Source: Trueperaceae bacterium
GTDB lineage: Bacteria > Deinococcota > Deinococci > Deinococcales > Trueperaceae
Assembly: GCA_034520945.1 (NCBI GenBank)
Contig: JAXHNB010000005.1
Location: forward strand, 768,001 to 832,000
Direction of reading: 5' to 3'
DNA length: 64,000 nt
Below the pieces are notes generated by a model. It made no database searches. It saw only the letters and a program-made list of their open reading frames with translations, and was not told the origin of the DNA. Positions 1 to 64,000 of this stretch are shown one piece after another (the stretch's first letter is position 1; each line of letters begins with the position of its first letter). A program made the position numbers and the translations under genes.

Positions 1-536
<536 letters not shown>

Positions 537-583
537 CCGACCGCGGTCCGCGCACGCCCCCTCTTCGGGAAGGAGATAGGAAC

Positions 584-2143
<1,560 letters not shown>

Positions 2144-2152
2144 GGAGCCCCC

Positions 2153-3751
2153 ATGCGACCGGTCGAGATCTACGACACCACCCTACGCGACGGGACGCAA
2201 GGACAGGGATTCACCCTGACCAGTGCCGACAAGGTCGCCATCGCCCAGCGGCTGGACGCCTTCGGCGTGGACTTCATCGAAGGGGGCTGGCCCGGCTCCA
2301 ACCCCAAGGACGTCGAGTTCTTCGCCCGCATGCGCGACGTGCCGTTGGTGCAGGCGCGGCTGGCGGCGTTCGGAAGCACGCGCCACAAGGGCCGACGCGC
2401 CGAGGACGACCCCAACCTCGGCGCGCTGATGGAGGCGGGCACCTCGGTGGTCACGGTGTTCGGCAAGTCCTGGACGATGCACGTCACTGAAGCGCTCGGC
2501 GCGACGTTGGACCAGAACCTCGACATGATCCGCGACTCGGTGGCGTACCTGGTGTCGCAGGGACGCGAGGTCGTCTACGACGCCGAGCACTTCTACGACG
2601 GCTGCGCGGCCGACCCGGACTACGCATTCCAGACGCTGGCCGCCGCGGTGGAGGGCGGCGCGTCGCGGCTGGTGCTGTGCGACACCAACGGTGGCACATT
2701 GCCCGAGGAGATCGCGGCGCGGGTGCGGGAGGTCGCGCGACGCTTCGACGCCCCGGTCGGCATCCACACCCACAACGACGCCGAGTTGGCCGTCGCCAAC
2801 GCGCTCGCCGCCGTTCAGGCCGGTGCCGGGCACGTGCAGGGGACCATCGGCGGCTACGGCGAGCGTTGCGGCAACGCCAACCTGGTCTCGGTGCTCGCCA
2901 ACCTCACGCTGAAGCTGGGCTGCCCGCAGCCCCAGAACCTGTCGCAGCTTCGTGAGCTGGCGCGGTACGTGGACGAGCGCGCCAACCTGCAACCCGACCT
3001 GCGCGCCCCCTACGTCGGCGACGCCGCCTTCGCGCACAAGGGCGGCGTGCACGTCTCCGCCGTCGCGAAGCTGCCCGAGACGTACGAGCACGTCGTGCCC
3101 GAGTCGGTCGGCAACGAGCGCCGCATCCTGCTGTCCGACCTGTCGGGGCGCGCCAACGTGCTGGCCAAGGGCGATGGCGACGCCGGCGGCGAGGCGAGCG
3201 AAGGCGCGCGCGACGTGGTGATGCGCATGAAGGAGTTGGAGCACCGGGGGTACGCCTTCGAGGGGGCCGAGGCGTCGTTCCAGCTGATGGCGCGCAAGGT
3301 GCGCGGCGAGCACCGCGCCTACTTCACGGTGCACGGCTATACCGTGGTGATCGACAAGCGCGACCACGAACGGCAGCCCCGCAGCGAGGCCAGCGTCAAG
3401 GTCGAGGTCGACGGCATGATGGAGCACACCGCCGCCGACGGCGACGGGCCCGTCAATGCGCTCGACCGGGCCCTCGGCAAGGCGCTGCGCCGCTTCTACC
3501 CCGAAATCGCCGACGTGTACCTGACCGACTACAAGGTGCGCGTGCTTGGGGGCGACGAGGCCGGCACCGCCAGCGTGATCCGCGTGCAGGTCGAGTTCAG
3601 CGACGGAGGCGAACGCTGGGGCACGGTCGGGGCCAGCACCGACATCATCGACGCCTCCTACGAGGCGCTGATCGACGCCATCGAGTACAAGCTGGTCAAG
3701 GACGGCGTCGCCCCGCGCGACGCCTCCACGGAGGCGACCGCGGCCCCCTAG
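2153..3751 (+). CDS. cimA: citramalate synthase (LeuA-family paralog)
   Basis: YDTTLRDGTQG, GGWPGSNPKD, YDAEHF, HKGGVHVSAV and DYKVRVL motifs typical of bacterial CimA. Confidence 0.88.
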   Translation: MRPVEIYDTTLRDGTQGQGFTLTSADKVAIAQRLDAFGVDFIEGGWPGSNPKDVEFFARMRDVPLVQARLAAFGSTRHKGRRAEDDPNLGALMEAGTSVVTVFGKSWTMHVTEALGATLDQNLDMIRDSVAYLVSQGREVVYDAEHFYDGCAADPDYAFQTLAAAVEGGASRLVLCDTNGGTLPEEIAARVREVARRFDAPVGIHTHNDAELAVANALAAVQAGAGHVQGTIGGYGERCGNANLVSVLANLTLKLGCPQPQNLSQLRELARYVDERANLQPDLRAPYVGDAAFAHKGGVHVSAVAKLPETYEHVVPESVGNERRILLSDLSGRANVLAKGDGDAGGEASEGARDVVMRMKELEHRGYAFEGAEASFQLMARKVRGEHRAYFTVHGYTVVIDKRDHERQPRSEASVKVEVDGMMEHTAADGDGPVNALDRALGKALRRFYPEIADVYLTDYKVRVLGGDEAGTASVIRVQVEFSDGGERWGTVGASTDIIDASYEALIDAIEYKLVKDGVAPRDASTEATAAP

Positions 3752-3939
3752 GGGTGTCCGCCGCCGGCGGCGTTGCGGGGGGCGCCCGGCCGTGGCACCG
3801 GTGGCCCTGCGCGGCGACCGCCGCGGCCGGGTCGTACGCGCTGACGCGACGAGGCCTACGAATCGTAGGCGTGCGCCTCCTGGCGCAAGGGATCGGAAAG
3901 CTTGGGCGGGGTCTTGGCCCGTCACAGACACGACTTTGA

Positions 3940-3968
3940 TTGACACGGTCGGGCGTGGGGGATATTCT
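3940..3968 (+). promoter_or_regulatory. sigma70-type promoter of gltB
   Basis: TTGACA (3940-3945), 17 bp spacer, TATTCT (3963-3968). Confidence 0.7.
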
Positions 3969-4115
3969 TTCCGCCACGGCGCGCGACGCGCGCGCCGTCC
4001 GCGCACCCGATTCCTGACTTGCGATTCCCGATCATCCACGTCGCGTGCGTGCACGGGCCCCGTCCCTGCACCCGCCTCTTCGTTTCCGCGCGTTGCCCAT
4101 CCCGGAGGATCCACC

Positions 4116-8685
<4,570 letters not shown>

Positions 8686-8758
8686 GGCGGCGCGCCGCCT
8701 CGAAGCTCCAGCGGGCCGTGCGGGTCGGTTCGGCGCCCCACGGGGTTCCGGCCCGCGC

Positions 8759-10612
8759 TCAGCGGTAGGCCACCACCGTGCCGTCGGTGGCCGCCACCAC
8801 CAGGGTGTCGTGCACGGGCAGGGGCGGCGCTTGGATCGGCGCGGCGCCCAGGCGGGCGCGGGCGCGCGGCGTGCCGTCCCGCGCGTCGAACCCGAGCACC
8901 TCGCCGCCCTCCGTCACCACCCACGCCACGCCGGACGCCACCACCGGGCTGGCGGTCACCGCGGCCGGCAACGGCTGGCTCCACACGTCGTCGCCACTCG
9001 CCAACGACAGGCAGTGCAGCGTGCGGGCCCAGGAGGCGGCGTACACCCGCCCGTTCCAGATCGCGGGGCCGCCGTAGGCGTCGCCCTCCAGGCCGTAGCT
9101 CCACACCGTGTCGCGCTCCGCCAGCGAGAAGCCGTGCAGTTCGCCGCTGCGCTCCAGCAGCAGCACCATGCCGGACGACGCGGCGGGGGGGCTCGGGGGG
9201 ACGCCCAGGTCGGCCCGGAAGCGGGTGGTCCCGTCCCCCAGGGAGACGGCCACCAGGCCCCCGTCTGCGTCCAGCGCGATCACCTCGCCCCGGTGGATCA
9301 GCGGCGGGGTGGCGGCCGGCGCGTTCAGATCGACGTGCCAGCGTAGCTCGCGTTGCGCCGTCCAGCGCTCGATGCTTCCCTCGCGCCGCGTCAGCAGCAG
9401 GCCGTCCTGGACCAGTGCCAGGCCGACGGCGTCCACCCCCTCGCCCTGCCACACCGTCTCGCCGCGCGGCCAGGCGATCTCCGCCAGCGCGCCGTCGCGG
9501 CTGGCCACCCAGATGCGGCCGTTCGCGTAGGCGGGGGGCAGGCTGACCTCGTCGCGCAGCTCGAAGCGGTCGTGCACGCCGCCGTCCGCGGGCCGGAGCA
9601 CGGCCAGCGTGTCGCTGCGAAGGCCGGCCAGCAGAAACCCCTCCGCCGCGGCCAGGCCCGCCGGCCATTGCGGGCCTTGGTCCAGCCGGACGCGCCACCG
9701 CTCGTGCAGGCTCCGGGGCGCGGCCGGGCCGCTGGGGTAATACCCGCAGCGGGCCGCCCCGGCGGCGGGCAGCTGCGTGGCGGACAGGCGCACCTCGCCC
9801 ATGACCGAGCGCAACGCCTCCGCCACCTCGTACCCCGAGGAGGGGCGCTGCGCGGGCGCCTTCTCCAGCAGGGTCGAGATCAGGTCCGACAGGGACGGGG
9901 GGACCAACGGGTTACGTTCGATCGCGGGCACCACGTCGCCGTACACGTGCTGGTACAGCACCGCCTGGTCGTTGTCGGCGTCGAAGGGGGCGACGCCCGT
10001 CACGGTGCGGTACAGCACCACCCCGAAGGCGTACAGGTCGGTCGCCCCACCGGTCGCCTCGCCCGTCGCCTGCTCGGGCGCCATGTACTGCGGTGTGCCC
10101 AGCGTGAAGCCGGTGCGGGTGAGCTCGCGGCTGCTCTCGGTCAGTTGGACCAGGCCGAAGTCCATCACCTTGGGGCTGCCGTGCGGCGGGAGCAGGATGT
10201 TGCGGGGGGTGAGGTCGCGGTGCACCATGCCGAGCTCGTGCACGTAGCCCAGCGTCTCGGCGACGCTGATCGCGGCGCGCAGCAGGCGCCCCTGCGATGC
10301 CACGTCGCCCTCCCAGGGGCCGAGGTCGGTGAACGGGCCGCCCTCGATGCGTTCCATGGCGAAGTAGACGTGCTCGCCCTGTCCCAGGTCGAAGATGGTG
10401 ACGATCCCGGGATGGGACAGTTGCGCCAAGGCGCGGATCTCGCGGCGAAACCGCTCGCTGTCGGCCTCGGTCAGGTGGGGCCGAAGGACCTTGAGCGCGA
10501 CCTGCCGTTCGAGGTGGAGATCCCGCGCCGCGAATACGTGCGCCATGCCGCCCTGCCCGAGCGGCCCCTCGATCTGGTAGCGGTCGCCCAGGACGTCACC
10601 GGGTTCGAACAT
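8759..10612 (-). CDS. Hanks-type Ser/Thr protein kinase with C-terminal PQQ-like beta-propeller repeats (RqkA-like)
   Basis: LGQGGMAHV, VALK, HRDLTPRN, DFGL and GTPQYMAPE kinase motifs followed by W-ending PQQ/BamB-type repeats. Confidence 0.9.
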   Translation of the reverse strand: MFEPGDVLGDRYQIEGPLGQGGMAHVFAARDLHLERQVALKVLRPHLTEADSERFRREIRALAQLSHPGIVTIFDLGQGEHVYFAMERIEGGPFTDLGPWEGDVASQGRLLRAAISVAETLGYVHELGMVHRDLTPRNILLPPHGSPKVMDFGLVQLTESSRELTRTGFTLGTPQYMAPEQATGEATGGATDLYAFGVVLYRTVTGVAPFDADNDQAVLYQHVYGDVVPAIERNPLVPPSLSDLISTLLEKAPAQRPSSGYEVAEALRSVMGEVRLSATQLPAAGAARCGYYPSGPAAPRSLHERWRVRLDQGPQWPAGLAAAEGFLLAGLRSDTLAVLRPADGGVHDRFELRDEVSLPPAYANGRIWVASRDGALAEIAWPRGETVWQGEGVDAVGLALVQDGLLLTRREGSIERWTAQRELRWHVDLNAPAATPPLIHRGEVIALDADGGLVAVSLGDGTTRFRADLGVPPSPPAASSGMVLLLERSGELHGFSLAERDTVWSYGLEGDAYGGPAIWNGRVYAASWARTLHCLSLASGDDVWSQPLPAAVTASPVVASGVAWVVTEGGEVLGFDARDGTPRARARLGAAPIQAPPLPVHDTLVVAATDGTVVAYR

Positions 10613-10618
10613 CCCCGC

Positions 10619-10831
10619 TCAGCGCTCGTCGTCCAGGTCCTTCAGCAGCCTCGGATCCAGCTGCCCGTCCTCGACGGCCTTGTTCAGCATCTCGATGCCG
10701 AGCCGGACCACCTCGGACTTGGACACCAAGCGTTCGGGGTTGGACAGTTGGTAGGCGGTCTTGGTCAGCAGCGAGTCCTGTTCCTCGCTGAGAACGACCT
10801 GAAGGCGCTTGCTCTTTTCGCGTTTGGGCAC
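10619..10831 (-). CDS. small ribbon-helix-helix-like transcriptional regulator (70 aa)
   Basis: GTG start after GGAAGGA SD; MPKREKSKRLQVVLSEEQDSLLTKTAYQLSNPERLVSKSEVVRLGIE shows a strand-helix-helix pattern (SxSEVVR); directly upstream of the kinase. Confidence 0.75.
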   Translation of the reverse strand: MPKREKSKRLQVVLSEEQDSLLTKTAYQLSNPERLVSKSEVVRLGIEMLNKAVEDGQLDPRLLKDLDDER

Positions 10832-10863
10832 GTCAGGGTCCTTCCACCACGACTGAGGTGGCG

Positions 10864-10917
10864 TCAGTGTAGCACTGAACGCATATGCTTGACAATCATG
10901 ACGTGTGTGGCTATGCT
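10864..10917. promoter_or_regulatory. divergent promoter region (murA vs regulator-kinase) with inverted repeats
   Basis: Plus strand TTGACA 10889-10894, 17 bp, TATGCT 10912-10917; minus strand TGcTACACT extended -10 at 10866-10874; inverted repeat TCAGTG-TAG-CACTGA at 10864-10878. Confidence 0.65.
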
Positions 10918-10981
10918 CCTCGTGAGCATCGTGTGTAAGATGCGTACGTATGCCCGACCTCTTCCCGATGGGACCGACCCC

Positions 10982-12283
10982 ATGACCAGCATCCCCCACG
11001 ACGCGCTCACGATCACCGGAGGTCGCCCCCTCGAGGGGCGCGCCCGCATTCAGGGCGCCAAGAACTCGGCACTGTACCTCATCCTCGCCTCGCTCCTCAC
11101 CGACGAAAAGGTCGTCCTCCGCGACGTGCCCCGCCTCAGCGACGTGCTGGTCGGGCTCGAGATCCTCTCGCACGTCGGCGTGGACGTGCGTTGGAGCGGT
11201 CGCGACCTGCACCTGCACGCCCGAAACGTCGTCCGCTCCGACGCCCCCTTCGGCCTGGTCCGCAAGATGCGGGCCAGTTTCGTGGTGATGGGCGCCCTGC
11301 TGGCGCGGACCGGCGTGGCGCGGATCGGGGTGCCGGGCGGGTGCACCTTCGGCCCTCGGCCCGTGGACCGGCACATCCGCGCCTTCGAGGCGCTCGGCGT
11401 CCGCATCATCGAGCAAGAGGGCGACTTCGTCGCCGAACGGCACGGGCCGCTGGAGGGCCACGTCGCGTTCGACGCCCCCACCGTCGGCGGCACGCAGAAC
11501 GTGCTGCTGGCCAGCGCGTTGGGCAGCCGCCGCGTCGTGATCGAGAACGCCGCGCTGGAGCCCGAGGTGGCCGACCTGATCGAGCTTCTCACCGCCATGG
11601 GGGCGCGCATCCAAGGGGCGGGCACCCGCGTGCTGAGCGTGCAGGGGGTTCCCCGCCTCGGCGGGGCGACCTTCGCGCCGATCCCCGACCGCATCGAGGC
11701 CGGCACGTTCCTGCTGGCCGCCGCGGCGACGCGGGGACGGGTGCACCTCGACGGCGTGCGCCCCGAACACCTCGAGGCGGTCCTGGCCGCGCTCCGCGCC
11801 ACCGGCGTCCTGATCGAGACGCAAGGCCGCACCGTCGGCTTGGACGCCGCGGGGCCCCTGCACGCCATCGATGTGACCGCGACGCCCTACCCCGGCCTGC
11901 CGACCGACCTGCAGGCGCCCTTCGGCGCCTACCTGGCGACGCTTCCGGGCACCTCCACCGTGCGGGACGAGGTGTACCCCGACCGCTTCACGCACGTCGA
12001 GGAGTTGCGCAAGATGGGCGCCCGCCTGTCCCTGGACGAGCGCACGCTGACCATCGAGGGCGGCACCCTGGCCGGCACCGACATCCATGCCGCCGACATT
12101 CGCGCCGGGGGCGCCCTGGTCGTCGCGGCACTCGCCGCGGAGGGCACGTCGCGCCTGACCGGCACCGAGTACCTGGACCGGGGCTACGAGAACCTCGCCG
12201 CGCGCCTCCGCGGCCTGAACGCCCGCGTGGGGGAGGGTGAACCCGCCGCGCGCGTCGCGGCCTCCGGCGCGCGCACGGCCTGA
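10982..12283 (+). CDS. murA: UDP-N-acetylglucosamine 1-carboxyvinyltransferase
   Basis: GAKNSAL, MRAS, PGGCTFGPRPVDRH (catalytic Cys), DRIEAGT, PTDLQ, DIRAG and LDRGYE motifs. Confidence 0.95.
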   Translation: MTSIPHDALTITGGRPLEGRARIQGAKNSALYLILASLLTDEKVVLRDVPRLSDVLVGLEILSHVGVDVRWSGRDLHLHARNVVRSDAPFGLVRKMRASFVVMGALLARTGVARIGVPGGCTFGPRPVDRHIRAFEALGVRIIEQEGDFVAERHGPLEGHVAFDAPTVGGTQNVLLASALGSRRVVIENAALEPEVADLIELLTAMGARIQGAGTRVLSVQGVPRLGGATFAPIPDRIEAGTFLLAAAATRGRVHLDGVRPEHLEAVLAALRATGVLIETQGRTVGLDAAGPLHAIDVTATPYPGLPTDLQAPFGAYLATLPGTSTVRDEVYPDRFTHVEELRKMGARLSLDERTLTIEGGTLAGTDIHAADIRAGGALVVAALAAEGTSRLTGTEYLDRGYENLAARLRGLNARVGEGEPAARVAASGARTA

Positions 12284-12377
12284 ACCGGGCCGAGGCGCCG
12301 GCCGGCCGCCTGTCGCACCCCGCCGGCACGGACCCCGCCCCGGACGCACGGCCGGCGGCGCATCGCGTAGGCGTGCG

Positions 12378-13620
12378 TCACGTGCGGGCGTCGGGATCGT
12401 TCGGGTCGGGCGCATCGGGGTCGGCGTCGGGTGCGCCCTCGGATTCGCCCGCGTCTTGCACCGGATCCGCGGCCGTGTCGTCGGCGTCCGTCGCGCCTTC
12501 GTCGCGGGCGGCCGGCGCGGGGGGCGCTGGCGTCCAGGCCGGCTCGTCGTCCTCGTTGCCATGAAGCCAGGTGTCGTCGTCCGCGTCCGGCCAGGGGTGC
12601 TGGACGCCCCCCTCGTGCGGGGGCGTGGCTGCGTGGGACGGTACGCTCCGGTCGCTCGCTGGCGTCGGGGAGGTCGGGGTCGGCGCCGTCGGTGCCTGCC
12701 GCGGGGGAGGACTCCGGTGCCGCGGCCAGGTCGCTCTCCTCGATCGTGTCGCTCTCCTCGATCGTGGCGCCCTCAGCGTCGTCGGCGTCCGCGCTGCCGG
12801 GTCGCAGCGCCTCGCCGCCGCTGGGCGCCTCCGGTTCGCTCGCTGAGGGGATCGCCTCGCCGTGGGCCGGAGCGCCGGCGCGCCGCGCGATACGTTGGCG
12901 AAGGACCAGCCCGGCGGTGGCGACCCCGAGTCCGAGCACCATCATGACGAGCCAGGGCGCGCCCGGCGTGCCCGAGCGGCCGGCCGGCAGCACGCCCGAG
13001 CGCCACGCCTGGGCCTGCGCCGCTTCATCCGAGGCCAGCAGGTCGACCACCGGGGGGCCGCCGCCGGGGTGCGAGAACGCCCACGGGCTCGGTCCGTCTG
13101 CCAGGGGCCGCCACCCGTCGAGCCGGAACGGGTCGTACACGCCCGTCAGCGCCTGCACGCGGAGGCGTTCCGGCGTGCGGAACGGCGTGCGGATCACCAG
13201 CCGATCGCCGTCGCGGGCGACCCGGACCGGATACTCGGTGTCCTCCTGGTCGCTGGCCAGACGGGCGAAGGCACGATCGCCCGTCAGCCGCACCGCGATG
13301 TTCCACGCGCGGTCCGAAGGCATGCGCATGTCGGGGCCGGGCAGCAGCGTCTCGCGGCCGCCCTCGTCGGTATCGAGGTACAGATCCACCACCGCCAGGG
13401 TGAGGCCGAGGGGCAGGTCGCCGGGGTTCGGCGTCGCCGCCAGCGTGACCTGCAAGGTGAGCGTCTCGCCCTCGAGCCATGCGATCTCGGTCAGGTCGAA
13501 CGGGGCCAGCGAGGAGTACACCGCCGCCGTCGGCGGCGTAAGGTCGCCGGCGCCGTAGGTGTCGCCGCCCGGGTCGGACCAGGTCGCCAGGGCCGCCAAT
13601 GCGAGCAGTTCGAGGGTCAC
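12378..13620 (-). CDS. membrane-anchored glucodextranase DOMON-like domain protein with acidic tail (apparent +1 frameshift near 12650-12680)
   Basis: DPGGDTYGAGDLTPPT...FDL...NPGDLPLG...DLYLD motif set and a TM helix (PWLVMMVLGLGVATAGLVL). The acidic tail continues in another frame (WPDADDDTWLHGNEDDE...) to TGA at 12378, which avoids overlap with murA. Confidence 0.65.
12730..12765. repeat. 18-bp tandem duplication (TIEESD x2)
   Basis: GTCGCTCTCCTCGATCGT occurs twice in tandem. Confidence 0.85.
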
Positions 13621-14978
13621 GCCAGCACCTCGCCGCTACGCGCCGCCCAGGCCAGGCCGATCAACTCCCCTGCCAGCCGCTCCGGGTCGTGCTGCGCGTG
13701 CGGTCCGGGGCCCAGCAGGGGAAGGGCACGGACGGGTACGCCCTGATGCGCGAACGACGCCAGGTCGGGGTCGACCGGTTCGGCCCCCTCGCCGTGGTAG
13801 GCCTCCCGCCGTGCCGCGTCGATGGGCGCGTCGTTGAGGAGCACCAGGTCGGGCCAACGCCCCAGGTGGTCGAAGATGGCCCGTGCGTGCTCGAACGCGG
13901 TCATGCCGTCCGTCTCGCCCGCCTCCGTCATGATGTTGCACACGTACACGACCGGCGCCTTGCCCCGCCTGAGCGCCGTGCGGACCTCGTCGACCACCAG
14001 GGGGGCCAGCACCGAGGTGTACAGGCTGCCGGGTCCCAGCACCACCAGGTTCGCGTGGTGCGTGGCCTGCACGACCTCGGGCAGGGCGCGCACGTCCGCC
14101 GGTTCCAGCGCCAGTTCTCGCACCCGACCCGGCACGGTGCGGAGGTAGCTCTCGCCCCGCGCCACCACGCCCCCATCCTTGTGGGCCACCAGGCCGACGG
14201 GTTGCGCCGTGACCGGCCACACGGCGCCCGAGAGGTTGAGGAGGCGGTTCAGGACCCGCGTGGCCTGCCCGAAGTCGCCCTCCACTTCGGACAGCGTGGC
14301 GATCAAGAGGTTGCCGAAGGTGTGGCCGCGCAGCTCGTCCCCACGCGCGAAGCGGTAGTCCATCAGCCGGCTGACCTCGACCTCGTGGTCGGACAGTGCC
14401 GCCAGGCAGTCCGACAGGTCGCCCGGGGCGGGCATGTCGAACGCGATCCGGAGGCGGCCCGACGACCCGCCGTCGTCGGCGACCGTGACGACGGCCGTGA
14501 GGTTGCTCGTCGCCTGGCGCAGGCCGCGCAAGGCGTTGGCCAGCCCCGTACCCCCGCCGAACGCCACGATGCGGGGCCCGCGCGACAGCGAAAGGCGCCG
14601 GTGCAGGAGCATGGCGGCGTCGCGGGGCCGCGGCATCCAGTTGGACAGCAGCGAACGGTTCAGACGGGCGATCGCCTCGATGGCGAAACCCGCGCCCACC
14701 ACCCCCACCAGCAGGGAGATCCACCCACCGTACGTGCGCCACCGATCGCCGACCAGCACCTCCTCGATGGGGGCCGCGATGGCCCGGCGTTCCTCGCCCA
14801 GCAGCCACAAGGCCCCGACCACCGTCGCGACCATCACAATGATCACGCCCAGCACGGCCATGAAGACGTAGCGCTTCACGCCCATGCCCGGCGCCAACCA
14901 GAAGCGGAGGCGGCCCAGGGGCCCGACCGGCGTGGCGCCGACGTCCCGCGCCGCGCCCGGCTCGTACCGTTCGTTCAC
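13617..14978 (-). CDS. yvcK: YvcK/GlmR (UPF0052) family UDP-GlcNAc-binding protein with N-terminal membrane segment
   Basis: GGGTGL, TVADDGGSSGRLR, GHTFGNL, GPGSLYTS, NIMTEAGET and HDP motifs; coupled to rapZ. Confidence 0.9.
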   Translation of the reverse strand: MNERYEPGAARDVGATPVGPLGRLRFWLAPGMGVKRYVFMAVLGVIIVMVATVVGALWLLGEERRAIAAPIEEVLVGDRWRTYGGWISLLVGVVGAGFAIEAIARLNRSLLSNWMPRPRDAAMLLHRRLSLSRGPRIVAFGGGTGLANALRGLRQATSNLTAVVTVADDGGSSGRLRIAFDMPAPGDLSDCLAALSDHEVEVSRLMDYRFARGDELRGHTFGNLLIATLSEVEGDFGQATRVLNRLLNLSGAVWPVTAQPVGLVAHKDGGVVARGESYLRTVPGRVRELALEPADVRALPEVVQATHHANLVVLGPGSLYTSVLAPLVVDEVRTALRRGKAPVVYVCNIMTEAGETDGMTAFEHARAIFDHLGRWPDLVLLNDAPIDAARREAYHGEGAEPVDPDLASFAHQGVPVRALPLLGPGPHAQHDPERLAGELIGLAWAARSGEVLA

Positions 14979-15850
14979 GGTGTCCCCGCGTCGTCCTCGT
15001 GCGCGTCCGGACGTTCCGCCAACGCCGCCGCCAAGTCCCGGTGGGCCGGTTCCACCGTGAACTCGCCGGCGAGGTCGTGCGCCAAGCGCTCGACCACCGC
15101 GACCGAGCGATGCTGCCCCCCGGTGCAGCCGATGGCCACGGCGTACGAACCGCGCCCAGCGTGCCGGGCGGCGGCGGCGAGCTCGCGCGTGACGTGACGC
15201 AACGGCGCGTACGCGTCCAGTCCCCCCTGCTCGAACACGTGGGCCTGCACGCGTGCGTCGGTGCCCGGCAGGGGCCGCAGCGCCTCGTCGTAGAAGGGGT
15301 TGGGGAACCCGCGCACGTCCAACACCGTATCGACGTCCGTGGGCAGGCCGCGCTTGTAGCCGAACGAAACCAACCGCACGTGAAAACGGTCGTCGCCCGC
15401 CATGCGTTGCATGCGTGCGCGCAGGTCCCGCTCGGCCAGCGCGGTGGTGTCGACCACCACGTCGGCGCGCGAACGCAGCGGGGCCAGCAGGCGCCGCTCT
15501 TCGCCCAGGTCCTGCTCCAAGCGGCCTTGGCCCAACGGGTGGGTGCGGCGGGTGAAGCTGAAGCGGCGCACCAGCACGTCGTCGCGGGCGTCGAGGTACA
15601 CCACGCGCACCATCGCGCCCGCGGCGGACAGCGCCGCGAGGGCCGCGTTCAGACCCGGCAGGAACGGGGCGGTCCGCACGTCGATGCCGATCGCCAGCGT
15701 CTCGCGCCCCGCCGCGTGGGCAGCACGTGCCATGTCCGCCCACAAGGCGGGCGGCAGGTTGTCCACGGCCAGAAACCCGGCATCCTCCAGCGCGTGCAGC
15801 GCCGTGGTCTTGCCGGCGCCGCTCATGCCGGTCAGGACGACGACCGTCAC
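14975..15850 (-). CDS. rapZ: RNase adapter RapZ / YvcJ P-loop NTPase
   Basis: TGMSGAGKT, VDNLP, TRRTHPL, SFGYKRG, DVRGFPNP and GCTGGQHRSV motifs. Confidence 0.93.
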   Translation of the reverse strand: MTVVVLTGMSGAGKTTALHALEDAGFLAVDNLPPALWADMARAAHAAGRETLAIGIDVRTAPFLPGLNAALAALSAAGAMVRVVYLDARDDVLVRRFSFTRRTHPLGQGRLEQDLGEERRLLAPLRSRADVVVDTTALAERDLRARMQRMAGDDRFHVRLVSFGYKRGLPTDVDTVLDVRGFPNPFYDEALRPLPGTDARVQAHVFEQGGLDAYAPLRHVTRELAAAARHAGRGSYAVAIGCTGGQHRSVAVVERLAHDLAGEFTVEPAHRDLAAALAERPDAHEDDAGTP

Positions 15851-16545
15851 CGGGCCCCCTGCGGGGCGCTGCCCGGCGTCCAGATGCAGGCGACGACCAC
15901 GCCGCCCTGTTCCACGATGGCGGCGCGCGCCACCTGGGCCAGCATGCGCCCGGGACACACGATCCAGGTGTCGCGTTCTTCCCGCACGCGCACGAACGCC
16001 GGGTCCGCGTCCGCGACCTGCGCGAAGCGCGTGGACGCCCCCGGACGCGTCGGCGCCAGCGCCTGCGCCGCGGGCTCTTGCAGCAGCTCCCAGCGACCGT
16101 CGCGGAACCGGATCATGCCCCGCATGTCGCCCACGTCGACCACGAACGTCGCCGAGCCGGGGATCGGCTGGTGGTACGACTCGGGGGCTCTGAACCCTAC
16201 GTTGCGCCTCACGCACCCCGCCGCCGGAGCCCCTGGGGTCCGGGAGACCGCCACCGCTTCGTCCGTGGCGCGCGTGCGCAACAGCTCCGCCAGGGCCTCG
16301 GCGTCGCGCCGGGCGTGGTAGCACCCGACCCGCACGCGGGTGTACTGACGCCCCTCATTCATCGCGAACTCGGTGTAGGCGTCGAACTCCATCCGTTCGA
16401 GGTCCGCCGCGACGGCGCGTGCCTCCTGGTAGTCGCGCAACGCGACGGTCTGCACGGTCCACGTCTGCGCCCAGGCGGTCCCGGCCAGCAGCAGGGCGCA
16501 CGACCAGGCCACAGCGCGTAGGAACGCCGGCGCGTGCCCGCTCAC
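15847..16545 (-). CDS. secreted protein with SPOR-like N-terminal domain
   Basis: Signal peptide (AVAWSCALLLAGTAWA); WTVQTVALRDYQEA...YTRVRVG..R.DAE.L pattern resembles SPOR; GTG/TGA overlaps with both neighbours. Confidence 0.6.
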   Translation of the reverse strand: MSGHAPAFLRAVAWSCALLLAGTAWAQTWTVQTVALRDYQEARAVAADLERMEFDAYTEFAMNEGRQYTRVRVGCYHARRDAEALAELLRTRATDEAVAVSRTPGAPAAGCVRRNVGFRAPESYHQPIPGSATFVVDVGDMRGMIRFRDGRWELLQEPAAQALAPTRPGASTRFAQVADADPAFVRVREERDTWIVCPGRMLAQVARAAIVEQGGVVVACIWTPGSAPQGAR

Positions 16546-17177
16546 GGCGTCCCCGGGACCGTCGCGCCGGCCAGGCGTCCGAACGTCCGGAGCAGGTGCA
16601 GGCCGGCGCGTTGGCTCTTTTCGGGATGGAACTGGGTGGCGTGGAGCGTGCCGAGACTGATGGCGCTCAGGAACGATGTCTCGCCGTAGCGGGTGCGCCC
16701 CCCCACCAGGTCGGGCAGGTCGAAGTCGACGTAGTACGAGTTCGCGAAGTAGGCGTGAACCCCGTCCGGCAAGCCCGCCAGCAGCTCGGGATCGCCGACC
16801 TTCCACACGCGGTTCCAGCCCATCTGCGGCACGCTGGGCCCGCCGGCCGGGAACCGTCGCACCCATCCCGGCAAAAGGCCGAGCCCCGGCACGTCGGGCG
16901 CCTCGTCCGAGCCTTCCATCAGCAATTGCAGGCCCACGCAGATCCCCAAGAACGGCCGCCCGGCCGCCAGGTGGGCACGCACGACCGGCTCGAAGCCGCT
17001 GTCCGCGAAGGAACGCATCACCTGGCCGAAGTGACCCTGCCCCGGGAGAACCAGCACGTCGGCGCCTTCGGCGTCGGCCGGATCCCGCTGGGCCTCGGCC
17101 GGGAGTCCGGCCACCGCGAGGGCCTTCGAGACGCTGTGCAGGTTGCCGGCCCCGTAATCGATCAGGACCGTGCGCAC
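16542..17177 (-). CDS. hisH: imidazole glycerol phosphate synthase glutaminase subunit
   Basis: IDYGAGNLHSV, LPGQG, GICVGLQ, PQMGWN and QFHPEKS motifs. Confidence 0.95.
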   Translation of the reverse strand: MRTVLIDYGAGNLHSVSKALAVAGLPAEAQRDPADAEGADVLVLPGQGHFGQVMRSFADSGFEPVVRAHLAAGRPFLGICVGLQLLMEGSDEAPDVPGLGLLPGWVRRFPAGGPSVPQMGWNRVWKVGDPELLAGLPDGVHAYFANSYYVDFDLPDLVGGRTRYGETSFLSAISLGTLHATQFHPEKSQRAGLHLLRTFGRLAGATVPGTP

Positions 17178-17178
17178 G

Positions 17179-17760
17179 TCAAAGGACCCCCTTGGTGCTG
17201 GGGAGGTCGCCCCCCGTGACGCGCACGGCGTCGCGAAGGGCGCGCGCGAACGCCTTGGTGACCGCTTCGCAGACGTGGTGTGCTTCGCGACCCGCCAGGA
17301 CCCGAACGTGGACGGTCGCGCCGGCATGGTTGACGAGTCCGCGCAGCAGTTCGCGCAGGTGATGGACGCGGAATCCATGGGCGTCCCCCTCGAAGCCACC
17401 TGGGTCGAACGCCAGGAACGCGCGGCCCGAAAGGTCCACCGTGACGTGCGCCAGCGTTTCGTCCATCGGCACGAAGGCGTCCCCGTAGCGTTCGATGCCC
17501 TCGCCGTCGCCGAGGGCTTCGCGCAGGGCGCCGCCCAGCACGATGCCGACGTCCTCGGCGAGGTGGTGCACGTCGACGCTGGCCACGTCGCCGCGCCCCT
17601 CGAGCTCGAGGTCCAAGCGGCCGTGCCGCGCCAGCTGATCCAGCAGATGCGTCAGGAAGCCGTGATCGGTGTCGAGCCGTGCGGTGCCCCCGTCCAGGTC
17701 CAACGTCAGGCGCACGTCGGTCTCGAAGGTGGCCCGGTGGCGCTGGGCGCGCCTAGCCAT
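17179..17760 (-). CDS. hisB: imidazoleglycerol-phosphate dehydratase
   Basis: RATFET, GFLTHLL, DVHHLAED, PMDE and HHVCEAVTKAFARAL...PSTKG motifs. Confidence 0.95.
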   Translation of the reverse strand: MARRAQRHRATFETDVRLTLDLDGGTARLDTDHGFLTHLLDQLARHGRLDLELEGRGDVASVDVHHLAEDVGIVLGGALREALGDGEGIERYGDAFVPMDETLAHVTVDLSGRAFLAFDPGGFEGDAHGFRVHHLRELLRGLVNHAGATVHVRVLAGREAHHVCEAVTKAFARALRDAVRVTGGDLPSTKGVL

Positions 17761-18829
17761 GGACGGTCTCGCCGACCAGCGCGTGCGGGAGCGCTTGCAG
17801 GAACGCGTCGTTCTCGTCGCTGCGGCCCATGGTCACCCGGAGGCAGCCTGCCAGGCCGGGCAGGTGGTCCTGCCGGCGGATCAGGATCCCCTGCTCCAGC
17901 AGGCGGCGGTGCACCGCCGCCGGGTCATCGACGCGGAACGTCACGAAGTTCGTGTCCGAGGGGAACGGGTGCACGTCGCCCAGCTCCGCCAGCGCGCTGC
18001 GGATCCGCTCGCGCTCACGCACCACATGGCGAATGCGCGCGTCGCGGGCCTCGGCGCCGGCCTCCAGCACCGCTTCGGCGACGGCCACCTGCAGGGCGGA
18101 GAGGCGGAAGGGCAGCAACACCTTCTCCAACTGACGTGCCGTGTCGGGGCTGCAGAGCGCGTACCCCAGGCGTGCCCCGGCCAGCCCCTCCGCCTTGCTC
18201 AGCGTGCGGAGCGAGACGCGCTCATGGCGGCCCCGCACCAGGTCCAGCCGGTCGCGCCCGTCGAACGGCGCGTACGCTTCGTCCACGAAGGCCGTCCAAT
18301 CATGCTCGGAGGCGGCGTCCAGCACGGCGCCGACGTCGTCGTCCGCCAAGCGGTTGCCGGTCGGCGCGGCCGGGTCGGCCAGGAACAGGGCGCCGGGCCC
18401 GTCGGCCAGCACTGCGCGAAACGCGGCGACGTCCAAGCCGAAGTCCTGCGTCCGCAGCGGAACCTCGTGCACCGGCACGCCCAGCACGCGCGCCTGATCG
18501 CCGTACACCGCGAAGGTGGGGGAGGCGGTCGCCACGCGGCGGCCCAGCCCGGCGGCGAGGATCGCCCCCTGGATGAGGACGTTGGAGCCGTTCGCCACCA
18601 CGACGCCGTCGGGGTCCCACCCGTCGCGCGCCGCCAATGCGCGGGCGACGGAGTGGCCGTGCAGGGACGGGTAGCGGTTCCAGGACCTCGCCTCGATCTT
18701 GGCGAGCGCGCGCGCCCGCACGTCGCGCGGGAGGTCGTCCGGCGCCTCGTTCTGATCGAGCTTGACGCGGTAGGGATGGGCGGAAAAGCGGTAGCCGGGT
18801 GCGTGACGCACCTCGTCGCGGATGCTCAT
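17753..18829 (-). CDS. hisC: histidinol-phosphate aminotransferase
   Basis: KLDQNE, RYP, NGSN, PTG, DEAY and RTLSKAEGLAGARLGY motifs; first gene of the his cluster. Confidence 0.93.
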   Translation of the reverse strand: MSIRDEVRHAPGYRFSAHPYRVKLDQNEAPDDLPRDVRARALAKIEARSWNRYPSLHGHSVARALAARDGWDPDGVVVANGSNVLIQGAILAAGLGRRVATASPTFAVYGDQARVLGVPVHEVPLRTQDFGLDVAAFRAVLADGPGALFLADPAAPTGNRLADDDVGAVLDAASEHDWTAFVDEAYAPFDGRDRLDLVRGRHERVSLRTLSKAEGLAGARLGYALCSPDTARQLEKVLLPFRLSALQVAVAEAVLEAGAEARDARIRHVVRERERIRSALAELGDVHPFPSDTNFVTFRVDDPAAVHRRLLEQGILIRRQDHLPGLAGCLRVTMGRSDENDAFLQALPHALVGETVHG

Positions 18830-18851
18830 GACGTCATGCTAGCAGGGGCCC

Positions 18852-21011
18852 TCATTCGCCCGCGCCGCCGGCGCGCTGCTGGGCGCGCTCACGGACGTCG
18901 GCGATCGAGGAGGCCAAGGACGGGTCGAGCTCGGTCGCGCGGTCCCACGATGCCAGGGCGTCCTGGTAGCGGGACAGGCCGTAGTAGGTCAGGCCGAGGT
19001 TGAGGTGCGCGCGGGCGTTCTCGGGCGACGCGTCGACCGCGTCGCGCAACGTGGGTAGGGCACGGTCGTAGCGGCCGAGCTGCAGGTGGGCGAAGCCGAC
19101 GTTGTTCAGGACGGTGCCGCTGTCCCCGAACGCCTCCAGCGCCGGGGCGTAGGCGTCCAGCGCCTCCTCGACCGACCCGGCCCGCTGCAGCGCGTTGGCG
19201 AGGTAGAAGGCGACGATCGGCCGGTCCGGGGCCGCGTCGTACGCGCGGCCGAACTCGGTCGCCGCCTCCTGGAAGCGGCCCTGCTCCAGCGCGGCCAAGC
19301 CGCGGTCGAACGGGGCCTGCGCCCCCCTCGGCAGCGGGTCGGCACCCTCGCCCGCGATCCGTTCCCGTTCCTCCAAGCGCCGCTGCGTGCGCTGCGCCAG
19401 CGGTTGTTCGGCGTCGAGCGAAAGCGCGCGGTCCAAGGCCTCCTGCGCCTCCTCCAGGCGGCCGGCCCCCGCCAACGCGGTGCCGTACACCGCCCATGCT
19501 TCGGCGTCCTCCGGGTCGGATTCCATCAACGGCCCCAACTCCTCGGCCGCGGCCGAGGGGCGTCCCGCCTCCAGAAGCGCCTGTCCCAGGTTGAAACGCA
19601 CCGTGGCGCTGCCCTCCGCCGCGGCCTGGAGCACCTCCCGCGCCTCGCCGGGCCGGTCCTGCGCGGCCAACGCCAGCGCCAGCTCGTTGGCCACCCGCGG
19701 ATCGTCCGGCGCCGCCTCGAACGCGGGCCTCAGGACCTCCTCCGCCGCCGCGGGGTCGTCGCGGTCCAGCAGCATGCCGGCCTCCGCCACGACCAGGGCG
19801 GTGTCGTCTGGGAACGCCTCGCGACCTTCGCGGAGGAACGCCAGCGCACCGTCGGACACGGAGCTGGGCAGGCGCGCCGCCAGGCCGTACAGGCCCGGCC
19901 GCCTCGCCAGCGGCTCTTCCGCCGCCTGGCGCAGGTACGCCAGCGCCCCACCTGCGTCGCCGGCGCGCAGGACGTGGGCGACCACCTCGGCGTGCAGCGT
20001 CACCGAGTCGGGCAGCACCTCCGCGGCGGAACGCAACGACCGTACGCCGCGGGCGCCGCCCAGGGCGTCCGCCAGCGCCAGTTGCGCGTCCAGCATGCGC
20101 GGGTAGGCGTCGATGGCCCGCTCCAGCTCGCGGATCCGGTCCTGGCCCGAGCGGAGTTGCGCCATGCCGGTGCGCGCCGTGGCGTGCACGGCGTTGCGGG
20201 AGAGCGCCTCCTGGTACGCCCGTTCCGCCTCAGCGTCCTCGCCGGCCTGGAGGTGGACCGCGCCACGCACCGCCCACGCCTCGACGTCGCGCGGTTCGGC
20301 GTCGGTGGCGGCCACGGCGCTCTCGCGCGCCACGTCGGGCATGTCCTCGCCCGACGTGACGCGCGCCCGCTCGCTGGCCACCCAGCTGGAGTCAGGGTCG
20401 AGCTCCTGCGCCGCGCGCAACTCGGACGGTCCCGGTCCGGGCAGGCGCGACATCGACAGCGCCACCGCTTGGAGGGACGGCACCGAGGGGGCCTGCGCGG
20501 CGGTGGCCAGGGCCGCCTCGCGCGCGTCCGATCCGGGTGCCAGGCCAAGCACCTCGATGGCGAGCTCCACCGCGCGCGGGAACGCCTCCGCCGGCGCCTC
20601 GGGGAGCGTAATGGTCTCCGATGCCTGAACCCCGCCATTGCCGTACCGTTCCAGCGTGAGGTCGATCCCGCTGGGGGCGGAGGCCACCCGGCCGCCCAGC
20701 ACCGAGGCGGCCCGGAACCGCTCGTGGAGCACCGCGGCGGTGTCGAGCCCCGCCTCGGAGGCTCGGTTCGCCAGGATCAACGCGTCGCCGATGGGGGGCG
20801 CGTACACGCCGTCGATCGCGTTGAGGCTCCGGCCCAAGCCGGCCGACAGGCCCAACGACCAGGTCGACAACTCGCTGGGGCCCTGGAGGGGGACGATCAC
20901 GATACGGGTGGGTTCGGCCTGCGCCGCCGCGGCGGAGAACGCCATCAGCACGGTCGCTAGGAATACGGCCAGGATGGGGCGGACGGTGCGGTGCGTACGG
21001 GACGTCATCAT
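18852..21011 (-). CDS. exported tetratricopeptide-repeat protein
   Basis: Signal peptide followed by many TPR-like helical repeats (e.g. AHLNLGLTYYGLSRYQDALASWDRATELDP); start chosen at the ATG after TAGACT. Confidence 0.8.
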   Translation of the reverse strand: MMTSRTHRTVRPILAVFLATVLMAFSAAAAQAEPTRIVIVPLQGPSELSTWSLGLSAGLGRSLNAIDGVYAPPIGDALILANRASEAGLDTAAVLHERFRAASVLGGRVASAPSGIDLTLERYGNGGVQASETITLPEAPAEAFPRAVELAIEVLGLAPGSDAREAALATAAQAPSVPSLQAVALSMSRLPGPGPSELRAAQELDPDSSWVASERARVTSGEDMPDVARESAVAATDAEPRDVEAWAVRGAVHLQAGEDAEAERAYQEALSRNAVHATARTGMAQLRSGQDRIRELERAIDAYPRMLDAQLALADALGGARGVRSLRSAAEVLPDSVTLHAEVVAHVLRAGDAGGALAYLRQAAEEPLARRPGLYGLAARLPSSVSDGALAFLREGREAFPDDTALVVAEAGMLLDRDDPAAAEEVLRPAFEAAPDDPRVANELALALAAQDRPGEAREVLQAAAEGSATVRFNLGQALLEAGRPSAAAEELGPLMESDPEDAEAWAVYGTALAGAGRLEEAQEALDRALSLDAEQPLAQRTQRRLEERERIAGEGADPLPRGAQAPFDRGLAALEQGRFQEAATEFGRAYDAAPDRPIVAFYLANALQRAGSVEEALDAYAPALEAFGDSGTVLNNVGFAHLQLGRYDRALPTLRDAVDASPENARAHLNLGLTYYGLSRYQDALASWDRATELDPSLASSIADVRERAQQRAGGAGE

Positions 21012-21064
21012 CGCGGCGCAGTCTAGCGTGGCGCCGGGTGAAAAGCCTGAAGCCGTCGGGCGGC

Positions 21065-21502
21065 TCACCGTTCGGGGCGCAAGGTGAAGGCGTACGGCAG
21101 CAACGACCGCACCGTGTGTCGCTGCACCGCCTTGCTGGGCGCTACCAACCACACCGTCGCGTCAGGGGCGAATTCGAACAGGATCTGGCGGCACGCCCCG
21201 CACGGCGTCGCCGGCTCGTCCCCGTCGGACACGACCACGATGGCCTCGAACGTCCGCGCCCCTGCGCTGGCCATGGCCTGGATCGCCGACTGTTCGGCGC
21301 AACGACCCAGCCCGTACGACGCGTTCTCGACGTTGGCGCCGGCGTACGTCCTGCCGTCCGGGGTGCGCAGCGCCGCGCCGACCGCGAAGCGCGAGTAGGG
21401 GACGTACGCGTGGGCGTGCGCCTCCCAGGCGGCGTCGACCAGGTCGGTGGGGGGCCGCGGGGAGGCGGCCCCGCCGGGCGAGGCGTCGTGGGGTGGAGTC
21501 AT
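21065..21502 (-). CDS. cdd: cytidine deaminase
   Basis: AYVPYSRFAVGAA, GANVENASY, CAEQSA and PCGACRQ motifs. Confidence 0.95.
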   Translation of the reverse strand: MTPPHDASPGGAASPRPPTDLVDAAWEAHAHAYVPYSRFAVGAALRTPDGRTYAGANVENASYGLGRCAEQSAIQAMASAGARTFEAIVVVSDGDEPATPCGACRQILFEFAPDATVWLVAPSKAVQRHTVRSLLPYAFTLRPER

Positions 21503-21867
21503 GGGGTTCCCTTCGCGAGGCGGTCCAACAGCGGCGGGCCCAGCACCACCAGGCCGACCAGGACGGAGGTACCGGCCGCCACCAGCACCGCCGCCGCGGC
21601 CACGTCCTTGGACGCGCCGGCGGCGGGGTGCGCGCCGGGTGACGCCAGGTCGACGGCCGCCTCGGTGGCCGTGTTGACGAGTTCGGCGACGAGGACCAGC
21701 CCGCAGCTCAGCAGGATCGGTGCCAGGGGCGCGTTCAGCCACGCCGCGGCGGCGACGGCGGCGACCGCGCAGGCCGCCTCGATGCGGACGTTGCGCTGCG
21801 TCCGGAAGGCTCGACCGAGCCCGCGGAGCGCGTAGCGCAGGCCGATGCCGGGCGGTCGGCGGCTCAT
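21499..21867 (-). CDS. dgkA: diacylglycerol/undecaprenol kinase family protein
   Basis: YALRGL...QRNVRI, ELVNTATEAAVDL and SKDVAAAAV motifs; position after ybeY. Confidence 0.88.
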   Translation of the reverse strand: MSRRPPGIGLRYALRGLGRAFRTQRNVRIEAACAVAAVAAAAWLNAPLAPILLSCGLVLVAELVNTATEAAVDLASPGAHPAAGASKDVAAAAVLVAAGTSVLVGLVVLGPPLLDRLAKGTP

Positions 21868-22301
21868 TCGGGCGCCAGCTCCAGGATGCGCCGTTGCGCC
21901 GCATGGAACGGGGCCCATGCGGCCTCGGTGGCGTGGTCCAAGCCGCGGAGGTGCGTCAGCCCATGGGCGGCCAACACCAGCACCTCGGCGGCCAGGTCGT
22001 GGCCGTGATGGGCCGCTTGCCGTGCCGCGACGTCGACGCCGATGAGCACGTCGCCGAGGTGCGCGACCTCGGGCACGCCCCGGCCGACGTCGTCCGGTTC
22101 GAAGCTAGGGTAGGAGAGGACGTCGGTGGGGCCGGACGCACCCCGGTCGCGCTCGTTGTGGCGCGTCATCGCTGCGTCGTCCAGCAGCACCACCGTCACC
22201 TCCTTGCTGCTCAGGCCGCCCTCGTCCAAGAGCGCCTGAAGAGCGTTGCGAAGCCGTTCAGGCGCCGGAAACCGCTCGGTTTCGTCCAGGATCTCCACCA
22301 C
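21864..22301 (-). CDS. ybeY: rRNA maturation endoribonuclease YbeY
   Basis: PTDVLSY, LGDV and HGLTHLRGLDH zinc motif. Confidence 0.93.
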   Translation of the reverse strand: MVEILDETERFPAPERLRNALQALLDEGGLSSKEVTVVLLDDAAMTRHNERDRGASGPTDVLSYPSFEPDDVGRGVPEVAHLGDVLIGVDVAARQAAHHGHDLAAEVLVLAAHGLTHLRGLDHATEAAWAPFHAAQRRILELAPE

Positions 22302-24222
22302 GTTTCAGCCTCGAAATCTCCTCTTCGCTGGGGTACTTCACGCGCCGGTGCATCGACGCGGTCATGACGCGTTCGAACACGTTGGCGATCACGTTCAGGT
22401 CCCGTAGGTTCAGCGGGCTTTCCGTCAGTTGTTCGTCTTGGAGGCGCTGTTCGAACAGGCGGTCGATCATGGCGCGGATCGAGCCCTGCGTCGGGTCGCT
22501 CAGCGAGCGGCTGGTCGATTCGACGGCGTCGGCCAGCATCAGCACCGCCGTCTCCTTGCTGCGCGGTTTCGGCCCCGGATAGCGGAAGTTCAGCTCGTCC
22601 AGCTGTTCGGTGTCCTCCAGGGCGCGCTTGTAGAAGTACGCCAGCACGGTGGTGCCGTGGTGTTCGGCGACGAACGGTTCCAGGGCGGGCGGGAGGTTGT
22701 GGTCGCGGAGCATCTCGATGCCGTCGCGAACGTGACTGGTGATGATCAGGTAGCTCAGGTGCGGGCTCAGTTTGTCGTGCGGGTTGTCGCCGCTGGCCTG
22801 GTTCTCGGCGAAGAACTCCGGCCGCTGCAGCTTGCCGACGTCGTGATACAGCGAGCCCACGCGCGCCAGCAGTGCGTTCCCCCCGATCTGTTGCACCGCC
22901 TGTTCCACCATGTTGGCGATCACCTGCGAGTGTTGGTAGGTTCCGGGCGCTTCCAGCACCAGTCGCTGCTGCAACGTGTTCTGCGGCGAGGACAGCTCCA
23001 CCAGGCGGAAGTCGGTCAGGAACTCGAACACCCCTTCCGCCAGCGGAACCAGGCCCAGCGCGACGATTCCGGCCAGCAGCCCGCCCCCGAGGAAGCCGGC
23101 CATGTTGGTGGCGGCAGGGAGCGGCGCCACGCCGCCGTTCATGAGTTGCAGGAAGATCAGCGTCGCCCCGCTGGCGAACCCGCCGGCCGTGCCGGCGATC
23201 AGCAGGGCGATCCGGTTCTTCACCACCCCCGCCAGCAGCGTCGCGGCGAGGCCGCCCACCAGCACCGCAGCGGCGGACTGAAGCGGCGCCCCCGGCACCA
23301 GCAGGCCCACCGCCATCGCCAACCAGCCGGCCCACAGCAGCGCGGCGACCTCGCCCAGCAAGGTGGCGACCAGGAGGGGGGCCAACAGCACGAACACGAA
23401 CTCGCTGGACGCATCGAGGGCGGCGCGCTGTATCGCCAGGGTCGTGAGGGTGACGCCCACCATGAATGCGAACTGCCGGGCGGTGAGTCGGCGCCGCAGG
23501 GCGCGCGCCGCGTACGGGATCGGGGAGGCCAGCAACGCGCCGACCAGCAGGCACCCCAGCACCACCACCGCGGTCTGGCGCAACTGGCGGCTGCGTGGGT
23601 CGTACAACCCGACCGCTTGCAGGGCGCGCAGTTGTTCCTCGGTGACGGCCTCGCCGGCGGCGACGATGGTCTCGCCCTCCGCCAGCCGTCGCAGCACCGG
23701 CGCGACCGCCCGCGCGGCCGCGTCCCGCGCGGCGGCGGTCAGGCGCTCGTCCGTGAATGCGGTCGGCATCAGCTGCTGCTGAAGGATCAGCCGGACGTTG
23801 CGCCCGCGCGGAGCGGGCGCGCGCGCCACGGCTTCGTCGATCACGTCGGCGAGGTCCTCCTGCGTCACCCCGGCCGCATTCTGGTAGCGCCCCAACAGGT
23901 AGGTGGTGACCGATTCGGGCAGGTTGGCCGAGGTGATGGCGGACAGGACCAGTTCCTGTGCGTTCGAGTCGACGCTGGTGATGGGGGAGACCTGCGCGCG
24001 CGCCGCCTGTCGGCGCCGTTCGGTCGCGACGGGGTCCCCGACCTGGAGGTCGGTCGGGGCGGTGAACGTCTCCGGACTGGGCTCGCCCGCGCTGAGGGGG
24101 ATCGCCTGGCGCTGGCCGTACACGCTGTACATCAGCGCCGATAGCACGACGAGCGCGACCACGAACGGCCACGTCTGGCCGGGCGGGCGACGCTCGCGCT
24201 TGCGCCTCAGCGGCCGTGCCAC
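22258..24222 (-). CDS. pgpH: 7TM-HD (HDIG) membrane phosphohydrolase, PgpH-like c-di-AMP phosphodiesterase
   Basis: Extracellular domain and multiple TM helices, then APGTYQHS, YHDVGK, FFAENQ, EHHGTT, FRYPGPKP and LMLADAVE; phoH-pgpH-ybeY synteny. Confidence 0.85.
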   Translation of the reverse strand: MARPLRRKRERRPPGQTWPFVVALVVLSALMYSVYGQRQAIPLSAGEPSPETFTAPTDLQVGDPVATERRRQAARAQVSPITSVDSNAQELVLSAITSANLPESVTTYLLGRYQNAAGVTQEDLADVIDEAVARAPAPRGRNVRLILQQQLMPTAFTDERLTAAARDAAARAVAPVLRRLAEGETIVAAGEAVTEEQLRALQAVGLYDPRSRQLRQTAVVVLGCLLVGALLASPIPYAARALRRRLTARQFAFMVGVTLTTLAIQRAALDASSEFVFVLLAPLLVATLLGEVAALLWAGWLAMAVGLLVPGAPLQSAAAVLVGGLAATLLAGVVKNRIALLIAGTAGGFASGATLIFLQLMNGGVAPLPAATNMAGFLGGGLLAGIVALGLVPLAEGVFEFLTDFRLVELSSPQNTLQQRLVLEAPGTYQHSQVIANMVEQAVQQIGGNALLARVGSLYHDVGKLQRPEFFAENQASGDNPHDKLSPHLSYLIITSHVRDGIEMLRDHNLPPALEPFVAEHHGTTVLAYFYKRALEDTEQLDELNFRYPGPKPRSKETAVLMLADAVESTSRSLSDPTQGSIRAMIDRLFEQRLQDEQLTESPLNLRDLNVIANVFERVMTASMHRRVKYPSEEEISRLKRGGDPGRNRAVSGA

Positions 24223-24223
24223 C

Positions 24224-25170
<947 letters not shown>

Positions 25171-25186
<16 letters not shown>

Positions 25187-25893
25187 ACCTTCCTCCTTGG
25201 GCGAAACCGTCGCGAACTGGGCTCGCCGAGGACGAGGCTCCACACGAAGCCGCGTACGACGTCGCGCCGGTCGCGCCCCAGGCCCTCGGCCGCGCGCAGT
25301 CTAGCCGACCCCTTGCGGGCGCCACGTCGCTCGACGACCGGAACGGTCGATTCGCCTTTCATGCGGGAGGCGATGGTCTCCCGTCCGGGCTCTTGGGAGC
25401 GTTGCTGGCCCGGGGCCGACCCCGACTGCCCTTCCCGGCCGAGGAATCCCTGCGGCGGGGCGGCGTGGGGCCGTTGGGGCGAGGGGCCGGCCGCACCGGA
25501 GGGACGCTGCTGGCCCTGCCGGCCGGACACCGGCGCCGCTTGGCGACCGCCGGGCGAGGCCTCTGCCGAGGGCGCCCGCCTCGCGGGGGGCGCGTCGCCT
25601 GACTCCTCCGCCATCGCTTCCCGGACGCGCCTTCGCGCTTCCTCCAGAACGTTCGTGGGGCGGTCCCCCTGCGCCGTCGAGGCCGAGCCGCCTGCGGTGC
25701 GCTCGGCCGAACCGTGGGCGGGGTCCGGCCCCGCTTCGGGGCGTGGCGCGGGGCGCTCGCCCGGCCGGGAGGTGGGGCGTCCCGGCCGGGTCGGCTCGGA
25801 GCCCCCGCGCTGCCGTTGACGCCGAGCACGCACGACGATGTTCAGTACGAACGCCGCCAACAGCAGCAGGGGAAGCAGGTCGTTCAGGCTCAC
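25171..25893 (-). CDS. membrane-anchored low-complexity protein (position equivalent to YqfB after floA)
   Basis: N-terminal TM helix, Pro/Arg/Gln-rich linker and C-terminal '[14 protein letters not shown]' motif; coupled to floA. Confidence 0.6.
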
Positions 25894-26891
25894 GTGTTGG
25901 GGGGACCCTCGTCCTCGTCGGCTTCGCTGGCCCGGGCGATGTTGCCGCGCATGGTGGTGTCGGATTCGATGTTCCGGAGCTGGTAGTAGTCCATCACGCC
26001 CATGTTGCCGGCGCGGAACGCCTCGGCCATGGCGAGGGGCACCTCGGCCTCGGCCTCGACCACCTTGGCGCGCATCATTTCGACCTGGGCGCGGTTCTCC
26101 TGTTCGGCGGCGACCGCCATGGCGCGGCGCTCCTCGGCCTTGGCCTGGGCGACGCGCTTGTCGGCGTCGGCCTGGTCGGTCTGCAGCTGCGCCCCGATGT
26201 TGCGGCCCACGTTCACGTCGGCGATGTCGATGGACAGGATCTCGAACGCCGTCCCGGAGTCCAGGCCCTTGGACAGCACCGTCTGACTGATGCTGTCGGG
26301 GTTCTCCAACACCTTCTTGTGCGTGTCGCTGGAGCCGATGGAGGAGACGATCCCCTCGCCGACGCGCGCGATGATGGTCTCCTCGCCGGCGCCCCCGACC
26401 AGGCGCTCCAGGTTGGCGCGAACCGTCACCCGCGCGGTGCTGATCAACTCGATGCCGTCCTTGGCCACCGCGCTCACGTTGGGCGTCTGGATCACGCGCG
26501 GGTTGACGGACACCTTCACGGCGTCCAGCACGTCGCGGCCGGCCAGGTCGATGGCGGCCGCCCGATCGAACGGCAACGCGATCCGCGCCTTGTCCGCCGC
26601 GATCAAGGCGTCGACGACGCGATCGACGTTCCCGCCCGCCAGGAAGTGCGCCTCGAGTTGGTTCTGTTGGCTATCCAGCCCCGCCTTGTGCGCCTTGATC
26701 AACGGGTTGATGATCTTGGCCGGCGGGACGCGCCGCAACCGCATGGCGACGAGGCTGATCAGGCTGACCTGCACCCCGGCGGAGATCGCGGCGATCCACA
26801 AACCGACCGGAATGAAGGTGAACAAGACGATGAAGAACAGGATGACTGCGCCGGCGATGACCAGCACGGTGGCGTCGATGCCGATACCCAT
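25890..26891 (-). CDS. floA: flotillin-like protein FloA (YqfA)
   Basis: [47 protein letters not shown] and [11 protein letters not shown] motifs. Confidence 0.93.
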
Positions 26892-26900
26892 GAAGTGCTC

Positions 26901-28304
26901 CTAGGAGGTGCTGCCGGACGCGTCCGCGTCCGGTGAGGGGTCGTCGGGTTCGACCGCGCGCACGGTCACGCGGTTCCCTTCCGTACGTAACACGCGAATC
27001 GCCTGGCCGTGACCGATGTAGTCACCCTCGGTGACGACGTCGACACGCTCACTGCCGATGCGGGCCACGCCGGCGGGGCGCAGATCCGAGAGGGCCACGC
27101 CCGTGCGGCCCTGCAAATCGCTGCGGTCCGCGACCAGCTTGGCGTGCTCTGGGTCCACCGTACCGCCACCCGCCCCGGCCGCCGCGGGCGTCCCACCGAT
27201 CCGCTCGCTCAAGGTCAGCATCCGCCCGATCCGGCTGTTCGGCAGCAACCACAGCATCAACCCCAGCACGATGCCACCGCCCAACGCCGAGGTCGCCAAC
27301 ACGGTGACGGCGTCCCCTTGGAAGATCCGGATCACCGCCACGATGATCATGGCGATCCCCAGCAGGCCCGCCACCCCCGTGCCGGGGATCACGAACGCCT
27401 CCAACGCCAGCAACAGCAGGCCGCCCATGATCAGCAGCAGGTCCATCGTCCCCGCCGGCGTCGCGACGAAGGTACTGGTGGCGAACAACGCCAGGGCCAG
27501 CACGCCGATCGCGCCCGGGATGCCGAAGCCCGGCGTGAACAACTCCAGCAGCAACCCCCCCACCCCCAACACCAGCAGCACGCCCGCCACGATGGGGCCG
27601 GCCAGCCAGGTGCCGATGGTCTCGGTCAGGTTGCGTTCCAGCACCACCGTGCGCGCCCCGCCGTACCCGAAGATGCGCAGTGCGTCGGGCAGGTCCCGCG
27701 CCACCACGTCGGCAATATTGTTGTCGACCGCCTCGTCGGCGGTCAGCGTCACCAGCTCGCCGCGGGCGGACAGGCCGGGCAGCTCGATGCTGGGGTCCAC
27801 CATCGCCTCCGCCACCTGCGGGTCGCGGCCGCGGGCGGAGGCCACGCTGCGGAACTGCCCGCGGACCGCCGAGGCGAACTTCTCGTCCACGGGGCTGGCG
27901 CCGCCGGCGCCCACCATGATCGGCAGCGCCGCCCCGATCGAGGCGCCTGGCAGCATGGCCAACTGCTCCGCCGACATCGCGATCAACGCGCCGGCGCTGA
28001 AGGCGTTCTCGACCACCGCCAGCACGGGGACACGCGCGTCGTTCATCACCGCGTTCACGATGCGCTGCATGCTGTCGACGCGGCCGCCCGGCGTGTCGAT
28101 GCGCAGCAGCAGCGCCAACGGCCGCTCCTCGTTGGCCCGTTCGATGCGGGAGGCGACGAATTGGGCGGTGGCGGGCATGATCTCGGTGTCGATCGGGAGG
28201 ATCCACACCGCGTCCGTATCCTGCGCGTGCGCGGGACCCGGCCAGGCCATCGCCAGCAGCGCCGCCACGGCGACCAGACATCCTCGCAGCGAAGCGTTTC
28301 TCAC
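26901..28304 (-). CDS. nfeD: long-form NfeD membrane serine protease (YqeZ-like)
   Basis: IDTPGG, AFSAGALIA and PGASIGAA motifs, TM block, C-terminal OB-fold (SDLRPAG...VDVVTEG); upstream of floA. Confidence 0.88.
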   Translation of the reverse strand: MRNASLRGCLVAVAALLAMAWPGPAHAQDTDAVWILPIDTEIMPATAQFVASRIERANEERPLALLLRIDTPGGRVDSMQRIVNAVMNDARVPVLAVVENAFSAGALIAMSAEQLAMLPGASIGAALPIMVGAGGASPVDEKFASAVRGQFRSVASARGRDPQVAEAMVDPSIELPGLSARGELVTLTADEAVDNNIADVVARDLPDALRIFGYGGARTVVLERNLTETIGTWLAGPIVAGVLLVLGVGGLLLELFTPGFGIPGAIGVLALALFATSTFVATPAGTMDLLLIMGGLLLLALEAFVIPGTGVAGLLGIAMIIVAVIRIFQGDAVTVLATSALGGGIVLGLMLWLLPNSRIGRMLTLSERIGGTPAAAGAGGGTVDPEHAKLVADRSDLQGRTGVALSDLRPAGVARIGSERVDVVTEGDYIGHGQAIRVLRTEGNRVTVRAVEPDDPSPDADASGSTS

Positions 28305-28473
28305 ACCGGGGACTGTAGCACGGGCACGTGGTGCGCCAAGGCGCCGTGGACACGCGGTTTCGGGCGCAGGGACGTTCGTCTCTACGAGCCGCGGGGCGAC
28401 CTCGGACATCCTGATCCGGGAATCGCGCCTCGGACCGCAGCCGCGGCGTGCCACCACGACGGGAGCCTGCCGC

Positions 28474-29853
28474 ATGCCCGACACGGACGACCTGGCCACG
28501 CTGCTCGCGCGGCACGACAAGCCAGGGCCTCGCTACACCTCGTACCCCACCGCCACCCTGTTCCACGACGGCGTGGACGAGGCCGCCTACCAGCGGGCCC
28601 TCGCCGACGCCGCCGCCGTGGACGCGCCCCTGTCCCTGTACGTGCACCTGCCGTTCTGCGCCGAGCGGTGCCTGTACTGCGCCTGCAACGTCGTCATCAC
28701 CCAGCACCCCGAGGTCAGCGAGCCCTACCTCGAGCACCTGCGCCGCGAGATCGACCTCGTGGCGACGCACCTCGGCACGGCCCGTCCCGTGCGGCAGTTC
28801 CACTTCGGCGGCGGCACGCCCACCTACTACGCCCCCGCGCAGTTGGCCGAGTTGATGTCCTACCTGCGGGCCCGCTTCGCGTTCGAACCGGGGGCCGAGG
28901 TGGCGCTGGAGGCCGACCCGCGGGTGACCACCACCGAGCATTTGGAGGTCCTCGCCGACCACGGCTTCAACCGACTGTCGCTCGGGGTGCAGGACTTCGA
29001 CCCCCGCGTGCAGGAGGCCGTCCACCGCGTACAGGGCTTCCAGGACACCATGCGCCTGGTCGAGGCCGCCCGGCGCTACGGCTTCACCTCGGTCAACGTC
29101 GACCTGATCCACGGCCTGCCGTACCAGACGCCGAGCTCCTTCGCCCGGACGGTCGACCAGGTGCTGCGGATGGCCCCCGACCGGCTGGCGGTGTACTCCT
29201 TCGCGCACGTGCCGTGGATCGCGCCGCACCAGAAGCGCCTGCCCGAAGACGCCATCCCCCGCGGCGAGGAGAAGTACCGGCTGCTGGCCACGGCGCGCGA
29301 GCGCCTCACCGGCGCCGGTTACCTCGACGTCGGCATGGATCACTTCGCCCGGCCCGACGACGAGCTGGCCCAGGCGCAACGCGAGGGCCGCCTGTCGCGC
29401 AACTTCATGGGGTACACGCCGGTCCGCGCCGGCGACGTGATCGGCCTGGGCCTGTCCGCCATCGGCGAGGTGCAGGGCCGCTTCGTGCAGAACCACCGCA
29501 AGCTGAACCGCTACCAAGATGCGGTGGCGGCGGGCCGGCTGCCCACCGCGCGCGGCTACGAGTTGAGCGACGACGACCGCGTGCGGCAGCACCTGATCCG
29601 CGAGTGGATGTGCAACCTGCACCTTCCCGTCCGCGACCTCGAAGCGCGCTTCGGCATCGCGTTCGACGCCTACTTCGCCGAAGAACGAGGCGAGATCGAC
29701 GCCCTGGTGCGGGACGGGTTCCTGGAGCCGAACGAGGACGGCTTCCGCGCCGGCCCGCTGGGACGCATGTTCCTCCGCAACGTCGCCATGGTGTTCGACC
29801 GGCACCTGCGCGAGCGCACGCCGGACCGGCCGACCTTCTCACGAACGGTGTGA
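28474..29853 (+). CDS. hemN: oxygen-independent coproporphyrinogen III oxidase
   Basis: GPRYTSYP, YVHLPFCAERCLYCAC, GGGTPT, RLSLGVQD, GMDHF and RNFMGY motifs. Confidence 0.95.
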   Translation: MPDTDDLATLLARHDKPGPRYTSYPTATLFHDGVDEAAYQRALADAAAVDAPLSLYVHLPFCAERCLYCACNVVITQHPEVSEPYLEHLRREIDLVATHLGTARPVRQFHFGGGTPTYYAPAQLAELMSYLRARFAFEPGAEVALEADPRVTTTEHLEVLADHGFNRLSLGVQDFDPRVQEAVHRVQGFQDTMRLVEAARRYGFTSVNVDLIHGLPYQTPSSFARTVDQVLRMAPDRLAVYSFAHVPWIAPHQKRLPEDAIPRGEEKYRLLATARERLTGAGYLDVGMDHFARPDDELAQAQREGRLSRNFMGYTPVRAGDVIGLGLSAIGEVQGRFVQNHRKLNRYQDAVAAGRLPTARGYELSDDDRVRQHLIREWMCNLHLPVRDLEARFGIAFDAYFAEERGEIDALVRDGFLEPNEDGFRAGPLGRMFLRNVAMVFDRHLRERTPDRPTFSRTV

Positions 29854-29945
29854 GTGGGGGGCGCGCCGGTCGGTCCTGCGTTCGCGGCATGTTGGCAGCC
29901 GCGGCGCTGGCCGGGTATACTTCCCGCCGGCTTCGGCCCGCGTGT

Positions 29946-30021
<76 letters not shown>

Positions 30022-30033
30022 CCGTGAGGGAAT

Positions 30034-30066
30034 GGACGCGCGAACACGGTTCGCGCGTCCGATTTC
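30034..30066 (+). terminator. probable terminator hairpin after tRNA-Trp
   Basis: 12-bp stem GGACGCGCGAAC-ACG-GTTCGCGCGTCC followed by GATTTC. Confidence 0.6.
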
Positions 30067-30592
30067 GTGTGGGGTCGCCGCACGGGAGATGCAACATTTC
30101 GCAGGCTCCATACCCTCGAGGAAGACGCCGACCGCTCGGTCGGTCGTTGCGTGGGCACTTGTCCCCGACACGCAGGCCGTCCTGAGCAATACCCCAGTGT
30201 TGGGTGGTGGCGCCCGTGCACCACATGGAACTCCGCACAAAGTGACGAATGCACGTTGGATTTTTCACGTCGCTATGATCATGGGCTCCGACGGACATCC
30301 GAGATGGCCCAACGCGCGTGCCTCTACGCGAGCTCCGTTGGAGCATTTCGAATCTCCGTCCCGTGGAAGCCTCCGGCTTGCACGAGTCAGCATCGAGGTG
30401 GCATTGACGCCGGGACCCGTAGATTGGGCGCTGATCGGGACGGCCGAGCCAGTGGCGCAACCGACCAAAGATGCATCCATATTGGTGCTGGGATGGCGCA
30501 GCGCGCCGTAGACCCAGATCGTTCGAGGCGCCCTCGCGACCTTCGAGCGAACACTCCACGCTCTTCGAGGGGCAAAGGAGAGGGATGCAGAT

Positions 30593-32746
30593 ATGAAGCG
30601 GTTAGGACTGGCAGTACTTTTCGTTCTCTTGGTCGCCGCGTGCGGCACGCAACCGCAGGTGGCGTCATGGGTCGGAAGTGTGACCTTGGACCCCGCCGAC
30701 GGCGCGGTGGACGTTCCCGTCGACACCGACATCACGGCCACCTACGACTTCAGTCAAGGCGACATCGCGGACGCCGACATCGTGTTCACGGTGACGGCGG
30801 CCGAGTCCGAGACGGCCGGCGTGCACACCGCACAGGTCGCGGGCCAAACCACCGTAAACGTCGCGGCCGGCCAGGTAATCTTCGAGCCGGACGACGACCT
30901 GGCGCACGGCACCACCTACCAGGTGACCGCGCAAGGGAGCGTGACCCTCGACAACGGTGACACGCCCGAGGGCGAAGCGACCTGGAGCTTCACGACCGTC
31001 GAAGCAGAGCCCGAACCCGAGGAGCCCGCGTTCGACGTCACCCCCCCAGGGGACGACCCGATCGTGATCGACGACGCCTCGGGCGAAGGCTCGCCGGACG
31101 TTCAGGTCGACAACGCGTCCGATGGGCCAATCGACGTGAGCATCGTGTGCACGGACGAAGGTGGCGCCGACGCGGCCGGCTTCAGCGTGCAGCCGTCCAC
31201 CGTCGACCCCGACAGCGCGGCCCAAGTGACCGTCGTCGCGGGCGCCGCCGTTTCCGACGGGACCTACACCTGCGTCATCACTGTCAGCGACGGCGAGCAG
31301 AGCGTCGAGACCACCGTCGAGGTCGTCGTGAATCGCGACGATGACGGGCCGAGCGACGTCGACGGCTTGGGTCTACCCGACGATGGGTCGATCACCTTCA
31401 CCATCGACGACAGCGACCAGGGCTCGGCGGATTTCTCCGTCACGCGCGTGGATGGCTTCGGTGGGAACGTCACGCTGGTGGGCGAATGCTCCCAGGGCGG
31501 CCTGCAGGTCGAGAGCGTGACGAGCCCCCTGGTCGATCCCGCGACGGACGCCACGTTGGTCGTGAGCCTGGTAACCCCCGCCAACGGATTGGCGAACGGG
31601 ACGTACCCAGGGGCGTGCGAGATCACGGCCAGTGCGGACGGCTCGACCAATGCGACGACCACGGTGGACGTGGTGGTGGATCGCACCATCGACGGCTTCC
31701 AGCTTCCGGGCAGCGACGGAACCGGCATCACCGTCACCGTCGACGACGGCAACGATCCGGCCACGCATGCCTTGAGCATCGCGCGCGCGAACAACTTCGA
31801 TGAGGAAGTGACGCTGAGCGTAGAATGCTCCGCGACCGGCGACGGCAGCGACATCGCGGCCTCGCTTCAGCCCGAGGCCACGACCGAAGACAGCAGCACC
31901 TTGACCGTCGACGCACCGGGCGTGCCGAACGGCACCTACACGGACGCATGCACCGTGACGGGGACCGCACAAGGCTCGACCGACTCCAGTACGAACGTGA
32001 CGGTCATCGTGGACCGGACGGTGGAGGGGATCGACTTCTCACCGACGGATGCCAGCCTGACGTTCACGATCGAAGGCACGGCGGATTCGAACACGCAGGC
32101 GGTCGAGATCGCCCGCGCGAACGGCTTCGACGGTGCAGTGAACATCACCGGCACCTGCGCGAGCGAATCGGGCATCACCTTCGATCCGGTCACGATCGCC
32201 GCAGGCGACACCACGGCGAGCGTCACGGTGCACGCGGACGAAGGCGTCAGCAACGACAGTCAAGGCTACGACTGCACGCTCACCGGCTCCGGCGACGGCT
32301 CCGAGGACGCGACGCTCGACGCCACCGTCGAAGTCGACCGCTTCGTGAATACACGCATCGTGCCGTTGAGCACGACCTGCGAAAGCGGCACCGCCACCGG
32401 CGAGAGCTGCGAGGTCCTGGTCCACCTCATCAACTTCGAGGACGACTTCTACGGGTTCGAGTTCGGATTCTCCTTCGATCAGGGCAACTACGCGATCAAC
32501 GAGAACGCATCCGGCCTTGGGTCGTTGACGTCGCACTTCGACCTCGACGCCGTGTCGAGCACGACCGCTGCGGGCGTCGAGCCCCTGAGTGGCGATGCTG
32601 CGACCGGCAGCGGCGAGATCTACGTGCTCGTCGTCGAGCGCGTCGCCACGGGTAGCGACACGCTGAGCACCTCGGACGGTGAAGTGGTGCGCGACGACGG
32701 CTCTGCGATGTCGGGCCTGCCCGGCGCGGAGATCACGCTCCCATGA
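30593..32746 (+). CDS. acidic lipoprotein: Ig-like (SbsA/Big_5-type) domain, four Cys-paired Ig-like repeats, C-terminal cohesin-like domain
   Basis: Lipobox VAAC; PADGAVDVPVDT...DLAHGTTYQVT...WSFTT; repeats with RxxGFxGxVTL..C...GTY..C; C-terminus YGFEFGFSFD...GSGEIYVLVV...GAEIT resembles a cohesin (by eye). Confidence 0.75.
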   Translation: MKRLGLAVLFVLLVAACGTQPQVASWVGSVTLDPADGAVDVPVDTDITATYDFSQGDIADADIVFTVTAAESETAGVHTAQVAGQTTVNVAAGQVIFEPDDDLAHGTTYQVTAQGSVTLDNGDTPEGEATWSFTTVEAEPEPEEPAFDVTPPGDDPIVIDDASGEGSPDVQVDNASDGPIDVSIVCTDEGGADAAGFSVQPSTVDPDSAAQVTVVAGAAVSDGTYTCVITVSDGEQSVETTVEVVVNRDDDGPSDVDGLGLPDDGSITFTIDDSDQGSADFSVTRVDGFGGNVTLVGECSQGGLQVESVTSPLVDPATDATLVVSLVTPANGLANGTYPGACEITASADGSTNATTTVDVVVDRTIDGFQLPGSDGTGITVTVDDGNDPATHALSIARANNFDEEVTLSVECSATGDGSDIAASLQPEATTEDSSTLTVDAPGVPNGTYTDACTVTGTAQGSTDSSTNVTVIVDRTVEGIDFSPTDASLTFTIEGTADSNTQAVEIARANGFDGAVNITGTCASESGITFDPVTIAAGDTTASVTVHADEGVSNDSQGYDCTLTGSGDGSEDATLDATVEVDRFVNTRIVPLSTTCESGTATGESCEVLVHLINFEDDFYGFEFGFSFDQGNYAINENASGLGSLTSHFDLDAVSSTTAAGVEPLSGDAATGSGEIYVLVVERVATGSDTLSTSDGEVVRDDGSAMSGLPGAEITLP

Positions 32747-32813
32747 GCGCCGCAACCGGCACGTGCCCTGGCCAGCATCCATCCGAGTCCCGTACGTTCG
32801 AGCAGGAGTCCTG

Positions 32814-35800
32814 ATGCGACGTTTCGCTGTGTTTTCGGTTTTGTCCGTCTTGTTTGGGCTGTTCGTGTTGGCCGCTTGTGGTCGGTCGGCGGAGCCTGAG
32901 CGTTTTACGACTGTCACGCTTTCCGTGCCGGCTGAGGCTACGGCTGTTGAAGCGACGTTGGAGTTTGATCCGGAGGCGTTGGAGTACCTGGAGCTTTCGA
33001 GTGGTGGTATCGCTTCCGATGCCGTTGGTTCGGGGCGGGTGCGTCTTGCCGCGATCGATCCGAACCACGAGGGGGGCGCGTTGGTCACGGCTACGTTCCG
33101 CACCCGGCAATCGGGTGCCACGCCGAGTATCGCCAGCCTACAGGCGTACGATCCTGCGGGGGCTCCTCGCGATGGTGCTGTGAGTAGCATCGAGCGTGGT
33201 GTCGCTTCTCCGCCTGAGGGTGACGGTGACGCTGCTGGTGGTCTTGCGGCGCAGGCGATTCCTGCGGATCCTGTGCTTGAAGCGTCTTACGCGGACTACG
33301 TTCTTGGCAATGTCGATCAGACCGGCAGTGTCAGCATTGCGGATGCGAGTGCCGTTCTGAACATCGCGACGGCGACGGCTCCGTTCGATAGTCCTTCCGA
33401 TGTCCAGCTGTACCTTGCGGACTTGAACGGGAATCATGCGATTACGGTCAGTGATGCGGTTCTTGTTCTTCAGAACGTGGTTGACGATGATCTGGATGCG
33501 GATCTGGTGGTGAAACCGGATACGTTGGAGCTTGGCACCAACGATTCCGGTCTGATTCTGGTGGGGAATGCTGGGAATCAGCCGCTGCCTGAGTTGACGA
33601 TCACTTCGCCTGTGGGCATCACGTTGACGCCTCTGGATCCCGGCGTAAAGGACCACACGGCTGCGTATCAGGTGGAGCAAACCCAGGACGCCGAGAGTGG
33701 TCCCGTCCACATCGATGCCGGCACCGCCGGAAGCGCGACCGTCGGGGTGTACGTCGACGGCGAAGAACCCGTCCTCTTCGACGCGATCCGCATCAATGCG
33801 GGCGGCGACGGCGTACGACCGACATCGCTCGGCCACGACGTGGATCGCCGACGACTACTTCGACCGGACGGCAGTACGACCGTACAGCCGACCCGGGCCG
33901 AGGACGTCGACGGTACGACCGTCGACGACATCGCTGTACCAGAGCGAACGCTACGGGCGAGACCGACCTCGTTCGGGTACGGCATTCCCGTTCCCGATGG
34001 GCGAGTACGACCGTGGTGCTGCACTTCGCGGAGATCTACCACGGCGTTGTCCGCTGGCACCGAACAGCGGCGAGCGTGAAGGCGATCGCGTGTTCAGTAC
34101 GCGACGATCGAAGGCGACACGGTCCTCGACGGACTACGACGTGATGCGCGGATGACCGACGTCGGCCACCGCCGATCCAGAAGAGTCTTCGGCCCGTATC
34201 CAGGTGACCGACGGCACGCTGGACATCGAGTTCACCGCCTCCGTGGACAACGCCAAGATCTCCGCGATCGAGGTGGTGACGGCCGAACCGCAGGCTGGCA
34301 CAGCTCGACGCGTTGCCGATGCGCGCCGTCGACTTCGGTCGACCGTCGATCGACACGGCAACAGCGCCGCACATGACCGTGACCCTCGCCAACCTCGGTG
34401 AGCGCGGGCGATCCGACCATCGACGGTCAGACAGACGTCGAGCGTTCCGGATGGCGACTTCTGGCGACCGACGCTCAGCGGCGCGCTTCGAGCATCGACG
34501 CCCGGGCACCTCGACCATCGTTCGAGGTGACGTTCGCGCCCGCCGTCGACGGGCGTCCAGCGCCGGAAAGCCTCGACATCGTGCACGACAGCGGCTCCGA
34601 CGACCTCGTCTGCCGATTGCCGTTTCATTGGCGGGCGAAGGGCTTCGATCCCGCAGCGGCACCGGTCTCGTTCGGCTCGAGTGGCCTCGCGGGGGTCAGC
34701 CTCAGCAATCCGACGTCGTTGGACCTCGGCCCCGACGGCCGCCTGTACGTGTCCCAGCAGAACGGGATACTGCAACGCCTACACCGTCGGTGCGCGACGG
34801 CGCCAACGACTACTCAGGTGACCGACACCGAGACGATCGCGCTCGTTCAGGACATCCCCAACCACAACGATGACGACGGCAGCGCGAACGCAGGCGAGAA
34901 CGACCGGCAGGTCACGGGCCTGCTACGTGGCCGGCACGGCGCTCAATCCGGTGCTGTACGTGTCGTCGAGCGACCCGCGGATCGGTGCCGGAGGCGGACC
35001 CGACTCAGCGGCTCGGACACCAACTCGGGCGTGATCTCGCAGCTGACCTGCAACCTGCGCATCCGGAACTGACGCCTGTGACTGGACCACGTCGAACTTG
35101 GTCCGCGGTCTGCCGCGCTCCGAGGAGAACCACGCCTCGAACGGCCTCGACAGTACGACGCGAGTGAACAACGTGCTCTACCTCGACGCAGGGCGGGCAT
35201 ACCAACGCCGGTTCGCCGTCAGCAACAACTTCGCGCTCACCACCGGAGTACGCGCTGTCGGCCGCGATGCTGTCGGTCGACCTCGATGCGCTCGAAGCCA
35301 TGGAGGTCAAGTCGGACGCGTCGGGAGACTACGTGTACGACCTGCCGACGTTGGACGACCCGACACGCACCAACGAATCCGACGGCAGCGATCCCGGCGA
35401 TCCCTTCGGCGGCAACGACGGCCTCAACCAGGCCCGCATCGTGTTCGGCGGTCCCGTGCAGGTGTACTCGCCCGGGTACCGCAACGCCTACGACCTCGTC
35501 ATCACGCTGGTCTGGGCGAGCTCTACATCGTACGACAACGGCGCCAACGACGGCTGGGGCGGCTACCCCGAATACGAGGAGAGCTACGACTGCACCAACG
35601 CCTTCCTTTCCGGCGAACCTGGCTCGAGCAGTCCCGGTCCCGATCCCGCGGCCTACCTGGCGACGTGGAGCTGCACGACGGGAACTACGGCCACGGCGGC
35701 TGAGCGACGAGCAACCCGACAGCGAGGTCAACAACGAGGACAACCTGCACCACGTCCCCGCCCAGGGCTTCTACGGCGGTCACCCGACTCCGGTGCGCGC

Positions 35801-37323
35801 CAACCCCGGCGGCGCTGGCCTCTACGTCGACGGAGACTTCTACGACTCCTGGCCACGCCAACCTGCCCGACGACTGGCCGCCCGTTCCCGTCGATCGGGA
35901 CGTACAACGCCGTGGAGTGCGACTTCCGCAACCCCGAGACGTGGACGACGGCGCGCTCGCGATGGTCGGTTCGTCGACCAACGGCATCACCGAGTACCCC
36001 GCCAGCAACTTCGGCGGCGCCATGACAGGGCGACCTGCTGCTGTGCCAGCTACAGCGGCCGCGATCTACCGGGCCACAGCTCAACGCCTCCGGCGACGAC
36101 GTCACCGACGACGCCCGAGCAGCTCTTCTCCGGCTTCGGCTCGACGCCCGCTTGACGTGACCGCGCTGCCCGACGACAGCCGCTCTTCGCCGGCACCGTG
36201 TGGGCCGCCACCTACGGCTCCAACGACATCATGGTGTTCGAACCGGTCGACTACAGCGGCAACGGCTCGGGCGGCGGAGGGGGCGGCAGTCTCGATCGGA
36301 AGCTGCAGTACGGTCGCCGCCGAGAACCCCTCGGCGACGAGGACGGCGACGGCTACACCAACGCCGACGAGATCGACAATGGCACCAACCCGTGCTCGGC
36401 GGCGTCGACCCCGCCCGACTTCGACGGCGACGGCGTGTCCGACCTCCTCGATCCGAAGACGACGACAACGACAGTCATGCCCGACGCCACCGATCGCGTT
36501 CGCGCTCGGATGCCGACAACGGCACCACCACTGTCGCTTCCGGTCGAGTACGACCTGTTCTGGAATGACGATCCCGGCATCGGCTTCGGCGGCCTCGGCT
36601 TCACCGGTCTGATGACCAACGGGACAGCGATTACCTCGACGCTGTTCGATCCCGACGACGACCTGCAGCCTGGGCGGCACGTCCGGACTGCATGACCGAT
36701 CCAGTCGGTCGGCAGCCGGGCGACGCACACGATGACGAGGATGACGACAACACTGCAGGTCAACGCGCTGCAGTTCGGCATCGACGTCGACGACGGACAT
36801 CGATCCGGCCGAGGTTCACCATCGAGGTCCAGATCGACGCTCCTTCAACGGCGATGCAGACCCGGCAACTTCGCAGTCGTTCAGGGCTTCTACATCGGGC
36901 ACTGGCGACGCAGGACAACTACCTGAAGGTCGTCGTCAGACGACGGAGGCGACGGCGACGGCGGCATCGAAGTCGGTCCTCGAGGACCGGCGGTTCAGCC
37001 CTGTCGACTTGGCACGCGGTACCGACATCGACGGGCGTCCTGAGTTGTCGGAAGCTAGCTCGGTCCAGCTGTTCCTGGAGGTCGACCCGATCCGAGCGGC
37101 ACTCACGGCGCAGCCGAAGATACGCCGATCGATGGCGGTACGGTGAACAACGTCGGCACCGACAGCGCCGTTGGACGATCGCCCGCCAGCTGGCTCGACG
37201 CAAGCGACGACCATGGGCCTGGCAGTCGGCGTGATCGCCACCTCCACTCGGTGACGCCGCCGAGTTCGCCGCAACGTGGGAGTACATCTACATCCACGAG
37301 ACGTCGACGTCGACTAGCCCTGA
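32814..37323 (+). CDS. large lipoprotein: cohesin-like, dockerin, malectin, ASH-like Ig, sugar-dehydrogenase-like beta-propeller, TSP3-like Ca repeats, C-terminal beta domain (many apparent frameshifts after about 33800; end approximate)
   Basis: AGGAG SD and lipobox LAAC; dockerin duplex [33 protein letters not shown]...VLHFAEIY...[70 protein letters not shown], read across alternating frames. Confidence 0.6.
33243..33810 (+). repeat. copy 1 of the duplicated dockerin-linker cassette (looser similarity extends over about 32814-34290)
   Basis: Near-identical to 37864-38427; differences are mostly at third codon positions. Confidence 0.9.
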
Positions 37324-37402
37324 ACGATCGTGCTCGATGGGCCTGGGCGCAGCATGCGCTGCGCCTACGGGACCCACCGTACACTGCTAAGGAGTTGACC
37401 TG

Positions 37403-40400
37403 ATGACGACGTTCTCCCTGTTTCGGTCTCGTACCGTCTGGTTTGAGTTCATTCGTGTTGGTCGCTTGTGGTCGGTCTCCCGCGCCGGAATCGTTTCACG
37501 ACAGTCACGCGTTGTCGGTACCGGCTGAGTGCCGACGGCGGTTGAGGCGACCCTGGAGTTCGATCGTGGAGGCGCTGGAGTATCGTGGAGCTGTCGAGTG
37601 GTCGGTATGGCTGTCCGAGGCAGTAGCGTCCTCGCCAGGACGTGTGCGTGTTGGCGGCGATCGCGCCGAGTCACGCCGGGGGCGAGCTGGTCAACGGTGT
37701 ACGTTCCGGGCGCTGGCAATGCGAAGGCGTCACCGCGCAGTATCGGCAGCGTGCGTGCGTTCGACGGTGCAGGCGTGCGTGCTCGGAAGGCGCCGTGAAG
37801 CGGCGTTCGATCACGGTGTCGCTGCGCCGCGCTGAGGGCGCCGGATTGGACGCTGCTGGTGATCTCGCGGCGCAGGCGATTCCCGCCGATCCTGACGTTG
37901 GATGCTTCGTATGCGAACTACGTTCTTGGTGATGTTGATCAGAGTGGCAGTGTCAGCATTGCGGATGCGAGTGCGGTGTTGAACATCGCGACGGCGACGG
38001 CTCCGTTCGATAGTCCTTCCGATGTCCAGCTGTACCTTGCGGACTTGAATGGGAATCGTGCGATTACCGTCAGTGATGCGGTGCTTGTGCTTCAGAACGT
38101 GGTTGACGATGATCTGGATGCGGATTTGGTGGTGAAGCCTGATACGTTGGAGCTTGGCACCAACGATTCGGGTCTGATTCTTGTGGGGAATGCCGGTCGA
38201 TCAGCCGCTGCCTGACTTGACGATCACTTCGCCTGTGGGCATCACGTTGACGCCTCTGGGTCGCGGCGTCGAGGATCACACGGCTGCCTATCAGGTGGAG
38301 CAATCCCAGGACGCCGAGAGCGGTCCCGTGCACATCGATGCCGGCACCGCGGGAAGCGCCTCGGTCGCGTTGTTCGTCGACGACGTGCCCGTCTTCGATC
38401 CGATCCGCATAAATGCGGGCGGAGATGCTCACACCGACGTCGAACGAAAACGACTGGATCGCTGACGACTAGCTACGACGATGAACGCCAATACGACCGC
38501 GTGGCCGCCCGACGGCCCGAAGGACGTCTGACGATCGACAGGTACCGTTGACAACTTCCTGTATCAAACCGAGCGGTTACGGGAGGACTTCTCCTACGCC
38601 GATACCCGTTCCCAATGGCGAGTACGACGTGGTGCTTGCACTTCGCGGAGATCTACCAGTGAATCGTCGGAGGATGAGATCCGAGCGACGACGAGGCTGA
38701 AGGTGCGCGCGTGTTCAGTACCGCCATGGTCGAAGGTGAGCACGGTGCCGTCGAGGACTTCGACCTGTACGCCGGATGTCGGCGCGGATCACGCGCCGTC
38801 CATGAAGGAAACCTTCAGGCCCGCAGTCGACGTTACAGACGGTACGCTCGACATCGACTTCAGCTTCTACCATCGCGAATAACGCCAAGATTTCCGCCAT
38901 CGAGGTGCTGACGGCCGAACCGCAACCCGATCACCTTGGCGCCAGCCCTGGCTCGATCGACTTTGGCCAACAAGAGACCAGCAGCACCACCCAACGAACC
39001 GTCACGCTCACCAACCTCGGCGATACCGGCGACCCCACCATCACGATCGACAGCGTCAGCGCCGACAGCGACTACGACGCCACGCTTGCACGGCGCGGCC
39101 ACCCTCGATCCCGGCGACAGCACCACCGTCGACGTCAGCTTCACGCCCGCCGCCGTCCGGTGCACAGCGCCGGCACGCCTGACCGTCGAACCACAGCGGC
39201 ACCAACGACCCCCTCGAACTCTCCCTCAGTGGCGAAGGGATCGAACCGGCCGCGTTGGTGGGCGAGACCTCGCTCGTCATCACCGAGGAAAGCTCGGACA
39301 TCGAGGCGAGCACCTACAACGGCGGTTCGTTCCAGATCACCAACGTCGGGGACAAGAACATTGCTTCGGCGTCGCTCGATCTGGGTACGACCGTGATGCC
39401 CGACATGGTGTACGACCCAGAAGGAACCGCCGGAGACGATACGGGCAAGGTCTTCACGGCGGACAGCGGCGGCTCAGCGACCGGGCTGGTCGGGGGAAGC
39501 CTGTCCGTTCCGCACGACGGGGACCCCGACGACGGCTACGAGGTGTTGACCATCACGTTCGACGACTTCGAGCCGGGTGAGACGTTCACGTTCTCGGTCG
39601 ACAACGATCCCACCAGCATCAAGGGCGCGACGATCGGCTCGCAGGCCGCCGGGCCGGTGTCGGGACTCGAACTGACGGGGGCGACCTTCACGGTCCAATA
39701 CGCCGATGAAACGGCGCACACGAACCAGGTGTTCGGCGACGGCAGCGTCGGCGGGTCCCAGTCCGTGGCGAACGAGGGCGTGCCAGCCGCGCCCACGATC
39801 GACGCGCAGGGCGTCACCATCCAAGCGACCACGTTCTCGTCCGAGCACACGGCGGCCGCGGTGACGGACAGCAGCCCGACCATCGTGGTCGACGCGCCCG
39901 CAGGGGAGAACATCACCCTCCTGCAGATCGAGGGTGAGCTCGCACTCGATAACGTTCCCGATTCAGATGGGACCCCCGGCTACGACATCGAGGACTTCGA
40001 AGCCAACAAGGCCGTGAACGTCATCTACCACGAGGCCACCGTCGGCTCTGGCGGCACGGTCGACGTGCCGGTCACGCTGACTTCGTCGACCGACGTCGGC
40101 GGGTACAATTACTTCGTGGCCGCCCGTGAGGACGAAGATGGTGCCACGAGCCTCACCTCGAACGTGGTGGTCCTGCAGCTCGTGGAATCGCTCGAACCAC
40201 AGGCGCTCTACCGGGTGAACGCGGGCGGTAAGGAACTCAAGCCCCACGACCCGGTCTGGACGAAGGATACGAGCCTGAACCCGTCGACCTACGTGAACGT
40301 CCCGGAAAGTGGTAACAAGACGTACTCGACGGCCGACACGATTGGCCTGCACGAGTCGGTTCCGGGGGGTACCCCCATGGCGTTGTTCCAGACGGAACGC

Positions 40401-40736
40401 TGGGATCCCTCGAGCGACCCTGATCCGGAGATCGAAATGACGTGGAGTTTCGACCTGGCGTCCGGGGTGGAGTACGAAGTGCGGTTGTACCTGGCCGAGA
40501 TCTACCTGGACGACAAAAACCATGACGCAGAGGGTCCACGCGTGTTCGATGTGGAGGTGGAGGGGTCGGTCCCCGCCGTGTTCGACAGCATCAACCTGTT
40601 CGAGTCGTACGGTCATGACGTGGGTGTCATGCTCTCGACGACGGTGACGCTTGCCGATGACTACCTCGACATCACCTTCCTGCACGGCCAAGAAAACCCC
40701 AACGTGAAGGGCATCGAGATCGTCCGTGTTCCCTGA
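37403..40736 (+). CDS. large lipoprotein: cohesin-like, dockerin, malectin, ASH-like Ig, acidic beta domain, second malectin-like domain (many apparent frameshifts before about 39200)
   Basis: AAGGAG SD, ATG at 37403 and lipobox LVAC; same dockerin duplex; malectin ending [10 protein letters not shown]; clean 493-aa terminal ORF with YRVNAGG...LFQTERW...VRLYLAEIY...RVFDVEVEG...NPNVKGIEI. Confidence 0.62.
37864..38427 (+). repeat. copy 2 of the duplicated dockerin-linker cassette (looser similarity extends over about 37403-38925)
   Basis: Near-identical to 33243-33810. Confidence 0.9.
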
Positions 40737-40954
40737 ACACGTGCGGTGAGCAAGGGCCCATGATGTCCTGTCCGTCGTCGCGACGATTCGCGTGTGCAGT
40801 GCAGTGCCTGGGGGCGAGCCGACCGGCTCGCCCCCTGCACGTACCCTGGCCCCGAAGCCCTGGCGCCGCCCTCTGGTATCCTGAACCAGATTCGGCACGG
40901 GAGGTGACGCCATGCAATCAGCTTGGACACGGCGCGACCGGCGAGACCCACAAG

Positions 40955-41323
40955 ATGACCTTCACCGACGCGGCCGCCGCCAAGGCCGCCGCGCTGCTGG
41001 AAGAACGAAACCAAGAGCAGGCCGCCATCCGCGTGTTCGTCAAGTCCGGCGGATGCAGCGGCTACATGTACGGCATGTCGATCGACGACCGCCGGCTCGA
41101 GGGCGACCAGGAGTTCGAGGACAAGGGCGTCCGCATGGTGGTCGACAAGATGAGCTGGCCGTTGCTGCAGGGCAGCGAGGTGGACTACGTCGAGAACATG
41201 ATGGGCGGCGGGTTCTCCGTGCACAACCCCAACGCCAGCAGCAACTGCGGCTGCGGCAGCAGCTTCCGCACCGACGGCGCCAGCGCGCCCGATGGCGAAG
41301 GCAGCGCCGGCTGCGCCACCTGA
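40955..41323 (+). CDS. erpA: A-type Fe-S cluster carrier (HesB/IscA/ErpA); true start may be ATG 40912 across a +1 error
   Basis: [14 protein letters not shown] and [14 protein letters not shown] motifs; the SD GGAGG precedes an out-of-frame ATG at 40912. Confidence 0.88.
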
Positions 41324-41335
41324 GCCACGCGGTTC

Positions 41336-41419
41336 GAGGCCGGCGCGGGCCACGCCCCGCCGGCCTCCTTCAAGACCCCATCGTTCCGGCCCGGACGCGC
41401 GTCCGGGCCGGAACGTTTC
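41336..41419. terminator. two hairpins between convergent erpA and gcvPB, including a perfect 34-bp palindrome
   Basis: GAGGCCGGCG...CGCCGGCCTC (41336-41367) and CGTTCCGGCCCGGACGC|GCGTCCGGGCCGGAACG (41382-41415) followed by TTTC. Confidence 0.65.
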
Positions 41420-41453
41420 GTGCGGGACGACGGGCCGACCGCCTCGCGGCGCG

Positions 41454-42917
41454 TCAGTCCGGCACCTCCTCGTGCGTCTCCGGCGACCAGCGCAGCACCG
41501 GCCGGCGCGCCGCCGCCACCTCGTCCAGCCGCCGGACGGGCGTGTGGTGCGGCGCGCCTGCCAGCGCGTCCGGATCCTCGGCCGCGCGGTCCAGGATGCG
41601 GCCGATCGCCTCGGCGTACGCGTCCAGCGTCTCCAACGACTCGGTCTCGGTCGGCTCCACCATCATCGCCTCCTTGACGATCAACGGGAAGTACACCGTC
41701 ATCGGGTGCATCCCCTCGTCCAGGAGGGCCTTGGCGACGTCCAGCGTGCGTACGCCCGCCGGCGGGCGTGCCACGAACTCGTGCATGCAGGTCCGGTCGT
41801 ACGCCGCCGTGCAGCCGTGTTCCCCCATGCGGACGCGCAGGTAGTTGGCGTTCAGGACCGCCATGTCGGCCACGTTGCGCAGGCCGTCCGCGCCGAGCGA
41901 ACGGATGTAGGCGTAGGCGCGGACCAGGTTGCCGACGTTGCCGTAGAAGCTGCGCATGCGGCCGATCGACCCCGGCCGGTCCTCCTCCAGGCGGTAGCGG
42001 TCCCCCTCGCGGACGATCAGCGGGCGCGGCAGGAACGGCGCCAGGTGGTCGTGCACGCCGATCGGGCCGGTGCCGGGCCCCCCGCCGCCGTGCGGGGTGG
42101 TGAAGGTCTTGTGCAGGTTCAGGTGCACCACGTCGAAGCCCATGTCGCCCGGGCGGGCCTTGCCGACGATGGCGTTCAGGTTGGCGCCGTCGTAGTACAA
42201 CTGCGCGCCGACCGCGTGCGCGGCCTCCGCGATGCGGACGATCTGCGACTCGAAGATGCCGATGGTGCTGGGGTTGGTCAGCATCACCGCCGCCACCTCG
42301 GGGGAGAGCGCCGCCTCGAACGCGCCGACGTCCATCTCCCCGTCCGGGCCCGTCGGCACCTCCACCACCCGGTAGCCCACCATCCCGGCCGTGGCGGGGT
42401 TGGTGCCGTGCGCCGCGTCCGGCACCAGCACGATCCGTCGCTGGGCGTCCTCGCCGCGGGCGCGGTGGTAGGCGCGGATCATCAGGATGCCGGTCAGTTC
42501 GCCGTGCGCGCCGGCGGCGGGTTGCAGGCTCACCTCGTCCATGCCGGTCAGCGTGGCGAGGTCCTGCTTCAACGACCACAACAGGCTCAGCACGCCCTGC
42601 GCGCCCTCGGGGTCCTGGTAGGGGTGCAGGTCGTCGAACAACGCCGCGGCGTCCTCGTGCACCTTGGGGTTGTACTTCATGGTGCAGCTGCCCAGCGGGT
42701 AGACGTTGCCGTCGATCGAGAACTGCCGGTGCGCCAACTGCGTGAAGTGCCGCACCAGGTCCAACTCCGAGACCTCCGGGAGCCGCGGGGGCGCCTCCCG
42801 CAGCGCGTCCGCGCCCAGCAGCGCCTCCATCGAGGGGCCGTCCACCTGCGGGGGGCGCGCGGCGCGGCGACCGGCCCGCGAGCGTTCGAACAGCAGCGGC
42901 GCGTCGTGCTCAGACAC
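41454..42917 (-). CDS. gcvPB: glycine dehydrogenase subunit 2
   Basis: YPLGSCTMKYNP, QPAAGAHGE, AHGTNPAT, YYDGANLNA and HLNLHKTFTTPHGGGGPG motifs. Confidence 0.96.
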   Translation of the reverse strand: MSEHDAPLLFERSRAGRRAARPPQVDGPSMEALLGADALREAPPRLPEVSELDLVRHFTQLAHRQFSIDGNVYPLGSCTMKYNPKVHEDAAALFDDLHPYQDPEGAQGVLSLLWSLKQDLATLTGMDEVSLQPAAGAHGELTGILMIRAYHRARGEDAQRRIVLVPDAAHGTNPATAGMVGYRVVEVPTGPDGEMDVGAFEAALSPEVAAVMLTNPSTIGIFESQIVRIAEAAHAVGAQLYYDGANLNAIVGKARPGDMGFDVVHLNLHKTFTTPHGGGGPGTGPIGVHDHLAPFLPRPLIVREGDRYRLEEDRPGSIGRMRSFYGNVGNLVRAYAYIRSLGADGLRNVADMAVLNANYLRVRMGEHGCTAAYDRTCMHEFVARPPAGVRTLDVAKALLDEGMHPMTVYFPLIVKEAMMVEPTETESLETLDAYAEAIGRILDRAAEDPDALAGAPHHTPVRRLDEVAAARRPVLRWSPETHEEVPD

Positions 42918-44250
42918 CGGAGCGCACCCGCCCTTCCGCCCCCACGGCGTGCAGCGCCGTCACCAGCCGCTCGACGTCGGCGGGCCGGGTCAGCTCGGTG
43001 GCGGCCAGCAGCACGGCGTCGCCCAGGCCGTACTCCGCCCCCAGCGGCACGCCGGCGCGCACGCCTTGGCGGTGCAGGTCGCGACGCACCGTCCGGGGAT
43101 CGTGCGGCACGCGGAGGGGGAACTCCGCGAAGAACGGGCCGCCTCGAACCACGTCGAACCCTTCGCGCGTCAGGCGGTCCGCCAGGGCGTGCGCGTTGCG
43201 GACGGTGCCCTCCGCCATCTCCCGCAGGCCCTGGGGGCCCAGCGCCGCGACGTTCACGGTCGCCATCAACGCCGTCAACTGATGATTCGAGCAGATGTTG
43301 GACTTGGCCTTGCCGCGCCGGATGTGCTGCTCGCGCGCCTGCAGCGTCAACACGAAGCCGCGCCGGCCGTCCACGTCGCGCGTTTCGCCCACCAGCCGTC
43401 CCGGCAGCTGCCGCAGCAGGGCCTCGCGCACCACCATGAACCCGAAGTGCGGCCCGCCGAACTGCAGCGGCACGCCGAGCGGTTGGCCCTCGCCGACCGC
43501 CACGTCCGCGCCTGCTTCGCCGGGCGTACGGAGGACCGCCAGCGAGAGGGGATCCACCACCGCGACCAGCAGGGCGCCGGCCGCGTGGGCCGCCTCGGCG
43601 AGGTCGGCGGTCGCTTCGATCCGACCCAGGTGGTTCGGGTTCTGAACCATCAGGCAGGCCGCCTCGTTCAGGTCGGCGGGCACGGGCGTGGCCAGGCCGT
43701 CCAGGTCGATCACGTCCAGCTGTACCCCAAGCGGCTCCAGGTAGGTGGCGATCACCTCGCGGGTCTCCGGATGCACGCCCCGCGACACCACCACCCGCCC
43801 CCGGCCGGTGGCCCGCAACGCCAGCAGGGCGGCCTCGGCCGCGGCGGTGGCGCCGTCGTACATGCTGGCGTTGGAGACGTCCAGGCCGGTCAGCTCGCTC
43901 ATGATGGTCTGGTACTCGAAGGTGGCCTGCAGCCCCCCCTGCGACACCTCCGGTTGGTACGGCGTGTACGCCGTCACGAACTCGGACTGCGACGCCAAAT
44001 GGCGGGTCACGGCGGGCACGAAGTGCCGTCGTACGCCGCCGCCGAGGAACGAGGGGCTGGCGTGGTCGTCCCGGGCGGCCAGCTGCCGCAGGTGATCCAT
44101 CAGCGCGACTTCGTCCATCGCGCCCGCGAGGTCCAGTTCGGGATCGCGCAACGACGCCGGGATCGACGCGAACAGGGCGTCCACGTCCGCCACCCCGATG
44201 GCCTCCAGGGCGCGACGCACGTCCCCGTCGGTGTGGGGGGTGTAGCGCAC
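42910..44250 (-). CDS. gcvPA: glycine dehydrogenase subunit 1
   Basis: RYTPHT, TAYTPYQPEVSQG, NASMYDGATA, FGGPHFG and QAREQHIRRGKAKSNICSN motifs. Confidence 0.95.
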   Translation of the reverse strand: MRYTPHTDGDVRRALEAIGVADVDALFASIPASLRDPELDLAGAMDEVALMDHLRQLAARDDHASPSFLGGGVRRHFVPAVTRHLASQSEFVTAYTPYQPEVSQGGLQATFEYQTIMSELTGLDVSNASMYDGATAAAEAALLALRATGRGRVVVSRGVHPETREVIATYLEPLGVQLDVIDLDGLATPVPADLNEAACLMVQNPNHLGRIEATADLAEAAHAAGALLVAVVDPLSLAVLRTPGEAGADVAVGEGQPLGVPLQFGGPHFGFMVVREALLRQLPGRLVGETRDVDGRRGFVLTLQAREQHIRRGKAKSNICSNHQLTALMATVNVAALGPQGLREMAEGTVRNAHALADRLTREGFDVVRGGPFFAEFPLRVPHDPRTVRRDLHRQGVRAGVPLGAEYGLGDAVLLAATELTRPADVERLVTALHAVGAEGRVRSGV

Positions 44251-44639
44251 TACGACTCCTCTTCGGCGACGGCGCGGTAGCCGTCCGCGTCCAGCAGCCC
44301 GTCGCGGGCGCCGGGGTCGTCCACCTTCATGCGGAACAGCCAGCCTGCCTCGTAGGGGTCCTCGTTGATGCGTTCGGGGGCCCCCTCGAGGGCGTCGTTG
44401 ACGGCGGTGATCTCGCCGGCGAGCGGCGCGTTGATGTCGCTGGCGGTCTTGACGCTCTCGACGACGGCGACCGGATCGCCGGCGGCGAAGCGGGCCCCCA
44501 CCTCGGGCAGTTCGACGAACACGACGTCGCCGAGCTGATCCTGGGCGAAATCGGTGATGCCGACCGTCACCTGCCCGTCTTGGACGTCGGTGATCCACTC
44601 GTGCGTGGAGGCGTACCTGAGTGCTTCGGGAATGTTCAT
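44250..44639 (-). CDS. gcvH: glycine cleavage system H protein
   Basis: [32 protein letters not shown] (lipoyl Lys) and INEDPY..GW motifs. Confidence 0.96.
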
Positions 44640-44703
44640 GCGTCCTCCAGGGACCGGCCGCGCTGCGGCGGGCAGGAATGCGTATTCGCCACGATACCCG
44701 CGT

Positions 44704-45771
44704 TCAGGCGCGGAAGAACGGAATGTCGGAGACGGTCGCGGAGACGTGCTGCCCACGGATCTCGACCCCCACCTCGCGCTCCGGCTCGGCCAGGTCGCTG
44801 CGCACCCAGGCGAAGGCGATGGCGTCCCGCGTCAGCGGTGAAATGGTGCCGCTGGTCACCGCGCCTGCCGGGGCGCCGTCGGCGTCCAGCACCCGGTAGC
44901 CCTGCCGGGCGATCCCGCGCCCCAACACCCGCAGGCCGACCAGCCGGTGCGTGCACGAGGGGGCGTCCCCGAACGCGTCGCGCCCCGCGAACGGTTTGTC
45001 CTTCACCACCCAGGCGAACGGCGTGCAGCGCGGGTCGGTGTCCTCGCCCAGTTCGTGCCCGTACAGCGGAAAGCCCGCCTCCAGTCGCAGGGTGTCCCGC
45101 GCGCCCAACCCGCACGGTTCCGCCCCGGCGTCGGTGACGGCGGTCCATACCGCGACCGCGTCGTCCGGTCGCGTGAACACCTCGAAGCCGTCCTCGCCGG
45201 TGTAGCCGGTTCGGGCCATCCGGACGGGCACGCCGGCCAACTGCGCCGGCCGGGTGTCGTTCTTGCGGAACGACGTCAAATCCTCGTCGACGAGGCGGTC
45301 CAGCGTCAGCGCCGCGCCGGGGCCCTGCACGGCCAATAGCGCCCAGCGGTCGCTGACGTCCTCGACCGTGACGTCCTCGGCGCCGTGCGCCAGCTGCTGG
45401 AGGCGGTCGCGGACGGCCGACCGGTTGGCCGCGTTCGAGACCAGCAGCCAGCCCTGCTCCGCCAGGCGGTACAGGTACCCGTCGTCCACCAGGCCGCCGC
45501 GGTCGTTGGGCACCATGGTGTAGTGCGACCGGCCGACCCGCAGCTTCTTCGCGTCGTTGAGGAGCGCGTAGCGCAGGAACGAACGGGCCCCGTGTCCGTC
45601 GATGCGGAACTCGGCCATGTGGCTCACGTCGAACACGCCGGCGCGCTCCCGGACCGCGAGGTGCTCGTGCGAGATGCCGTAGCGGTACTGCAGGGGCATG
45701 CGGGTTCCGGCGAAGTCGGTCATCCGCGCGCCGAGAGCCTCGTGCGCGGACGTCAACGGTGTCGTCTCCAT
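44704..45771 (-). CDS. gcvT: aminomethyltransferase (glycine cleavage T protein)
   Basis: [22 protein letters not shown] and [13 protein letters not shown] motifs. Confidence 0.96.
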
Positions 45772-45824
45772 GGCCGGCACGCTACCACCCGCCGATTGAG
45801 CGACCCCCCGTGCACCGGGGCGTT

Positions 45825-46415
45825 TCAGGCCTTCTGCGCCAGCTTCTCCAGGACCAAGCGCGACACGGCCCGCAACGGTTCGAACACCCCTTCGAAGCGG
45901 GCGGCCACCGCGTCGAAGCGCGGGACCTTCTCCTCGGGGTCGAGGACCTGACGGACCATGTCGCTGGGCAGCGCGTCGGGCAGGTCGCGCTTGTTGATCT
46001 GCACCACGTGCGGCACGTCGGAGAGGCGCAGATCGTACTCCAACAGGTTCTCGCGCAGGTTGCGCAGGCTCTCCGCGTTGGCGCGCAGACGGTTGGGGGC
46101 GCTGTCGGCGACGAACACGATGCCGTCCACGCCCTTCAGGATCAGCTTGCGCGAGGAGTTGTAGAACACCTGACCGGGGACCGTGTACAGGTGGAAGCGC
46201 GTCTTGAAGCCGTTGACCGTGCCCAGGTCCAGCGGCAGGAAGTCGAAGAACAAGGTCCGTTCGTCCTCGGTGGCGAGGCTGACGAGCTCCCCCTTCGACT
46301 CGCCGGGGACGCGGTCGTAGATCATCTTCAGGTTGGTGGTCTTGCCGGAGAGGCCGGGGCCGTAGTAGACGATCTTGAAGTTGATCTCGCGGGCGCCGAA
46401 GTTGATGGTGCTCAT
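45825..46415 (-). CDS. mglA: MglA small Ras-like GTPase
   Basis: [47 protein letters not shown] and NKRDL motifs. Confidence 0.95.
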
Positions 46416-46915
46416 ACGTCCCTCGGGCCGAACAGGCCGTCCAGAAGCTTCTCGGTCGACTCGCTCCACTGCTCGTCGAGGTTCAACGCGGGGGCGTCCA
46501 TCTCCCGCAGGGCCGCCAACTCCTCGCGGATGGTGCGCGCGGCGCGATGGGCGTGCACCTTGATCTTGCCGAGGGCGGCGGACGCGTCGAACACGACCAA
46601 CAGCAGCGCGTCGGGACCGAGCTCCTCGACGTAGGTGCCCACATCGCTCCCCTGGTGGACCATCTCCCGAAACCCTTCGTCGCCGAACAGCTTGGCGATC
46701 GCCTCGTTGGCGGAATGATTGGAGGCCACCAACGTCGCCAGCGAATCCAGCGAGGGGGGCTTGGGCGCCCACAACGCCCGCGCGTGCAGCAACACGAACC
46801 CCTTGCGGTCCACCACCAACGCGTAGCGGGCCCGGCTGCGGCCCAGCAGCTCGTCCAGCGTGGCCTCGACGCGGCCGTGCGCCGCGCCGTACAGGTCGAG
46901 GGACGGCTCCAGCAT
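46412..46915 (-). CDS. mglB: MglB roadblock/LC7 GTPase-activating protein
   Basis: [10 protein letters not shown]...SLATLVASN...LAKLFG..F.EMVHQG...LLVVFD pattern; coupled to mglA. Confidence 0.9.
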
Positions 46916-47058
46916 GGGCGGAGGATAGCACGAGGGGCCCCGCGGCACGAATGCGAAGTCCCTCACGCCTTGCCTCGTCCCACGCGCTGCGGTACACTCC
47001 GTAGGCTCGAGACCGTGTACCCGCGCGGGGTACGGCCTCGGCGCCGCACGTCCCGCAC

Positions 47059-47135
47059 GGCGATGTAGCTCAGCTGGTTAGAGCGCACGACTCATAATCG
47101 TGAGGTCCGGGGTTCAAGTCCCCGCATCGCTACCA
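47059..47135 (+). tRNA. tRNA with CAT anticodon (probably elongator Met; Ile2 not excluded)
   Basis: Acceptor GGCGATG/CATCGCT, anticodon arm CACGA-CTCATAA-TCGTG, TTCAAGT T-loop, CCA end; lacks initiator features. Confidence 0.93.
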
Positions 47136-47189
47136 CACGGCGCAGGGTGCACGGGCCCTGCGCCACGTTCGTGCCATGGCACCGGGCAT

Positions 47190-47276
47190 TGGTGCCGGGA
47201 ACGGGACTCGAACCCGTACGCCCTTGCGGGCAGCGGATTTTAAGTCCGCAGCGTCTACCGATTCCGCCATCCCGGC
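47190..47276 (-). tRNA. tRNA-Leu(TAA)
   Basis: Acceptor GCCGGGA/TCCCGGC, anticodon arm GCGGA-CTTAAAA-TCCGC, long variable arm, CCA end; 87 nt. Confidence 0.96.
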
Positions 47277-47347
47277 CGGTCGCGATCAGCGTACCAAGCG
47301 GCCACGCGCCCCGGACCGCGCCCCTGGCCGCCTGCGGGGGCGGGGCC

Positions 47348-48954
47348 TCACACCACGTAGGCGGTGGCGTCGGCCCGGTCCTCTGCGGCGCGCGCCTCAC
47401 TCCAGGATAGCTCGGCGGCCAGCAGTTCGTTGACCCGCGCGACGGCCGCCACGGCCGCGTCGCGGTCCAGGACGCCGAGGCGCGTGCGGCGCATCAGCAC
47501 GTCGGTGGTGCTTCGCGCCAACTCGTGGCGGGCGGCATGGATCGCTTCGGCCTCGAGGTAGGGGTGACCCTCCGCCAGCCGCGCCGAGAGGCCCTCCTCC
47601 GCGGCCACGGTCGCGACCTGTGCGGCGCGGTCGCCGTACGCCCCGTTCAGGTGGCGGGCGACGTCCTCCGGCAGGCCGAAGCGGTCCGCGAGCGCGGCCG
47701 CGCCGTCCGGGTCGTGGTTCGCCCCGCCGATCAGCACGCGTTCGGAGGTGCGGGAGGGGCCGGCCGACAAACCGCCGACCTTGATCGCCTGGTCGACGGT
47801 GTCCAGCGCCATGCGACGGTAGGTGGTCCACTTGCCGCCCGCGATGGTGACCAGGCCGCCGGTCGACACGTTGATCACGTGATCGCGGGACAGCCGGGCG
47901 GTGTCGCTGGAATCGGGGTCGGACACCAGCGGCCGCAGGCCGGAGAAGGTGGCCCGCACGTCCTCGCGGGTGACCGGCGACGCGAAGTAGCGCCGCACGT
48001 GCCGGAGCACGTACTCGATGTCGTCGTCGGAGGCCTTGGGGTGCGTTTCGATCTCGGCCGGCGCGTCGGTGGTGCCGACCAGGGTGTGTCCCTGCCACGG
48101 AAGCAGGAACAGCACGCGTCCGTCGTCGGTCTCCGGGATCAGCAGGCCGGTGTCGGGCGGGCTGAACCGCTGGTCCAGCACGATGTGGATGCCGCTGCTG
48201 ACGCTCAGCATCGGGCGGGCGTTCGGATCGTCCATCCGCCGCACCGCGTCGGTGAACGGACCCGTCGCGTTCACCACCGCGCGCGCTCGCACCCGGACCT
48301 CCTCGCCGCTGAAGCGGTCCCGCACGCGGGCGCCCGCGATGTTCCCGTCCTCCTTGTCGAGCGCCGTCACCTCGGCGTGATTCACGCAGACGGCGCCGTC
48401 CTCGACGGCCGTCAGCGCGATCGCCACGTTCATGCGCGCGTCGTCGAACTGACCGTCGTAGTAGATCACGCCGCCGCGCAACCCTTCGGCCTTGAGCATC
48501 GGGAAGCGCGCCCGCGCCTCCTTGGCGTCCACGAAGCGGCTGGGGGCCAAATTGGACTTGCCGGCCAGCCAGTCGTACAGCTTCAGGCCCGTGCGGAAGT
48601 AGGGGACCTGCACCCAGTGATACAGCGGCGTCACCAACGGCATGGGCCGTGCCAGGTGGGGGGCGATCCGGATCAGCACGGCACGCTCCCGCAGGGCGTC
48701 CCGCACCAGGTTGAACTGCGAGCGGTCGAACTCCTTGACCGCCTTCTCGAGGTAGCGCACCCCGCCGTGGATCAGCTTGGTGCTGCGACTGCTGGTGCCG
48801 GCCGAGAAGTCGTCCCGCTCGACCAGGGCGACGCTCAGGCCGCGCGTGGACGCGTCCAGCGCCACGCCCGCGCCGGTCGCCCCGCCCCCGACGACGAGGA
48901 GGTCGAACGGATCCTCGCCCAGCCGTGCGAACGACGCCTCGCGCGACAGGGGAC

Positions 48955-48958
<4 letters not shown>
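47348..48958 (-). CDS. glpD: FAD-dependent glycerol-3-phosphate dehydrogenase
   Basis: [35 protein letters not shown] and [11 protein letters not shown] motifs. Confidence 0.95.
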
Positions 48959-50451
<1,493 letters not shown>

Positions 50452-50511
50452 GGCGTCCTCCTTGAGGCCGGAGAGGCTGGGGGTGTCGGGGCGTTCGCCC
50501 GGTCGCGGCGT

Positions 50512-50961
50512 TCACGTGGGGTGGGGGAGGGGGACCAGCCGGGCGCGGGCCCAGGCCCGTTCCCCCCTCAGCCGCGCGGCCAGCCGGGGCGCATCGTGCG
50601 GGAGTCCAGCCGCGCGGCGTCGCACCGAACTGTCGAAGCGCCCCGCGTGAAGCGTGGCCAGGACGCGCTGAAACAGGTCGGCGTCGGGGATCGCGTGCCG
50701 GCTGAACGCCTTGAACGCGAACGCGCCCACGTCCGGAAAGGTGTGCAGGACGAGATGCGCTTCGTCGAGGGAAAGGCCGTGGCTGCTGCCGTCCGCCTCC
50801 TCGACCCGGGTGACGGTGCGGGTGGTTTCTTCGCCGAGCTGCGCCGCCAAGGCGGACACCAATGCGTCCAGCCCCGCAGGGTCGGTGAGAATGCCGGGGC
50901 CGGCCCGGCGACCGTCGAGGAGAAGCAACGTGCCGGTACCGAGGGGTTCGCTCGCGTCCAC
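50512..50961 (-). CDS. S-adenosylmethionine decarboxylase (SpeD)-like protein, probably catalytically inactive (alternative start 50991)
   Basis: G.G.LLLLDG...L.D...GSSHGLSLDEAHLVLHTFPD...FSR aligns by eye to SpeD (GxSGxxxxxESHxxxHTxPE...FxC) but has EAH for ESH and lacks the Cys. Confidence 0.6.
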   Translation of the reverse strand: MDASEPLGTGTLLLLDGRRAGPGILTDPAGLDALVSALAAQLGEETTRTVTRVEEADGSSHGLSLDEAHLVLHTFPDVGAFAFKAFSRHAIPDADLFQRVLATLHAGRFDSSVRRRAAGLPHDAPRLAARLRGERAWARARLVPLPHPT

Positions 50962-50987
50962 GCCGTACGCTACCAAACGCGTGGCCG

Positions 50988-52302
50988 TCACTCGCCTGTG
51001 ATCTGGGCCGCGACGCGCGCCAGTTCTTCCGACACCTCCGTGACAGGATCGCTCAGTAGGCGCGCCAACGCCTGACCCATCGGCCCCCACACGCGGCCCA
51101 TGGCGGCCGCGACGGGGATGGGATCGGCGTGCAGCATCGCCTGGCCGAACGCGGCCAGCGCGTGCCCCTCGCCCAGATCCGCGAGGGCTTCGGGGGCGGC
51201 GGGCACACGCCCCGCGCGACGGGCGTACGCCGCCTGCGCCCCCGGCCGCGACAACCACTTCGCGAGGTTGGCCGCGTCGCGCGGGGCCTCCGCGAAGCGG
51301 CTGATCGCCACGCCGCGGACCTCCATGAACGCCGTCCAGGGCGTACCGTCGGCCAGCGGGCGGCATCGGCGCGGCACCGACGTCGATGCCGGCCTCCCGG
51401 GCCGCCTGAACCGCCCACGGCCCGGTGTGGAACATCGCCAGGTCGCCCGCCGCGAAGCGCGCGTGCGCCGTCGCGTAGTCCACGTCCGGGGGGATCACCT
51501 CGTGCTGGTGCACCAACGCCTGCAACGCTTCGAGGCCGCGGACGGCGCCCGGACGAGTCAGGCCGAGCTGGGGCGTGGCCCCACCTACCTCCCCCGCGCC
51601 GTCGTCCGCCGCGCCGTCGTTCGCCCCGGCGAACAGGGACCCACCGAAGGTCCGAAGCCAGCCGTAGGCGAAGTAGAAGTTGGTGGCGTCGACCAGGAAG
51701 CCGTAGCGCCCGTCGCCCGTCAGCTCGACCGCACGCCGCACCAGCGCGTCGTAGTCGGCCGGCGGTTCGTCGACGACCTCCCGGTCGTACAACAGCGCCG
51801 GTCCCTCCACGCTCATCGGCAGCGCGAGCACCGGGCCGGCAGGGGCCAGCGCGCGCCGCGCGTTCGGGCCGGTCTCCTCCAGGTAGGCGTCGGTCACGGT
51901 GTCGCGCAGGTCCGCCAGCACGCCTTCGCGGCCCAGCTCCGACAGGTCGGCGTGCGGCAGCCACGCCACGAGGTCGGGGCCGTCGCCTTCGGGAGCGTCC
52001 GAGATCATGCGAACCGCCAACTCGCCCGCCGGCAGGCTGGTGACGTCGACCTCCACGTCGAACGCGCCTGTGAAGGTGGCGGCCTCCTGCCGAACCGCCT
52101 CCAGCATGGCGCCCGAGGCCGGTGTCCAAACGGTCACCTCGGGCGCGTCCTGCGCGACGGCGCCCGCCCCGCCCAGGAGGAGCGCGACCAAGAGGGCGAG
52201 CGACCCCGCAGCGCGCTGCGGGGCACGCCGCCACCGCTGCGCGGGGCGCGCACGCGACGCCGCGGACGGGGCGGGGGGGTCGCCGGCGGGTGCGCATCGC
52301 AT
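50988..52302 (-). CDS. sugar ABC transporter substrate-binding protein, MalE-like (apparent +1 frameshift at 51358-51360)
   Basis: Signal peptide; GPDLVAWLPH, ALPMSVEGPALLY, NFYFAYGW and FAAGDLAMFHTGPW; C-terminal half (AFMEVRG...MGRVWGPM) continues in the next frame. Confidence 0.8.
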
Positions 52303-52342
52303 GGCAGGCAGTGTACCTGCGCGATCGGCCCGCCGGCCGGAC

Positions 52343-53545
52343 TCAGGCCCTGCGCCAACCGCCGCGCCCGTCGGGCGTGACCAGGCCCGCCAACTCCAAC
52401 CGCGTCAGCAGCGCCAGCAGGCGACCGGCCGGCATGCCGGCGGGGAGGAGCGCGTCCAAGGGGCGCGGCGTGCCGTCGCTCAGCAGGGCCAGCAGGCGGC
52501 GGGCCGCGGGATCGTCGGGGATCGCCGATACGGCCCCGGTGGGCGGGGCCGTGGCGTGGGGGGCCGCCGCCTCCGCCAGACCGGACACGGCCGCGATCAG
52601 TTCGGCGGTCCCCACGAAGGGGGTGGCGCCGTCGGCCAGGAGCGAGGCGGCGTAGCGGCCCTTCGGGCCGTCCGGCCGTTGGGGGACGACGAACACCTCG
52701 CGCCCCTCGTCGTTCGCGAAGCGGACGGTGTGCCTCACGCCGCTCCCCTCCCTCCCTTCCACCATCAGCACGGCGCGGGCGAGCCCCGACACGATCCGGT
52801 TGCGTCGCGGGAAGGAGCCCGGGTAGGCGTTGGTGCCGGGTGGATGTTCGCTCACCACGGCGCTGCGTTGCGCGATCCGGTCGGCCAGCGGCTGGTGTCG
52901 CGCCGGGTGCACCCGGTCCAGGGACGAGCCCAGCACCGCAATGGTGGCGTCCGGCGCGGCGTCCAGTGCCCCCGCGTGGGCCGCGGCGTCGACGCCGAGC
53001 GCCAGCCCCGAGGCGACGCACACCCCCGCTCGGGCCAGTTCGGCGGAGACGCCGCGCGCGAACGACAGCGCCCACGGGCTGGCCGTGCGCGTCCCGACCA
53101 CCGCCACCACCCGCGACGCCGCCGGCGCGGCGGCCGTGCCCTGCGGCAGGCGGCCCCGCACGAACAACAACGGGGGCGGATCGACGGTGCGGGCCAGCAG
53201 CGGGGGGTAGGCGGGGTCCTCCGGGTGGATCGGGGCGGGACCCCGCGCGGTCCAGGCGTCGAGGTAGTGCCGGGCGTCGCGACGCCCGGCCGGCGAGAGC
53301 GCCGCGCGAATGCGGCCCCAGGCGTCTGACGTGACCTTCTCGGCCTCGTCGTCCGGTGGGTGCCTGGCCGTCGCCATGCGGCGCACGTCGCGGTCGAAGG
53401 CGCGCCAGGCGCGGCCGATACGGACCGCGCCCAGCCCCTCGGCCAGCGCCAGTGCGGTCCAACATTCGCGTCGAAGGCGCGCGTCGTCGGGATCCTCCGC
53501 AGGGGAGGGGCGTTCCGAGGAACCGGGGCCGGGGGGCCGAACCAT
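52343..53545 (-). CDS. dprA: DNA-processing protein DprA
   Basis: YPPLL..DPPPLLFVRG, AVVGTR, SGLALGVDAAAH, FPRRNRIVSGL motifs and C-terminal winged helix. Confidence 0.92.
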   Translation of the reverse strand: MVRPPGPGSSERPSPAEDPDDARLRRECWTALALAEGLGAVRIGRAWRAFDRDVRRMATARHPPDDEAEKVTSDAWGRIRAALSPAGRRDARHYLDAWTARGPAPIHPEDPAYPPLLARTVDPPPLLFVRGRLPQGTAAAPAASRVVAVVGTRTASPWALSFARGVSAELARAGVCVASGLALGVDAAAHAGALDAAPDATIAVLGSSLDRVHPARHQPLADRIAQRSAVVSEHPPGTNAYPGSFPRRNRIVSGLARAVLMVEGREGSGVRHTVRFANDEGREVFVVPQRPDGPKGRYAASLLADGATPFVGTAELIAAVSGLAEAAAPHATAPPTGAVSAIPDDPAARRLLALLSDGTPRPLDALLPAGMPAGRLLALLTRLELAGLVTPDGRGGWRRA

Positions 53546-53679
53546 GCCGGCAGACTACGCGGCGGGCGCCGGCCCCCGGCCCGCGGCTGGGACGCGGATC
53601 GCGTGCATCAGGGCATCGCGCCGCCCGGGCCGCGGCCGAAGCCCACCCGGGCCGCGGCAGGGGCCCGCGCATTCGCGGT

Positions 53680-55107
53680 TCAGGACAGCTTGACCCTCGG
53701 CCCTCGTGCGGTGTCTTCGACCTCGATCCCCAACTCGGCCAGCCGGTCGCGCAGGGCGTCGGCCGTGCCGAAGTCGCGACGGGTGCGGGCCGCCTTGCGT
53801 TGTTCCAATACCAGCTCCAGCAGCCCTTCGAGCCGGTCGCGCGCCGCCGCGCCCTCCTCAGCCTCCGCCGAGGGGGGGACGCCCAGCACGTCGCCCAGCA
53901 GCGACCCGATCACCGCTGCGGCGTCCGCCGCCTCCTCCGGCGTCAACGCGTCGCCGCGCCGGTTGGCCTCGCGCACCAACTCGAACAGCGCCGCGATCGC
54001 CTGCGGGGTGTTCAGGTCGTCGTTCATCGCCTCCGTGAAGGCCTCGCGCGCCGCAGCGCCGAAGCGTCCGTCCGGCTCGGCGCCTCCGGCACGGTCCCGG
54101 AGCCAGGCGTGGCTCTCCCGCAACCGCCCCAGCCCCTGGCGCGAGGAGACGATCGCGGCGTCGCCGAACTCCGACAGGCTCCGGTAGTGGCTGCGAAGCA
54201 GGTGGAACCGCACCACGGTCGGATCGAAGGCGTCGAACAGGTCGGCCAGCGCCACGAAGTGGCCCTTCGACTTCGACATCTTCTCGCCGTCCATCGTCAT
54301 CATGTTCCAGTGCAGCCAGGTCCGGGCGAACGGCATCCCCACCCCCCGCGACTGCGCCAGCTCGCACTCGTGGTGGGGGAAGATCAGGTCGAGCCCGCCG
54401 CCGTGCACGTCGAACGTCTCGCCGAGGTACTTGGTGCTCATCACCGAGCACTCCAGGTGCCAGCCGGGAAACCCCTGGCCCCACGGGGAGGCCCACTGCA
54501 TGATGTGCTCCTCGCCGGCCGCCTTCCAGAGGGCGAAGTCGTGCGGGTCGTCCTTGTCGCTGCGGACCTCCACCCGCGTGCCCTCCACGAGCTCTTCGGG
54601 GTCGCGGCCGGACAGCTCGCCGTAGTCGGGCCACTGCGACACGTCGAAGTACACGTTGCCGTCACGCTCGTACGCCAGCCCCGCCTCCAGCAGGTTCTGC
54701 ACCAGCGCGATCTGTTCGGGGATGTGCCCCGTGGCGCGCGGCACCACGCTGGGGCGCCGCACCTTCAAGCGGGCCATGGCGTCGAAGTACGCCCAGAAGT
54801 ACTTCTCGGCGATCTCCATCGGCTCCAGCCGCTCCAACTTGGCGCGGGCGGCCAGCTTGTCCTCGCCCTGATCGGCGTCGTCGGTGAGGTGCCCCACGTC
54901 GGTGACGTTGCTGACCAGGCGCACGCGGTAGCCCTCGTGCTCCAACCAGTTGCGCAGCACGTCGAACACGACCGGCCCACGGGCGTGCCCCAGGTGCGGC
55001 TCGGAGTAGACGGTGGGACCACAGAAGTACAGCCCGGCGTGCCCGGGCGTGACCGGTTCGAACGGCGTTTTGCGTCGGGTCTTGGAGTCGTACAGGTGCA
55101 GGGCCAC
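53680..55107 (-). CDS. cysS: cysteine--tRNA ligase
   Basis: CGPTVY, HLGH, DFALWK, PGWHLECS, HGGGLDLIFPHHECE and KMSKS motifs. Confidence 0.97.
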   Translation of the reverse strand: MALHLYDSKTRRKTPFEPVTPGHAGLYFCGPTVYSEPHLGHARGPVVFDVLRNWLEHEGYRVRLVSNVTDVGHLTDDADQGEDKLAARAKLERLEPMEIAEKYFWAYFDAMARLKVRRPSVVPRATGHIPEQIALVQNLLEAGLAYERDGNVYFDVSQWPDYGELSGRDPEELVEGTRVEVRSDKDDPHDFALWKAAGEEHIMQWASPWGQGFPGWHLECSVMSTKYLGETFDVHGGGLDLIFPHHECELAQSRGVGMPFARTWLHWNMMTMDGEKMSKSKGHFVALADLFDAFDPTVVRFHLLRSHYRSLSEFGDAAIVSSRQGLGRLRESHAWLRDRAGGAEPDGRFGAAAREAFTEAMNDDLNTPQAIAALFELVREANRRGDALTPEEAADAAAVIGSLLGDVLGVPPSAEAEEGAAARDRLEGLLELVLEQRKAARTRRDFGTADALRDRLAELGIEVEDTARGPRVKLS

Positions 55108-55223
55108 GGCTTCACCTCGCAGGTCGGTCGGGTCGGGTCAGGTCAGGGGTGCGGCGTCAGCAGGCGCGACGCGGCCGACATCGCTGCGAGGCGAGCACGC
55201 GGAAGACCATGAGCGGGATGCTA
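55108..55223 (-). promoter_or_regulatory. putative cysteine-sensing translational attenuator of cysS
   Basis: -10 TAGCAT 7 nt before the uORF ATG; uORF segment TCGCCTCGCAG pairs with CTGCGAGGTGA, which contains the cysS SD. Confidence 0.65.
55157..55210 (-). CDS. leaderless Cys-containing leader peptide MVFRVLASQRCRPRRAC (17 aa)
   Basis: ATG 55210 to TGA 55157; Cys codons at positions 11 (TGT) and 17 (TGC); ends 49 nt upstream of the cysS GTG. Confidence 0.65.
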   Translation of the reverse strand: MVFRVLASQRCRPRRAC

Positions 55224-55267
55224 CCACGCCCTGCGGGCGGCCCGCACCGCCGGTGGTACCCTCCCGC

Positions 55268-55906
55268 GTGCCCCACACGACCGTCGCCGCCCGGTTCGAG
55301 GTCGAGGAGCGCGTGCGAGGATCGCGCTTCCTGGCGGTGGTGGCCCCCGCCGACACGCCGGACGCCGCGGCGGCGCTGCTGGACGAGATGCGGCGTCGTC
55401 ATCCGGACGCCAGCCACCACTGCAGCGCCTGGCGCGTGGGGGAGGCGATGGCGTTCAGTGACGACGGGGAGCCCGGCGGGACGGCCGGCCGGCCGATGCT
55501 CAGCGTGCTGCTGAAACGCGAGCTGGATCACGTCGCCGCCGTGTGCGTGCGGTGGTTCGGCGGCACCAAGCTGGGGGCCGGAGGGCTGGCGCGCGCCTAC
55601 GCTGGGACGGTCGCGAAGGCGCTGGACGGCGCCGGCCAGCGCCGCGTGTTCGACATGGCCTGGCTGCGCATCCGCGCGCCGTTCGCGCAGGCGGACGCGC
55701 TGCACCGGACGCTGGACGCCTGGCCGCACCTCGCCAAGGAGGAGCCCAGCTACGACGCCGAGGGGATCACGGTCCGGGTCCGTGTCCGCGCCCGCGAGGC
55801 GGCCCGCCTCGAAGCCGTGCTCGCCGACGTGACGGCGGGCGCCGCCCGCGCTGAACCGTCGCCTCCGGCGGCTTCCGGCCCGCCGGACGCCAGCGAGCGA
55901 TCATGA
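55268..55906 (+). CDS. yigZ: IMPACT/YigZ family protein
   Basis: RGSRF, HPDASHHCSAWR, SDDGEPGGTAGRPML and VRWFGGTKLGAGGLARAY motifs. Confidence 0.92.
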   Translation: MPHTTVAARFEVEERVRGSRFLAVVAPADTPDAAAALLDEMRRRHPDASHHCSAWRVGEAMAFSDDGEPGGTAGRPMLSVLLKRELDHVAAVCVRWFGGTKLGAGGLARAYAGTVAKALDGAGQRRVFDMAWLRIRAPFAQADALHRTLDAWPHLAKEEPSYDAEGITVRVRVRAREAARLEAVLADVTAGAARAEPSPPAASGPPDASERS

Positions 55907-55962
55907 AGGCACGTTCGTTCGCCTCTCAACCGCTTCATGGGCGCGGCGTGCATCCTGGTCCC

Positions 55963-56562
55963 ATGCGAAGGATGCGCACGCTGTTCGTGTTGGCCGTGGT
56001 GCTGCTGGGGGGGACGGGCTGCCTGCCCGGGGCCCTGCAGGACGACACCCCCGACGTGGCCGTGATCGGCGTTCCGGCCGGAGAGCGCCTCCCCGGCGCG
56101 GCGGACGGGCTGCACGCCCGCCTGGCCGACGCGTCCACCGGCTTCGATCTGGTGCCCGCCGCCACGCTGCGGTTCCTCGAGGTGCGCAGCGGTCTGGTCG
56201 GGAGCCGCGTGACCTCCGGCGCGGCCCGGGTGGCCAGGTCCACCGGCGCCGACGTGGCGGTCACGATCGGCGCGGCGGTGTTGGAGCGCGAGCTCACGGG
56301 TCCCAAGGGGCGGCCGCGCCAGCGAATTGAACTTCGACTGGAGGCGGTCCTGATCCGCGCGGCCGACGCGGAGGTGTTGGCGCGCGTGCCCGGCCCCACC
56401 CTGAGCGGCGAGCGGAACCTGGACGAACACGAACTCCCGCCGATCGGCAATGATCGCCTGCTGGCCGACCTGGTCGAGGAGAGCCTGGACCCGCTGGCGG
56501 AGGCGGTCGGCCGCGCGCTGCGCGACCGGGCCGCCGCGTTCAGCGGAAGTAGCGGCGGATGA
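55963..56562 (+). CDS. hypothetical lipoprotein
   Basis: MRRMRTLFVLAVVLLGGTGC lipoprotein-like signal; coding-like codon usage. Confidence 0.6.
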   Translation: MRRMRTLFVLAVVLLGGTGCLPGALQDDTPDVAVIGVPAGERLPGAADGLHARLADASTGFDLVPAATLRFLEVRSGLVGSRVTSGAARVARSTGADVAVTIGAAVLERELTGPKGRPRQRIELRLEAVLIRAADAEVLARVPGPTLSGERNLDEHELPPIGNDRLLADLVEESLDPLAEAVGRALRDRAAAFSGSSGG

Positions 56563-58099
56563 TCTCCCGGTAGGGAGCGGGCACGTCGGGTTCCTCCGCG
56601 GCGCGCTCAGCAGCGCGACGGTATCCCTCGGGCACCGGCGCGCCTTCGGGGAGCGCCTCCGGCGCCCGCCCGCCGCCCCGCACGGTGCCGACCCGGTCGA
56701 CCTCGCCCTCTTGGACGGCGCCCGGCAGGCGTTCGGCGCCGCCGCCAGCGCCGGGCAGGAACGGCCCGCCCTCGCCCGGGGCGGCCGCGTCGCGCCCGGC
56801 GCCCCCGCCGCCTGGGTCGTCAGGGTCGGCGCCGTCGGCCTCCGGCTGCCCGGCATCGGACGCGCCGCCGGCATCGTCCCCCTGGCGGGGAGCCCCCTCG
56901 GCCTCGCGGGGACGCGCCCGTCCTGCCTGCTCCGACGCGCCGGCCCCCTCCTCGGCGCGGTCGGGCGGCGCGTCGGCGTCCCCGTTGGCCGCCGCCTCGG
57001 CGCCGCCCTCACCGCCCTCCTCGGGCGCTTCGCCGGCCCGCGCCTGCCCTGATTCCTGGCCGTCCCCTTCGTCGGCCCCTTCTTCGCCGTCCCCGCCGTC
57101 TGCCGCCTCGGCGTCGCGTTCCGAAGCGCCCTCGCCGCGGCCGCCGGCCGCCGCCTCGTCGCCTTCGCCGTTCGCGTCGGACGCGCGGTCCGCGTCCGAG
57201 GCGTCGCCCATCCGAGGGTCGCCCTCCCGCGCCGCCTCGCCTGAGGGCGCCTCGCCCCCGCCGGGCGGATCGTCCCCCGCCTCCTCTCGGCCGGCCGGAT
57301 CGAAGGGGTTCACGTCACCCTCGGCCTCGCGGCGCTCCATGTCCCGAAGGTAGCGGTCGACGGCGTCCGGCCCGTCGCCGGATCCCGCGCCGTCGGCGGC
57401 GCCCGGTTGCTCGCCGGTGGCGTCTCGCGCCTCGCCCGGCGCCTCCTCGCCGCCCTCCGCGTCGTCGCGCCGCGGCTCCGGCGCCGGTGCCGCGTCCGGG
57501 TCTCGGGCGTCCGGCGGGGCCGCGTCGGGTGCCGCGTCCACGTCCGCTTCGTCCCCACCGGCGTCCGCCGCGGGGTCCGTGGCGCCCTGCGGCGACGACG
57601 GGCCCCCGCCGCCCGCCGCGCCGCCCCCACCGGGCGCGGCCGGTCCCAGCGGGCCCAACTGCACCAGCGCCAACACCAGCACCGCCGCCACCAGCGGCGG
57701 CAGCCAGGCATGCCCCGCCTCGGGGGGACGCACGTCACGTAGCGAGCGGACGGCGTGTTCGCGCGTTCGTGTCCACAGGCCGTACGGATCGGTTCGGCCG
57801 GGCGCCTCCAGCGCCGTTTCGTACGCCAGCCCGCGCGTCGCGGTGATCCAACGGCGCGCCCACGTTTCGGTGTGCCGCACCGGCCAGGCGGCCGCACCGC
57901 CGGCGGCGAGCAGGCACGCCCCCCACGCGGCGGCCGCGGGCGCGCCCACCGCGACGAGGAGGACCCCCACCGCGGCGCCCCCCAGGCCGGCGGTGGCGGC
58001 GCGCACGGCGCGCACCTCGCGGGCACGGCGTGCCGCCAGTCGGCGATGCCAGTCGAGGCCGGGCGGGGGGGCGCGCCGGCGACGGCCGGGACCGATCAT
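56540..58099 (-). CDS. membrane protein with long acidic disordered region and C-terminal 'VPxPYREIIRRYF' motif
   Basis: Three TM-like segments, LAYETALE motif, Asp/Glu/Gly/Ala-rich linker; start overlaps the upstream gene's stop. Confidence 0.65.
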   Translation of the reverse strand: MIGPGRRRRAPPPGLDWHRRLAARRAREVRAVRAATAGLGGAAVGVLLVAVGAPAAAAWGACLLAAGGAAAWPVRHTETWARRWITATRGLAYETALEAPGRTDPYGLWTRTREHAVRSLRDVRPPEAGHAWLPPLVAAVLVLALVQLGPLGPAAPGGGGAAGGGGPSSPQGATDPAADAGGDEADVDAAPDAAPPDARDPDAAPAPEPRRDDAEGGEEAPGEARDATGEQPGAADGAGSGDGPDAVDRYLRDMERREAEGDVNPFDPAGREEAGDDPPGGGEAPSGEAAREGDPRMGDASDADRASDANGEGDEAAAGGRGEGASERDAEAADGGDGEEGADEGDGQESGQARAGEAPEEGGEGGAEAAANGDADAPPDRAEEGAGASEQAGRARPREAEGAPRQGDDAGGASDAGQPEADGADPDDPGGGGAGRDAAAPGEGGPFLPGAGGGAERLPGAVQEGEVDRVGTVRGGGRAPEALPEGAPVPEGYRRAAERAAEEPDVPAPYREIIRRYFR

Positions 58100-58704
58100 G
58101 ACGCGCCCGTCCCCTCGGGCTGCGCCCCCGCCAACGGTCGCGCCAGCAGCTGGACCGTCGCTGCGGCGCCGACGCCCAGGACGGTGGCCGGGAACACCCC
58201 CGGCGCGCTCGGCAGGACCCACGGCACGAACGCCGCGCTGTGCAGGACGTTCAGGTCGAGCCACACCAGCGCGATCGCCGCGGCCAGCGAACCGATCGGG
58301 GCCAGCGCGCCCAGGCGCGCCCGCTGCAGCAGCCACGTCGCCAACCGGCCCGCCCCCAAGGCGGTGAACGAGGCGGGCAGCGCGATGATCATTCCCCACG
58401 CCACGGGGACGGCCGGCACCGTCGCGGCGTGCGCCGCCGCCTCCAACGGGGCGCTGGCCACGGCGCCGAGCGCCAACCGGGTGAGGTCCCGACGCCACAC
58501 GGCGCGCCCCGGAGGCGAGTTGGCGCCCAGGAGCCAGCCCCACGCCACCAGGGCCCCCACACGCACGACGCTCACCGTGTACCAACTCGCGTTGGGCGTG
58601 TCCGGCCGCACGGGCCAGGTCGCGATCAGCACGATGGCGGTCGCCGCCAACACCAGCGCCAGGCCGGCGTCGGCCCGGGCGATCCTGTCCACGCGCGCGG
58701 TCAT
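58096..58704 (-). CDS. hypothetical multi-pass membrane protein
   Basis: About 5-6 hydrophobic helices; ATG/TGA coupling to both neighbours. Confidence 0.6.
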   Translation of the reverse strand: MTARVDRIARADAGLALVLAATAIVLIATWPVRPDTPNASWYTVSVVRVGALVAWGWLLGANSPPGRAVWRRDLTRLALGAVASAPLEAAAHAATVPAVPVAWGMIIALPASFTALGAGRLATWLLQRARLGALAPIGSLAAAIALVWLDLNVLHSAAFVPWVLPSAPGVFPATVLGVGAAATVQLLARPLAGAQPEGTGAS

Positions 58705-60071
58705 GGGCGCACCCCCCGACCGGCCGGGGCCACGGCCACGTCGTCGTCGCCTCTCGCGCGCCACAACCACCAGGTTCCGTCCCAGCTGCGTCCGTCCACG
58801 TTCGCGGGAAGGGCCTCCCGCAGGTCGGCTGGAAGGGGCGCGCCGGAGGTCGCTTCATTCGGCACGTCGACCAGTTCCGGGCGGCCCGTCAACCGCACGC
58901 GCCCGCCCGCCGCGAGCGACAGCCGGGTCGTGCCGTCCCGCCAGGTGACGGCGCCTGGGTCGACCGGCCGGTACACGCCGTCCAGGTGCAGCGTGCCGCG
59001 CGGAAGCCGCGCCACCTCCCGCACCTCGGTGCGCCAGGCCAAGCCGTCGGCCGCCAGCGCCACGGCGCCGCGGACCTCGCGCACCGCCCCGTCGGCGGCC
59101 ACGGCCCGCACGGCGAACACGGTGGCGGCCAGCACCAGCACGCTGCTGAGGAGCCCGGAGCGGCCCCCCACGCGCAGCAACGTCCATGCCAGGACGGCGT
59201 ACGCCGCCGCCCCCAGCGCGACCCACGGCTTGGGGGCGTGCGCCCAGGCGACGCCGGGCAGGGCCCCGGTCGCTGCCTGAAGCGTCTGCCGCCGTGCGGG
59301 GTGCGACCACGCGGACGCCTCCGGCGAGCCGACCTCGCCCCCCTCCGCGTCCTGCAGGGGCGCCAACGATCCTGCCCCCACGCGCCGGGGGCCCGCCGCC
59401 ACCAGGCGGGCCAGGGGGCCGTGACCGGCGCGCCCCTCGGGCGCCACGGCGACCCGCACGCCGCTGGCTGCGGCGGTGAGGACGGTGGACGTCTCGGGGG
59501 CGGCGGCGGTGCCGTCGATGATCAGGGAGGCGACGCTGTCCCAGCCGGCGGCGCGCGCAGGTAGGTCGGCCGCTCCGGCGAACGTCACGCGGGCGTCGGG
59601 CCCGAGGGCGTCCGACCAGGTCGCCGGCCTGGAGGTGACCACCACGTCGAGGGGGCGGGGATCGCGGTCGCGGGCGCCCCAGGTGCCGCTGGCCAGGACG
59701 CGGTCCCGGTACTCGATCCGCCACGACAGGGCGCGCCAGGAGGGGAGGGGCACGTCGACGTCCAGGCGTTGCACGCCGGCCGCGTCGGGAAACGTCCAGG
59801 TGGTGGTCTGGATCACTTCGCCCCGGTGCAGGCCGCCGGCGTCGGCGGTCAACACCAGGGTCGCGGCGGGCGCGTCCCGTACCCGCGCCTCCAGGGGGTT
59901 CCACGCCTCCGCGACGGGGGTCCGCGCCACGCCGAGGGACAGCTCGGCACGCGCCTGCGCGCCGGTCGTTCCCGCAAGCAGGAACGCCCAGGTCGTCAGG
60001 CTGGCCAGGAGGGCGCGGCGCAGCAGGACACGGCGGGGTGCGCCCTCACCGCCGGGCAGGCTCGCGTTCAC
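58701..60071 (-). CDS. hypothetical exported/membrane protein
   Basis: Signal-like N-terminus, WNPLE and LP..AAGWDSVASLIID motifs, two TM helices; -10 TAGCAT 6 nt before GTG. Confidence 0.6.
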   Translation of the reverse strand: MNASLPGGEGAPRRVLLRRALLASLTTWAFLLAGTTGAQARAELSLGVARTPVAEAWNPLEARVRDAPAATLVLTADAGGLHRGEVIQTTTWTFPDAAGVQRLDVDVPLPSWRALSWRIEYRDRVLASGTWGARDRDPRPLDVVVTSRPATWSDALGPDARVTFAGAADLPARAAGWDSVASLIIDGTAAAPETSTVLTAAASGVRVAVAPEGRAGHGPLARLVAAGPRRVGAGSLAPLQDAEGGEVGSPEASAWSHPARRQTLQAATGALPGVAWAHAPKPWVALGAAAYAVLAWTLLRVGGRSGLLSSVLVLAATVFAVRAVAADGAVREVRGAVALAADGLAWRTEVREVARLPRGTLHLDGVYRPVDPGAVTWRDGTTRLSLAAGGRVRLTGRPELVDVPNEATSGAPLPADLREALPANVDGRSWDGTWWLWRARGDDDVAVAPAGRGVRP

Positions 60072-60080
60072 GTCTCGATG

Positions 60081-61793
60081 CTACCTGCCGGCGCCTGCGT
60101 CCTCCGCCAGCACGGCGACGATGGCGCTCTCCACCCGCCGCGTGAACAGGCGATTCAGGGGGCGGCCGTCGACCACCAGCGTCGCGGACGAACCGCTGTC
60201 CAGCCGGAGGGCGTGTTCCGCCTCCAGCGACAGGAACAACCCCACCAGGTCCTCGGCCACCATCCGCTCCGCCACCACGAACAGCACCGTTCCGTCGGCG
60301 CGCACGCCCAGGGCGGCCTGCTGGGTCGGCTCGTCCAGGATGCGCGTGCCGCGCGCGAAGGACTCCTCACTGGGGGCGAAGGCGGCGCGCCCGCCTTGGA
60401 CCAGGAGCGGACCGGCCTCCACCACCCAGTGACTGCGCTCCAGGGCGGGCGGCTCGAGCCGTACGATCACGCGCACCTGCGCGCCCGGTTCGGCGCGGGC
60501 CAGGTCGCGGAAGCGTGGCGGGTAGGCCAGCGCGTACCCGTCCTCCGGGACGCGGACCGGACCGATCGTGTTCGACACCACCCGGTCGTCGGCACCCACG
60601 GCCAGCACCCCTTGCCGGGCCGTGCCGACCCGGACGCCCGGCACGCGCGAGAGCGCCAACGCCGGATCCTGCGACAGGCTGCTCTGCAGGGCCGGGCGGC
60701 CGTCCAGGCGTACCGTCACGGTGGCGTCGGCGCGCGCGATGACGGCCCCGTCGGGGCCGAACCCCACCGCGGCGCGCCGGCGCGAGGGCAGCGAGAGGAG
60801 GGTCCCCCCGATGCGTCGCACCCCGATGGCTTCGAAGTCGCCGGGCCGGAAGTACCCGGCGTTGATGGCGGCCACGGCGTTGCCGGCCCACTCCCCCACG
60901 GTGCGGCCCTCGCCGCTGCGGCCGACCACGCGCAGTTCGGTCGCCACGGGGTCCAACGACAGGACGTGGACGCGCGTGTCGCCGTGCAGGCCCGTGGCGC
61001 GCATCGACCGGTACGACACGCCCGGCGCGACCCGGCGCGTCGCCTCGGCCGGATCGTCCGGCGCGACGGGCGGCGCCTCCCGGGCCGGGTCGGCCTGTGC
61101 CGGCGCCGCAGGCGCGCCGGCCTCCTCCCCCGGCACGGCCGGCGTGAGGTCCAGCACCAGTCGGGGCGGCCCGTCCAGGGGGAAGGCGCGTACGTGCATG
61201 GCGGGACCCTGCAGGCGGATTCGGGCGGGGCCGGCGCCGTCGGCGGGCAGGCTCCGTACGCGCAGCGCGTCGCCGCCGAACAGCTCCGCGTCCGGAACGA
61301 GCACGCCGGGAAGGGGGATCTCCAGCGGCTCGCCGGCGTTCACGCGGGTGTCGCGGCGCGCCCCCTCGAGCGAGGCGGCCGTGACGCCTACCAGGTCCAA
61401 CACCAGACGGGTGGTGGCGCCGTCCTGGCCGGTGCGGATCTCGCGAACGTGGGCCAGGTCGAGGGCGCGCGCGAGGTCGGGTCCGACGGTGACGCGGCCG
61501 TCCTCCCGGACGCGGGGCGCGTCGCGCGCGGTCCCGTCGGTCCAGCCGAGCCCCGGCACGTACCCCAGCGCCCGCCCGCGCAGCTGCAGCGTGATGGTCC
61601 CGTCCGACACGCGCACCAGCTCGTTCGGCACGATCAGAGCCGGCGCCTCCCCGCTGGGCGCGTTGAAGGGTTGCTGCGCCAGGGCGGGCGACGCCAGGAC
61701 CGAAAGCGCTGCCAGCACCGTCAGGAGCAGCGTCTGGGCCGGCTTCGTGTCGGGTCGAAGGGGGAGAGGCGTCGACCGGGTCGCTCGCTTCAT
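60081..61793 (-). CDS. exported phosphodiester glycosidase (NAGPA) family protein
   Basis: AAINAGYF, RAAVG, EAGPLLV, ALRLDSGSSATL and RRVESAI motifs; N-terminal signal and AMIN-like 'PPRLVLD' segments. Confidence 0.82.
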   Translation of the reverse strand: MKRATRSTPLPLRPDTKPAQTLLLTVLAALSVLASPALAQQPFNAPSGEAPALIVPNELVRVSDGTITLQLRGRALGYVPGLGWTDGTARDAPRVREDGRVTVGPDLARALDLAHVREIRTGQDGATTRLVLDLVGVTAASLEGARRDTRVNAGEPLEIPLPGVLVPDAELFGGDALRVRSLPADGAGPARIRLQGPAMHVRAFPLDGPPRLVLDLTPAVPGEEAGAPAAPAQADPAREAPPVAPDDPAEATRRVAPGVSYRSMRATGLHGDTRVHVLSLDPVATELRVVGRSGEGRTVGEWAGNAVAAINAGYFRPGDFEAIGVRRIGGTLLSLPSRRRAAVGFGPDGAVIARADATVTVRLDGRPALQSSLSQDPALALSRVPGVRVGTARQGVLAVGADDRVVSNTIGPVRVPEDGYALAYPPRFRDLARAEPGAQVRVIVRLEPPALERSHWVVEAGPLLVQGGRAAFAPSEESFARGTRILDEPTQQAALGVRADGTVLFVVAERMVAEDLVGLFLSLEAEHALRLDSGSSATLVVDGRPLNRLFTRRVESAIVAVLAEDAGAGR

Positions 61794-61849
61794 GGCCCAG
61801 AGGGTATGGGTCGTCGGCCTGAACCGGGTGAGACCCGAACGAGGCGGCG

Positions 61850-62629
61850 TCACGTCTCGTGAAGCAGGTCGAGGAGCGGTTCGACGCCGACCTCGCCGCC
61901 GACCACGGTGCGAAGCGCCGCGGCGGCGGTGCGGGCGGCGATGTCGGGAAATGCGGTCGCCGACCCCCCGGCGGCGCGGACCTCCGTCCGCCAGTCGGGT
62001 GCCAGGCCCGGCGCCAGGTCCAGCACGGTCAGGTGCGGCCCCAGCGCATCCGCGTGGGGCGACGCCAGGTTCTCGCTGCGGAGCAGCAGGTCGCAGCGTT
62101 CGAGCAGCGTGGGCACGGTGGGGTCGGCCGCGGCGACGGCGCGGCCGCGCACGCCGGCCGGCAGGTCGGGCAGGGCGTGTTCGGCGGTGGGCGCGTCGGG
62201 CGCGATGAGGGCGATGTCGGCCGCGCCGGCGGTCGCGAGCTCGCGCAGGGTGCCGCGCACCACCGCGCCGCCGCCGAGCGCGGCGATGCGGGCGCCCCTC
62301 GGTTCCCATCCGCCGGCTTGCAGCCCGTCCAGCAGGGCGCGCGCCGTGACGAAGTCGCCGATGGTGCTGTCGCCCGCCACCGCGACGGCGTCGACCACGC
62401 CCAGATCGCTGCCCTCCAGCGAGCGGCGGGTGGTGGCCGCCGCGGCGTCGCGCCGCGCCTCGTCGCCGAACACCAACGCACCGGCGAAGCCGAGGACCGG
62501 CAGGGCCGCGACCGCGGTGGCGATGTCGCCGGGGGGTGCGGGGTGAAGCCATACGCGCCCTTCGGGGTCCCGGAATCGGGCCAGGGCGCGGGCGGTCGGA
62601 TCGGTGCCGAGCAAGGCGACGAGCTGCAT
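61850..62629 (-). CDS. shikimate dehydrogenase-like protein with degenerate active site
   Basis: LGFAGALV, GVVDAV, LGGGAVVRG and VLDL align by eye to the AroE fold, but the HSxSP, NVTxPxK and NTD motifs are absent. Confidence 0.55.
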   Translation of the reverse strand: MQLVALLGTDPTARALARFRDPEGRVWLHPAPPGDIATAVAALPVLGFAGALVFGDEARRDAAAATTRRSLEGSDLGVVDAVAVAGDSTIGDFVTARALLDGLQAGGWEPRGARIAALGGGAVVRGTLRELATAGAADIALIAPDAPTAEHALPDLPAGVRGRAVAAADPTVPTLLERCDLLLRSENLASPHADALGPHLTVLDLAPGLAPDWRTEVRAAGGSATAFPDIAARTAAAALRTVVGGEVGVEPLLDLLHET

Positions 62630-62773
62630 GACGAGAAGGATACCGCGAGCGCCGTGGTATCCTCGGCCGGCGCTGCGCCGGGCGTGCCCGTCCTGCGGGC
62701 CGCTCGGCGCGAACCCGACCGAACCCCCCTACCTACGCGACCGCCCGCCCGGGGCCCGAACCGAGGTGACCGC

Positions 62774-64000
62774 ATGCAGGTGATCCTTCCCGACGGTACG
62801 AATCTGGACGTTCCCGGCGGCGCCACGGGCCGCGACGTGGCCGAGGCGATCGGTCCCGGCCTGGCGAAGGCCGCGCTCGGCACCAAGGTGAACGGGGAGC
62901 TGTCCGATCTGATGACGGAGGTGCCGGGCGGCGCGGAGGTCACCATCGTGACCAAGCGCGATGAGGACTGGATCGCGCTGGCCCGTCACACCCTGGCGCA
63001 CGTGATGGCACAGGCGGTGCGGGAGGCGATGGTCGAGGAGGGGTTCGACCCGAACGACGTCAAGCTGGCGATCGGTCCGGTGATCGAGAACGGCTTCTAC
63101 TACGACATGGACCTGCCTCGCAGCCTCACGCCCGAGGATCTGCCGGCCCTCGAGGCGCGCATGCAGGCGATCCTGAAGGCCGACCTGCCGTTGCGACGCT
63201 ACGCGCTGCCGCGCGAGGAGGCGCTGGCGCGCTATCGCGAGCTGAACGATCCCTACAAGCAGGAGTTGATCCGCGACCTCCCAGCGGACGCCGAGGTCAC
63301 CTTCTACGAGCAGGGGGGAGAGGAGGGGTTCACGGATCTGTGCCGCGGTCCGCACGTCCCCTCGACCGGCCGGGTGCCGCCGCACTTCACGTTGACCGGC
63401 ATCGCCGGGGCGTACTGGCGCGGGGACGAGTCGCGCCCCATGCTGCAACGCGTCTACGGCGTGGCCTTCCCGACGGAGGAGGAACTGCGGCACCACCTGT
63501 GGCAGGTGGAGGAGGCCCGCAAGCGGGACCACCGCCGCCTGGGCCGCGATCTGGAGATCTTCACGCTGGACGATGAGATCGGGCCCGGCCTGCCGTTGTG
63601 GTTGCCGCGCGGCACGGTGATGGTGGACGAGATCGAGGCGCTCGCCAAGGAGATGGAGGCCAAGGCCGGCTACCAGCGGGTCCGCTCGCCGCACCTCAGC
63701 AAGGAGGACCTGTTCGTCAAGAGCGGCCACCTGCCGTACTACGAGCACGCCATGTACCCCGCCATGGACCTGGACAACGTGCGGTACTTCGTGAAGCCGA
63801 TGAACTGCCCGTTCCACCACAAGATCTACGACGCCCGGCCCCGCAGCTACCGCGAGTTGCCGCTGCGGCTGGCCGAGTACGGCACCTGCTACCGCTACGA
63901 GGACTCCGGCGCGTTGATGGGCCTGATGCGGGTGCGCAGCATGCAGATGAACGACGCGCACATCTATTGCACCGAGGACCAGTTCGAGTCGGAGTTCCTG
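62774..64000 (+). CDS. thrS: threonine--tRNA ligase (runs off window end)
   Basis: GAGGTG SD; MQVILPDG TGS domain, RHTLAHVMAQAV, IGPVIENGFYYD, DLCRGPH, GAYWRG, RDHRRLG and KPMNCPFH. Confidence 0.97.
   Translation, partial: MQVILPDGTNLDVPGGATGRDVAEAIGPGLAKAALGTKVNGELSDLMTEVPGGAEVTIVTKRDEDWIALARHTLAHVMAQAVREAMVEEGFDPNDVKLAIGPVIENGFYYDMDLPRSLTPEDLPALEARMQAILKADLPLRRYALPREEALARYRELNDPYKQELIRDLPADAEVTFYEQGGEEGFTDLCRGPHVPSTGRVPPHFTLTGIAGAYWRGDESRPMLQRVYGVAFPTEEELRHHLWQVEEARKRDHRRLGRDLEIFTLDDEIGPGLPLWLPRGTVMVDEIEALAKEMEAKAGYQRVRSPHLSKEDLFVKSGHLPYYEHAMYPAMDLDNVRYFVKPMNCPFHHKIYDARPRSYRELPLRLAEYGTCYRYEDSGALMGLMRVRSMQMNDAHIYCTEDQFESEFL

Follow-up and report, generated by a model that had tools for sequence, protein, structure and literature searches.

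Three neighbouring, co-oriented lipoprotein genes on the + strand of a salt-pan Trueperaceae bacterium carry cohesin and dockerin modules that probably serve to display exchangeable proteins, none of them cellulolytic, on the envelope of the cell. The genes occupy positions 30593-40736 of the window, by which we mean the whole 64,000 nt stretch of DNA that was analysed. Cohesin-dockerin modules are known from cellulose-degrading machines; how such pairs are used elsewhere has long been an open question, and the non-cellulosomal examples are mostly single, isolated genes or belong to archaea that have not been cultured. The locus belongs to a phylum-level family with a grammar of anchors, adaptors and cargo and with two cohesin types, and because the family includes named, cultured Thermus species, binding, location and function are directly testable. 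If the proposed binding is true, the system would be a non-covalent means by which diderms display proteins on their envelope, and would supply designer scaffolds with orthogonal cohesin-dockerin pairs that may be thermostable. A literature search that did not include the key non-cellulosomal survey (Peer et al., 2009) found no paper on a Deinococcota cohesin-dockerin display system.

Gene 1 encodes a predicted lipoprotein stalk with a terminal cohesin

As originally predicted, the three genes run in one direction and each has a lipobox: gene 1 lies at 30593-32746, gene 2 starts at 32814 and gene 3 at 37403. The lipoboxes were read from the sequence, and lipidation is predicted. Gene 1 is an intact frame for a 717 aa anchor or stalk protein with a lipobox Cys17 (LLVAAC). 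The five Ig-like domains and C-terminal cohesin claimed for it are all present. A Big_5 domain (30683-30997; Pfam PF13205, E 1.9e-10) precedes four tandem repeats of ~105-110 aa (31028-32344), each with a Cys pair, whose Ig-like fold was read by eye and which are 27-37% identical to one another (pairwise BLASTP, E 1e-5 to 1e-19). The last domain, which we call CohA, has 133 aa (32345-32743). The gene shares its position and 26% identity with the upstream genes of the orthologous loci in two relatives, G023 and G024.

The AF2 model of CohA (pLDDT 95.0, pTM 0.88) is a predicted nine-stranded jelly-roll beta-sandwich that superposes on solved cohesins. Its best 10 Foldseek matches are all cohesins (E 1e-7), as are its best 18 rows in VIA (Z 14.8-11.1), led by 2vo8 (Z 14.8, rmsd 2.2 A, 122 of 133 residues aligned). 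A profile search gave 2xdh as the best PDB sequence match (E 0.001). By contrast, Pfam Cohesin (PF00963) matches neither of the window's cohesin domains and, with a limit of E<=0.1, has no match anywhere else in the genome; at E<=1 it matches three of 22 CohA relatives (best 1.7e-5) and two of 24 module sequences. The cohesin assignment, for which the original prediction had proposed an HMM check, thus follows from family profiles and folds, which do match, rather than from Pfam. Thermus TTHA1873 (7wrk) was considered as a CohA member on the strength of its fold (Z 10.8) but rejected, since an f5 CohA domain has no PDB sequence match at E<=10.

Genes 2 and 3 share an N-terminal tag

Gene 2 (32814-37323, 3' end approximate; lipobox Cys22, FVLAAC) and its paralogue gene 3 (37403-40736; lipobox FVLVAC, recoverable only across a frameshift) are cargo lipoproteins that begin alike, with lipobox, CohB, dockerin and a module that we call X. 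Gene 2 then continues into malectin, propeller and lectin-like cargo, and gene 3 into malectin, ASH, an uncharacterised 310 aa domain and a second malectin. CohB (~100 aa; 32898-33200 in gene 2) directly follows the putatively lipid-anchored Cys and is ~30 aa shorter than typical cohesins. Its profile matches the NagJ cohesin of C. perfringens (E 3.8e-5) and 2xdh (E 0.0075), Foldseek matches it to cohesins, and VIA aligns it to 2vo8 over 94 residues (Z 8.4, rmsd 2.4) when it is taken from a three-domain model rather than folded alone. The motifs first noticed here, [15 protein letters not shown], GRVRLAAI and GGALVTATF, can be read in one frame in gene 2, while the copy in gene 3 contains a frameshift. 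We treat CohA and CohB as separate types because their profiles compare weakly (probability 9%, E 0.0036).

A linker (33201-33263), flexible to judge from its low pLDDT (residues 111-130 of the model), contains an L-x-x-Q motif (LAAQ, 33243-33254) and leads to the dockerin of gene 2 (33267-33500), which consists of a short conserved helix and two Ca-loop/helix repeats. Its profile matches known dockerins to E 1.2e-10, and VIA aligns 62 of its residues to 2ccl_B (Z 8.8, rmsd 1.6 A). The dockerin of gene 3 (37892-38120) is 92% identical to it in nucleotides over 296 nt, and the duplicated repeats are located where they had been claimed (33297-33482 and 37919-38104). With Pfam Dockerin_1 the gene 3 copy scores 25.1 bits, above the cut-off of 22.9, and the gene 2 copy, at 13.7 bits, falls under it, so that this check succeeded for one copy only. 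A dockerin (PF00404) is defined by a duplicated loop and helix, the loop being predicted to bind calcium through Asp or Asn at its positions 1, 3 and 12. Both repeats are visible in the sequence, and in 24 of 24 aligned sequences Asp occupies position 12 of the first repeat and position 1 of the second. The X module (33501-33761 in gene 2) is Ig-like, has a GNxGN motif and was delimited by alignment, VIA and domain maps; its best VIA matches are Ig domains of the S-layer protein SbsC (Z 10).

In both G023 and G024 the DNA of this tag is 98% identical over ~920 nt between tandem paralogues with different cargo; tag proteins from different genomes are 36-39% identical. The tag has an odd codon bias, which we considered as a property of all repeated genes and rejected, as 105 repeat and 3552 unique windows have near-equal means; the bias is absent from 42 module-bearing frames of relatives.

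Frameshifts and the insertion site

Between ~33850 and ~39250 the window carries many frameshifts and stops, so neither gene 2 (after ~33850) nor gene 3 (up to ~39250) is a single ORF. Intact gene 2 orthologues of 1932 and 1954 aa exist, as do intact three-gene orthologues. Over gene 1, contigs built from short reads of the same habitat show 0-2 gaps, and most of its length is gap-free, but over 35381-37781 they differ from the window by 135 gaps and 94 other letters. The frameshifts are therefore most likely assembly errors. Two alleles, each at about half depth, cover gene 2 and can garble a consensus. That the genes are truly broken, as parts of a decaying imported island, would account for the frameshifts and stops and would fit with the block being missing at this site in eight of 10 congeners; given the intact orthologues and the disagreement of the contigs, we think this very unlikely.

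A tRNA-Trp(CCA) gene (29946-30021, + strand; ARAGORN) forms the left border of the inserted block, and in eight of 10 same-genus genomes it lies 100-220 bp from an iscA-like gene. Thus, the "islet" of the original prediction is an insertion relative to congeners, but an att-like repeat was not found: the genome holds a single copy of the final 14-25 nt of the tRNA, and a direct repeat was not detected at the far border. To judge from the ORFs and from the mapping to orthologues, the block has little space left for an integrase gene.

Cargo of genes 2 and 3

Mapped by tblastn to intact orthologues and to their Pfam and NCBIfam domains, with approximate inner borders, the gene 2 cargo (33770-37320) comprises a malectin, a choice-of-anchor-D/ASH Ig domain, a propeller, a TSP3-like stretch and a lectin-like end. 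The propeller (~34650-36250) is GSDH-like by a Pfam GSDH match of an orthologue that stays below cut-off (E 0.017) and by an Atlas GSDH lead (0.94, 184 shared features); a search for PDB sequence matches returned none. It is a candidate PQQ-type dehydrogenase, and the genome encodes pqqC. The TSP3-like calcium repeat (36336-36392) scores below cut-off (E 4.6e-5). In gene 3, the 310 aa domain (39270-40199) is 39% identical to its G023 orthologue and has no Pfam or Atlas match, and the C-terminal malectin (40206-40682) is recognised by its Pfam profile (PF11721, E 2.5e-11). Malectin and lectin domains together with the probable PQQ-type propeller make glycan adhesion or sugar oxidation a likely activity at the window locus. 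The glycan sensing or oxidation proposed originally fits this locus but does not extend to the family: relatives carry widely differing cargo, which makes the docking module rather than glycan handling the conserved function.

Distribution and linkage in relatives

Matches to the module occur in 58 of 364 Deinococcota genomes, those of Thermus among them, which is a wider spread than originally noticed; in Trueperaceae, for which a survey had been proposed, the arrangement is conserved. A word-index search for longer homologues and a single-protein scan of genome contigs returned no relative; relatives do exist. NCBI already labels Thermus dockerins; the cohesins escape Pfam, and the pairing is therefore invisible to routine annotation. 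CohA is present in 16 of 128 genomes of the family, and all 16, which are kin genomes and not independent samples, also have dockerin-X. Among 38 CohA copies, 34 are followed within 3 kb by a dockerin on the same strand, as are 12 of the 16 copies that were left out of profile building. The source genome (G000) has one CohA. Relatives have up to three in tandem, and their grammar resembles that of scaffoldins, with anchors of 1-3 cohesins, dockerin+CohA adaptors and swappable cargo that includes esterases, subtilases and fasciclins. At four loci in three congeners, subtilases with a C-terminal dockerin-X and without CohB directly follow a CohA gene, and CohA is the only cohesin detected beside those dockerins.

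Which cohesin would hold the dockerin?

We consider it fairly probable that the locus encodes a modular, calcium-dependent, non-cellulosomal cohesin-dockerin tethering system of the Deinococcota envelope, with binding as its predicted step. Gene 1 would be exported as a lipoprotein that presents its single CohA at the tip of a five-Ig stalk, perhaps ~20 nm long if extended. Genes 2 and 3 would be cargo with a portable N-terminal tag, the same tag that in relatives carries esterases, proteases or adhesin domains. The cohesin on which their dockerin-X docks would most probably be CohA in trans; CohB would offer an alternative or transient site. Docking would cluster the cargo at the envelope, whether at the cell surface or in the periplasm, or hold it off the membrane. 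From gene adjacency and domain grammar, we infer that CohA of gene 1 binds the dockerins of genes 2 and 3. Predicted complexes of CohA with dockerin-X and two Ca ions have a median ipSAE of 0.34 (0.34, 0.26, 0.36), compared with 0.01, 0.00 and 0.17 for controls, values that do not tip the question of binding either way. Gene 1 does resemble the lipid-anchored mini-scaffoldin originally envisaged; however, a simple scaffoldin displaying free partners fails for genes 2 and 3, because these are lipoproteins with a second cohesin of their own that is predicted to be rigid against its own dockerin-Ig. That the window cargo already appears lipid-anchored with its own cohesin counts against the tethering reading, as does the fact that, of 41 family genomes in which dockerin-X is matched (drafts; four of the 41 matches are weak and partial), 25 have no CohA match.

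These 25 genomes favour CohB and the dockerin as the working pair, closing in cis or joining cargo head to tail into oligomers or a membrane patch, with CohA stalks as optional. In the single-chain model of CohB-linker-dockerin-X (pTM 0.89 across the low-confidence linker) CohB is fixed against dockerin-X, so the dockerin may be occupied in cis; many dockerin-X genomes that lack CohA carry CohB-dockerin-X-esterase genes; and one lipoprotein of 306 aa, L112, is cargo-free and has only CohB-dockerin-X. Nonetheless, CohB is short for a cohesin and may pack on X instead of on the dockerin, dockerin-X without CohB is found beside CohA genes, and CohA is seldom away from a dockerin (four of 38 copies). 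We regard this pairing as possible but rather unlikely. The coevolution signal across 112 module sequences (effective number 91) was too noisy to point to an interface between CohB and the dockerin. Still less probable is that the cohesin folds are adhesin spacers and the dockerin a calcium-binding stabiliser of X, such that no complex forms. CohA also matches pilin and adhesin domains by fold (VIA Z 8.5-10), sequence similarity to known cohesins is marginal, and the most conserved positions of the tag are in dockerin and X rather than in CohB, but all 18 best structural matches are cohesins, and CohA sits at the C-terminal tip, sometimes in tandem, and stays by dockerin genes while stalks and cargo change. 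That the locus encodes a minimal, cellulosome-like complex which breaks down plant polysaccharides is highly improbable. Cohesin, dockerin and malectin modules are present, and SASA-family carbohydrate esterases make up 14 of 50 stretches of cargo in relatives; yet glycoside hydrolase families match none of the 50 stretches and none of the four intact orthologues, in agreement with the original expectation of a non-cellulolytic system. GH5, GH9 and CBM3 were not found in the source genome (97% complete), and neither was GH48, for which the control query matched nowhere. Where a cellulosome has a multi-cohesin primary scaffoldin with CBM3, this genome has one CohA and no CBM3 match.

We also propose, as a speculation about as probable as the CohB-dockerin pairing, a hand-over route to surface assembly in Deinococcota: CohB would hold the dockerin of the exported lipoprotein in cis until a protease cuts the linker at the conserved L-x-x-Q, whereupon dockerin-X-cargo would move to a cohesin at the tip of a lipid-anchored stalk or adaptor. 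Such a step would account for the presence of a dockerin on proteins that already have a lipid anchor and, if true, would give anchor-adaptor-cargo chains with swappable tips. Consistent with hand-over, 31 of 41 lipoprotein cargos have L-x-x-Q, and none of five subtilase cargos has it before its C-terminal dockerin, the motif having been defined after the same sequences had been seen. It is not enriched in predicted lipoproteins of G000 (three of 41, against 3.3 in shuffled sequences), and is therefore not a general lipoprotein signal in that genome.

Comparison with known systems

Deinococcota are an aerobic diderm phylum. Their system shares its two folds and its anchor, adaptor and cargo grammar with cellulosomal anchoring and adaptor scaffoldins (OlpA, OlpC and SdbA of C. 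thermocellum, ScaB and ScaC of A. cellulolyticus, ScaC of R. flavefaciens) and their type I-III dockerins. However, it has no cellulases or CBM3, its predicted anchor is a lipid rather than SLH or sortase, its dockerin, N-terminal in most cases, has an Ig module behind it, and its cargo has an anchor and a cohesin of its own. Sortase-mediated anchoring of cellulosomes is described in PMC9012536. The same paper describes non-cellulolytic scaffoldin-like proteins of ANME archaea, with a dockerin, several cohesins and varied cargo, known, like the present system, from genomes alone. The ANME system is archaeal, its cargo consists of ABC-transporter binding proteins and S-layer domains, and the section on these proteins mentions no CohB-dockerin-X lipoprotein tag (PMC9012536).

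The cohesins of the Clostridium perfringens GH84 and GH33 enzymes (2VO8, 2W1N, 2JH2, 2O4E) are the best fold matches of CohA (Z 14.8, 14.1) and the best sequence matches of CohB (E 4e-5), and are likewise non-cellulosomal; they belong to secreted glycoside hydrolases of a monoderm, whereas here hydrolases are absent and the cohesins are on lipoprotein anchors and cargo N-termini. In Archaeoglobus fulgidus, one gene has both a cohesin and a dockerin and the adjacent gene a cohesin. This non-cellulosomal pair binds with high affinity, according to PMC9705933. Its cohesin, 2XDH, is the best PDB sequence match of the CohA profile, with a fold Z of 13.7. The Deinococcota proteins differ from that pair in being bacterial lipoproteins, with a stalk of Ig domains, two distinct types of cohesin and a conserved X module after the dockerin, and they include multi-cohesin anchors, adaptors and large, variable cargo.

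A putative lipoprotein locus downstream of tRNA-Trp

The source genome comprises 3.47 Mb and is 97% complete. A housekeeping protein flanking the locus is most similar to proteins in Trueperaceae records (71-81% identity for the named ones among the best six), with Calidithermus and Meiothermus next, and window DNA is matched in salt-pan metagenome runs, of which the best-matching one may be from the source sample. As originally predicted, three co-oriented lipoprotein genes follow a tRNA-Trp gene (29946-30021). Gene 1 (30593-32746) is an intact ORF of 717 aa that encodes a lipobox, a stalk of five Ig-like domains (a Big_5 domain and four similar repeats) and a 133-aa terminal domain, here called CohA. 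Genes 2 and 3 start at 32814 and 37403, carry copies of one 5' repeat (92% identical over 296 nt and 90% over 186 nt) and both contain many frameshifts within ~33850-39250, which we read as assembly errors in a duplicated, strain-variable region. The same three-gene order is intact in two genomes of the family, G023 (756, 1932 and 1248 aa) and G024 (751, 1954 and 1256 aa). Short-read contigs differ from the window by 0-2 gaps over gene 1 as against 135 gaps over 35381-37781, and cover gene 2 with two alleles at a depth of ~11 each, versus ~20-23 for gene 1.

The proposal that these genes lie in a tRNA-Trp islet holds in that the block is inserted. A search of the genome for a repeat of the tRNA-Trp end found none; we conclude that the block is an insertion without signs of current mobility. 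Flanking genes are those that we take, by eye from their translations, to be iscA, hemN, nfeD and gcvPB. In eight of 10 congeners the distance between the tRNA-Trp and iscA-like genes is 100-220 bp, the other two loci ending too early. The tRNA-Trp gene points away from the iscA-like gene in seven of the eight and is oriented as in the window in one, so the site is also rearranged. GC content is 60-68% in the block versus mostly 70-75% around it; at third positions it is 0.85-0.87 for gene 1 and for the end of gene 3, as against 0.91-0.98 for four of the five flanking genes.

Several further features of the region were recorded. Within 28471-30021, the nfeD-like gene and tRNA-Trp are separated by a hemN-like gene (named by eye). 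At fourfold sites the repeated tag region (32814-33650 and 37892-38197) has T at 0.30-0.39, C at 0.16-0.17 and A near 0, as against 0.04-0.08 for T in both gene 1 and the end of gene 3. This codon bias ranks top among 9872 genome windows and was not seen in relatives' tags; low fourfold-site C also occurs in tuf copies and a group II intron-like ORF (both named by eye). A tRNA-Met(CAT) and tRNA-Leu(TAA) pair in opposite orientation (47059-47276) recurs near the iscA-like gene of a relative's locus (L172). Outside the window, genes with FG-GAP-like repeats appear by eye to be tandemly duplicated (G000:C5:79087-82095).

Cohesin and dockerin domains

CohA had been called cohesin-like. This stands for its fold but not for the Pfam Cohesin HMM, which matched neither this domain nor anything else in the source genome. 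The CohA profile, an alignment of 22 relatives, has as its best PDB sequence match an A. fulgidus cohesin (2xdh, E 0.001), with two thiolase chains ranking between it and the next cohesin. All 10 best Foldseek matches of the CohA AlphaFold model (pLDDT 95.0, pTM 0.88) are cohesins, and a comparison with 48,161 chains has cohesin entries in all of its first 18 rows (Z 14.8-11.1), led by 2vo8 (rmsd 2.2 A, 122 aligned), with pilin and adhesin domains below them at Z 10 or less.

The cargo proteins of genes 2 and 3 carry an N-terminal tag, the order of which is constant in 24 aligned N-terminal regions: lipobox, a ~100-aa beta domain (CohB), a variable linker, a short helix, a dockerin and an Ig-like domain (X). 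CohB, also predicted to be cohesin-like, matches cohesins both by profile (best PDB matches C. perfringens NagJ, E 3.8e-5, and 2xdh) and by model; its likeness to CohA is remote only. The predicted dockerins were borne out in part by Pfam Dockerin_1, whose cut-off is passed by the gene 3 copy and missed by the gene 2 copy and which matches 14 of the 24 members at E<=1, while the tag profile matches solved dockerins (best E 1.2e-10). The whole-tag model (pLDDT 92.5, pTM 0.89) superposes on a dockerin over 62 residues (2ccl_B, rmsd 1.6 A), on a cohesin over 94 (2vo8) and on Ig domains of S-layer proteins. Since its pTM is this high despite a linker of low confidence, CohB is predicted to be held at a fixed position against dockerin-X.

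Distribution and cargo

The original prediction called for a survey of Trueperaceae, and the architecture does recur in relatives. As a single-protein query the tag was found in 30 of 128 family genomes; a dockerin-X profile raised this to 41 of 128, four being weak partial matches. Across the phylum it occurs in 58 of 364 genomes and four of six families (f1, that of the source genome, 40/127 besides that genome; f2, 5/125; f3, 5/19; f4, 0/23; f5, 7/68; f6, 0/1), tallies that, like the family count, include one unpublished genome (G090), which is used for no other statement here. A search of 1.84 billion representatives gave 86 with a match at E<=1e-30; two of ten clusters looked up are Thermus proteins named 'dockerin type I' by NCBI. 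Domain maps of 60 loci reveal anchors bearing one to three CohA domains, adaptors that have a dockerin at the N-terminus and CohA at the C-terminus (in G031, f3 and f5) and a cargo-free tag (L112). At L107:8077-10497 (G102), an N-acetylmuramoyl-L-alanine amidase is fused to CohA and then directly to dockerin-X.

That no glycoside hydrolase would be recognisable was upheld: none of the 50 cargo stretches scanned in relatives (of 59; nine close or partial ones were excluded) matched one at E<=1e-5. The 50 comprise 14 SASA esterases, four subtilases, three fasciclin proteins, two VWD proteins, one amidase, one RCC1 propeller, one WD40 propeller and 14 without a family, the others having Ig-type or repeat domains only. 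The source genome has no match to GH5, GH9 or CBM3, nor to GH48 in a search without a positive control. Orthologs of the window genes have domains of the malectin, choice-of-anchor-D and TSP3-like types, together with a propeller for which GSDH is a lead (Atlas 0.94; Pfam E 0.017); pqqC is present in the source genome.

In its behaviour the tag resembles a portable address label. In G023 and G024, the two tags in tandem differ in their cargo but share 98% identity over 918-920 nt, and a 310-aa domain plus malectin that ends gene 2 in the orthologs is in gene 3 in the window. Contig joints between the paralogs within 33956-39208 (39208 to 34639 in three runs, 34292 to 39001, 33956 to 38601), together with the two gene 2 alleles, hint that strains have exchanged 5' parts or cargo, with the proviso that joints in repeats can be artefacts.

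Other genes were seen at relatives' loci. Dockerin-tagged proteins at L154:8647-14037 (G170) and L040:6900-10205 (G022) have C-termini that by eye resemble polymorphic-toxin nuclease tips and match no family; directly behind the former, a 241-aa gene is placed as an immunity gene would be. A conserved lipoprotein gene (645-703 aa), whose Pro-rich linker ends in L-[RKG]-P-Q-A, lies behind the dockerin genes at all seven f5 loci (L143-L149). A 400-500-aa lipoprotein in which no cohesin was detected often flanks esterase-cargo genes (L031, L035, L045, L046, L119-L122, L125) and may be a different partner. At L033:13225-19998 and L039:1-5934, a dockerin gene is followed by a protein that is at least ~2000 aa long and contains many choice-of-anchor-D domains.

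Proposed partners of the cargo dockerin

Binding, lipidation, location and enzyme activity of the locus proteins are all properties that we infer. Cargo dockerin-X would bind a cohesin in a Ca-dependent manner, its partner in trans being CohA on the gene 1 stalk, a reading that we consider reasonably probable. The strongest argument for CohA is that dockerin proteins without CohB and without a lipobox adjoin the CohA lipoprotein gene: at four loci in G112, G116 and G117, subtilases with a C-terminal dockerin-X, lacking CohB and with no lipobox seen by eye, lie directly behind it. Of 128 family genomes, 16 have CohA, and each of these 16 also has dockerin-X. For 34 of 38 CohA copies, a dockerin lies <=3 kb downstream on the same strand. 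Since 22 of these copies, chosen for their position next to dockerin genes, went into the profile, 12 of the remaining 16 is a fairer figure, and the genomes are kin, so samples are non-independent. Against a universal role for CohA, 25 of the 41 dockerin-X genomes have no CohA match. It is also a puzzle for CohA acting in trans that the window cargo, presumably lipid-anchored itself, has its own CohB.

CohB and dockerin might instead pair with each other to link or close the cargo, which we think rather unlikely. A doubtful further reading, to which we give slightly less credence, is that CohB holds the dockerin in cis until the linker is cut, and the freed dockerin-X-cargo is handed over to a stalk or adaptor cohesin. 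The putative cleavage site is the motif [LIV]-x-[PSTA]-Q, which 31 of 41 lipoprotein cargos have in their linker region (300 shuffles: mean 6.5, maximum 14), although the motif was derived from the data in which it was counted; with a looser pattern the figure is 44 of 69, versus 26.5 in shuffles. The motif is kept in lipoproteins without CohB (L114, L115, L123) and is lacking both in many esterase cargos and, ahead of the C-terminal dockerin, in five subtilases.

Comparison with known systems

Non-cellulosomal cohesin-dockerin pairs are already known. In the part consulted, one article describes scaffoldin-like proteins in ANME and cites archaeal cohesin-dockerin binding as verified (PMC9012536), and excerpts of two others have the A. 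fulgidus pair in use (PMC9705933, PMC12484212). In the mostly open-access literature, searched as main texts, there was no account of lipoprotein cohesin-dockerin systems in Deinococcus, Deinococcota, Truepera or Thermus beyond papers that name cohesin and dockerin once each, and a prior mention is possible. We conclude that the Deinococcota cohesin-dockerin lipoprotein system is real, and that it would work like the anchor, adaptor and cargo systems of cellulosomes but is set apart from a cellulosome by the absence of glycoside hydrolases from the cargo scanned.
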